DNA from: Octopus vulgaris
Lineage: Eukaryota
Assembly (NCBI GenBank): GCA_951406725.2
Contig: OX597819.1
Location: 12,214,001-12,278,000 of the forward strand
Reading direction: 5' to 3'
Length of the DNA: 64,000 nt
Part shown: in pieces, positions 1-64,000 of the stretch
Position numbering within the stretch: the first letter of the stretch is position 1
How the letters are laid out: each line of letters starts with the position of its first letter
Translations under genes and position numbers: made by a program
The notes under the pieces: generated by a model
Databases searched by the model: none
What the model was told of the DNA's origin: nothing
The model's input: the letters and a program-made list of their open reading frames with translations, nothing else

Positions 1-1300
1 AAGTGTGAAATTAATACTGAACTGCTGTTGCTAGTGTTTTGTATCGTATTGTTCTTTTTGAACGGACTGAGCTCTTCTAATATACTAAAATTAACCATTC
101 TGGATGTTTCAAATTTCCGCAGCTTAAGTACCGAAGTGAAAACTGACTTTCTCTTACGCATCATCCCTTCTCTCCCTTGATGCAAACTTTTCTTATTAAT
201 CTCACCTTTATCGATATTTTTCTATTTCTTTCGGTCATTTGACTGCGGCCATGCTGGATCACGGTCTTTAGTCAAACAAATCGACCACAGGATTTATTCA
301 TTGTAAGCCTCGTACTTATTCTATCGAGCTTATTTGCCGAACCGCTACTTTATGGGTACGTAAACACCGCAGCATCGTTTGTCAAGCGAAGGGGAGGGGG
401 ACAAACACACACATATACGACGGGCTTCTTTAAGTTTCCGTCTACCAAATTCACTCGCAAGGCTTTATTCGGCCCGAGGCCATAGTAGAAGACACTTACC
501 AGAGGTGCCACGCAGTGGGACTGAACCCGGACCCATATGGTTTACCACACAGCCACTCCTGCGCCTATGTTTACAATATTACCCAGAAACGAAGTCGAAA
601 ACAAAAAAAAACAGTGCAGTGGGTGTAAAAAAAAAATCTGTAGAAAACCAATATTGAACTAGAAATGCACAGAAAGCGACGGGTGAATGAGAAGAGAACT
701 TCGGAAAATTCACAAGATCCTAGTTTTCCTCTCATACCTTATTACAATCTGCAATCTGGGATTAACATATCCAGTGAGTTTTAAGACGTATGTAACAGAA
801 ATTTTGTTTTAATATTATACTTTCACTTATTTCACACACACAAGCACTAACGTGGTATTTGTATATTTCCTTCTGTCTCCTGCCCAAACTTCGTTACCAA
901 TAATTTTTATTACTTCAGCATTTTCACTTATTATTCTTTACAAACTTATTTGAATTTTCAATCTAAAACCTGTTAATTCTTTCAATGCTCTCTGGACACA
1001 AGAAAGTCTCTAATGTTTACCAGCAAATGTGAACCTGGACACACAACCATCACACCTATCCACGACAGCCAACATCACACAAACAGCAATTTACAGAAGG
1101 GAGGTTAGTTAATTGGACTGAACCATAATTAACAGAAAGACTGTTATATCAACCCAGGATGGGAAACAATTATTTGTATCCAACACATACAAACGATAGA
1201 TAAATAAATGTTATCGCACCTTTATACATAGCATTAACATCAATCATAAACAACAGCTGCTAAATAATTTTAAATCCCGCCACGACGACTCTACTTCCGT
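1..1300. repeat. Arm A of inverted segmental duplication (partner 20750-21829 plus 23411-23693)
   Basis: 1-290 is the reverse complement of 23411-23693; 235-1015 is the near-identical reverse complement of 21060-21829; 1030-1300 is a more diverged match to 20750-21055. Confidence 0.9.
225..565 (-). mobile_element. tRNA-derived SINE (octopus-type, family 1)
   Basis: Head GGCGCAGGAGTGGCTGTGTGGT...GGTTCAGTCCC (A/B-box-like) and tail CCAGCATGGCCGCAGTCAAATGAC; many copies in window. Confidence 0.85.
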
Positions 1301-1340
1301 AAATGAATTCTATTGGCCATATCCAGTCACGTGATCTAAA
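1290..1340 (-). promoter_or_regulatory. Candidate core promoter (ETS, CCAAT, E-box cluster)
   Basis: ACTTCCG, ATTGG and GTCACGTGAT within 50 bp at the end of the duplicated block; the paralogous block retains CGGAAGT at ~20754. Confidence 0.35.
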
Positions 1341-1374
1341 GAGCGCGTAAATTGTCTTTCTTTGTTCATGTTAC

Positions 1375-1755
1375 ATAATAATAATAATGAAATTATTGTA
1401 TACGGTGCTCAGGTGCACCACAACTTGTCAGAAAGTGCATATAAAGTACATGCAGTAATGTAAAAATGTTTGGAAAGCGAACAATGTATGAGTCAGATAC
1501 ATGCCGGTGTGTGTGTATGGAGGGGAGAAAATCAGGTGTAGTGTTGGCGAATCTCAGGAAGCATGGAAGTTTTGAAGGATGCAGTGCTCCGACAACTAAC
1601 AACTGATGCCGGCAGTTTGTTCCATGCTTCAGCAACTCTCAGCGTGAAAAAATGTTTCCTGAAGTCATGGGAGCTGTGCTGTTTTCTGACTTTGTAAATA
1701 TGTCCACGGGTGTTAGATGGGTGGAGTTTGAAAAGGTGCTCAGAGTTGTTTGTAC
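1375..1755 (-). mobile_element. CR1-clade LINE, 3' end fragment
   Basis: Minus strand reads ...HPSNTRGHIYKVRKQHSSHDFRKHFFTLRVAEAWNKLPASVV...FK, the typical CR1 ORF2 C-terminus, followed by a 3' UTR and (ATT)n tail. Confidence 0.8.
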
Positions 1756-1983
1756 GATGGTTTGACGTGAAATCGTAGGATTAAACTAGCGTTAAATATT
1801 GTGTTGATACAGATACACCAATTCTCGTCCGAAATCCTCGTGGGCGAACCTTCGGTATATGTAAGTACCAGATACATTTCAAAAAAGGGTTTCTGTTATC
1901 TTCAGAAATGTAAACAAAGTCACGTGTGTACATTTTCCAAAGCATCGCCTCCTTGGGAGCTGGCACGTTTTAGATTTTGGAAA

Positions 1984-2186
1984 TAGTAGTAGAATATATT
2001 GATAGTCCATATCCTCATCTACAAGTCGTTCTTTCCTAATACAGCATCGGTCGATCCAAATACAGCTACGCATTTCGCCCGGCGTGCTAACGTTTCTGCC
2101 AGCTCGCCGCCTAGTAGTAGAATATATTGATAGTCCATATCCTCATCTACAAGTCGTTCTTTCCTAATACAGCATCGGTCGATCCA
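1984..2186. repeat. ~75-bp direct repeat (1984-2058, 2111-2186)
   Basis: TAGTAGAATATATTGATAGTCC...GGTCGATCCA occurs twice. Confidence 0.9.
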
Positions 2187-2749
2187 CCCCGCGACTTTCA
2201 AAACAAAATCCTAATCGTTGGTTGAACAGATAGGTATACCATTAAAGTGAAGAGAGAGGCCTAGCCTAGTAGAGAATATGGACGTTTTACCCAACTTACT
2301 ATTATTGTGAGGAAAATATTACTGGTTAGCTTAGGATAATGGGGAACATAGCATTAAACAAGACACCTACATACCATACGACGAGTAAGCTTTTTCAATA
2401 GTGTTCTGTTTTGTCCAATTTTCTAATTTGATTGTGTAAAACTATTGAGCTTTATCGAAATAAAGACTTTTTCATTTCCATCCACTTACTAAGGAAAAAA
2501 AGAGAGAACTAGTGTGCTGGTTACACGACACCAGCATTAGCCATGTCTACGAGTCACTTGGCTTGACTAGTCTTCTCAAGCACAGCATATCGCTAAAGCT
2601 CTCCGTCATCAGTCATTGCCTCTGTGAGGGTCAAAGATCATGCTTCACCACTTCATCCCATGTCTTCTTGGTTCTACCTCTACCACAGGTTCCTTCCACA
2701 GTTAGGTATTGGCACTTCTTTACACGTTGCAATACGTCAAAATATCACA

Positions 2750-2925
2750 CGTAAAAAGCATCCACTACACTCTCGAAGTGATTGGCGTTAGGAAGGGCAT
2801 CCAGCTGTAGAAACTCTGCCAAATCAAGATTGGAGCCTGGTGCAGCCATCTGGTTCACCAGCCCTCAGTCAAAATCGTCCAACCCATGCTAGCATGGAAG
2901 GTGGACGTTAAACGATGATGATGAT
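2750..2925 (+). mobile_element. Family-2 retroelement 3' end with (GAT)n tail
   Basis: GGAAGGGCATCCAGCTGTAGAAAC...AAACGATGATGATG, repeated many times in window. Confidence 0.75.
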
Positions 2926-3729
2926 GTGCATGTCAAAGGAGAAACATTTCATCATGCTATATGTAGAGTGATGGAGGAAAAAGACAACAGAAAAAGAAGC
3001 CAACGGGAGAAAGGAATACCAGGATCTTAACTGTTGACCTAGGCGGGATGAGCAATCACTGTCAAGAAATAAACACATCCTTGCACGCTGCTGTCTCCTT
3101 GAACTGCTGTATGTGCTTCCTGCCCATGCATGCCTCGTGGCTGATCCTCCGGCCCCTGCAGTCTTCATTTCTGTCTACTTCATCTGCAATCCTCTCCACC
3201 AACACCACATAGCTCATCACAGCCCATAACACCACACTATACATGCTTTCTTCATCAACATTTAATGTCTGTGTTCCATACAGGCATATGTTGGATAAGT
3301 TGACCAGAGCTGACAAAGCCATGAGTTGCACCAGTTTCCCTTGTCTGTTTTGGCTTGTTTTCTACAGCAGAATGCATTTCCTAATGTCAGCCATATTACA
3401 GAGAGCACAGGGTGTTATTTTTTCTTTTTTATATGACAACAAAACCAACATGGTCCCCAAGAACCTTGCAAGACAAAATAGCTCACAACTGGGAGGGAGG
3501 AAGGTAGTATTGAAGGAATGTCACTTTGTGCCAGTTGACAGGTTTAAGGTAGAAAGGGAACAGGGTCCAGATATAGAGTAAAAAAAACAAGCACAAAATA
3601 AATATTTTATTCATTATCCTTTATTAAGAAATTACTATAACTGATGAAAGGAAAAAGCCTGTGTTTTAGCAGACCAATTAGTGTTAATTATTGTTATGAC
3701 TTAATAAATTTTGACATTGAGACAGTAAT

Positions 3730-4135
3730 ACCCACATGTTTATGCATGTGGATTTTTCAAGAGAATGATTTGCCACATGTGTCACACTGACATGGCTACT
3801 CTCATGTAGGGATTCGTTCATGGACAGATAAGTTAGGTCTATGAGAGAATGCTTTAAAACAGACACGACCATTACATAGGTTGTGTCTGGTACGAACATT
3901 TTCGTGTGTACTTACAACACCATTTTCAACAAATTAATTACAACAACTAATGCAAGGTTATGGCTTATCTCCTGTATGTGTGTGTGTGTGTGTCTATTCA
4001 ACTGATGCCCTTGAGAAAATGACTCACCAAAGATCTCACAATGATAAGATTTCTCTCCTGTATGAATGCGTTTGTGAACAGTCAAGTGACCTGTTTGACA
4101 GAATGATTTACCACAAACATCACAATGTATACATA
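3730..4135 (-). pseudogene. Degenerate C2H2 zinc-finger array remnant
   Basis: [34 protein letters not shown]... followed by decayed fingers (CDTCGKSFS*); upstream part replaced by hairpin insertion. Confidence 0.8.
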
Positions 4136-4168
4136 CTTTATTTAAAGCAGCAGAAAATTCAACAAAAC

Positions 4169-4206
4169 CTGTTACTCTGAGTTTCACGTTCCCGTTCGTC
4201 GGACAG
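4169..4206 (-). ncRNA. Minimal hammerhead motif, CCGACGA variant
   Basis: Reverse complement CTGT-CCGACGA-ACG(GGAA)CGT-GAAA-CTCAGAG-TA-ACAG. Confidence 0.6.
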
Positions 4207-4216
4207 TTTTTGCTAA

Positions 4217-4254
4217 CTGTCTGACGAACGGGGACGTGAAACTCAGAGTAACAG
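4217..4254 (+). ncRNA. Minimal type I hammerhead ribozyme motif
   Basis: CTGT-CTGACGA-ACG(GGGA)CGT-GAAA-CTC(A)GAG-TA-ACAG: all core nucleotides and helices I-III present. Confidence 0.75.
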
Positions 4255-4347
4255 GTTTTGTTGAATTTTCTGCTGCTTTAAATAAAGCATATTACTCTAC
4301 CACTGGTATTTGAGTACTCTTTTGTTTCACATTTATGTGTTTACTCC

Positions 4348-4396
<49 letters not shown>

Positions 4397-5102
4397 TATA
4401 TATACATACGTGTATATTCATGCAAGCAGCCGCATACACACACATGCACAGCAACGAACAAAAAGAAACAGCTCCGATAATGTACATGGTCAAGAACCAG
4501 TGAAGAGGTTGCAAGAATTAAGGAATATTTTAGAAAATAAATAAATGAACGGTCCTCAAGAGTAAACCTCCGAATTGTTTTCCCCCAAAATTCCTACCTT
4601 CTCTGAATCTATATCGTCCGAGGCATATTTGTAGAAAATTTCATTTAAAAATATAACATCTATTTTCTTGAAAGTTAAGAAGAATTGAAGTTGACGCCGC
4701 TTAATTTTCTGAAACTCATCACACCAAAAGCAGTTTCCTACAAAAGTTTTGTAGGTATATTCGGAATCTACATACTTTAACAAATATTCGTAGAAAATTT
4801 AATTAAAGTTACGATCATCCAAAGTCGTGGGGCATGAATCTGTAGTTATGCCAGTTCTCCGTTCGTTTTACTCTCATTTTACAAATAAATTTCCTCTATA
4901 TCACACGTAACAGCCGATAAAAGGTTTTCATAAACAACAAACCAACATTTCAGTTTGGAAGTTATTATTTAAGACGAGGAAATATATTTTCCTAAAGTTT
5001 TTGTTTTCGCTTCGAAATAATTACTGTGACACCGAGAAGTTCACAGAATTCTATTATTTACATTGTTATTACTAGTATTATTGGCATATTCGCCTTATTG
5101 GC

Positions 5103-5796
5103 TTTATTTTTTTACATAAGTAATGAGAGCGAAAGAGACTAAGAGGAAGCGATTTTACGACGAGAAGGTTTCACTTTGAAGTCGGCCTGTGTGTGTTTGA
5201 TGGGGTGTGGGAGACAGACAGTATGTTGTGTAAGTGAAGTGCTTCTGTTAGTGTGTGTGAAGAGACAGACATACATATACACATACACCGAGTAAAAAAT
5301 TACTATGAATCGGCCATACATACATACATACACACACACACATACATAGATACATACACACACACACATACATACATACATACACACACACATACTTACA
5401 CACACACATAGATACATACACACACACACATACATGCAGACATACATATACACATACACCGAGTAAAAAATTACGATGAATCGGCCATACATACATACAT
5501 ACACACACACATACTTACACACACACACATACATAGATACATACACACACACACACATACATGCATACATACATATACACATACACCGAGTAAAAAATCA
5601 GTTATCTCTCTCTTTCACACATTACTCTCTCTGTCTCTTCGCACACACTAACAGAAGCACTTCACTTACACAACATACTGTCTGTCTCCCACACCCCATC
5701 AAACACACACAGGCCGACTTCAAAGTGAAACCTTCTCGTCGTAAAATCGCTTCCTCTTAGTCTCTTTCGCTCTCATTACTTATGTAAAAAAATAAA
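5103..5796. repeat. ~167-bp near-perfect inverted repeat enclosing CA-rich tandem units
   Basis: 5103-5269 is the reverse complement of 5630-5796; three ATATACACATACACCGAGTAAAAAAT units inside. Confidence 0.9.
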
Positions 5797-6085
5797 AGTT
5801 TTTTACGGAAATCGACGGAAATCTGATCTACGACATGCGAAACTTCGCCGTATTATTATCTTCATTAGAGCCTTAAAGTCAATATTTGTCAACTTACCGT
5901 GTTCAGATACAAACTGCGAGTCGTGATCGGTAATTAAGCACCTTAATTCATAATTGGAGCTTGGTTGAAGTAGTGTAGAAGTTATTTCCCTTTATATGAT
6001 TGTATTTCTTGAATTCTCCAATAGATGTCTCTACTGACTGGTTGTATTCGTTCCAGCATTTTTGTCTGTTCCCTTATATTAACGA

Positions 6086-6471
6086 CTAGCAGTATAACCC
6101 GGCGTTGCTCGGGTTCTTTTCGACCCTTCAGAATTGGAATTTTTGAAAAGTAAAAATTTTGCATTATGTAGCTTGTTATTCTCTTTAAGCGAACATTCAT
6201 TTTTCTGGTTGAAATACACCGAAGAATGGCGATACAGCAGTCAAAAAAATCGTAAAAAATAGGGACTTTCATAGAAAAAAAAGCACCTTGTTGATGTAAA
6301 TAATTTTTGGTCCTTAACATGGTCCGATTTGAATTTTATCTTCTATGGAAGGAAGAGCAAGCCTTCTTCTATCATACTCTCAATTTTGGTCAACCTGCGC
6401 CGGAAATAGTGTTAGTTGAAGGCTACCAAACCTGCCATACACAGACAACTTCAGCTCTATACACATAGAGA
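6086..6471 (-). mobile_element. Non-autonomous Helitron
   Basis: Minus strand begins TC after A, ends with CCCGAGCAACGCCGGG hairpin then CTAG followed by T (A^T target, no TSD). Confidence 0.7.
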
Positions 6472-6719
6472 TTTCACTTTCAATTCTCCTTTTTTAATTT
6501 TCACCTGGTCATTTTCAGAAAGTTTACTCATATATTCTGTTACAAAATACTGGTCCCCTGATACAGGAACCATGCAATTGATCATTGGTGTAATTTATAG
6601 AGATTTTCGTCACAAATTGCCCACTGCCGGCCTCAATTTCATTATCTTCATTGTAGAATATATTATTTCCTATACCTATTTCTTCATTGTCAACTTCAAT
6701 GTCGTCACTATAAGACATA

Positions 6720-7095
6720 CTCTTTTACTTGTTTCAATCATGTGACTGTGGCCATGCTGGAGCACTGCCTTTAGTCGAGCAAATTGACCCCCAGGACTTA
6801 TTCTTTGTAAGCCTAGTACTTATTCTATCGGTCTCTTTTGCTGAACCGCTAAGTTACAGGGACGTAAGCACACCAGCATCAGTTGTCAAGCGATGTTGGG
6901 GGGACAAACACAGACACACAAACATACATATAAACAACAGGCTTCTTTCAGTTTCCGTCGACCAAATCCACTCACAAGGCTTTGGTTGGCCCGAGGCTAT
7001 AGTAGAATACATTTGCCCAAGGTGCTATGTAGTGGGACTGAACTCGGAACCGTGTCGTTGGTAAGTAAACTACTTATCACACAGCCACTACGCCT
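6720..7095 (-). mobile_element. tRNA-derived SINE family 1
   Basis: Full-length copy matching 33737-34120. Confidence 0.85.
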
Positions 7096-7857
7096 ATTAT
7101 AATAATAGCTATTTCTATGAACATGCATTGGCATCAGGGATTACCTATATAAAAATAGGATCACATGCGGTCGTATCGTATAGGGAATACAATCGCACGC
7201 GATCCCATTCTTAATGATTATTTTACAGACCATATAATACATACAGCGGCAAAACACAAGTGGAATGACAACAAGATGTATTTTTGAGATATATACATTA
7301 TTTATTTTACATATTTTACAATCCTGTTGGTTGGAAGTTTGTAAGTGTTAGCATGTTTTTGTGTCTGTGTGTTCGTGAGGCATAAAAGGTACTGACCAGA
7401 GAAATAACAATGGAATTTGGTTCACAGTTCACGTTGTTGGTATCAGCCTAGCAACAGGTAGTAGCAGATGGCTTAAGGTAGTTCTTAGAAGAACTAGAAC
7501 TCAAGACAGATAATTGATTTACCGTTCATGAGGTACACGGAGGGTAAGAGTTCCATATCAAGATGTTGCGTCTCGTAGTTGAGATTAATTGAATCACTTG
7601 TGTTTATCTTTCTCTTGATATGAATATATTTCCAGATATATTAACTGTAGCCGTTTTTCCCGTGGTGATATTTTCACCTAACCGCTATAGTTGAATCTGT
7701 GGTTGTCTTGTGTACAAATTAAATCTTCGATGTTTGGCGATGAGTTGTGTCTGTCGCTTGGTTTTTGCTGCGTCTTCATCATATATTCTGCTTGGTTATT
7801 TTTCTCTTGATATAATGGTGGTCGCCTGCCTTTCGAACTGGAACATGATCGAGTATG

Positions 7858-7958
7858 CTCTGTGTGGTCAGAGGTCCGTTCTGAGAAGAACTAGAACCAA
7901 AGACGAACTCTGTGTGGTCAGAGGTTCGCCCTGAGAAGGACTTGAACCAAAGACGGAT
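7858..7958. repeat. Two tandem ~50-bp units
   Basis: CTCTGTGTGGTCAGAGGT...CTGAGAAG...GAACCAAAGACG twice; partial copy near 7480-7507. Confidence 0.8.
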
Positions 7959-8029
7959 ATTTGTCTGAGAACATTTCCTTATATAAGGTTTTTTTTATGT
8001 GGCTCAAAACGAACTTCAGAAATGGAAAG

Positions 8030-8135
8030 CTGTGATTGGCTGCTTGGAACAATGGCGCGAAAATAAGCGGAGACAAATCGCGTCACGTGACAACCAGTGG
8101 TGCGAACGTAGTAGAGACCACGTGTCAGCCAATCG
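8030..8135. promoter_or_regulatory. CpG-rich candidate (possibly bidirectional) promoter
   Basis: GATTGGC and GCCAATC (opposed CCAAT boxes), TGGCGCGAAA (E2F-like), GTCACGTGAC and CACGTG E-boxes within ~100 bp. Confidence 0.5.
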
Positions 8136-8889
8136 AATTAGTGTTTACAACAATGTTAAACTAGCCGAAGATGTTTGTAATCTCGAACAAGATTATTCTT
8201 AATACTCTTCTCAAATAGTGAAGATAGCAATGAGTGTAACGATATTGCTACACCTACAACCTAACAGTCAAAAAATGCAGACAGGCGTGTTTGTGTGGTA
8301 AGGAACTTTCTTCCCAACCTCATGGTTAGGGGTTCAATCCCAATGCAGAGCACATTGAGCAAGTGCCTTCAGCTATACCTCGGTTTAACCAGAGTCATCA
8401 TCATTTAACGTCTGTTGTCCAAGTTGACATGGTTTGGACGGTTTGACCAGGACTGGGGCTGATTTGGCATGGTTTCTACTTCTGGATGACCTTATCTAAC
8501 ACCAACCACTCCGTGAGTGTAATGGCTGCTTTAAAGTGACATCAGAGTCTGCCAGAACTACGACTTTACTTCGCTTGATGGCCTTTACAAGCAAGACATA
8601 ATGCAAAAGGTCTGAGTTATTCATCATTGTCTCTGTGAAGCCAAACACTTGAAACGTCCTTCCACACACCATCAGCATCAGCTGCTTTGCCACCGTTCAA
8701 GAATTTGGACCTGGAGATCTCCATTTTCAACGACTTCGAGGGCCACCTCCCAGTGATGTCAGGTGTCAACGAAAAGCCCTCGACTACAACAAGATGATCA
8801 CCGTTTTTTTTTCATTTTTCCAAGGTCTGCGCGATACATGTTTGGTAACAAAATAAAAGAATTTTTTAAAGAAAGTAAATAAATTATTT

Positions 8890-9298
8890 AGATTTTTTCG
8901 GTATGAACGGAAGTTTTTTCTAGCGGTGTCATTTGAAATTGTCACCCATAATTATGACCCTAGTATCGATCTATTGCATTTCAATCTGTTTTAGGGTTAG
9001 GGTAGGGGAAGGGTATTTTTTTCTTCACAAATGTAAATAAACCCAATCCGTTTCTTAAACGAGGGACATATTCATACGACACAGAATGTCTTTTTACCTC
9101 AATAGACGTCACTGATTGGTTGAAATTGCAGAAATTGAAGAAAGAAAACAACAAATATTTTACAAACTATTGAATTTTCTCAATAAAAACAAGAGAAAAA
9201 GATGTTTTATAAACACATTCTACCAGTATACGAAGTTTAAAAGTGTTTAGTTACGTGGAAATTATTTTTAAAAACTGCCGTTCAAACCGAAAAGGTTA
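8890..9298. mobile_element. MITE with GGATCTTTTCGGTTTGAACGGC-type TIRs (Merlin-like)
   Basis: Degenerate TIRs, AATTATTT on both flanks (8-bp TSD), internal TTAGGG-like motif; homologous to 19390-19790. Confidence 0.75.
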
Positions 9299-9470
9299 AA
9301 TTATTTTTTAAAACAATGTATATGGTTTTTTTACACAAATCAAATAAAAAGCAAAGTAAATAATTTTAAAAACCAAGTGGGTTTTCGAAGGATGGGATAG
9401 ACAAGACAAGATAGGATTTCTAGTCTTCGTACCTGACCGTTCCTTGAAACTGTTACCCATCATTAAAAAG

Positions 9471-9687
9471 TAAACACATAAATGCGAAACAAGGTGGAAA
9501 AGAGTACTCAAATACCAGAGGTAGAGTAACATGCTTTATTTAAAAGCAGCAGAAATATCACCAAAAAACTGTTACTCGCCGTTTCCCGTTCGTCGGACTG
9601 TTTTGTTAGAATGGAACTGTCCGACGAACGGGAACGTGAAACTCTGAGTAACAGTTTTTGTGATATTTCTACGGCTTTTAAATAAAG
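9471..9687. mobile_element. Fold-back element family A, second copy
   Basis: Inverted arms 9534-9598 and 9615-9687; extension homologous to the reverse complement of 4288-4345. Confidence 0.7.
9615..9656 (+). ncRNA. Minimal hammerhead motif, CCGACGA variant
   Basis: AACTGT-CCGACGA-ACG(GGAA)CGT-GAAA-CTC(T)GAG-TA-ACAGTT; perfect 6-bp helix I. Confidence 0.65.
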
Positions 9688-9780
9688 TTTGTTTTGCCAA
9701 CTGATCAGAATATCGTTCGCTAGTGTTATAAACATGTATGCTATTTTCACCAGTTGCTTTTAATGACAAGATATTACAGT

Positions 9781-10142
9781 GGAGGCGCAATGGCCCAGTG
9801 GTTAGGGCAGCGGTCATAGGATCGCGGTTTCGATTCCCAGACCGGGCGTTGTGAGTGTTTATTGAGCGAAAACACCTAAAGCTCCACGGGGATGGTGGTG
9901 ATCCCTGCTGTACTCTTTCACCACAACTTTCTCTCACTCTTACTTCCTGTTTCTGTTGTACCTGTATTTCAAAGGGCCGGCCTTGTCACTCTCTGTGTCA
10001 CGCTGAATATCCCCGAGAACTACGTTAAGGGTACACGTGTCTGTGGAGTGCTCAGCCACTTACACGTTAATTTCACGAGCAGGCTGTTCCGTTGATTCGG
10101 ATCAACCGGAACCCTCATCGTCGTAACCGAGGGAGTGCTTCC
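9781..10142 (+). mobile_element. tRNA-derived SINE family 3
   Basis: GGAGGCGCAATGGCCCAGTGGTTAGG...TTCGATTCC head; homolog at 42196-42512. Confidence 0.75.
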
Positions 10143-12349
10143 ATCCATTTTGCGAAGATTTCAAGTTATAGCACTTATCTCCCTTACTTGCTTTCACTTA
10201 CTAGCACGTAGTTTAACAAAAAAATGCCCATGCAAAGAGAAATCTTTCCAAATTTACATACAATACTAAACAGCTGGATTAGGTTTACAGTGTTGATAAT
10301 AGTGAGATAATCACTACAGAGTTGTCTCTGAAATACGAAGGCATTAAAGTTGAGAGATTTCTTCTGATACATCAGATGACCAATGGAATTGATGTGTACA
10401 CCGCCATCTTGGTTTCTCCAAACCATTTCCCTTAACTGAAACGAACTGAGAGAAACGATGACACTTGACGGTATTTGGTGCTATTTACATTGACAATGGA
10501 TGTTTATTGAGGAAAAAATAGACAAAGAAGAACAATATTTGGAAGTAAGGCGACGTTTATTTGTAAATTGTTTTTATGTGTCTAATGTAGACAATTGTTT
10601 CCCATCCTAAGTGGAATCCAATGAAGTATCCCTTACTCTATTTAAGTAAATTACTTTTGTCCAATTAAGTTGGTGTGATGTCGACTGAACTCTCAAATGT
10701 TACGATGGTTCTCTTGAGATTGTTACTTCCATAACCTGTGTAGAGTATTACTTGTAGACAGTACGAACTCAATTATCCGAACTAGACGGGCGAGAAGTAT
10801 TTTGTTCGAATAATTGATTTTTTTTCGGATAACTGATCCGAAAATAAACCAAGGACAGTATATACAGGGGAGCATGTTTACATGTTCTAGGTTTTTACTC
10901 CATTCAATCAATTTAATATATAAAGGCATTGGATATTGTAGATTTTATGATATGTTACTAATTAGTCATGTTACAAGTTATTTGAATTAGCTTTCCGTAA
11001 TTGTAAAAAGTAAATTCCTCAATCGTCGGTCTTGCTTGACACCGGACACTTGCTTCTCCGATGTTGTTATCTCACGCTTTCTTTGATGCCTTTTCATCAT
11101 GATCCAGACCCTAGAAAATCTCCACGGACATGTTAATGACAACATCGATCTCTTGTAATAGATATGTTACCAGGATAATGTCATAGAAGGAATGAAGGAA
11201 CCAGTGCTTTCCCCATTATTGTAAGTTTTTAGCATGTCAGTCATTTATATGTTAAATTATTTTAACACTGTTGAAAGCGACTTATTGAAATCAAAACTAG
11301 CCCACCAACACGTGGATGTTTTTGATAACTGTAAACAAAGGAGATCAGGGCTCCCCCATTCAGCACACTTAATACAGAGCTTACACAACATAAATATTGC
11401 CATATTTAAAAGAAGTTGGACAATACAAGAATATGACAACTGTCCAGCGCTCTGAGCGAGCACTGTCCCAGTGATGAAACCAAACTATGAAAGGATTTCG
11501 AGGATATAGTAGTGTAATTAGTTTAATTAACGAATACTGCAGCTATTTAAATACTTTCATTATTTGAATATACACTGATATACTTATAGTGATGAATATC
11601 TCTGAAAAAACTTTAATCTTGCACCACAAACAGGTTGAATGACAGGCGTCGTTTAGACCAACTGTTTGATTACATTAACCTGTATATCCGAGTGGTGTAC
11701 AAGTCTTAGACTTTTCATTAGTATTATCTTTATTGATTATTTTTCAATCTATTCTTGACATTCATTAATAAAAAAAAAATTAGAGAATAGAAATATTTGG
11801 TAATGAAATTAGTAACTTTATCGTTTATGTCATAGCTGTTCTTCCATTGTTAAGATTGAACTTGTCTTACGTAAACAATCAAATAGGAAAAGATTTCTAG
11901 TAAGAGATAACAAAACCTGCCAATTAAAGAGGTTTCATCTTCTCATAACGAACTTGTACATCAGTTTGTTCTGCAGGCTGAACAGCTTCCACGAGGAAGC
12001 TACATGTTAGGAATCAAAGAACATACTCTTGTTAAAGGGAAATATCTTACATTTAGATTGCAAATTGTGCATCAACATTTTTCATCAGTGTTTAGTTTCA
12101 ACAGTTTGAACAAATTGAAATGCCCAGAATCCCAAAGGAGTATATGTCAGCCCTTTAATTTTTTTTTCCACTGATGACGTAGGAGATTTTACCGTGTGAT
12201 TGTACAAGCATTCACAAATGACATAAAAATATCGAAAATAGAAAATAAATTCAGATGACAAAAATATTTGGTACATTTTGGTTATATCACCCCTATTAAA
12301 AAATTGGGTTATCTCCCCACTAAAAAATTGAGTTTATGTTGCGACAAGA

Positions 12350-12530
12350 GATTGGATTACTAGAAAGGCCATGAAAGCTAGACAAAAATCTGGTTGGATG
12401 ATTAGAATCTGAAGAAACTAAACAATAGTAATGGCATTGTATCAAAGCATGATTCTACTTCATCTAGAATACAGCTCAGTTATTTCCAACATTAAATGAA
12501 GACCTAAAAATCCATGAAAATGTGGAAATA
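12350..12530 (+). mobile_element. Degraded CR1/L2 LINE ORF2 fragment
   Basis: Reads KAMKARQKSGWMIRI*...MALYQSMILLHLEYSSV, resembling the post-RT 'LYKSLVRPHLEY' motif. Confidence 0.5.
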
Positions 12531-14095
12531 TTATTAGCACCTAAAATCTAGCCCCTTGAAAGCAAAGATTATTGGGAGCTATTTGAGGTGCCATTCTTTT
12601 TGTCTGAAGAACCTTCTTACAAAACCAGGTTCCATAATTTCCTATAATGAGAAGGGAATAGGAAAACTTTGCAAAATCTCTTAATTACACACAGGTGCCT
12701 ATAAGAATGCAGAGGAAATTAATTTCAAATCAGAAGTCCAAAACTTATTAACCTATTGCTGAAATGAATCAGAGATCTTGAGAACATTCCTTACAATACA
12801 TTAGAAGTTAGCCCTGGCAAATACCACAGAAATATTTCCAGATTTACCTTCTGTTGAATGTTAAGCACAATTTTGAGCTAGAATCTCTAATTCTTTGTTA
12901 GAGATGATACCAGCATTCAATGGACCAAGTTTGAACCAGAGCAGATTCTAACAGAGATGTACAATAACAAGAAGAAATTCAGGACAAAAAATTGATTAAA
13001 GTTCTGACACTGAAACATGTTACATTTTAGAGAAGCTAAATTGAATAATGTCCATTAAGATATCATCATCATCATCATCATTTAACGTCCAATTTCCATG
13101 CTGGCATGGGTTGAACGGTTTGTCAGGAGCAGGCAAGTCCAGGAGCCACACCAGCAAGAGACAAAATGATGGTTTTGAATGTAAAGAATTATATGAACAC
13201 AATGTTTGATTAAGACTTTCTATGACTTGATACAGCAAAAGTGAAACATAGTTATGGGGGGAAAAAATGAAATATTACCCATGCAGTATTAGAGAAAGGA
13301 ATTTTCAACTTACAGTAATGAAATAAGAATGAATGTGCAGCAATTTGTCAATAATTTACAATAATTATGCGCTAAAGACATCATAAAACCTTTCTCACAT
13401 ATTTTCTTACTGGATTCATAGATTTTTTGTGCATCAAATGGAAATTTCGATATTTTTGAGATTAGACAAAAACTATTTGGTATCATCAGCATATATACCA
13501 TTAGTTTTGAATTTGAAATACTATTTTGTAGGCTATTTTTGTAGTTTGAAAATTAGAATAGGACCTAGAAATGGTGTAACAAGAAACATTATTTAGACAA
13601 AGCACTCGAGATCTGTTATTCAAATAATATTGCAACCAAGGATTTTTAATCAATTTTATTTTTTAAAAATTCTATCAAATACTTTAGCAATGTCTCAAGA
13701 TGTTAATTTATCATCAAAACTTTTATCCATTCCTTTAAACCCACTTTATCTTCAGTTATTGATTCCCTAGTTTTCCTGACACTGCAATATAAAATAAATA
13801 ATGTACTGATTGGTAATTTGTTTTCTGGACCCTGAAAGGGCATCCGGCCATAGAAACCAAGCCAAAATAGACTATGGAACCTGGTATGACCTCTGGCTTT
13901 GCCAGTTCCTGTCAAGACATCCAGCCCCTGCCAGCATGGAAAACGAACATTAAATGATGGTGGTAATGAAGAAAAGATGAAAGGCAAAGTTGATCTTGGT
14001 GGAATTTGAACTCAGAAAATAAAGAGCAAGAAGAAATGCTACTGAGTCCAACATGCTTTCTGTTGTCTCATTGCTTTATGAGCATTTTCGGTGCT

Positions 14096-14626
14096 ACACA
14101 AGCACCATGCTGGCCAGTGACTTTTACAAAATAATCTCAAGCGAAGATGAAGCAGTGTCCTTTTCGAGAGATTCCAATCTTATTGACCAGGTAGAAAATG
14201 CTCAGGATAAATGATGACCTGTGTACTACTTTTTTAAATGATATCAGATCAGTTTACAAACATGAAAAATCTACCATCCATTTTCTACTATAGCATGACA
14301 GCTACCAACTGTTAGTAGTATGAAATATGTTAAAAATCATTAAACATTTATTTTGCAAAAGGAAAAGAGCATAATAAAGAGTTTATGGTATAAGATTTAT
14401 TAAAAATCATTTACATCTTATACAAAATTTTTTTTAAATCATCAAATATTGATTTTAATGTTTGTAAACTGATCTGATATCATTTAAAAATGCAGTGAGC
14501 AGGTCATCGTTTTTCCTGAGCGTTTTGTAAATGGTTAATAAGATTGTGATCTCTCAAAAAGGATACTGTTTCATTTCCATTTGAGATTATCTTGCAAAAG
14601 TCTCTGGCCAGCGTGATACTAGTGTG
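14096..14626. mobile_element. MITE with ~165-bp imperfect TIRs
   Basis: 14096-14263 is a diverged reverse complement of 14458-14626. Confidence 0.7.
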
Positions 14627-14722
14627 AACAACTAAATGGGCTGGATATAACCCATTTGTGCCGAAATTATTCTAGTGAATGAAATTGCCTGAAAATTCAC
14701 AGATACTTTTATTTTGACCTAA

Positions 14723-15170
14723 ATCATCATCATCATCATTTAACATCCGTTTTCTATTCTAGCACGGGTTGGATGGTTTAACTGGGGACTGGCAAGCCAG
14801 GAGGCCGCACTAGGCTCTAATCAGATTTGGTAGTGTTTCTACAGCTGGATGCCCTTCCTAATGCCAACCACTCTGAGAGTGTAGTGGATGCTTTTTAGGT
14901 GTCACCAGCATGGGAGTCAATTAGGCAGCACTGGCACTGGTATTGGCCACGTTCGGTGGTGCTTTTTACATGCTACTGGCACAGGAGCCAGTTGCGGAGG
15001 GGAAGCTGGCGTCGACCATGTTCAGATGTTGCTTTCTACATGCCACTGGAACAGGGAGCAAGTCAAGTGGCACTGGCAACACCCACGCATGCATGGTGCT
15101 TATTGCGTGCCACCAGTACAGAAGCCAGGCAGGCAGCACTGGCATCGGCCACAACTACAATTCCATTTAA
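14723..15170 (-). mobile_element. Family-2 retroelement with internal ~60-bp subrepeats
   Basis: (CAT)n end, CTGGATGCCCTTCCTAA motif, repeated GGTGCTTTT...TGCCAC units. Confidence 0.75.
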
Positions 15171-17197
15171 TTTGATTTGATTATGATTTTGATTTTACTT
15201 GACTCAATATGTCTCCTCAAGCACGGAAAGTTGCCTGAAAAAAATTTCATTGAAATCTGTTTGATACAGACTGCATATGCATTGAGAACATGTTTCATTC
15301 TTTGATACAAATCATACACAAATCACAATTTGTATCAAGTATTTGTTTTACACCCTTATAAATTATCAGTTTAAACGGACGATTGGCATGAATGGGTTAA
15401 TTGCTGAAGGCCTTAAGTAGGTGGTTTGTTAGGGTTAGGACATTATTATTTACTCTAGGTTGCAAATAGCAATGTAGATATCATACTATAATAGCACTGC
15501 ATTTTCTTAGGTTAGCAAGATGGCATTTGGGTGATGGTTACTTGCATGGAGGTGTACTTACTTTGTAAAGAAAAACAAAGCTTCAATACAAATTTCTGTG
15601 CAGACATACATCAAAAAATTAGAGAGAACATTGCTCAGAATATATATATATAGTCATAGCTCTGTGGTTAGCAAACTCACTTAGCAACCACATGGTTTTG
15701 GGTTCAGTCCCACTGCAAAGCACTTTAAGCAAGTGTCTTCTATTATTGTTCTGGACTGACCAATGCTTTGTGAATAGATTTTGTAAATGGAAACTGTGTG
15801 GAAGCCTGTCGCATATGGAACGCCCCCCACCACCACCACCACCATCACCAACACTTGAAACCAGTGTTGCATTGTTTACATTCCTGTAACTTCATGGTTT
15901 GATGAGAAAGACCGATACAATAATATGTACTGGACTTAAAAAACCAAGTGCTGGCTTTGATTTGTTCGTTTCAACCGTTCAAGCCAGTGCCCCATCATGG
16001 CTGCAGTCTTATTGCTGAAACAAATAAATGATAGTTAACTTGTTACAGGCATAATCATGGGCTAATGCCCACACTATAATTAGCAAATATTAAATATTCA
16101 CCCTTTCGTTACTGCAACTATTTTGAGATGCTCTGTGTTTCAATTCATTTTAGATAAAACAAAGAGTTTAGTAAAATACCTTGGTTATCATTAAATTGTG
16201 ACTAAGGTTTGGGGGAAGATTTTAATTTAGAACTTATGAAAACAAGAGATTTGTACTACAGAGCCAGAGGTGGTTTCAGCTGGGTTGGTAGTATTGAGTT
16301 GAAATCATTGTGTGGGCATGTCCCATCATAGATCTACTTCCAACCATGTCCTTCATTCATCAATATACTGAAGTGAATGCTAATGCTTGCAAAATAGGTT
16401 TTTGTGATTTGTGCATCTAAAAACTGAGGAAATAAATTTCAGGCTGATGCAGATTTATGTAATTCAGTTCTTAAAACAACTAAAAATATTGAAAGCTGAT
16501 AATGCAAACACAGTTGTTGTCATTTTGTTTTACAATGCTTTTGCAGTTTGTATTAAATTTCTATTTATTTAAATCTGAATTAGCTTCTTAGTTTAATAAG
16601 ATACAAACGGACTGCCAGAATGAAAAAGCACTGCACTTTGAAATACATGGGAAAGAATTTTCAATTAGTACTTGTTGAATAAAATACAACCACACTCATA
16701 GACAGCTACAATCACTCTGCTGTGAAATCTGTTGGGAGACATTTTCTAGAAATGTTTTAACCATATTTCTGTAGAGATGCTCTGTTTCTTTCTATTAATT
16801 TTCAATATAAGACATTTTTTCTACTACAGAGCCAGAGGCAGTCTCAGCCAGGTTGGTATCAAAAGGGTTGAAGGAACATAAACAGATACAGGGGTAGACC
16901 ATAGCAAAATAGGCAGAAGACAATATAGATGAGAGGTGTGATCCACTGAGTATTGATCATGAACTCTTTATGAGATTTTGTTGAGAATAGTCAATCACAC
17001 ACTACACAAATAGTTATTTCACAAATATTTGGTCATTAGTATCTAATATTTATTTGTTTGTTTTTCTTTCAGGACAGATTTCCAGATGAAAGAATTTCTG
17101 CAGAGGATACTGCAAGTCAGCAGTGCTGGGATAGAGATTTATCTACCAACTAATATCTTAATTGAGTGAAAGAAAACTATAAAATTTAACTGAGAGA

Positions 17198-18571
17198 ATG
17201 TTTCAGAAAGTGAGCAAACGTTACAAATGTGGCATTTGTGGTAAAGTACTTACTACAAAATGTAATTTAGCTATTCACAGGCGCACTCATACAGGGGAAA
17301 AGCCATACCACTGTGAAGTATGTGAGAAAGCATTCTCTGTAAAAGCTTATTTAACAGAACACAAACGTACACATACAGGAGAGAAACCATTTCATTGTGA
17401 AATATGTGGAAAATCATTTTCTGATAAAGGTTACATAAAGATACACAAACGTACTCACACTGGAGAGAAACCATACCACTGTGAAATCTGTGGCAAAGCA
17501 TTTTCACAGTTTCATAATGTGAGAAGTCATCAACTTATTCACACTGGAGAAAAACGATACCATTGTGAAATCTGTGGCAAGCCATTTTCTCGACTTGGTA
17601 ATTTATCAAGACATAAACGTACTCACACTGGAGAGAAGCCATACAGGTGTGATGACTGTGGGAAAGCTTTTTCTAATGTGAGTGATTGTGAAAAACACAG
17701 AGGCGTGCACTCAAAACCTTACCACTGTGAAATCTGTGATAAAACATTTTCTGTCAAAGAGTCTTTAACAGTACACAAACGTGTTCACACTGGAGAGAAG
17801 CCATATGCTTGTGAAGTATGTGGGAAAGGATTTACAAGTAGTGGTACCTTAATAAGGCATAAACGTACTCACACAGGGGAAAAACGACACCGCTGTGAAA
17901 TCTGTGGGAAATCTTTTCCAGAAAAATATGTCTTAACATTACACAAACGAATTCACACAGGAGAGAAACCATATCACTGTGCGGTTTGTGGAAAAGACTT
18001 TTCTGATAGGTGCAGCTTAAAGAAACACAATCGTATTCATACTGGAGAAAAACCACATCACTGTGAAATCTGTGGCAAAGCATTTTCTCAAAATGGGACT
18101 TTAAAAAGACACAGACGTATTCACACAGGAGAGAAACCATATCACTGTCTAATATGTGGGAAAGAATTTTCACATAAGAGCAGCTTAACAGAACATACAC
18201 GTATTCATACTGGGGAAAAGCCACACTACTGTGAAATCTGTGGCAAAGCATTTTCTGAAAAATCTGTCCTATTAGTTCATAAACGCACTCATACTGGAGA
18301 AAAACCATATCACTGTGAAGTTTGTGGCAAGGAATTTTCCAATAGTGGCAGCTTAAAAGGACATATACATACACACACTGGAGAGAAATCACATTACTGT
18401 GAAATCTGTGGCAAAGCATTTTCTAACTTGAGGTGTTTAATAAGGCATAATCGTACCCATACTGGGGAAAAACCATACAGCTGTGTTATTTGTGGGAAAT
18501 CATTTCATCGTAGTGATTATATATCTTCTCATAAATGTACTTTTAATGATGGAGATAAACCTTACCACTGA
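17198..18571 (+). CDS. Tandem C2H2 zinc-finger protein (15 C2H2 plus a terminal C2HC-like finger), no effector domain in this exon
   Basis: 457-aa open frame of CxxC...HxxxH fingers with TGEKPY linkers; splice acceptor TTTTTCTTTCAG ending 17072 upstream. Confidence 0.92.
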
Positions 18572-19389
18572 CTTTTGTAGGAAAGCATATTATAAAACCA
18601 TTTTGTTGTGATATTTGTATTAAAGAATTTATGTTATTAAATTACTATAAATGTTTATAATATGTTTTATGTATTCTTTGGAAAATGTAGAAAATTTTTC
18701 TTTTAGTAAATTGTAGTAAATGTTACTTGTTAGGTCGCATGTATCATACAATATGGTTAGAGTGAGAAAACTTGTTATTACTACTAGCAACACAACAGAA
18801 ATAGGGAGACATAGAACACTCCAACCACTGCATGCAGTTGTCTGGCTTCTGTCAAAGGGATAGTATCAAAATGTACCAAGGAGTCAGGACTAAATACAAG
18901 GCCATCATGATGCAAATTGGGATGTGTCCCCTTTACACAAGTAAATCCTGGAATAGCATGGAAAGGATGAAGAAGATAGATAAGGCCAACTAACTCATGG
19001 TATGATAAGTAAAAATGCTAGAATATTTATTAAACGTTATTACTGTTATTTCTTTATTTTCTGCAAACAAAATGTACAAAAAAGCTACACGTTTGCATTA
19101 TGTTATATATACAATAATAATAAAGGACGTTACCATATACATTTTTACAAACCAAGGACGGTATATAGACCTCCTTGACTCAAGTTAGAGAAGAGTTGCA
19201 TATTATACACAAGGTTTAGGTTTTTCAGAGGTACAGCCCACTAAAAATCCCCTGCGTGTTATACTCAAGGGCGGACTATACTCAAGGATTTACGGTAATT
19301 CTTTCATACCCAACTACTAGAGTTTACACAACAATTCAGTGATTAATATCCCCAAAATTAGGGTTTTTATAACTGCTCATACATGAATT

Positions 19390-19790
19390 GAATCTTTTCG
19401 GTTTGACCGGCAATTTTTAAAAATAATTTCCACATAACTAAACACTTTTAAACTTCGTATACTGGTAGAATGTGCTTATAAAACATCTTTTTCTCTTGGC
19501 TTTATTGAGAAAATTCTATATTTTGTAAAATATTTGTTGTTGTTTTTCTGCAATTTCAACCAATCAATGACGTCTATTGAGGTGAAAACATTCTGTGCCG
19601 TATGAATATGTCCTTCGTTTAAGAAACAGATTGGGATTATTTACATTTTTGAAGAAAAAAAGATACCCTTTCCCCACCCCTAACCCTAACACAGATTGAA
19701 ATGCAATAGATCGATACTAGGGTCATAATTATGGGTGACAATTTCATATGGCACCACTAGAAAAAACTGCCGTTCAAACCGAAAAGCTCC
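19390..19790. mobile_element. Merlin-like MITE monomer
   Basis: TIRs GAATCTTTTCGGTTTGACCGGCA / TGCCGTTCAAACCGAAAAGCTCC; reverse-oriented homolog of 8890-9298. Confidence 0.8.
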
Positions 19791-19810
19791 CCGTATTTCG
19801 TGAAAGATTT

Positions 19811-20587
19811 GGATCTTTTCCTTTTGAACAGCACTTTCTAGGTAACTAAAAAGTTTTAAACTTCGTATACTGGTAGAATGTGTTTATAAAACATCATTTT
19901 TTCTTGGCTTTATTGAGAAAATTCTATATGTTGTAACATATTTCATCTTTAATTTTGAGCATTTCGGCAATTTTAACCAATCGCTGACATCCATTTACGT
20001 AAATAACATTCTGTGCATAATGAATATGTCCCTCGTTTAAGAAATGGATTGGGTTTATTTACATTTGCGAAGAAAAAAGATACCCTTCCCCAACCCCTAA
20101 CCCTAAATCTAAAATAGATTGAAATGCAATAGATCGATACTAGGGTTATAATTATGGGTGACAATTTCATACGACACTGCTACGGAAAATGGGATTTTTT
20201 TCTAGCGGTGTCAAATGAAAATGTCACCCATAATTATGGCCCTAGTATCGATCTATTGCATTTCAATCTATTTTAGATTTAAGGTTAGGGGTTGGGGAAG
20301 GGTATCTTTTTTTCTTCGCAAATGTAAATAAACCTAATCTGTTTCTTAAACGAGGGACATATTCATTATGCACAGAATGCTATTTACCTAAATGGACATC
20401 AGTGATTGGTTAAAATTGCCGAAATGCTCGAAATTAAAGACGAAATATGTTACAACCTATAGAATTTTCTCAATAAAGCCAAGAGAAAATGATGTTTTAT
20501 AAACACATTCTACCAGTATACGAAGTTTAAAACTTTTTAGTTACCTAGAAATTATGTTACAAAGTGCCGTTCAAAAGGAAAAGATCC
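19811..20587. mobile_element. Palindromic dimeric MITE with 8-bp TSD
   Basis: ~380-bp inverted arms, ends GGATCTTTTCC...GGAAAAGATCC, flanked by AAAGATTT at 19803-19810 and 20588-20595. Confidence 0.85.
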
Positions 20588-21498
20588 AAAGATTTCTCTT
20601 TGACGAAAGTTTAGAATTCAAATATGGGCAGTAATTTTAACCAATGGGAAACTAACAATTATACTCGTTCGGACAACATGACTATTACGTCATATTCCCG
20701 CCGTTTACAATTTCCTTGCTACACAGCATTCTAAGTTTCTCACAAAACATTTACGGAAGTCGAGTCGTCATAGCGGGAGTTATGATTAATTAGCAGATGT
20801 TTATGTTTGATGTTAACAAGTTATAGTTATTCACGAGCAGCAATATATATATATGTTTGTTTATCTATTGTTTTGCATGTGTTTAATATAGATAATTATT
20901 TCCCATCCTGGGTTGATATCAAAGTTTTTCAGTTAATTAACTGTCAGTCCAATTAACTAACCTGTCTTCTGTAAATTGCTGTTACTGATTTTGTGTAATG
21001 TCGGCTAGTCTCTTAAACACGTGGCTAGGTGTGATGGTTGTGTGTCCAGGTTCACATTAGAGACTTTCTGGTGTCCAGAGAGTATTGAAAGAATTAACAG
21101 GTTTTAGATTGAAAATTCAAATAAGTTTGTAAAGAATAATAAGTGAAAATGCTGAAGTAATAAAAATTATTGGTAACGAAGTCTGGGCAGGAGAGAGAAG
21201 GAAATATACAAATACCACGTTATTGTTTGTGTGTGTGAAATAAGTGAAAGTATAATATTAAAACAAAATTTCTGTTACATACGTCTTAAAACTCACTGGA
21301 TATGTTAATCCCAAATTGCAGATTGTAATAAGGTATGAGAGAAAAACTAGGATCTTGTGAATTTTCCGAAGTTCTTCTCACCCACCCGTCGCTTTCTGTG
21401 CATTTCTAGTTCAATATTGGTTTTCTACAGATTTTTTTTACACCGACTGCACTGTTTTTTTGTTTTCGACTTCGTTTCTGGGTAATATTGTAAACATA

Positions 21499-21829
21499 GG
21501 CGCAGGAGTGGCTGTGTGGTAAACCATATGGGTCCGGGTTCAGTCCCACTGCGTGGCACCTCTGGCAAGTGTCTTCTACTATGGCCTCGGGCCGACCAAA
21601 GCCTTGCGAGTGAATTTGGTAGACGGAAACTTAAAGAAGCCCGTCGTATATGTGTGTTTGTTCCCGTCCCCTTCGCTTGACAAACGATGCTGCTGTGTTT
21701 ACGTACCCATAAAGTAGCGGTTCGGCAAATAAGCTCGATAGAATAAGTACGAAGCTTACAATGAATAAATCCTGTGGTCGATTTGTTTGACTAAAGACCG
21801 TGATCCAGCATGGCCGCAGTCAAATGACC
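21499..21829 (+). mobile_element. tRNA-derived SINE family 1 (inside the inverted duplication)
   Basis: Shares the head deletion of the 225-565 copy. Confidence 0.85.
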
Positions 21830-22155
21830 AAAATTTGTTGTGTATGTTCTTTAATGTATGGAAATTGATTCCATGTTGTTTTTTTTTCAGATTGATTATT
21901 TTGTTTGAAATTTAGAAGCCCTACAAACGTGGCTGGATGTTTTACTGTGCAGGAGCGTGCTCAGCTAGCTGCACTTTACGAAGTTTAGAGATCAGTTGTT
22001 CAAGTGCAAAGATGGTGAAGGACCATTAGAGAAAGACATGCTCAAGTTGATGCAAAGATAATCAAGAATTGCCATGCAAAATTCATGACTACAGGATTTG
22101 TAGCTGATACTTGAAGTGTTCATCCTTCCAATTCATCAAGGTTCGCATGACTGGC
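21830..22155 (+). mobile_element. Inverted internal fragment of the Tc1/mariner element at 25178-25888
   Basis: Reverse complement of ~25493-25818; no TIRs. Confidence 0.85.
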
Positions 22156-22269
22156 AAAGGCCAATGCAATGTGGATATTATATATTCCTATACAGCAACA
22201 CTTTTTTGGAGCGGAGTCAGATATAACCCTGTAAAGTACTGTTATTTGTAAATTACTTCCTTACAGACT

Positions 22270-22810
22270 GTTGGTCGCATGCATTAGTCATGGAAAATTT
22301 AAACATTTCGTATCCGACCTCAATTGATTGGCGATCCTTCTGCTCCGAGGTTTGTCAGCATTGGGTAGAGAATTACCAGGACCAAATCGGTGGACCAGGA
22401 GTTGAAGTAGAGATTGATGAAACAGTTATTGCAAGAAGAAAATACAATCGTGGAAGACTCACAAAAACTATCTGGCTTTTCGGTGGGATAGAGCGAGTAG
22501 ACAAAAAAAAATTTGATACCTCTTTCATCTGAGTGTGGTGAAGAAGAAAGGCGAGATGCCGCCACACTGATCCCCTTAATTACCCGATATATACGCTAAG
22601 GGTCCGTAGTATATAGCGATTCTTGGGCTGCGTATAACTCTCTTGGAAATCTCGGCTATACCCACTTCCGCATCAACCACAGTTGATCCGACAAACGCGT
22701 TGGTGCACACACAGACGATAGAGAGATTGTGGGGGTCAGTTAAGAGATCGGTTGTTTGCCCAGGCATTCGTGCCTGTTACTTAAAACAATACCTCCCATC
22801 TCATTTCTTT
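22270..22810 (+). pseudogene. Merlin / IS1595 (ISXO2-like DDE) transposase remnant
   Basis: IDWRSFCSEVC...IGGPGVEVEIDETVIARRKYNRGR...WLFGGIER; frameshifted continuation ATLIPLI...SD and HTQTIERLWGSVK. Confidence 0.85.
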
Positions 22811-24570
22811 ATCATCACTGTCGATGGACCACTCAAAGAGGTATGTATACATTATCATTTTCGTAACATAATTTCTGTAGTATTTCAAGATGTTTATGAC
22901 ACGTATTTTGATTCACATGGCGGAGATCCACCATTTCTTCCCTTTTTCCAGAATTTCTTCTCTTTTTTTTTTTTTTTTTTGCGAAATATGTACAAAAATA
23001 CGGAGTTTATGATTCATGTGTGAGTGTGTGTTCTTGATACTCGTTTAGAACAAGTAGTTTTACATCAATTACACTATTTTTTCTTAGTTTAAAGGCCGTG
23101 GACTGAAGATGTGAAATTTCCGAAGCCTCTCCCCCACCCCCCTTTCGCGAGCGCGCATTTTTTAAATATATTCGTTTAGAGCAAGTTGTTTTACATATAT
23201 TACACTATTTTTGTTTTGTTTTGGTGCCCGGGTCAGCCCCTCAGACGCTTTCGGAAATTCCCGATGTGAATTTTCCGAGGCCTCTCCCCCACTCCCCTTT
23301 CGCGTGCGCGCATTTTTTTTTCATATTCGTTCAGAGGAAGTTGTTTTACACATATTACACACATTTTTTTTTTTGTTTCTTAGAATGGTGTAACGCTTTA
23401 GTTTAACCGTTGATTTGTTTGACTAACGACCGTGATCCAGCATGGCCGCAGTCAAATGACCGAAAGAAATAGAAAAATATCGATAAAGGTGAGATTAATA
23501 AGAAAAGTTTGCATCAAGGGAGAGAAGGGATGATGCGTAAGAGAAAGTCAGTTTTCACTTTGGTACTTAAGCTGCGGAAATTTGAAACATCTAGAATGGT
23601 TAATTTTAGTATATTAGAAGAGCTCAGTCCGTTCAAAAAGAACAATACGATACAAAGCACTAGCAACAGCAGTTCAGTATTAATTTCACGCTTTGCATGA
23701 CAGACATGCTTCACAGCTATACCCCATTGAAAGGGCTAGTTTCTAGAGAAAATGTTGAACGTAGCTGAAAATGAAAAAAAGATGGTCTTTCTGCCCAACT
23801 AAAAGACCTAAAGAACTATCAAGGAAGGTGTGGAGGAGAGAAGAGAGAACTAACGGTCGATGCTTCTAGAACTCCCAGACTGAAAACATTAACACTTGAA
23901 AGACTTTCCCTCTATTCATTACTAAATGTCTTTCCCTCATCTTCATTGTTAAAAGTAAAGAATCTAGAAAAGATGGATTGTATTTCAGTCTAATTGTCAT
24001 TGTAAATGTTTGAGGCTTTCTATTCCCTGTCTCTATGGCTTCACTGCTTTTCTCTACATTTAAGAGTGAAGGTGCGCGACTCGGTGGTCTGAGCAATGTG
24101 ACCCATGATCATTAAGTCATGAGTACGATTTCCGGCAGAGCGTTGTGTTCTTGAGCGAGGTACTGCTCCAGTCGACTCATTTGGCAAAAATGAGTTGTAG
24201 CTGTAATATTCAAAGGGGCCAACCTCTTTTCTAGAAATGTTTTTTTAGGGGAGAATGCATTATACACTCTGTAAAGTGGTTGGTATTAGGAAGGGCGTCC
24301 AGCTGTAGAAACCGTGCCAGAACAGACAATGAAACCTGTAAATGTTTGAGGCTTTCCATTCTCTGTCTATGGCTTCACTGCTTTTCTCTACATTTAAGAG
24401 AGTGAAGGTGCGTGAAACTCCTCAAATATTATTTTCTTATTCTTATTACTTGCTCTCTCTGATTTTTATGAATATGATGAATCTTTATTAGAAATCATTT
24501 TTTCTCTCTTTTTGTATCACCCAAAAAGTTTGATTTGTTCTTTTTGAACTCATTTTTTCTCATATGTGTG

Positions 24571-24910
24571 TCATCATCATCATCGTTTAACGTCCGTTTT
24601 CCGCGCTAGCACGGGTTGGACGGTTCGACCGTGGTCTGGGAAGCCAGGGGCTGCTCCAGGCTCCAGTCTGATCTGGCAGAGTTTCTACGGCTGGATGCCC
24701 TTCCTAACGCCAACCACTCCGCGAGTGTAGTGGGTGCTTTTTACGTGCCACCTGCACAGGTACCAGGGGGGAGGTCCGGCATCGGCCACGATCGGTTGGA
24801 GCTTTTAATGTGCCAGCGGCACGGAAGCCAGCCAAGGCAGCGCTGGCAACGTTCGGATGGTGCTTTTTATGTGCCACCGGCACAGAAGCCAGTCGGGGCG
24901 GCGCTGGCAT
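24571..24910 (-). mobile_element. Family-2 retroelement
   Basis: (CAT)n end plus family motifs. Confidence 0.75.
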
Positions 24911-25029
24911 GTATATATATACATATATATAGATATAGAAGTTCAGCAAAATTTAGATTCAGATGAATAAGTTAAAGGCACCAAAATTTTGTTTGGTATT
25001 ATCCATATAAATCAAATGGGGTGATTATA

Positions 25030-25132
25030 ATCAAAATAAGCAACAAGTATATCCAAGGTAGAGTAGTACAATTGTACTAGCATGAAACAATTGTGCTACT
25101 CTACCTTGGATATACTTGTTGCTTATTTTGAT
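25030..25132. repeat. ~45-bp-arm hairpin containing a 3' half hammerhead-like motif
   Basis: ATCAAAATAAG...ACAATTGT / ACAATTGT...CTTATTTTGAT; GAAA-CAATTG-T(G/A) at 25084-25095; abuts (TA)n. Confidence 0.75.
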
Positions 25133-25177
25133 ATATATATATATATACATATATATATCTTTATGTGTATACATATA

Positions 25178-25888
25178 CCAGGTGATTGAAAAGTAACTCT
25201 CTATTTTAAAATATTTATAATTTATTTATTAACTATAATTTTTATGTAAAGAAAGTGTATAGCCTGGAATTTTATTTAAAATTTGATATAGACATCAGCA
25301 TTCACCACAAGCTTCTGAAGCGGCCTTGGAACCACATCAACTGATTTCATCAGGAAGTCTTGTGGAATGCAAGACATAACTTCTTGTATTCACCCTTCAA
25401 GTTCTTCCAAAGTCATTGGTTTGGTAGAGAAGACTTCCTCCTTTAACCAACCCCCAAAACAGTCGCAGGGTGTTAAATCAGGGCTTCTGGCCAGCCAGTC
25501 ATGTGAACCTTGATGAATTGGAAGGATGACCACTTCAAGTATCAGCTACAAATCCTGTAGTCATGAATTTTGCATGGCAATTCTTGATTATCTTTGCATC
25601 AACTTGAGCATGTCTTTCTCTAATGGTGTTCCACCATCTTTGCACTTGAACAACTGATCTCCAAACTTTGTAATGTGCAGCTAGCTGAGCACGCTCCTGC
25701 ACAGTAAAACATCCAGCCATGTTTGTAGGGCTTCTAAATTTCAAACAACATAATCAATCTGAAAAAAAACAACATGGAATCAATTTCCATACATTAAAGA
25801 ACATACACAACAAATTTGAGAAACAAATTACAGTTAATAAATAAATTATAAGCATTTTAAAATAGGGAGTTACTTTCCAATCACCCTG
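25178..25888 (-). mobile_element. Internally deleted Tc1/mariner element (DUF4817-type N-terminus)
   Basis: ~60-bp TIRs (CAGGGTGATTGGAAAGTAACTCC...), TA flanks; minus strand encodes FTVQERAQLAAHY...KFMTTG and W-ARSPDLTPCD. Confidence 0.85.
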
Positions 25889-28800
25889 TATATGTATGTA
25901 ACTGTATGTGTATACATATATCTGTGTGTATTATTCAACCATGGTAGTGGTTGAATATATTCTTAAGTTCACCATTTTGTCCAAGCTTCACCTCTAATTC
26001 AGTTTTAAAGAGGACATCTCCTCAGCTACACTTTGGCATAAATAGTTTGAGATTTGGTTCAATGGAAAAAAAGTTACATCAAAATATCTGTGACCTCAAT
26101 TAACATAAACTTTTTAATTTTAAATTAGAAGTATACCTTTCTTAAGCTTAAATGATAGAAAATTTCACGAGGAATTCTGAATCATTAATCGCATTGAACA
26201 AAATTTAGTAGATAAATAGTTATGAGGTAAAATGTTTTGAAATTTGCTATTAGTAAGTAAGGGAATAACGCTTCAGCTAAAAAAATAAATAATATATTTC
26301 TAAAATCAATGTTTAATTTCTAAGGCGGTCAGCTGGCAGAAATGTTAGCATTGCTGGGTGAAATGCTTATCTGTATTTTGTCTGTCATTATGTTTTTGAG
26401 TTCAAATTTCGCTGAGGTCAACTTTGATGTACAGATTATTTCATTAATTTTTTTTTTAAGTAAACACTTTAAACCTTCTGATACTTGTAGAATGTGTCAC
26501 ATAGAACAGGGTTTATTCTTAACATTTTTGAAAAAATTTTGTATTTTAGAAGCAGTATTTCGTCTGTCTTTACATTCTGAGTTCAAATTCTGTCAAGGTT
26601 GACTTTGCTTTTCATCCATTTCGGATCTATTCAATTAGACGTACAGATTTTTTTAATCAAACTTTTTAACTAGACACTTTCAAACTTCCAATACTGGTAG
26701 AACGTCACATAGAACAGGGTTTACACTTCATTATTTTGGACAACATTTTGTATTTTAGAAGTTATTTCATCAGAAGTTACAAAGTGACAATGGACAAATT
26801 CATGTTTGATGAGTGCCAATACACGAAACTCTCAGCTTTTGACTTACTCTCTAACTGCTGATGATGATATATATACATATTACATATGTGGAAAAAAATC
26901 TCATCACGTAATCCAACCAATGAAAGAGCCTCTACCTGGTTGCTCGATACGCTAAAAATAGCAGCCACAGTATCCCCCTACCTAAATCACACGCCCATTG
27001 TATGTAATGTCCTGGATTATCCCTAAAAAGACGGTTTGCTGAAGGCTGGAATGTCTTTGATGATATGTTTGCATATTCAGGGTTGATTTGATGTTAAATA
27101 ACAATATTATAGTCTTTTTTTTTTTTTTAAGTTTCAGCTCAGAGCTGCGGCCATGCTGATGTACCGTCATTTCAATATCAGCACCTGCACAATTCTCACT
27201 ATGAAAAAAGAAAGAATTTGAATTTTGTGTGGAATCAAGTACCCTGACCTCCTAATATGCTGCAAATACCTTATTTTGGTTTGGAAAAAATTAGGTGGGG
27301 GGTGGCTTCTCGGAATCATTGGAATTTTTTTTCGTTGAATGAATTCCTGTGACCTCCTAATATTGCAAAATTAGGTTATTTAAGGTGAGCCTGGAAACTG
27401 ATAGTTTTGGGATCTTGTTGATTGTAACTTTTGGTGAAATAATTGCTATTCTGTCGTCCAGTGACTTTGCACTTGGCTCATAACAACAGCCTGAGCATGG
27501 CTGTTTCTCTGGGGGCTTGGCCTCCAGATCTGTGAGACACAAATGCTTCTGTTAGGACCGGATTAACACTACTTGAAGGTTTATCTTGCGCCAGTCCACT
27601 CAGCTGACCAAAATGAGAACTACATTAATGGTATGCATGTCTGTGGAGTACTCAGCCATTTGCAGTAGTTACTTGTATCTAACAATTCGTCTATGTATCT
27701 ACTCTTCTTTTGATCTGTTTATCTACTTTTCTTGAGATGTATGTATCAGTCCACTCTGAAAATACTGATAAATATTTAAAAACACAAAATGAACTCCACC
27801 TTCCTTTCAGTCACCACTCACTGTCTCTCTCTCTCTCTCTTTCTTCCTCACTTCTCCGTCCCTCCTCTCTCCTACTTTTTAATTTAACTAGTATGTCTTT
27901 TTCTTTTGATGTATGCATCAGTTTATTCTGAAAATAGTAATAAACATTTAAAAACAAAAGGAGGAACTCACCGTCTCTCTTTTTCTCTCACTTCCTCTCT
28001 GTTCTCTTCTCTCCCACTTTGCCACTCACTTCAAATATACCTCCTCTGCTTAACACCTATGTCTCTTTTTCTTTGTATCTCTCCATTCAACCTTTTTACC
28101 TTTTCCTTTGAAGGAAGCATGACACACACCACAGGTTCGTATGTATAAAGGCAAAAATTTAGCATAATAATATTATTGATTTGCATGTGTGTGTCCTTTC
28201 TATTAACTCCTCCTCACTATCACTTGACAACCAGTGTTGGTTTGTTTATGTCACCATAACTTACACTCCCACTAAAGAGATCCAAGAATATAAATACTAG
28301 ATTTTAAAAAAAACCAGAACTGGCATTCAGTTGAACCAAACCTTTCAAGGCATTACCCCAGCATGGCCACATTCCACTGACTGAAACAAGAAAAACATTA
28401 ATGGATTCGGTTCCATTTCAACTAAAACAAACAATAACTGTTACTATATTAGCATGACATTTTTCTGAGATTCTTAGACACATATGAATAGTTAAGGACA
28501 GAAATATTTGTCTTGTTGGAAGGATTTAGGGTAATGTTTGAAACTTTGCTGATAATAATTATGTGAAACAGTAATACTAAATGGAAATAATCCAGTGACC
28601 ATGGGCCCATGACAGTACCTCCAACAGAGTATTACTTAAACACTGTCCCAAATAGCAGGAATGGTTTTCTGGTAATTCTTCAGCATCAAGTATATCTATA
28701 ACAATGATTTGATTCTTTACATCTGTCATGTTTTCTTCTCATCTCTCTTTCATCTAGAGACTGAGGAAGGAAACAGATTTTGTCCTGAAGAAGATTTGTG

Positions 28801-29766
28801 CTTTTTCTGTTCTCAAACAAACAAACAGTGTTGATTTTAGCATTTTGGCACAAGGCCAGCAGTTTGAGGGGAGGGGGCCAGTGGATTTACATCAATGCAA
28901 GTATTCAACTGGTACTTATTTCATTGACCGAAAAGAATGAAAGGCAAAGTTGCCCTTGTCAGAATGTGAAGATGGGTGAAATGCCACTAAGCCTTTAGCC
29001 AGGCACACTCAGGATTCATTGAAAGGAGGTAATGGAAAGAATTCTGCAATTCTGCATATTTCTTATGAAGCTACTTCTGACCTCATGAAATGAGAACATC
29101 TATTTATCTAATTCTGCCTAGTTTCAATCTGTGAACACTTGGTCAGTTTGTTTAATCACACACATATTCAAACAGGTGATAGAAGCATACTCTGAAATAT
29201 GTAGGAAAGCATTGTCAATTATTGCTGTCAAATAAGACAATAGCACTCTCACCCACCACAAAGGAGGGAAAGCATTTTTTTAGAAATGTTTACTTAGGGG
29301 AGAATGCGTTATACACTCTGTAAAGTGGTGAGCATTAGGAAGGGCATCCAGCTGTAGAAACCATGCCAACTGACAATGGAACCTGGTGGGACTTTGCTGG
29401 TTCCTGTCAAACTGTCCGACTCTTGCCAGGACCAAAAACAGATATTAGATAATAATGATAAGGACTTAGGGAATATTCTATTGATCCTGAACAGAGACAA
29501 CATGAAGAAAGGTTGTGACTTGCTGATCTATGATTGAGATATTGTTGAGAATATAGTCAATCACTTACCACACAAATAGCAACTCATTTCACAACTTTTT
29601 AGTCATTAGTATCTAATATTTATTTTATTTTTCTTTCAGGACATATTTCCATTTGAAAGAAGATTTTCTGCAGAGGATACTGCCAATCTGCTGTGTTTGG
29701 GTAGAGAGATTTATTAACCAATGTTTTCAGAATGAGAAAATAAAATTGCAAAATTTAACTGAGAGA

Positions 29767-30306
29767 ATGTATCAGAAAGGTTACAAATGTGATATTTGTG
29801 GCAAAGATCTTACTACAAAATCTAATTTAGCTATTCATAGGCGCACTCATACAGGGGAAAAGCCATACCGCTGTGAAGTATGTGAGAGGGCATTCTCTGT
29901 AAAAGGTTATTTAACAGAACACAAACGTACACATACAGGAGAGAAACCATTTCACTGTGAAATATGTGGAAAATCATTTTCTGATAAAGGTTACATAAAG
30001 ATTCACAAACGTACACACACAGGGGAAAAACCGTACCACTGTGAAATCTGTGGAAAATCATTTTTTAATAAAGGTTACTTAAAGATACACAAACGTGTTC
30101 ACACTGGAGAGAAACCATATCACTGTGAGGTTTGCGGAAAAGACTTTTCTGATAGGTGCAGCTTAAAGAAACACAATCGTATTCATACTGGGGAGAAGCC
30201 ACATCAGTGTGAAATCTGTGGCAAAGCATTTTCTGTAACTGCTAGTTTAAAAAGACACAGTCTTATTCACACAGGAGAGAAATCATATCGCTGTTTAACC
30301 CTTTAG
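29767..30306 (+). CDS. Truncated C2H2 zinc-finger paralog (6 intact fingers)
   Basis: Same acceptor/ATG context as the 17198 gene; fingers match 1, 2, 3, 3', 10, 11; stop codon supplied by the MITE. Confidence 0.65.
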   Translation: MYQKGYKCDICGKDLTTKSNLAIHRRTHTGEKPYRCEVCERAFSVKGYLTEHKRTHTGEKPFHCEICGKSFSDKGYIKIHKRTHTGEKPYHCEICGKSFFNKGYLKIHKRVHTGEKPYHCEVCGKDFSDRCSLKKHNRIHTGEKPHQCEICGKAFSVTASLKRHSLIHTGEKSYRCLTL

Positions 30307-30511
30307 TGTTCAGATTATTCTGCCAAAATTTTTATCCACATTGTTTTGAACTAATCATGCATTATCTTGTAGCTATGAGATTTTGATGAGGTAGCTGTTA
30401 ATTTTTGAAACGATATCGTAGGGTCGGTGTGAGAGACCAGATCTGGTCAGTTTGAACATAAAACTGGCAGAATACTTTTGGCTGGATATGGCCGGTTTAA
30501 ATGCTAAAGGG
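30299..30511. mobile_element. piggyBac-like MITE
   Basis: TTAA|CCCTTTAG...CTAAAGGG|TTAA. Confidence 0.9.
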
Positions 30512-31160
<649 letters not shown>

Positions 31161-32365
31161 ACTTTTGTAGGAAAGCATATTATAAAACCATTTCGTTGTG
31201 ATATTTGTATTAAAGAATTTATGTATATGAATGTTATTAAATTACTATAAATGTTTATATGTTTAGTGTATTTTTTGGAAGTTGTAAATTTTTCATTTTT
31301 AATGTTACTTGTTAGGTCACATGATATGGTTAGAGTGAGAAAACCGTTGTTACTATTACTACTACTAGTGACAATGCAACAGAATTAGGGAGACATACGA
31401 CACTCCATCCACTGCATGCAGTTACCTAGCTGCTGTTGAAGAGATAGTATCAAGGTGTACAAAGGAACCAGGACTAAATACATGGCCATTATAGAGAATG
31501 ATGCAAATTGGGATGTGCCCCCTTTACACAAGTAAATCCTGGAATAGCATGGAAAGGACGAAGATAGGTAGGTAAGGCCAACTAACTCATAGTTTGATAA
31601 GTAAAGATACCAGAGTATTATGCTCATTGGTGCTACCCCTTAGATAAGGTGAATCTGTGGATGAAAATAGTAGAAAGGCCAGGTACCTCCATGAAATCCT
31701 AGATTAGTAGAACATATCTATTTCAAAGAACTGCCTGTAGGGAGAGCAACAGTAGTGTAGAATGAACTCACAGATAAAGTGTAGTGAAGTATGGAAGAGA
31801 AACAGGACAACAACGTACATTGGTGGAAGATGGAGAAGCGCTCATCAGTGCTCTACCAACATGCTCAATTAGAATATGAAGGCTCAGTTAATAATGTAGA
31901 TAAGATATATAGACCAGACATGACACTCAGACAGATTATGGAGGCCACACACGCACAGTTGTTGATAACTGAGCCTCAGCAGAAAGTAGGAATGGTTTAA
32001 CCTCACCAAAAAAAAATCTTTGTTTATAAAAAAAATAAATTAGCTAAGTTTAAAAAATTATTTACTTTGTTCGAAAAATATTATTTAATTTGTGTAAAAA
32101 AAATCATATACATTGTTTTAAAAAATAATTTATTTACTTAGTTTAAAAAATTATTTTCTTTGATTTGTGTAAAAAGAATCATATACATTGTTTTAAAAAA
32201 TAATTTATTTTCTTTAAAAAATTATTTTATTTTGTTCGCAAATATGTATTGCGAATCGCGCATGCGCAAATCAACTCATTTGCATACGCACAAGTCGTAG
32301 GATCGACTACTTAAGACTAGCTTGCGCATGTGCATGCACTGGGACCATTATTCACTAGTAGTACC

Positions 32366-32397
<32 letters not shown>

Positions 32398-32558
32398 CGT
32401 ATATTTGCCATTTAAATATGGCTAACCCGTAAGGGTGGATGCTACTGTAGCTTGTAGCCCCAGGAGGACACACTCCTCCAGCTGGCTATAGACACACTTT
32501 CTGTGCCCTATCAGTTTTTGCAAAGGGAAGCCATCCTTCCCATCTTCTACTTATGATA

Positions 32559-32603
32559 CACACGGACTCGAGTTTCTGGGTATTGACCCTTCATCGGCGT
32601 GTG
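32559..32603 (-). ncRNA. Minimal hammerhead motif, identical copy on minus strand
   Basis: Exact reverse complement of 32817-32861. Confidence 0.65.
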
Positions 32604-32816
32604 ACAATCAACAGTTGTCGATGAAAATAGGTTCCCTTCGCAAATACATATCCTTTTTCCAGTATCGTAAAGACACTGATATCGAAAAAGTAATAATAAT
32701 ATCTAATATTTATTATTGCTTCTTTACACTTTTTCGATATCAGTGTCTTTACGATACTGGAAAAAGTATATGTATTTGTGAAGGGAACCTACTTCTCATC
32801 GACAACTGTTGATTGT

Positions 32817-32861
32817 CACACGCCGATGAAGGGTCAATACCCAGAAACTCGAGTCCGTGTG
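32817..32861 (+). ncRNA. Minimal hammerhead motif (CCGATGA core, palindromic helix III)
   Basis: CACACG-CCGATGA-A-GGGT(CAAT)ACCC-A-GAAA-CTCGAG-TC-CGTGTG. Confidence 0.65.
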
Positions 32862-33082
32862 TATCATAAGTAGAAGATGGGAAGGATGGCTTCCCTTTGC
32901 AAATACTGATAGGGCACAGAAAGTGTGTCTATAGCCAGCTGGAGGAGGTGCCCTTCTGGGGCTACAAACTACAGTAGCATCCACCCTTAGGGGTTAGCTA
33001 TATTTAAATGGCAAATGTACATCACGATGTGTTGCAGCTACTGTTTATAACTCGCTCTAAGATTTATTATATATATATATTA

Positions 33083-33527
33083 CTAGCAGTAAAACCTGTC
33101 GTTGATTGGGTAATTACTTTTACTGTCTACTGGGAGCCACATTGAACCTATATGTGTGCAGTTTTACAGGAGAAACCTGTGTAATAATTAAAGTAGAAGA
33201 AAGATCAATATCATACACGAACTTGTTTGTTTATGATACGACAATAAGTGAGTTGTATCGCCCGGCGTTGCTCGGATTTGTAAGGGAAATAACTATATAA
33301 GCATATTTAGAGAGTTACTTCCCTTATATAATAGGGAAAAAACGATGGTAAATTTTTTTTTTAAATTGTAGACTCATCGTAGACACGCGCTAATACCCAG
33401 AAGGGCTCGATATGAATCACGACTATAAGATACCCGGTTTTGGTTAAACTGCACCGCAAAATGTGGGAGTAGTGAGGAATCTAAATCGTAGGAGACAGAC
33501 ACACAACTTCACTTTTATATATAAAGA
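33083..33527 (-). mobile_element. Non-autonomous Helitron (composite, two 3' hairpin regions)
   Basis: ACTAGCAGTA terminus as at 6085, CCCGGCGTTGCTCGG at ~33261, ACAACTTCA...ATAAAGAT at the other end. Confidence 0.6.
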
Positions 33528-33736
33528 TTTAATTAATGTTCGGTTTCAGATGCATGTCTAACATTTTTTCTCTGTCAGTAAACTGTAAGCCGTGTGCAGG
33601 ACTCGTTTTCTAATGCACGTCATGCGTTTGTTTGGTGTTCGTTTTGAGACGGTTTTTTTATGAGACATTTTTTGATAATAAATATCAGTAATAGTGAAAT
33701 GAAATTCAGACTGCGTTATAGTAACGCAAGGAAAAT

Positions 33737-34120
33737 ACAGGAGTGGCTGTGTGGTAAGTAGCTTGCTAACCAACCACATGGTTCCGGGTTCAGTCCCACT
33801 GCGTGGCATCTTGGGCAAGTGTCTTCTGCTATAGCCCCGGACCGACCAATGCCTTGTGAGTGGATTTGGTAGACGGAAACTGAAAGAAGCCTGTCATATA
33901 TATATATGTGTATATGTTTGTGTGTCTGTGTTTATACCCCTAGCATTGCTTGACAATCGATGCTGGTGTGTTTACGTCCCCGTCACTTAGCGGTTCGGCA
34001 AAAGAGACCGATAGAATAAGTACTGGGCTTACAAAGAATAAGTCCCAGGATCGATTTGCTCGACTAAAGGCGGTGCTCCAGCATGGCCGCAGTCAAATGA
34101 CTGAAACATGTAAAAGAGAA
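33737..34120 (+). mobile_element. tRNA-derived SINE family 1
   Basis: Full-length head, (TA/TG) spacer and tail. Confidence 0.85.
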
Positions 34121-34938
34121 AGAGTATATCATATAGACTCGCTTAAGGGAATGAGAAATGTTTTTCACAAGGAATATCAGTATTTTGTAGTGAAACGAAT
34201 TTAGAAATGATGTGCAAATATCAGTAAGTAATAGTGAAATGAATTTACAAATGCTGAATGGTGTTTTTGCTGAAATTCTGAGGCTGTATTACAGGAATGC
34301 AGGGCAAGGTGTTGTGTGGTAGTCTTTTTGTTTGCATGTTGATTTTCGTTCCACTGTGAATTTGTGCGTATGGCTTCACTGTCAGATTGTTTCTGCTTAT
34401 GTGAAAGAAATTTGTATAATTATATCTGAATGAAGAAGTTAGAAAAATAGGTATACCCGAAACATGAATGTGTGTGTGTGTGTGTTCTTTTAGGGAGAGA
34501 GAGACAAATAAAAAAAATAGCGGTGCCATTTCTTTAGAATTCCGCTCTGCTGGTAAAAGTGGACAAAGCACCTACTCTTATAATTTTCTTTTCACCTTTT
34601 ACTGGTTTCGGTCATTAGATTGTGGCCATGCTGGGGCACCACCTTGAAGAATTTTTAGTTGACTGCAGAATCTAAAAAAAAAATTTTTCTTGTGGCAGTC
34701 ATTAGAGAGAGGGAGAAAGAGAGATTGAAAGGTGTCAATTCTTTGAAAATTTTAGCACTTTAGCTCTAGTCACACCATCATCATCAGGACCATAGTTAAG
34801 GTGTGAAAGTGGAAAAAACACCCACGCTTTATGTTTCATGGGACAGACAGAATCTCTCTTTTATAGATATATTGTTTGTAGAAATACATAAATCCAGAAG
34901 AGAAGCACACTCTAAGATGTGGAGCAGTTAATATTATT

Positions 34939-35406
34939 ATGGTGGGGTAGACCAGTTTATGGGGTTACCCTGGGTTTCTTGCTCATAAGGGGTTTCACCT
35001 TATGGCATCAAACACTGCTGGCCTCAGACCTCTTCAAAATATGGAAGCAAAAAAACGCCATGTGATTATCTCCCTTTGCCATTGGTCATCAATCTTTGGC
35101 TGCACCACCATCTTGCAATCAACAAAGCACCACGAAAGTAATTGATTGTCTCCCTTTGGCCTTGGTTAGCTGTAGTGCTGCCTTGCAGATCCCAAAAGCC
35201 TAGCAGGAATTTTCTAAAATGGCATGGCTGAAGAGTGATAGCCAATGGTAAAAGGAGATAGTCACTTAGGGTTTTGCCTTTGAAACAAGGCTTTTCCCGC
35301 CTCCATATTTTGAAGGGGTCTTGCACCAGCAGTGTTTGGGATCTGAAGATACGTCGTAAGGCTACACCCCTTATGAGTAACCCCATGAACCGGCCTACTC
35401 CACTAT
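34939..35406. mobile_element. MITE with ~120-bp imperfect TIRs and TA flanks
   Basis: GTGGGGTAGACCAGTTTATGGGGTTAC...CTTCAAAATATGGA is mirrored at 35290-35406. Confidence 0.65.
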
Positions 35407-38400
35407 ATATAACAAGAAAACAGAAATTGACATGCAGACATCAATTTATTAGAACATATTCAATTCCGAACAATATCAAACTCCTTAGCACCTACAACTG
35501 TTTCCATGCCCAATTCAATTAAATCAGTTTCATATTAAATATAGTTAATTGGATATTTCGTCAAGGGAAGAACTTGATAGAAAGGAGCTACATTCCAATA
35601 TTTTGGTTGCTCCTCAATAGACTTAATTTTTGAGAACGGTCGGGTTCACTTTTAGAATTCTCATTTGTGAGAGCAGTCGAGTTTATTTTAGATATTCTCA
35701 TTTTAAAAATCATCTCTGGCTAAACATTGAGAGTACATTGGTGTTGCCTTGGCAGAGGTTTGCGCTCTCATTTTGCATTTTAATATCTAAGAATTATTGA
35801 ATCTGTTTAGTTATAATCGTTAGTATATTAAGCCTGAGATATCCACCTAATTTATAGTCCTAGTAAACTATATTGTATTTAATTTTTGAAAACATTTACA
35901 GGCGCAAACACAAGATAACCCACTCTCTTTTTTGGTGTTAAGGAGTCTACGTCCAGAATTTAACATTTGTAAACACAGAGTAAACAGGCATTTCCAATTT
36001 TATAGGCACCAATCCTGCCTATTATTTCCCACTCCACAGTAATCATTTTATTCTTGTCCTTCAAGTCCCAAATAAATTTGCTAGGGGTGCTAAAAGACGA
36101 CTTTTAAAAAAATTTTTTTTTATTAAAAGGTGCAATTGTGGTTGGTGATGCATTTTTTCATATAGTTTTCCTTTGAACTGATGTAAAAGATTTCACTCTA
36201 CATTTAGGTTTTTTTTTTTTTTGTTAATCATTAAACAAACAGTTATTTCTAACTTTGCAATCACAATACATATTTTTATTTCTAATCATATTTCTATTCT
36301 GATTTATATCATTACATTCAGCATCATTTCTATTCCTCAGGTTAAGATGGGATTCAACATGGGTTGTTTCCTGTTGTACACTAAAAGATTTATTTATGTA
36401 TTCTTTACTAACATTATTTCTTAGAGTATTATCATCGTTATAAAAATTTGATAATTTCCTCTCGTTAAGGGAAGAAATAATTTGGGACATATTTTTAGAA
36501 AAAAGCCACATGGAAAAAACTGGTATTAATTATATCACAGTATCTATTTTCTGTAGTAAAATGTTTATATAAAGATCCAAACAAATTATTCATAATTTGC
36601 ATAGTGAATGGAATAACGAACCAAATAATATTGCTCTTATCAAAAGTTATGTTGCAATTTTCAAACCTGATTATATACATATGGGGTGTGTTTTATTCTA
36701 TTATTGCTACTACTAATTTTACGAGCATTATCCAATGTACAAAGCAATTTACATATTAATCTGATATTTATTTTTATCATTTATATTCTTATTCATATTT
36801 CTTCTAGGTCCTTTATAATTGTTATTAGAGCAACTGTTGCCCACATTTTGTGCATAATACTTTAACCTCTGGTTATATCCTGCTTTGCCAAGTGCCATGT
36901 TATAGTAGTCTGCATTTTTGCTAAAGATATCCTTATGACATGATATATTAGATATTCTTCTAAAAATATTATAAACTAAAAAATTATTGAAGAATTAGGA
37001 TAATTACTTCCAATATTTATATACTTAAGATTAGAGTTAAGCTTGTGGAATAAAGGGCAGATTTTCAATCCTGATTCTGAAAAGGTATATATCAATGTAG
37101 AGCAAATATAGACTTGAAATACAGGGGTTCTGGATGGACAAAATTTTGCTTTTATCTTACACACATGCATGGCTGTTTTTTTTTTTTTTTTTTTTTTTTT
37201 AGTTTCCATCAACCAGATTCACTCACAAGGCTTTGGTCAGCTTGGGGCAATTATAGAAAGCACTTACCCAAGGGGACATTCAGTGGGATTAAAAGCACTT
37301 AAACCACTCAAATGATTCCTGGGAACCAAAATTGGAATAATTTGCTTAGAAGGAGACTGACTGTGCGGTTAGCTTCCCAACCACAAACTTACAAGTTTAG
37401 TCCCACCGCTGGCACTTTGGGCAAGTGTTTTCTACAATAGCCCTAGTCTGACCAAAGACTGGTGGGTGAACTTAGTAGAAACTGAAAGAAGCTTGTCACG
37501 TGTGTGTGTGTAATCGACAATGCATGATAATTATGTAGTTATGAGTGTGCGTCATGTAAGTAGTGACAATCATTTCCAATATTCTGCACAAAAAAAGTCT
37601 GGTCATGAGAAAATTTTATTTTGCTCGGAAATATGAAGGGCCTGTAGCTGTTGAAAATCTGCCTTAAACTTATACAAACTATACAATCATGGAAAAGTTG
37701 ATATTAAAACAATGATGATGATGATATCCTCACTTTGTTTACAACATTGATCACTCAACAAATGTATTTTCATTTCAATCTTTTATTCAATAATATTTTT
37801 TTGTGTGAGTTTCTTTTTTTTTTTTTTGTTTTGATTTAGTTTCCAAAAACAATTTTAAATGTACGAAGTGGCAGGTGATGGATTTTGGAGGGGGGAAAAA
37901 AAAAGGTCAGCAATAAACCAACCAAGATGTTTTTGGAATTATTTTAAATTTTTCATTTTTTTTTAGTTTTTTTTAAATATTTTTATTTTAAATTATTAAA
38001 TGTTTCTACTAAAAAGTTTGAGGGTATTTTTTAAACAAACCCCTTTCACCTGACCCAAGATAAACTTTATTTTTCATTCCTACCTTTTAAAAAAAAAAAT
38101 CTATAATTTTCATTTACTTTGTATCTTGTTTCAGTTAATTCACCCCCCCCTCTCCCCCCACTCCCAACACAATTTCAAAGCACTAACATTAGCTCTGAAC
38201 AGGAATTCCCTTTTTTTAAATTATTTTTTTATGTATTTTTTTTCATTGAGGGGCAAAAAAAATGAGGGTAGACAAAAAAAAAAAAAAAAAAAAAAATTGC
38301 CCCTTGTCTACTGATCGCAATATATATATATATATATATATATATCATGATCTTTAAAAAAAATCTTAAACAGGAAAAATGCTTTCCCCTTTTCTTTCAT

Positions 38401-38409
38401 CTCCAATTT

Positions 38410-38519
38410 TTATTCCAGAGTTATTGTCCAGTTATCCATTATATTGACTCCAGGTTTACGAATTACTAATACTTTGGTTTCAGTATAATATTTTGTTTCG
38501 AGAATTTTTGATGGTGATC
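38410..38519 (-). CDS. GANAB: GANAB last coding exon
   Basis: [35 protein letters not shown]. Confidence 0.85.
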
Positions 38520-41500
38520 CTAAAATAAGATAAAAAAATATATATATACATACATATATATTACAGGTACTTTTAATTTAAAAACATGCACCAATTCTAA
38601 ATATCAATCCATTTTCTCTGTCCACTATTGCTGGGAGTCATAGATGTTGAGTCAGGCACATTCTCAGTAGGGTCCTATAAGAAACATCATCCAATTACTA
38701 ATGGGTGTTCCCTCCTGGACCTACTGTGGTGTCTCTGAACACACATCTTTTGGGCTCCCATTCTGCATGAAGAACAAGCTGCAGGCTTACTGCTGGTTGG
38801 ACTGGTCACCACCTTGGTAATGTTCGTCCCTGAGGGTATCTGCCCCACCAGCCTTCTCCCTGCACTATGTTGCTCTCCATCATCAACTTGTTTCCCTGCT
38901 ACATATATCTACAGCAACCTCCACCTGCAAGCCTCTCCTATATTTCTCTCCATTTGATACAATCACCTCATCCACCCCACTAAATGGCCCATGCTTCTAT
39001 ATCACCTCACTTAGTCTCACTATACCCAATGTCCCTTGAAGGCATGTCTCAACATCTGTACCATCATCTCACATTATCAGTATCTTACTTTCCAACTAAT
39101 TCTTTGTTTTTCAACTGGGGTAACCATGTATCTATCTACTCCACAGCAAGACAACTACATCTGTTCCCTCTACACCTTAAATCTCCCAAATGGCACAAAA
39201 CTACATCCACTCAATACTACTTCTCCACCTCCCAGTCAAGGCGTTTTTGTTGTGCAAGGTATCTAGTAACCCTTTTGGTGCTCATGACAAAGCACCCAAT
39301 ACACCAGAAAGTAGTTGGCATTAGGAAGCGCATCCAGCTGTAGAAATCATGTCAAAGACTATGGCTTACCAGCACCTGTCAAACTGTCCAACCCATGCCA
39401 GCATGGAAAACAGGCAGTAGATGATAATGAAATGAATGCTTCTTTTATAGATCTGAACATCCCTTGTGACAGGTGATGTGGTATGGCTATTTTTACAAAC
39501 TCTTTCATATTACAAGCTGGGATTTGTACTGGACTTGTGACACATTCTAAATATCTTCTCTAAAAATTCAATTCAGTGAAAAAGCCAATATACTAAAGTA
39601 CCATAAGAAATACACCTTTTCAAATAATTAACTTAATTGCATAAGGAACTGACTCTTGCCAGTGAAGAAAACAGAAGCAAGATTGAAACCAGCCCTCTCA
39701 CCAAATAGAACCAAATGAACTCACCATTAACTGATAGTGTTGGTTTCATCGGTTGTTTCTCCAAACCTGCAATAATTATTCTTTCTATCCACTCTTTAGT
39801 TTTATATGATGTCTGTGGATTCACCAATCTGAAATAAAGGGGAAAAAAAAAATTTGTCCAGTATTCAGAAGAGGATAGTAAAAATATAAAGATTTGTTAT
39901 AATGGTGTTGGTCATAGCACAGAAAGAATAAATCCCAAAGGTGACAATTTTACACTTAGATGGAAAATATTCAACCTTTCAGAATTACAGGAATGTACTT
40001 GCATAGAAAGTGACTTAATCTGCATGAAATTTTGTCAGTGAACAGGTCATGGTTTCAAAGCAATGGAAATATTTTGACAAATTAAATTTGAAGTGTTGCA
40101 ATTGTTATTGAGTTAAACCAACCACATCTGGCCCAAATATTCTGTTTTATATTCAAACTGGTCAGATCTGGCTCCTCTCACCTACCCTACAATGTCATAC
40201 TAACAATAAACAATTAAATCATTGAAGTTTCTAAGCTACGAGATAATGCAGGATTAATACAAAACAATGTGAATAAATAAGCATCACATTTGAAAAAGTA
40301 ATCAGAATGCCAAGGGTCAAGACCACATTGTAGGCAGAGGTGAGACTGTGTGGTAAGAAGTTTTTGTTTCTCAACCACATGGTCCTGGGTTCAGTCCCAC
40401 TGCATGACACTTTAGGCAAACGTCTACTAGAGCCTCAGGCTGACCAACTTCTTGTACAAGAAGTTGGTCAGCCTGAGGCCTAGTAGACATTTGCCTAAAG
40501 TGTCATGCAGTGGGACTGAACCCAGGACCATGTGGTTGAGAAACAAAAACTTCTTACCACACAGTCTCACCTCTGCCTACAATGTGGTCTTGACCCCTTG
40601 GCATTCTGATTACTTTTTCAAATGTGATGCTTATTTATTCACATTGTTTTGTATTAATCCTGCATTATCTCGTAGCTTAGAAACTTCAATGATTTAATTG
40701 TTTATTGTTAGTATGACATTGTAGGGTAGGTGAGAGGAGCCAGATCTGACCAGTTTGAATATAAAACAGGTAGAATATTTGGGCCATGGGGAAATATCTC
40801 ACTAGGAAAATGGTGAGGTTGGTAACAGAAAGGACATCCAACTATAGGGGATGAAAAAAATCAACCTCAACAAATTCTGTCTGACATGCAAGGAAAGGCA
40901 AGTGGATGCTAAAATGGTTGTTATAGTTACACAAAGTGCTAAGGTTTTTGATATATTAGAGAAAAGTTCTCCAATCGGTTTTATAGGACTTATGCGACAG
41001 TTCTCCATATTTAAACTTGCAACAATAGTTAAGCTACAATTATACATTCTTGCTAGAAAAACAATACTTACTTGGTGGATAATGTATTTTTTTCAAATGT
41101 AAATTCTTGATGTGCAAACTCTGCTTGTTTATATTTTGTGGAATGATAATCGTCAATATAAAGATCTCCTTTGGCAACATCCTGAGAGAGAGAGAGAGTC
41201 AGATACAAAGTATTATAATTTTGGTCCTTTGCAGCTACTACCTATACAACCGATCTAAAATACCTCAACAGCAATATAGAATTAGTGTAAAACTACTACA
41301 AATGAGGTGGTGTATGAGGGAGATGTACTGTTGTAAGTTTTTTAGCAGGGGGATCACATCGTCATATAGAATAATAGCAAAAAATTTAAGGCAGGTTATT
41401 TAAGAAAAACAGGAGATTCTTTGTTGAAAAGACCAATGATTAAAGGTAAACCAGTTATGACATTTAGACTTGTTCAAGAGATTCAGAACTATATTATCTC

Positions 41501-44500
41501 ATTTTAAAGCAGTGGGATGTAATTTAAAGGATTTAAGTCACCTAACCAAGTGGTCCTTAGAGGATTGTTACATGTTAACATAAGCAGTTAGTTCCCATTG
41601 AAAAATTAACAGTTTATGAAGAAATTTTCAGATGGAAATACTTACATTTCTGTCAAGACATACAATCAAAGAGAAAGGGTCATGTCTCATCAAAATAGAC
41701 GAACGTCGCATGCGATACTTCCTTGGAATAATGAAGCCACCACGAATATATACAGGAATCTAGGGAGAAAAAAAAAGGAAGCACATTTCAGTATCTTGGA
41801 TGCTTTTTCTTCATAGAGAAATCATTTCTTTATAATTTACATCTCTCAAAGAAGTTGAAAATGAGTTTGTTTATCATTGAATTTAATCAACAAAAGAATA
41901 AATTAATATATTCCTATCCTTTTGTTTCCTTGTTATTAAAACATCTTGACATTAGTTATTTAATTAGTATTTACAGTGTGGAAGGTAAACCATTAGATTC
42001 ACTTCAACATTTAAATTTTAATTTTGGCAAATTAAATTTAAATGTTGAAGTGAATCTAACGGTTTTTGTGTGTTTCTTAAATGGCTTATAAATACCTTCC
42101 ACGCTGCAATTATTTTCGTTCCAGCACACGATCTTAGATCAGGTCACTTGCTATGCAAGTACATCTCTGTAATTAGTATTAAAATATTTATAATGGAGGT
42201 GCACGGCTCGGTGGTTAGGGTATTCAGCTCATGATAACAAGGTTAGGAGTTCGATTCCTGGTGGATCATTGTGTCCTTGAGCAAGACACTTCATTTCACA
42301 TTACTCCACTCCACTCCACTCAGCTGGTAAAAAGGAGTTGTACCTGTATTTCAAAGGGCCAACCATGCCAAAGTTTGCATCATGCTGAATCTCCCTCAGG
42401 GACTACATTAAGGGTACACCTGTCTGTGGAGCTCTCAACCACTTGTACATTAATTTCACGAGCAGGATGTTCCAGATCAACTGGAAACCTCATCATCATA
42501 ACCAACAGAGTGCCAATTAAAGTAAAGACAATAACCCCTTGCCATATCGCAGTTTATTTAAGCTTATGTCGATCCCTCCATGGTGATATATATATATAAA
42601 TTATAAAAATAATAAAGAAAAATACAGTACAGTACTGTTTCTACTTCATGGATTTTCACCTATTGTGGTAGGTTTCGGAATGTAATGTCCGTGATAGTTG
42701 AGGGATTCCTGTACATGTTTCTGAACAACAAAAAAATGCATTAAGAAATAGAAAAAAAATTGCAAATGTTTACCTTATCTAAAGGAGCATCTACCTGGAC
42801 GCTCTGACCGCCAGCAAAACTCTTGAAGTTCATAATGTCATACCAGATCTAGCAAAAGCAGAATTTACAAACACATTCATCAAGTAATATAAATACAGTA
42901 TAATTGATTGACTTCAACTGGTAAATTGGTTCATAGAACTTTTACCAATTTCATCACAGAAAGTACTTGTTGTAATAAAACACCTTTTACGAAGAGAGGT
43001 AGTTAAGTGAGAATATTGCTCTTAACTGAGTTGAATGAATGGTCAGTAGTTTTGTGAGAGAGTAAATCAACCAGAAGACAGAGTCTTAGTAAATTAAACG
43101 ATTATTAACATTTTATTGCAAATGTGTTCAATGCAGCAGATTGAATAGACTCCCGAAACTGAAGCAAAAAGGAGTTTCCGGGTGTCCACTCATGACTTCG
43201 AAGGTACACGAGGTGTCTGCAAAAATACATGTAAAGACTCACTAATATTTTTGCAGTCATCATCATCATTCAACATCCGTTCTCCATGCTGGCATGGATT
43301 GGATGGTTTGACTAGGCTAGCACACTGGAAGGCTGCACCAGGATCCAGTTTGATTTGGCATGGCTTTTTACAGCTGGATGTCCCTCCTAACGCCAATCAC
43401 TCAGAGTGCTTTTACGTGTCACCAACACAGGTACTATTTGTGTGACACTGGTATCGGCCATGATCACAATTTTGCTTGGCTTGATGGGTCTTCTCAAGCA
43501 CGACATAATGCCAAAGGTCTTGGCCATGTTTCTGCAAGGCCCAAAACTCGAAAGGAACAGCCACCTCGCCTCTGTGAGGCCCATTCAAAAGGAACTTGGC
43601 CACCTCTCCAGGATTAGCAGGCTGAATGCCTGATATTATACATGATGGCTGTACTTAAGTGGAGTTGCCATACTAGTGACTGAAGGTAGAAGAGATGTGC
43701 GTGCCATCACACATTGGTTGAGAAATCAACACAGACAGCACAGTGAGGACTTGTTGACAAATCAACTTCCAATTGCCAACTTTTGAGGGAGTTAAATTTT
43801 AGACGCACAAAAACAGACAAATTAGAATGAGGCTAATACAAGTTAATGCACCCACAACTATATGAGGGCCCTCATTACTCAATATGTTGTCCAACTACAC
43901 CTAAGAGAAAATAATCCTAACATGTGGCTATAACATCATCGGGAGCTCAATGTTTTACTTTCAGCCAGCAGCATGTTTTTACATGCACAGGTATGACTAT
44001 GATAGATGTGGTTGTATGGTAAAGCAATTCACTTCTCAATGCTGTGGTGCCAGGTTCAGTCCCATTGCACTGCACCTTTGCTGAACAAAGTCTTGCTAGT
44101 GGATTTGGTAGATGAAAACCAAGTGAGTGATTGAGTGTATGCTTGTGTGTGTGTGTGTGTCTGTCTGTGTCTTCATTTCAAGTGTTAACACTTTATCTGC
44201 CATGGTGGGGCCTGAAAGAATGTATAAAATTTTAATTGGTCTGAAGAGTGTAATAGACAGATAAGGGTCTTGAAATACCCCTCAGCCTTTATTTCTGATT
44301 AACAAACTCATGACTTCCTTACAATTCATGAAAACATGTGGCTTAGCGGTTAGAGTGATGCACTCAATCTTACAACCATGGTTTCAATTCCGAGACTGGG
44401 CAGTATATTGTATTCATCCTCATCATCATTTAATGTCCACTTTCCATGCTGGTACGGGTTTGATGGTTCAACTGAAGACTGGCAAGCCAGGAGGCTGTAC

Positions 44501-47500
44501 CAGTCTCCAATCCTAATGCCAACCACTCTCAGAGTGTAGTGGGTGCTTTTTACATGACACTGGCATCGACCACCTTCAGATGGTGGCTTTTTATGTGCCA
44601 CCGGAATGGGAGCCAGTCAGGTGGCACTGGCACTGATCATGTTTGGATGGTGCTTATTATGTGCCACCAGCACGGGTGCCAGCCAGGCGTCATGACTCTT
44701 CAGCAAAACACTTCATTTCATGTCACCCCAGTCTACTCAGCCATGCATTCCAACAATAGCTGAGAAATTAACCTTGCAACAGACTGGCATCCTGTTTGGG
44801 GTTAAGGGCTGTAATCCCACTAATTCATATGCTATGGGCATTGGGGTAAGTTCCAGCTCACAACAGACCCAATTCAGGGCATGATGGATCACTGAAATTT
44901 ATGAAAAGAGAATTTTTTAAAAATTCAAGAAGCAATTACCAACCTCTCCTTTGCCAGGAAAGTGGACACCAGTTGATGTTACACCAGGATCAACTACAGG
45001 TTTAACCAGTAGAGCAGGACCTAAAAATGAGAATTGGAGCAAAATTAAGGAAATAAAATCATTAAAGAACATAAAGCAGTGGTAATAAACGTCAACACAA
45101 TGAGCAACAGACATAATTAAATATGTTGATCAATAAAGGCAATGGCGAAGGATCGAGATCTCTGGAGATGTGCTGTGACTGCAAAGACCCGGGCTGCATC
45201 CTGCACTAGTTCCGCATAGCCCCCTGCCCATTCAAAGTACCCTGGATCCCGGAACGTCTCGCTGTGCTTGAGGAGACCTGTTGAGTCATGAACATGAACA
45301 TTGAAATAAATATCAATGGAAATAGTAGTTGTGATACCTGTGCCGGTGGCACATAAAAAGCACCATCCGTACGTGGCCGTTGCCAGCCCACCCCGACTGG
45401 CTTCTGTGCCGGTGGCACATAAAAAGCACCACCTGAACATGGCCGATGCCAGCGCCGCCCCGACTGGCTTCTGTGCCGGTGGCACATAAAAAGCACCATC
45501 CGAACGGTGGCACGTTAAAAGCTCCAACCGATCGTAGCCGATGCCAGACCCCCCTGGCACCTGTGCAGGTGGCACGTAAAAAGCACCCACTACACCCGCG
45601 GAGTGGTTGGCGTTAGGAAGGGCATCAAGTTGTAGAAACTCTGCCAGATCAGACTGGAGCCTGGTGCAGCCCCTGGCTTCCCAGACCCCGGTCGAACCGT
45701 CCAACCCATGCTAGCGCGGAAAACAGACGTTAAACGATGATGATGATGATGATGATGACAGTTGTTTAATGAAACCAGTCTAAATTTGTGATTATTTTAG
45801 AATTTAATTGAAACTCATAAGGGTTTTACTTAGAAATATAGTAACAAAAGGGTTAATGATACAGCAGAGAAGAGAGAGAGAGGACGGGTGAAAGGGGACA
45901 CTTGACCAAGGTAGTACACAGAGGGACTAAACTCAATACCCTTCTTCACCACCCAGCCATAGCAACATGTCTGCAACAATGAAATAGCTTTACATACCAA
46001 GCAGATATTCATCATCTGTTTTAAAAATTGAAGACTCCTCAGGAAATTCAACCCACAATGGGATCATGACAGGCATTCCAGATTTCTCACTGTGTCTAAA
46101 CAAAGTGTACCAATATGGTAGGAAGGTGTAACGAGTGTGTATAGCATTTCGGATTATGTTCTTGTTCATTTCTGGCAGCAACCAAGGTTCTCGACGCTTA
46201 GTATCTAAATGAGCATGAGCTCGGAAAAATGGTTGGAACGCAGCAGCCTATGAAAGAGGTAAATCACAGAGATGAGACATAATATTAATTTGTAGATTGA
46301 GATAATTAGATACAAGTTGTTTAAAGTAGCTGGATGGACAATATATCATTAACGACTCTGTTAATTGACCAATAATCAGTTCATACATTCATTATAAGTA
46401 TATCAATGTGTGTGTGCATAGCCATAGTTCATTCAAAATTGTAAATATTTTGAAGTAGCAAATGATAGACTAAATCTACTGCCCAGTGTAACAATCGGTG
46501 CCAGTCTGTTTCATTACAGTGATTCTGGTCCAGGTATCCAGTCGGACAATAACTTGATGCCCTGTTGCAATGAACCACAAGTCGACTAAATCACATACAA
46601 GCAATATGGTCACAGAAGATAATTGTCTTATTGGGAAGTTGCAAAGATAGATACAATGAGTACGATAATAGTAACCAGTTTATCTTAAGCTTGGTGTTTT
46701 TACGTGCCACCGGCACGGAGGCCAGGCGAGGCTGGCAACGGCCACGATCCGATCCACCATCCGATCGTGGCCGTTTGCCAGCCTCGCCTGGCCTCCGTGC
46801 CGGTGGCACGTAAAGGCACCATCCGACCGTGGCCGTTTGCCAGACTTGTCTGGCACCTGTGCAGGTGGCACGTAAAAAGCACCCACTACACTCATGGAGT
46901 GGTTGGGGTTAGGAAGGGCATCCAGCCGTAGAAACATTGCCAGATCAGACTGGGCCTGGTGCAGCCTTCTGGCTTCCCAGACCCCAGTTGCACCATCCAA
47001 CCCAAGCCAGCATGGAAAGCGGATGCTAAACGATGATGATGATGTTCAAGGATTTGTACTTACTTGATACCAGCGTGTCAGTAACTCAGGGTCGGGATTA
47101 CGGAAGAAACCACCAACGTCAGCTCCAGAGAATGGCATCCCAGCAACATTTAATGACAGCATCATTGGTACAGACATTTTCAAGTGACCCCATTCACCTG
47201 TGTTATCACCAGTCCAGACAGCAGCTGAAGAAAGAATATTGTTTGCCATCAGTTAAATTTACATTTACCTATATGATAACAATGATTTCAAATTTTGGTA
47301 CAATTTCAGGGGCGAGGGGGGGGGGGTAAGTGGATTACACTGACTCCTGTGCTAAACTGATACTTATATTACTGACCCCAAAACAATGAAATGCTGCTAA
47401 GCATTTTGCCCGGCTTAATTACAATTCTGCTGTTATTGTGTTTTGTCTTGGTGTAAAAGATGGGCTACAGCAAATATTCTTCTCAATACCACAGATTTGC

Positions 47501-50500
47501 TTGTCAGTTGCTTGACCATGGCCATTTGAGCATGTCCCTTAGTGGCTGATATTGTACGCATCTGATCACAAGCAGAAGTAGTGGGGGAGCATCATAGCCA
47601 TGTGTTGAGAGGAATTCTTTGGGGTCTGAATAATTTGGCTCTGGAAACATGGGTCTTTCGTTCATCATTCTTAAACCTTATTCGGGTACCTTTTGAGCAG
47701 GATGGGCTACTCAACCTGAAGAAAATTCTAACTGCAAGGTCATGCGCTGTTTATCTTGATACGACATCCCATTGCATACATATGGTTGTGGTGCATGTGC
47801 CTGGTGTACCCTTATCAGACGAGTAGTCATGATGGGTATACTGGGCTTTACATATTTGTAACCCAGTGTCATTTTGATGCACTGCTCTCACTCAATAATA
47901 ATTATGGTTACAGATTCTGGCACAGAGCCAGCAATTTTGAATGGAAGAAGCAAGCTGATTACATCCACTAGAATACATGACTGATACTTGATCAATCCCA
48001 AAAGGACAAATGGCAAAGGAATTTGAACTCAGAATGGAGAGAGCCAGAAGAAATGCCATTAAGAATTTTCTCTAATGTGCTGACAATCCTGCCAGCTCAC
48101 CACCTTCAAATATTAATATCAGTGTTTTAACATCCACTTTCCCTTGCTTGCATGGACCAGACACAATTTGTCGAAGCAGATTTTCTATGGCTAGATGCCC
48201 TTCCAGTTGTGAACACTCATTTCATCATTTAACATCCATCTTCCATGCATCCATGGGTAGGACGGTTGACAGGAGCCAACCAGGTAGAAAAACTACCCAA
48301 GGCTACTTTTTGTCTGTTTTGACAGAGATTTTACGGCTGGATGCCTTTCCTAACACCAACCACTTTGCAGAGTCGGCTCAGTGCTTTTTATGTGGCACTA
48401 GCAGAGGCGAGATTAGTTTTGACATGATTTTTTACAGCTGGATGCCCTTCCAAACACCAACCACATTACAATGTGGACTCTCCATTGGCAGACAGGCAGT
48501 GGTTATTCTTTATTTAAAAAATTTTTTTGTTAGACAAAACTGGGAAACCAGTAACTATGATGGTGATGCTCATTTACAATGGTCACACGATCTGTCAAAA
48601 AGTCCATTGTGTGCCTGTGTAGGCACTTGTGTCAGCATGCGTGCTTTGTGTCTTGTCATCACAACAGCTTCAAGTGGTTGTCATACAAGCAGTTATTTGC
48701 ACTAAGCAGTGAAAACTTGTCTAACTATGGAGAGATATTACTTTGCTTGGAAACAGGTGATGGTTGGCAGCAGGAAAGGCATCCAGGCATAGAAAATCTG
48801 TCTCATAACGATGTCCCATCCATGAAAGCATGGAAAAGTGGACTTTAAAACAATAATGCTGACGATCTAGTGATATAGCTAATGAGGGTTGACATGGGTT
48901 ATACAGCAGTCATCAACAATTGGCACGAAATGTAAGAAAAGTGTATTTTGCATACAAATTAATTTGTTAAAATTGTTTGTATTTTTCTTTTCTTGGGTTG
49001 TTATAGAATTTGTTTTTATTTTAAAGACTTAAATGCAAAAATTTCTTACCATATCTTTGAGAACCAGCAAATATTGCCCTTGTAAGAACAAATGAACGTT
49101 CTTGATGATTTGATCTTGCAAGAATACCTTCCATTGTTGCACGATGCTGAAATGAAAAAAAATTACATGAAATTCTATCAAAAACAAGAAAACCCACCAG
49201 TGCCTCCTCAGTATCTGATACGTTAAGCATTTACCCCTAATTCTCATCCCCTAGCATGTACCACTCCCCCACCAACTGCTGTAATCACGTGAGAGCAAAA
49301 TTGGCACATACTGCACTCCCTCCTTCCCCAGGACCACCTCCATTCCTCATTATCATCCCAGCCCACAGTATTTCTACTAAGCACCCCCTTTCTGTGCCAC
49401 TACCCACTATCCCCTCTGCCAAACTCCATTCTTAACACTTATCTTCTATCATTCTTAATGCCCACCTATATCTATCATCATGCCTTATTTATAGCCCCAG
49501 CACCATCCATTCGTGGGGTCCCCCGTGCCGGTGGCACGTAAAAGTACCATCCGTTTGTGGCCGTTTGCCAGCTCCGGGTGGCACGTAAAAAGCACCCACT
49601 ACACTCATGGAGTGGTTGGCGTTAGGAAGGGCATCCAGCTGTAGAAACACTGCCAGATCAGACTGGGCCTAATGCAGCCTTCTGGCTTCACAGACCCCAG
49701 TTGAACCGTCCAACCCATGCTAGCATGGAAAGCGGACGCTAAATGATGATGATGATTATGATGATTATTATATATCTCTGATCTCCCTTACCACTGCTCA
49801 TAATCTTCACACATTATCCCTCTACATTCTGATCTATTCACCTTCCTGAGTTATCCCCATATCTCACCATACTGGCATTTCTCTTCAACTGCTCCTCTAC
49901 TCATGTTCAACACTAACATTCATCCCTACACTCATCTATTACCCCTATCTTTCACATTCTTATGAATGTATCTACTCCCTCCCATGAGCCCCTGTCCATA
50001 TCCCTCTTACAATCAGCCTCTTGTACCTTGAGAGTTTGTTCTTGCACTGTCACTACCATTCTGTTATCTCCTTTGGCCATGTAACACCTCCTTAAGACAT
50101 CTGTGCGGGTCCTTCTTTCATACTTCAGTCTTTCGACACCTGGCATAAAGCCACAAACTTCCACCTCCCCCTCACAAATACTTCCCTCTAAGTAACTGGA
50201 GTTTTTTCTCAGTTCTTTTTGTTTCGTAAGTTTACACAGCAACCTCACTGGTGTTGGTAGCACGAAAAAAAAAAAAAAAAAAAAAAGCACCCAGTACACA
50301 CTATAAAGCAGTTGGCATCAGGAAAAGCATGCAGCCACAGAAACCATGCTAAAGCAGAAACTGGAGCTTGAACCAGTCTTACAGCTTCCTGGATCCTATT
50401 AATCCATCCAACTCATGCCAGCATTGAAAATGGACATGAAATGAGTTTTCTTTGGATTTTACCATTTTTTCCCCCTTCTTTTTAATACTCCACTGGATTC

Positions 50501-53500
50501 ATACTGCTACCTTGTCAGCAGAGACTGGCTTTGCACTGTGCAATTACTTCAAACAATGTTCATGTGGATATTGGTAACTACGAACAGAGCAACTACAAAG
50601 TAGGTAAGCCCTAGTCAAATGTGGGGACCACAAAGGATGAAGTCAATGAAGAAACCTCTAAATGGTTACTCGAACAGCTAGAAGTAGTAACCAAATTCCA
50701 TTATATTATACACACTACTAAAGGAAAGGACACACTGGATAATGTGATTCCGTATATACTGAAAAGTTATGGTCATGGGTGGAAAGCCTTTGATCTGAGG
50801 TGTACAGCTAAAGGGCAAGACAAGGAAAAAAAAAGATAGGGTTACTTAAACACGAAACTAAAAGTGGGTCCTAGCATAAATATGGATTTGTTTGGACTTT
50901 AATAGTGTAGATGGGTGGGGTGGCAGAGATAGCTTCATTATTTACCTACCTAAGCAAAAGTGTTTTAGAAGTGTAAATCTGAAAACTATTAATTAGAACA
51001 TTTCTATACAGTGTATTCTCAACAGAACATTAACAAATAAGGAAACTCGTGAAAAGAAAAATCTTTTCCTTCAAGAAAACCTGCAGCAAACTAGTTTACA
51101 CAAAAACATCTCGAATTAAATGGCTAGAAAGAATCTATATATACTCACTACATGCATTCCATATATATTGTGAATATCACGATGTTCCCATCCATTCACA
51201 TGGATTAAGTCTTTTGGCATGGTAATCTCTGGGCCATTGAATACAGATGGCTCATTCATGTCATTCCATATAAAAACATCCTTTGTAGTTCCTTTGTATT
51301 CTTTGAAGTCAAATTTACTAGCCCACCATTCACGTACATTTGGATCCAAGAAATCAGGCCAGCTGGATGATCCTGAAAGAAGAAAGAAAAAAAAAATCAA
51401 TAAGATTGAATGGAATTGCCTATGTGAAGTTTACAAGCTTAGGAGGCTAAACAATATAATCATTTTAATAAGTAGAGAGAATAAGAATTCTACACACTGG
51501 ATAAATCTATACAGTGCAATATACAATTGTAAACTGTGTGAGAGAGAGATATGATGTATTATCTTAAGTTAACCCTTTGGCGTTCAGATTAATTTGTCAA
51601 AAGTAATCCTTATTTATTCAGATTTAAAAAAATTTATCTGATATTATTTTGTACCTTCAAGATAGGAAAGATGTAATTGCTTATTTTTAGAATGACATTG
51701 CAGGGTAGGTGTGAGATGCATGTTCTGGCAAGTTTGAGCATAAAATGTGTAGAATATTTGGGCCGGATATAGCCGGTTTAAACACTAAAGGGTTAAATAC
51801 CTAACTTAATCTTTACAGAAACAATATATATTTCCAAAAATTACTGAACACACGTTGTAAGGCATATTCTAACTTCTGAAGCTTCATTTATTACCTCCAT
51901 CTTAGAAATGGTGGAGGTATTGTTTTCAGTTGTTTGTTTATGGACAAGATATCTCAAGAACCACTCAATAGATTCAGATGAAACTTTCAGGGATATTTGG
52001 CCTTGTGACTGGCATAAACTGATTAGATTTTGGGATCAATCCGACACTGGACAAGGATTCTGGATTATTTTTCCGTTTTGTTTTTTTAAACTTAATTTTT
52101 GAGAGCAGTTGGGTTCATTTTCCGTATTCTCAATTGTGAGAGCAGTTGAGTTTATTTCAGATATTCTATTTTTAAATTTCATCTCTGGCTAATTATTGAG
52201 AGGATGTTAGTGTTGCCTTGACGAAGGTTTGTGCTCTCTAAATGTTCTTGTTTTAAGGCTTAATCAGATTGGTCAAATTTATGCGGTGAGTGGTCAGCTT
52301 GACCATCAGTAAATTATCTCCAAGAAAAACAAAGACGTGAAAGGAATTCTAGAAAGGTGATGTCCTCTGCTAAAAGCAATAGCACTGTTCCATATATAAT
52401 ACAAAGTATTTTTTGTGTGGCCAGTTCGCTTAAGGAAACTTGAAATTACAGCACCTCATTTGCTCTAATTAACTTGCATTTTAACCCACAACAAACTTCA
52501 AAGTTACACAATATTTATACACATGAATTTACTCAGAGTAAAGAGACGTATTTATTTTTTAAGGTTCATACAAGTTAGTAGAATTAAATTTTTACTCAAA
52601 GTCGTATGAGTTACATGCAGCTAATATGAACAGGGTTACTCAGATCAAACAAAATTAGAATAAAAAATATGGCCAGCCACAGTCATGTTGTCTTTTTCGA
52701 GACAGTGTATCTAGGATCACAATACTGTCCATTGTTTTAACATCCATTTTTCCATGCTTGCATGGGTCAGAGAATATGCTGAGGCAGGGTTTCTACAGCT
52801 GCATGCCCTGCATGTTGTCAGCTCTCACCTGTTTTCAAGTAAGGTAATATATTTCCCAGTGGCCAGACACATTTTTCACAAAAGACGATGCTGATTTTCA
52901 ATCATCACAGGATAACAAGAGTAACACATACACACACACACGTACTATATGTGTGGGTTTCTCTCAGTTTTTGTCAACCAAATGCAGTCACAGGTTTTGG
53001 TTGACCCTGAAGACATTTGGCCAAGATTTCGCACAGTGGGGCTGAAATCAAAACTACATGGTTGGGAAGCAAGTTTCGAAGCCACACAGCAACACCTGCA
53101 CCAAACAAGTCTGCTTTTTAAGACTGAAGGTGATAGCAATATGGTTGCTATTTCTATCAGATTGAGCAAATGCACAGAGGCTCCCTTGTTTGGTTTAAAA
53201 TCTTCTTGTCTCAAAAGATTCAAGGAAAATGCTCCGGATCCAAAGCAAGCACTCACAAACAGGGGAAGTTAAAACAATGTTCTCTCCAGTCTAGATCTAC
53301 ATAATCTAATGTGTCCATCATCATCATTTAGTGTCCATTTTCCATGCTGGCATGGGTTGGGTGGTCTCTGACTGAGAACTGGCAAGCAAGTAGGCTGCAC
53401 CAGGCACCGGTCTGATATCTACAGTCAGTACAACTATAACTTTCTTACCACAACATTAAAAACGTGGCTGTGTAGTCAAGAAGCAGGAGGTCTCAGGTTC

Positions 53501-56500
53501 AGTCCCCACATGCAGCACCTGGGGCAAGTGTGTACTGTAAAACTGGGCAGTCCAAAGCCTCGAGAATGGATTTGGTAAAGGAAATTGAAAAGATAAAAGA
53601 AGCACGTAGTGTGTGTGTGTGTATACATGTGTCCATGTATGAATATATATATATGTGTGTGAATGTGTTTATATAAGAATGCTTCAATATATGTGCAAGG
53701 CAAAAGAGGTTTACTCATCTATATTGTGCTTGAGAAGACCTGGCAAGCCGAACAAAATCACAATCGTGGCAGATACTGGTGTCATGCCAGTGGCACGTAA
53801 AAACACCCATTATACTCTCAGAGTGGTTGGCGTTAGGAAGGGCATCCAAGCGTAGAAAACCATGTGAAATCAGATAGGAGCCTGGTGCAGCCTTCCAGTG
53901 TGTCATCAATCAAACCGTCCAACCCATGCCAGCATGGCCAACGGATATTAAATGATATATGCATATATACATAGATTTGTGTGTAGGAGGGGATGTGTGA
54001 GTATGCATTTATGTTGTATCCGATTACAGAATTCTGAAGGTCAGCTAACGAAATTCACATGGGCAGCCAACCATGAAGAACAGGCCAGCCATCTACTACC
54101 TCTCATAGCAGTCCGCCAAAAGCAATCTGGCAGTAAACAACATGAATCTACTAAATTTAAAACTAAATTTAAAACTAAATGCATGTATGGATGGGATGGT
54201 TTTGAAGTTGAAGATTTTAAACTAACGGAGGCAGTGCTAGAATATCACCTGAGGAAGCACAACTAGATCTCATCATGCAAACAAACAGTTGCATAATCAA
54301 ATACCTGTATTTTTGGAGAACTATGTTGTGTGGAAACAATTGTAGTGGTTAAAAAGTAACTGTCCAACTGTACATCTTGTTGACTCCAATTTCTTCAATT
54401 TCATACAAACGAGTGAGCGAGCGAGCGAGAGAGCAAGCATGCACACACACAAACACAAACACACACCGTTGTCTTTACATCACATGATGGTTGTAAACCA
54501 GTCTTCAGTGAAATACGTTTGATCATGGAGAAATATCTTGTCTGGAAACAAATGATGGTTGGTGACAGGTGGGGTTTCTGCTCAGAGAAAAACTGCTTCA
54601 ATGAAATCCATCTGACTCGTAAAAGCATGGAAAAGTGGACATAAAAATAAAAAAAACTAAGAATTTCTTCTTACCTGGCCAGCACCACCCTTCAAAGACA
54701 CCACCATCTTTATTTTTAACAAAAATGTCTTTCTCCTTTCCTTCCTTGTAGATTGAATAATCATCATCTCTTTTCAGGTGAGGATCAACAACATTTACCA
54801 ACTTCCTGCCTTTTGAAGACAAATTCCTCACCATGTCTTCAGGATTTGGAAATTTTGCATTGTCCCAAGTGAAGTATCTAAGAAATAAAACAAGACCTAT
54901 CAAAATGAGATCATAGAAAAGAAGGGAAAAAAAAAAAAAAGGCAAGGTGTGTGAGTGAGAAAGCGATTTAACCCTTTAGAATTCAGATTATTCTGCCAAA
55001 TGTAATGCTTATTCATCATCATCATCGTTTAGCGTCCGTTTTCCATGCTAGCATGGGTTGGACGGTTCAACTGGGGTCTGGGAAGCTGGAAGGCTCCGTC
55101 AGGCCCAGTCAGATCTGGCAGTGTTTCTACGGCTGGATGCCCTTCCTAACGCCAACCACTCCGTGAGTGTAGTGGGTGCTTTTTACGTGCCACCCGCACA
55201 GGTGCCAGACAGAGCTGGCAAACGGCCATGAACGGATGGTGCTTTTTATGTGCCACCGGCATGGGGGGGCCAGGCGAGGCTGGCATTGTTTTGAATTCTG
55301 CATTATCTTGTAACTGAGATTTCAATGGTCTGTTTGTTTAGTTTTAGAATGACATTGCAAAAAAGGTATAAGAGGCTGAAGCTGACCAGTTTGAACATAA
55401 AACAGCTGGAACACTTGAGCCGGATATGGACAGTTCTAACACTAAAGGGTTAAATTCTGAATTTTAGCTATTCTGATCCATTACTGCTGGTTATTGCCTT
55501 TAAGTATCAATGCCATAAAATCCCCACTTTCCCTCCATTCTATATTTTTGTTCTTATATTGAAAATAAGGAACATTTTTCTTTTCCCCACTTCAACCTGT
55601 TTATGTTTCTTCTGAATCTAAAAGATTTACTTTCATAATAAACAAGTCCTACTAAAAGAAAAATTTTAAAAACCTATAAAAGGACATCTTAGAGAGAAAG
55701 AATGTGTGTGTGTGTGCATGCATGTGTGGCAGTGAGTTAAGTTTGCTTCAGAACCACATGGTTTTGGGTTCGGTCCCATGAGATGGCACCTGGGTAAATG
55801 TCTTCTATTATAGCTCCAGGCTATCCAAAGCCGTCTGAATGGGTTGGTAAATGGAAACCAAAAGAAGCCTATCATATGCGCAAGTACATTTGCATTTCTT
55901 TGTCTTGACAATACATGTTAGTTGAGGGTCACCGTCATGCGAGCAATGACACTCCTTTCCAATATTCTGTGGAGAAATGTCAGGCCATGGGGAAATATTA
56001 CCTTGGTGGGAAACAGGTGAAGGTTGGTAATAGGAAGGACAACATTGAGCTGTAGATAATCTGCCTGAATAAATCCCATTCAACTCATACAAGCATGGAA
56101 AAATAGATGTTAAAATGCTTCAAGGATTGGGCCTCATGGAAGCAATGTGGCCGAGTTCCCTTTGAGTGTTGGGCCTCACAGTAGCAATGACCAAAACCTT
56201 TGGCATTATGTCATGCTTGAGAAGAAGACCCATCAAGATGAGTAAAATTGCAGTCATGGCACATACTGGTGTCACGCAAATTGGCACCTGTGCTGGTGGC
56301 ATGTAAACACACCTTGGTGTCACACAAATGACACCCACGCTGGTGGCATGTGAAAGCACCCATTACACTCTCGGAATGGTTGGTATTAGGAAAGGCATCC
56401 AACCATAGCAAACCATGCCAAATTAGACTGGAATCTGGTACAGCCTTCCAGCATGCCAACCCAGTCAAACCGTTCAATCCATGCCAGCATGGACAACCAA

Positions 56501-59500
56501 CGTTAAATGATGATGATATTACATGCTGGCCATGTAAAAGCACCCATGCCGGTGCCATGTTAAAAGTGCCCAGTACACTTTGTAAAGGAATGGCATTCAG
56601 CCGTAGAAACCATACCACAACAGACACGGGGAGCCCGGGAAGCTCTTCCACTGGCCAGCTCCTGTCAAACTGACGCCAGCATGGAAAACAGATATTAAAC
56701 GATAATGAATGTTTGTTTTATGTTCAATCATAATAAAAACAACTTTACAAAAGTATGGAGTAACCCTTCGATGGATGTAGAGTACAAATTACTTTTTAAT
56801 AAGACTAGTACTGATGGAGACTTCAAAGTTTCAGTCAGTTAAGCCATCACTGGACAATCAGATGACTGCTTAGCTAGCCAACACTTTGAAGTCACTGTCA
56901 ATACTATTAATTAAACACACACACACATTTACTGCTAACGAACTAGAAAGGTATATAAATCGTTCGTGGTTACCAAGGATTTCAATTTATTACATTAAAA
57001 GACCAGGTGTTATTGTTACCTTTTACCATCTGTGTGTTCAATGTCTAACCAAAGCACATCATAAGGAATGTCGTGAACATCAAAATTATTATCTACACTG
57101 AAAGCAAAGAATAAAATTATTAAGAGACTAGCTTACATAAACATTTGAAGTACAGAATGAAAAACAAGCAGAGTAAGTAAAAAAAGCCATTTGTATAGTA
57201 TCCTATGGATAAGTGACAAATGTTAGAGAGGGCATTAATCTAGTTGCCGAGATCTGTTTAATGAAATGATGCAAGTAGAATTCAGTGTTGTGGCCTAGAC
57301 ATAGAAAAACATCCGGAATGCGATATAGTATGACCTCATGATTACATATTTATAAGCTGGTAACATATTTTTAAGGTGGCAGGCTTAATCTGTTTAACAT
57401 TCAGATTACTGTCAAATTGAATGCGTATTTATTGACATTGTTTTTGATTAATCTTGTAATTTGAAGATGTGATAGTTTATTTAAAAAATGACATTATAGG
57501 GTAGGTGCGAGAAGCTGATTCTAGTCAGCTGGAACATAAAATTTGGACCCCCAAAATGGTCAGGTTAAAAGCATTTGGATCAGGATTCCAGTTCTTGGTT
57601 GCTCTGTTAAAGGACATTGGCACTAAACCCTGCCTTTTCTCACCAACACATTTTTGCTTTTTATCTTTATTCAATATTTGCTAAGGAATAATAATGGTTC
57701 AAATTCTTGTAGAATGCCAATAGTTCTTTTAGGGGAGTAGGTAAGTGAATTACATTGACCCTAATACTCAACTGGTACTTATTTTATCCACCCCAAAAGA
57801 ATGAAAGGCAAAGTCAAAGATGACCAAATTTGAACTTCAAACACAGAAATGCTGCCAAGTAACATGTCTGAATTGCTATTTTTCCAGTGCACCTCTAAGA
57901 AAACCACTAGAAAATAAAAATGGATAAACTATAAACTGGCCTAATAAAGTTCTTTGGATGAGCTAAGGTAACATTGTTGTTCTTACACAACAAACTTGTT
58001 TTCCACTTAACATTAAACTACATATGTTGTAGAGTAGGATAGTCGTTCTGATGTTATAAGCATATTTCAACATAAGTACATCTGGCCGAGTTGATTCCAA
58101 CTCAAACAGTTTTGTTTATAATGAATGGTTGATATGAATTTGTTTTAAAAAAGAAAAAAACTTTTTCTACACTGTTATAGTCAGTTAACCAAAACCTTTA
58201 CCCAACTACAACTTGCAGTTCCAGTAGCAAAAAGATACTCACTTTTTGACATCTTCTTCATCATTATAGTTCCAGCGTGACTGGTGATAGGCCAAAGCAA
58301 ATAACTACAAAAATAAGTAAAATAAAAAATAAAAAAACTAATATCATACCAATATGTCTTTACAAACAGTCAGTTCTAACAGCCTCTTGCTAATAGTAAT
58401 ATTCCTCATAGATTGCTGCATTACACTGAAGTAGGGGACAGGAAGAAGAATGTAGCCAATGGTTAACTCAACTACAGAATGGTTTGAAGGGGACTACATA
58501 ACCTGTTGGATCCTTCTCAGGTTAGAAGAGTTAAGATAGAGCAAACTTGGTGTAGCCCAAGTTTATGAATGTGGAGATTGTTTAAAAATATAAATCACCA
58601 ATATTAAATATTAAAACGTTTCTTTTCCCCCACTCAGTGCATAACTTAAGGGCTGTAACAGAATTCAAAGAAACCTTACAGCAGCAAACCCACTTATTTC
58701 ATTTAGTGTTTAGGTAAAAACTGAAACCAGAGGGATGGAGTGATGGGTTGAACAGAGTTCTTTCATAGTAAGAGAGACAAAGGGAAGACATTGCTTGACA
58801 GGTCTGAATAAGTTTGCTTAAGAACAAAGTAGAGTTGCAAACCCTTAAAGGAAAATCTGATTGGCTAATCCAATAATATACAGAAATTGTTATTGCTGTG
58901 TGTTCTAGTCTTATAAAAGCTAGTCTATTAGACAAGGAAATTTGAGCTACAGATATAGTTTCTGTTCTTTTTGTTAGCAAAAAGATTTTAAACCTATTTG
59001 GAATGAAAAAAAAGATTCAAATGAGTAAAATCAGTTTTACTAAACTATGAATAGTGCCAAAGAGAATAAAAGACAAATACCCTCATATCAAACTGATAAT
59101 TCATGAAGTACATGCAAAAACAAGAATACAAATCAAGTATGTATCCATTCTTAATGTTTTGGCAGCTCATCTGCAACAGACTGGCATCCCGTCCAGGTGG
59201 GGAACCTATATGCCAATGAAACCGAGAAACCAACCCTTATGTGCCAAGCATGGCTTGAGAAGGAACAAAGAACAAAGCTGATTAAAGGAAACCTACTGGT
59301 GGAAGTGGTGTGGTTCCAGTGAGTAGTGAATACTGATAAAATACATCTTTTGGTTTTGGTCCCAGCATTACAAACACATCAATGATACCACTTTCAGAGA
59401 ACCAATGAGTATCTGTCTGTGGTATTTCCTGGTCACCTTTCACATAATCCATCATCTTCTTAAATAAATTCTGCAAGAGTTAAGAAAATTCATATAGACA

Positions 59501-59670
59501 TGATGATAGACTCACCCGTCAAAGACAACACATGAGCGTTCAGCTTTTGCTGAATGACCTCACAAATAATTTGTTTATAGTGATCAAATGTTCGTGCTGC
59601 ACATTAGCTTACTCTCTCTCCATCAAATAGATGAACAGGTGCATGGTAAGGCACGTATCAGGTGAGGTGA

Positions 59671-59704
<34 letters not shown>

Positions 59705-60147
59705 AAACATACACATGAAAAAGGCAGTAAATAGAATGGAGTTATCTAAAACATATACAAAGATTTACAAAAAACAAATCCAGTTAGTGTTTCTCTTCAA
59801 CAAAGACACCCTTAAATCTTGTTAACATCCATCCATCTTTGGATGTTGACAATTTATTCCTTAATTTGGAGAGTCAGTAATCCGACTTATTCCTTACCAG
59901 TGCCCACACCTGCTGCCCCAAATACCCACACTTCATGGCATTCATCAAACACAGAAATGACAGCTAATTTATATTATACATAGGCACAGGAGTGGCTGTG
60001 TGGTAAGTAGCTTGCTAACCAACCACATGGTTCCGGGTTCAGTCCCACTGCGTGGCACCTTGGGCAAGTGTCTTCTGCTATAGCCCCGGGTCGACCAATG
60101 CCTTGTGAGTGGATTTGGTAGACGGAAACTGAAAGAAACCTGTCGCA

Positions 60148-60206
<59 letters not shown>

Positions 60207-63200
60207 TTGGCCCCCCTAGCATTGCTTGACAACCGATGCTGGTGTGTTTACATCCCCGTCACTTAGCGGTTCGGCAAAAGAGACCAATAGAATAAGTACT
60301 GGGCTTACAAAGAATAAGTCCCAGGGTCGATTTGCTCGACTAAAGGCGGTGCTCCAGCATGGCCGCAGTCAAATGACCGAAACAAGTAAAAGAGTAAAGA
60401 GTATACCCATACCAGCATTACATTATGAATACGAAACCAGTTATATAACCATACCAATTTAATCACATCTCTCCCAATACTTACTTGCCAACACACTAAA
60501 CTACTCACTCTTCTCACTTATGCTCAACTTTACATAAATACTAACAACACTTCAGACAAAAGCCAGAATTTCACTTGTTCTTTTCTAGTCACTTCACATT
60601 TTCTGCACAAAAGGTTTTTCCTGCCACACAAAGAGATCTGATGTATCATTAACATAATTAAACATCTTCTTGAACTACTTGCTGAGGTCTATAAATAGTA
60701 GAACAAGAAACAAAAGGATGGGGGGGAAAAAAAAAGCAAAAAAAATCATAAAACAAAACAAAAAAACTTACCTTATCGGCAACATTTGAAGTGATGTCAA
60801 CCCAGGTTTCTGCTGCATTGTGCCAAAAAACTCCAACAGTTCTCTCTTCACTGAATAAAGAGAAAAAAAACAAATTTTAGCCAATTCACATTGAGATTAC
60901 TCAGGCAAATGTAATGCTTATTTATTTACATGGTTTTGAATGAATCATGCACTATCTGGTGTCTTTGAGATTTCAATATGATTATATTATTTTTGAACAA
61001 CATTGTATGGTATGTGTGAGAGGCTGGATCTGTTTGAACATAAAACAGGTCAAATATTTGGGCAGGATATTGCTAGTTTGAATATTAAAGGATTAAAGTA
61101 ACAACAGAAAATATAACTGCTGCAAACATAAATTACTTCATAAAACAAGGGTGTGGGTTCTGACAACTACCAAGAGGTTTTATGATACCCAGTTTGAAAT
61201 CTCAGACATTGAATTAACATCTGCAATGTAATTCAACAAGTAAGCCTCTTTGTGGCCACACAACCTTCTAGAAATAGCAACCAAATCTCCCTCAAACAAA
61301 TCATACCCCACTGCTTGAGAGAGTGAAGGAGTATGTGTCTGTTTTGACGTTGCATAATTGTAAATGAGTGTCACTGTCTTACAAGCAGTGTCATTAACTT
61401 CTAATATTCTATGAAATATTGTTTGGCCATGGGGAAATATTATTCAGAAATAAGTGAGGGTTGACGACAAAGGGCAAGAGGTTATAAAAAAACTTGACTC
61501 AGTAGACTTTATCCAACTTTTGTTAACATGGAAAAGTGGACAGTAAAACAATGGTTTTTATAAAATTTTTCATTATTTTCAAAATTAATTGAAAAATAAA
61601 GGCAATATATTTCAACAGAAATATGGTAACAAAAGGATTAAAATGAGACAGAAGTGGAAAACTATCTCCATGTCCTTTTCAGGCCCTGCTAAACTGAAAA
61701 ATAAAAGTTAATGAATGAAGTTAAATTAAGCAGTGGCTAAATTTAGTTCCAGAGAATTGAAGTGATGATATCAAATATTTGGACAGTCTTTGGTACAAAG
61801 TTGAAAGGGAAGTTTAAAACAATGAGAGACAGGAAGGTAATTAATAATTTCATTTAACCACAAAATAAATATCAATGGAAATAGTAGTTGTGATACCTGT
61901 ACCGGTGGCACATAAAAAGCACCATCCAAACGTGGGCGTTGCCAGCGCCGCCTCGACTGGCTTCTGTGCCGGTGGCACATAAAAAGCACCATCCGAACAT
62001 GGCCGATGCCAGCGCTGCCTCGACTGGCTCCAGTGCCGGTGGCACATAAAAAGCACCTTCCGAACGTGGCCGATGCCAGCGCCGCCTTGGCTGGCTTCCG
62101 TGCCGGTGGCACGTTAAAAGCACCAACCGATCGTGGCCAATGCCGGACCCCCCTGGCACCTGTGCAGGTGGCACATAAAAAGCACCCACTACACTCGCGG
62201 AGTGGTTGGCATTAGGAAGGGCATCCAGCTGTAGAAACTCTGCCAGATCAGACTGGAGCCTGGTGCAGCCCCTGGCTTTCCAGACCCCGGTCGAACCGTC
62301 CAACCTGTGCTAGCGCGGAAAACGGACGTTAAACGATGATGATGATGAATCTTTGTAACTGTGGCAAGTAGCAAATAATTTTTTAAATGGTTTTATTTGT
62401 AAAAAAATAAAAGAAACATATGACAACATACTTATGAGCCAACATAACAGGAATACTGCCATATAAGGCCATAGGATTGTATAATTCATATTCGAACACA
62501 TCCAAGTTGTAAAGCCGATAGGGATCAGTGCTCCTGGAAAATACAAAATAAAACAAAGCCTGAGTGAATTAATTCTGACAATGAAATGTATTGCTATTTA
62601 TAGCTGTTAATTTGGAATACAAACCTTGAAATAATTGTATGGCTTTTCGAAAACAGAAAATTTTGATGAAAAGATTCTATACCAACATTATGAAGGAACA
62701 ATAATGGTTCAAATTCTTGTAGAATGCCAATAGTTCTTTTAGGGGAGTAGGTAAGTGAAATACATTGACCCTAATACTCAAATGGTACTTATTTTATCCA
62801 CCCCAAAAGAATGAAAGGCAAAGTCAAAAATGACCAAATTTGAACTTCAAACGCAGAAAAGCTGCCAAGTAACATGTCTGACTTGCTATTTTTCCAGTGC
62901 ACCCGTAAGAAAACCACTAGAAAATAAAAATGGATAAACTGGCCTAATAAAGTTCTTTGGATAAGCTATTGAAAATTTCATTCTTAAGAATAATTGCTTT
63001 ACAATATTTCTAAGATTTCATTCTAGATAGCAGTTTAAAAAATTAAAATTATTTCAACAACCACCAAGTTCAATTAAATAAAATACAACTTGCAAACAGT
63101 CTTCTTTCTCAAAAGAAGGAGTGGCTGTGTGGTAAGTAGCTTGCTTACCAACCACATGGTTCCGGGTTCAGTCCCAATGCGTGGCACTTTGGGCAAGTGT

Positions 63201-63645
63201 CTACTATAGCCTTGGGCTGACCAGAGTCTTGTGAGTGGATTTGGTAGATGGAAACTGAAAGAAGCCCGTCGTATATATGAATATATATGTATGTGTGTGT
63301 ATATATTTGTCCCCCTAACATTGCTTGACAACCGATGCTGGTGTGTTTACATCTCCATAACTTGGCGGTTCGGCAAAAAAGGAGACCGATAGAATAAGTA
63401 CTAGGCTTACAAAGATTAAGTTTTGGGTCGATTTGCTTGACTAAAGGTGGTGCTCCAGCATGGCCGCAGTCAAATGACTGAAACAAGAGTAAAAGAGTAT
63501 CTCAATTTATCTAAAAGTTGTGATAAAAGTGATAAAAATCATACATACTTTGTAGACTTTAGTGCAAAACTGTCAGCATGTTCTGGAATGCCATAAACAT
63601 TTTCAAAGCCAGGGAAAGAGATGTCGATACCAACTGACGTGGGAC
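38410..63645 (-). CDS. GANAB: Neutral alpha-glucosidase AB / glucosidase II alpha subunit (GH31), 17 exons, 5' part outside window
   Basis: GT-AG, phase-consistent exons: 63549-63645, 62432-62533, 60772-60850, 59297-59470, 58243-58304, 57020-57097, 54675-54877, 51149-51372, 49050-49146, 47064-47224, 45998-46247, 44944-45020, 42774-42848, 41646-41759, 41072-41181, 39725-39828, 38410-38519; motifs [55 protein letters not shown]. Confidence 0.93.
39725..39828 (-). CDS. GANAB: GANAB exon
   Basis: [22 protein letters not shown]. Confidence 0.85.
40130..40785. repeat. Spacer-less ~325-bp-arm palindrome in a GANAB intron
   Basis: Centre CTTGT|ACAAG at 40455/40456; each arm is part piggyBac MITE plus SINE 5' half. 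Confidence 0.92.
41072..41181 (-). CDS. GANAB: GANAB exon
   Basis: [17 protein letters not shown]. Confidence 0.85.
41646..41759 (-). CDS. GANAB: GANAB exon
   Basis: [36 protein letters not shown]. Confidence 0.9.
42196..42512 (+). mobile_element. tRNA-derived SINE family 3
   Basis: Homolog of 9781-10142. Confidence 0.7.
42774..42848 (-). CDS. GANAB: GANAB exon
   Basis: [25 protein letters not shown]. Confidence 0.85.
44944..45020 (-). CDS. GANAB: GANAB exon
   Basis: [26 protein letters not shown]. Confidence 0.85.
45130..45757 (+). mobile_element. Family-2 retroelement with tandem ~60-bp subrepeats and (GAT)n tail
   Basis: GCCGGTGGCACATAAAAAGCACC units; similar copy at 61866-62348. Confidence 0.8.
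45998..46247 (-). CDS. GANAB: GANAB exon
   Basis: [23 protein letters not shown]...[12 protein letters not shown]. Confidence 0.92.
47064..47224 (-). CDS. GANAB: GANAB exon (acid/base WTGDN)
   Basis: AVWTGDN...[21 protein letters not shown]. Confidence 0.92.
49050..49146 (-). CDS. GANAB: GANAB exon
   Basis: [32 protein letters not shown]. Confidence 0.9.
51149..51372 (-). CDS. GANAB: GANAB exon (nucleophile WNDMNE)
   Basis: [20 protein letters not shown]...[11 protein letters not shown]. Confidence 0.93.
51573..51792. mobile_element. piggyBac-like MITE
   Basis: TTAA|CCCTTTGG...CTAAAGGG|TTAA, same family as 30299-30511. Confidence 0.85.
54675..54877 (-). CDS. GANAB: GANAB exon
   Basis: [12 protein letters not shown]...VDPHLK...FEGWCWPG. 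Confidence 0.92.
54972..55449. mobile_element. piggyBac-like MITE with nested family-2 retroelement (~55013-55285)
   Basis: TTAA-CCCTTTAG...CTAAAGGG-TTAA interrupted by a (CAT)n-ended element. Confidence 0.8.
57020..57097 (-). CDS. GANAB: GANAB exon
   Basis: [25 protein letters not shown]. Confidence 0.9.
57685..57965. repeat. ~280-bp direct duplication (partner 62694-62968)
   Basis: Near-identical sequence including the flank beyond the common repeat core. Confidence 0.85.
58243..58304 (-). CDS. GANAB: GANAB exon
   Basis: [20 protein letters not shown]. Confidence 0.9.
59297..59470 (-). CDS. GANAB: GANAB exon
   Basis: [42 protein letters not shown]. Confidence 0.92.
59983..60400 (+). mobile_element. 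tRNA-derived SINE family 1
   Basis: Full-length copy with internal (TA)n. Confidence 0.85.
60772..60850 (-). CDS. GANAB: GANAB exon
   Basis: [16 protein letters not shown]. Confidence 0.9.
61866..62348 (+). mobile_element. Family-2 retroelement with subrepeats
   Basis: Homolog of 45305-45757. Confidence 0.8.
62432..62533 (-). CDS. GANAB: GANAB exon
   Basis: [32 protein letters not shown]. Confidence 0.92.
63118..63498 (+). mobile_element. tRNA-derived SINE family 1
   Basis: Near full-length copy. Confidence 0.85.
63549..63645 (-). CDS. GANAB: GANAB exon
   Basis: [32 protein letters not shown]. Confidence 0.9.
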
Positions 63646-64000
63646 CTGTACAATAAACAGTAGAACTAGTTTATAACAACAAACACTTCAACATTGAGCA
63701 AACTAAAATTTAACTTATTAGAAATAATACAAATCAATAATAAGTATTTTCACCAAAATGGCCATGTTTAAGGGAACAGAATTAAGATCAATTAGAATAT
63801 TCGTGAAGGAAGCAGTCAAAATTGAATTTCTTTTTTTTTTTAAGAAACAACTGTACACTCATCTCTATTATAAAATCAAATATGAATAATCCATCCAGAT
63901 CTCAGATGAGAGTCATTCAACCAATTCATCATCATCATCATCATCATCAATTAGCGTCCGCTTTCCATGCTAGCATGGGTTGGACGGTTCAACTGGGGTC

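What the first reader, a model, noticed from the sequence alone, without database searches (positions are those of the whole stretch)
4136..4350. Second hairpin family (A), unrelated in sequence, with back-to-back hammerhead motifs, at the break of a ZNF remnant
Seen: 73-bp inverted arms. The + arm has a canonical core CTGACGA-ACG(GGGA)CGT-GAAA-CTC(A)GAG-TA closed by CTGT/ACAG; the - arm has the CCGACGA version. A unique extension ends in (TA)n. The element sits exactly where the minus-strand zinc-finger homology stops (4135). Inference: a partially inverted Penelope-like terminal repeat whose insertion was associated with loss of the 5' part of the ZNF gene.
Basis: partly seen in the sequence, partly recalled or inferred. 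Interest (0 to 1): 0.72.

Follow-up and report, generated by a model that had tools for sequence, protein, structure and literature searches.

The report
Hydra-Penelope foldback stump at zinc-finger deletion
The hairpin is a mirror-image stump of an abundant Penelope-type jumping gene sitting where most of a zinc-finger gene copy was likely deleted; the layout is already known, and the textbook-looking ribozyme core in one arm is likely a chance mutation, because close relatives of this copy carry a non-standard core.

Summary
The 73-bp arms (2 mismatches) and both hammerhead motifs are real. They are two head-to-head, 5'-truncated ends of an abundant Hydra-clade Penelope-like element. It has 5,265 exact motif matches in the genome, and copies with intact 711-aa ORFs (RWK, DKT, TERT-like fold).

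Three corrections. (1) The 'unique extension' is the family tail, the start of the element's own 5' leader. (2) Zinc-finger homology stops at 4127, not 4135. (3) This subfamily's core is CCGACGA (386 copies, against 20 CTGACGA and 18 CCAACGA), so the canonical + arm core is likely CpG decay. In RNA spanning both arms the hairpin is predicted to bury both ribozymes.

Four paralogous ZNF loci hold 1.5-4.3 kb with 8-13 more fingers where the window has the element, so the gene loss is supported. Its junction lies 8 nt from the element, so cause and order are open.

Additions: 63 of 68 inverted pairs join one tailless and one tailed end, and U4C-core subfamilies spread before a canonical-core one. 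The foldback layout is in print, and this scan noted it before on other octopus-like DNA.

The parts
3237..4127 (-). 3' remnant of a C2H2 zinc-finger gene copy: last two fingers (4127 to about 3960) plus 3' untranslated and flanking DNA
   Evidence: Pfam zf-C2H2 E 2.6e-05; 84-89% identical to paralogs on C27, C29 and C6; homology ends at 4127
4128..4135 (.). TATACATA, likely the remaining left part of the TA-rich target; the deletion junction lies at its left edge, with a possible ATG microhomology
   Evidence: Paralog microsatellite reads ...gtATGtataagcata and the ZNF reads caATG; median microsatellite-like run beside 87 tailless ends is 36 nt; origin inferred
4136..4215 (-). Inverted 5'-truncated element end, tailless type (end A, 37 nt past the predicted cut site)
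4169..4206 (-). Type I hammerhead motif with CCGACGA (U4C) core and GGAA loop, identical to the subfamily majority
   Evidence: this locus is among the 386 matches
4215..4287 (+). Sense 5'-truncated element end (pseudo-LTR fragment)
4217..4254 (+). Type I hammerhead motif with CTGACGA core, 3-bp stem II and near-palindromic short stem III (predicted to work as a dimer)
   Evidence: one of 20 such copies; cleavage not tested
4288..4349 (+). Tail (end B): first part of the element's 5' leader, 71 nt in the family and 62 nt here; begins with a small predicted bulged hairpin
   Evidence: In 16 of 16 full-length copies this sequence, or its 3' part, lies directly before the ORF; lengths and fold
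4350..4389 (.). (TA)20 at the tailed end
   Evidence: TA follows most ends in the family
4390..5082 (+). Host flank shared with ZNF paralog loci, where it lies 1.5-4.3 kb from the ZNF break
   Evidence: 94-95% identity over 4400-4753 in the best paralogs; colinearity
9469..9693 (-). Second, older foldback of the same family; tail to the left, + strand hammerhead at 9621-9650 with CCGACGA and loop-III T

Best explanation
This is a non-coding foldback stump of a Hydra-clade Penelope-like retrotransposon, made of one tailless and one tailed end joined head-to-head, likely produced when both strands of a cut TA-rich target primed reverse transcription at two start sites on the element RNA. Shown: family identity, coding parents, two discrete 3' ends (37 and 108 nt past the predicted cut site), their 63-of-68 pairing, and the tail being 5' leader sequence. 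Inferred: the endonuclease cuts both strands; each 3' end primes cDNA, one from site A and one from site B; both cDNAs stop early and are joined, often at the palindrome CTAG upstream of the hammerhead. Because both ends lie beyond the cut site, the template was likely uncleaved or re-ligated RNA. The parent of this copy likely carried CCGACGA, and the + arm likely became CTGACGA by CpG deamination. Both motifs are predicted to be inactive in RNA that spans both arms. A 1.5-4.3-kb deletion likely removed the start and most fingers of this ZNF copy; it ends 8 nt from the element and was likely a separate microhomology join at the same TA-rich site, before, during or after insertion.
For: Long copies sharing the end carry an RT/endonuclease-type ORF. 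14 frames of 727 codons and 2 of 726 lie in 16 fetched regions chosen for long frames. Motifs RWK37, DKT113, YRDD344, CRLC667, CRH695 match the Hydra definition (PMC8557442 section 11). The model (pLDDT 92.4) has TERT as top fold match, E 2.3e-09. Of 56 aligned proteins, 4 hit RVT_1 and 2 hit GIY-YIG. Ends: 129 A and 107 B; inverted pairs are AB 63, AA 3, BB 2 against about 50% expected; 39 of 42 are AB after leaving out L001-L030, which were picked with a tail-containing query. CTAG is in 24 of 34 short spacers. Two RT starts, both-strand extension and dispensable HHR cleavage were shown in vitro for a Poseidon element (PMC11167929). Core counts 386/20/18. Forcing stems I and II costs 69.6 kcal/mol with both arms and 0.7 with the right arm alone. 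Paralog gaps are 4260, 3657, 3042 and 1540 nt with 11, 13, 8 and 8 fingers.
Against: The query protein itself hit no Pfam family and no PDB sequence at a significant level. The CxCX5C linker is mostly CxFX5C in this family (F 46, C 4, Y 2 of 52 counts, overlapping loci not removed). The endonuclease fold was not searched separately. 5 of 68 pairs break the A/B rule, and one locus pair appears twice in the list under L144. One foldback has CTGACGA in both arms with all else exact (C18), so a minor T lineage or conversion between arms is possible. Four other paralog regions (L231, L233, L239, L242) show the right flank on the other side of the ZNF (tandem units), and in one the window's two outer ends are only about 46 nt apart. 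No mechanism step was tested for a Hydra element.
Confidence: 0.85

Rival explanations
1. The insertion itself caused the deletion: a second break inside the ZNF exon was joined during integration.
For: The deletion junction is only 8 nt from end A. Of 87 tailless ends, 5 have a microsatellite-like run of 8 nt or less and most of those resume TA-rich sequence, so abutting unique DNA is unusual. The remnant looks little decayed.
Against: The 8 nt resemble the paralog microsatellite, not the ZNF, so the primer end and the deletion join are different junctions. TA-rich DNA could attract both events independently (inference).
Confidence: 0.3
2. There was no deletion: a fragment running from the TA site through the flank to the ZNF break circularised and re-inserted, and the element sits at the circle junction.
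For: In the C27:23.64 Mb paralog the order is 5850-8832 then 3006-4077, with about 46 nt between; similar order appears in L235 and L246.
Against: The paralog at C6:115.09 Mb is colinear with the window from 3237 to 9469, past the supposed opening point, and includes a low-copy piece with 12 matches in the genome. Tandem unit boundaries explain the adjacency.
Confidence: 0.1
3. The foldback arose by self-priming on a single (antisense) template at a palindrome, as proposed for rotifer Penelope elements.
For: Palindromic CTAG in 24 of 34 short spacers; model in PMC3846280 (passages).
Against: It does not by itself explain why the two outer ends are almost always of different type (63 of 68). 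Arms are often unequal, and pairs span up to 5.4 kb.
Confidence: 0.15
4. It is a non-autonomous retrozyme or MITE-like hairpin family with selected back-to-back ribozymes.
For: ORF-less, high copy number, two motifs.
Against: The same end flanks coding copies. Spacer lengths vary continuously from under 10 nt to kilobases. No tandem small unit was seen in the loci examined. The motifs are predicted to be buried.
Confidence: 0.04

Closest known systems
Hydra clade of C-terminal EN+ Penelope-like elements, including Hydra-1_Obim of Octopus bimaculoides (Craig et al. 2021, PMC8557442; seen: outline, passages, section 11, supplement part 2 of 59 and search hits)
   Same: Single ORF, RWK and DKT motifs, CxxC and CxH near the C-terminus, (TA)n targets, short type I hammerhead. 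Hydra-2_aMil has the same CTGT/ACAG stem I and ACTC/GAGT stem III. The N-terminal part of Hydra-1_Obim is clearly homologous by eye.
   Different: A separate family: the Hydra-1_Obim hammerhead differs in all stems. The unit is about 3.4 kb (tandem period 3,431 nt) against under 3 kb for most. The linker is mostly CxFX5C. All 26 Hydra rows in the published HHR table begin CTGA, while older subfamilies here have CCGA.
Inverted 5'-truncated pLTR plus tail insertion units (PMC8557442 Fig. 2 legend; PMC3846280 passages; opposite-strand hammerhead pairs in PMC4209133, parts 1-2 of 4)
   Same: Head-to-head inverted ends, tail often at one end only, palindrome at the junction, hammerheads on opposite strands.
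   Different: The tail is 71 nt against 30-40 nt. The one-end rule is counted here (63 of 68).
Poseidon_Ac (PAc) of Anolis, in vitro (Frangieh et al. 2024, PMC11167929; parts 1-2 of 4 and passages)
   Same: Two internal RT start sites bounding the tail, both strands cut and extended, AT-rich target, HHR cleavage not needed for insertion.
   Different: Different clade. In PAc the starts lie inside the ORF; here they lie in the 5' leader. That paper saw no strand difference in start-site use, whereas the pairs here imply coupling.

Membership tests
Penelope-like element (EN+) | Telomerase-like RT in a single ORF | tested here: met
   711-aa ORF, YRDD, top fold match TERT; in parent copies, not in the window stump
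Penelope-like element (EN+) | C-terminal GIY-YIG endonuclease | tested here: inconclusive
   VVY581 and YTG598 motif halves; Pfam GIY-YIG in 2 of 56 aligned proteins, none in the query; domain not folded or searched alone
Penelope-like element (EN+) | Pseudo-LTRs, partial tandems, inverted 5'-truncated copies, optional tail | tested here: met
Hydra clade | RWK motif and DKG changed to DKT | tested here: met
   RWK37, DKT113, no DKG
Hydra clade | CxCX5C linker | tested here: inconclusive
   C in 4, F in 46, Y in 2 of 52 counts; present in a minority and in 20 of 42 long homologues
Hydra clade | CxxC and CxH around the conserved E and N; no CCHH | tested here: met
   CRLC667 and CRH695 are the only such matches; absence of CCHH judged by eye
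Hydra clade | (TA)n insertion preference | tested here: met
   TATAT follows 75 of 87 A ends; median pure TA run 24 and 23 nt at A and B ends
Hydra clade | Placement in the Hydra RT clade by phylogeny | not tested
   Reference sequences were only seen in a supplement and compared by eye
Type I hammerhead ribozyme | Core CUGANGA...GAAA...UH with three stems | tested here: inconclusive
   Met in the + arm and in the young coding subfamily (12 of 12 full-length 5' ends that reach the core); U4 not met in the - arm and in 386 of 424 subfamily copies
Type I hammerhead ribozyme | Self-cleavage | not testable with these tools
   Only contigs were available, which cannot show RNA ends
Non-LTR retrozyme | Tandem small non-coding units, each with a hammerhead | tested here: not met
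   Copies are truncated ends of a coding element in inverted or single arrangement; definition from bioRxiv 10.64898/2026.07.22.740005, part 1 of 5

The most novel reading that the evidence does not exclude
Successive master elements of this family moved for a long time with a weakened U4C hammerhead core, and the youngest, still-coding subfamily regained the canonical core. Meanwhile every insertion was made by an asymmetric RT pair that starts one strand at the tailless site and the other at the tailed site. That would be genomic evidence that strong ribozyme cleavage is dispensable for Penelope mobility in vivo, and a rule that fixes the integration mechanism. The young intact copies make both directly testable.
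Probability: 0.45. Interest if true: 0.5.

Novelty: new member of a known kind. Interest (0 to 1): 0.3.

Why it matters
The locus itself is an ordinary retroelement stump. The family is useful for two open questions in the papers read: what the hammerhead does for Penelope-like elements, and how inverted and tailed insertions form. It offers natural U4C and U4 subfamilies, near-identical intact ORFs for biochemistry, and a counted end-pairing rule. It also records one ZNF gene copy lost at a TA-rich site.

Tried and rejected
Rfam: no hammerhead family. Pfam and PDB sequence searches with the 711-aa ORF: nothing significant. Sequence look-up in earlier findings: none.

Sequencing runs: no RNA holder listed. 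Contigs of four runs guessed to be RNA cover the pLTR and most of the ORF of a young copy, but RNA is a guess and contigs show no ends. One contig of run X1 spans 4050-4154 across the ZNF/element join with only 27 letters on the right side, under the tool's 31-letter bar, so it is not counted. No read-level test of the deletion order was possible.

Tail hairpin: -5.9 kcal/mol, reached by 39 of 1000 shuffles; 7 changes in 972 paired and 4 in 756 unpaired positions in 54 of 57 tails, so no sign of selection at this depth. Dimer cofolding did not return the dimeric hammerhead as the lowest-energy fold; uninformative.

TATACATAC on both sides as a target duplication: not accepted, because about 50 nt separate the right copy from the element and the paralog microsatellite explains it.

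A second hairpin family with CCGATGA gave only 5 pattern matches, too few to call its master core.

Literature: 'hammerhead ribozyme' + 'U4C' returned 1 paper (PMC3088659 passages: U4C lowers activity in vitro yet allows viroid infectivity). Searches listed no paper that I could see describing this family, a U4C Penelope lineage or a count of end pairing; most listed papers were seen as listings only. The O. vulgaris repeat annotation (PMC13282606, passages) reports recently active Penelope-like families without the word Hydra; its repeat library was not seen and may contain this family. PMC6155905 passages added nothing.

Full report
Observation. The arms 4136-4208 and 4215-4287 are complementary at 71 of 73 positions. 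Each carries a type I hammerhead motif: + strand CTGACGA with loop GGGA, - strand CCGACGA with loop GGAA. The + arm continues for 62 nt to (TA)20. The genome is 2.8 Gb in 227 contigs.

Family. A DNA search gave 625 first-look candidates, 40 scored. Exact matches to a degenerate 39-nt hammerhead pattern number 5,265 with 0 for the control; these are motifs, not elements. Walking upstream with a 29-mer (154 matches, 30 fetched) found four copies sharing about 1.5 kb or more. All four held broken pieces of one ORF. A protein search scored 150 places at 90-100% identity. Sixteen regions picked for long frames held 14 frames of 727 codons and 2 of 726. The protein has RWK, DKT, YRDD, CxxC and CxH, the Hydra signature in PMC8557442 section 11. 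Its model (pLDDT 92.4) matches TERT best. Against this: no Pfam hit for the query, and the CxCX5C linker mostly has F for the second C. Hydra-1_Obim has a different hammerhead, so this is another family.

Tail and ends. The extension is the sequence between the upstream pLTR and the ORF in full-length copies. Copies end either 37 nt (A) or 108 nt (B) past the predicted cut, then TA. Across the 210 loci then held there were 129 A and 107 B ends, and inverted pairs were AB 63, AA 3, BB 2. About half would be AB by chance; without the first 30 loci it is 39 of 42. Short foldbacks often join at CTAG (24 of 34). PMC11167929 showed two internal RT starts bounding the tail, extension of both strands and no need for HHR cleavage in a Poseidon element. 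I infer paired priming with one start site per strand. A tail at one end only, and hammerhead pairs on opposite strands, are already described.

Core. With flanks fixed to this subfamily, exact counts are CCGACGA 386, CTGACGA 20 and CCAACGA 18. The two minor forms are the two products of decay of one CpG and are equally frequent (p 0.87). The - arm equals the majority, and the + arm differs at both arm mismatches. In the first 100 listed matches of the wider pattern I counted by hand 69 CTGATGA with GCAA/CGA, 28 CCGA, 2 CCAA and 1 CTGACGA; exact matching favours young copies. Divergence from the commonest sequence is 0.081 (n 9), 0.014 (48), 0.019 (8) and 0.012 (22) for the four groups with C4 as majority or inferred master, and 0.007 (63) for the U4 group. 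The 48 and the 8 are enriched for T forms by my queries. All 12 full-length 5' ends that reach the core have CTGATGA. Other changes between subfamilies fall at position 7, the GNRA loop, loop III and the stem II closing base, which fits a conserved fold (inference). U4C is reported to lower activity in vitro yet to be viable in a viroid (PMC3088659 passages). In a transcript through both arms, forcing stems I and II costs about 70 kcal/mol, so both motifs here are predicted silent. Minimal PLE hammerheads cleave poorly and as dimers (PMC4209133).

ZNF. Homology stops at 4127. The remnant is the last two fingers, and the downstream stops are ancestral. The DNA right of the element belongs to ZNF paralog loci. 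Of nine paralog regions compared, four have it on the same side as the window, 4260, 3657, 3042 and 1540 nt beyond the break with 11, 13, 8 and 8 fingers between. The first three gaps are 89% alike over about 3 kb. Four regions show it on the other side of the ZNF, as expected in tandem arrays, and one 10-kb region shows no match to it. A circular permutation was considered because of a 46-nt adjacency in one paralog; the C6:115 Mb paralog, colinear to 9469, argues against it. The 8 nt left of the element resemble the paralog TA-rich site, with ATG shared with the ZNF at the join. The deletion therefore ends beside the insertion but by a separate junction. Order is open.

Verdict. A real, correctly guessed feature of a known kind: new Hydra family, known insertion shape. 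Earlier notes of this scan report the same shape for other families. The additions are the U4C history, the counted end pairing and the mapped deletion. Interest 0.3.

Noticed in passing
window 32473-32947: An unrelated foldback with two hammerhead-like motifs, both CCGATGA, stem III CTCGAG. Only 5 exact pattern matches in the genome: 2 CCG, 1 CTG, 1 CTT, 1 CCA.
   Followed up: partly
window 25030-25132: A short foldback of another family that shares TACTCTACC with the start of this family's tail and ends in (TA)n.
   Followed up: no
L103 (G000:C25:45180500-45187500): One of four full-length copies truncated inside the 5' pLTR begins at about ACAG, the predicted hammerhead cut site; a single case.
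   Followed up: no
window 4128-4135 and 4350-4409: One alignment to paralogs puts the insertion between ...CATA and AATA..., where they have no (TA)n, so the (TA)20 may have been added during or after insertion. Another alignment puts it in the nearby TA run.
   Followed up: partly
family end A, e.g. window 4287/4288: The template continues with CATAT but 75 of 87 genomic A ends continue with TATAT and only 2 with CATAT, which fits priming without full pairing.
   Followed up: partly
L099 (G000:C4:134760000-134769999) and L106 (G000:C12:43653000-43662999): An inverted pair of two full-length intact ORFs, and a full tandem with 3,431-nt period.
   Followed up: partly
window 17228-18500 (+), 29788-31200 (+), and about 1.0-2.5 kb left of the window (-): Three related multi-finger C2H2 arrays of another ZNF subfamily; the one at 29788 changes frame.
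   Followed up: no
window 5103-5796, 14096-14625, 19835-20551, 40142-40769: Other long inverted repeats without a hammerhead core by my pattern; 40142-40769 is a nearly perfect palindrome of about 290-bp arms.
   Followed up: no
window 36857-36979 (-): Weak match (39% over 41 aa, E 3.5e-04) to the family protein.
   Followed up: no
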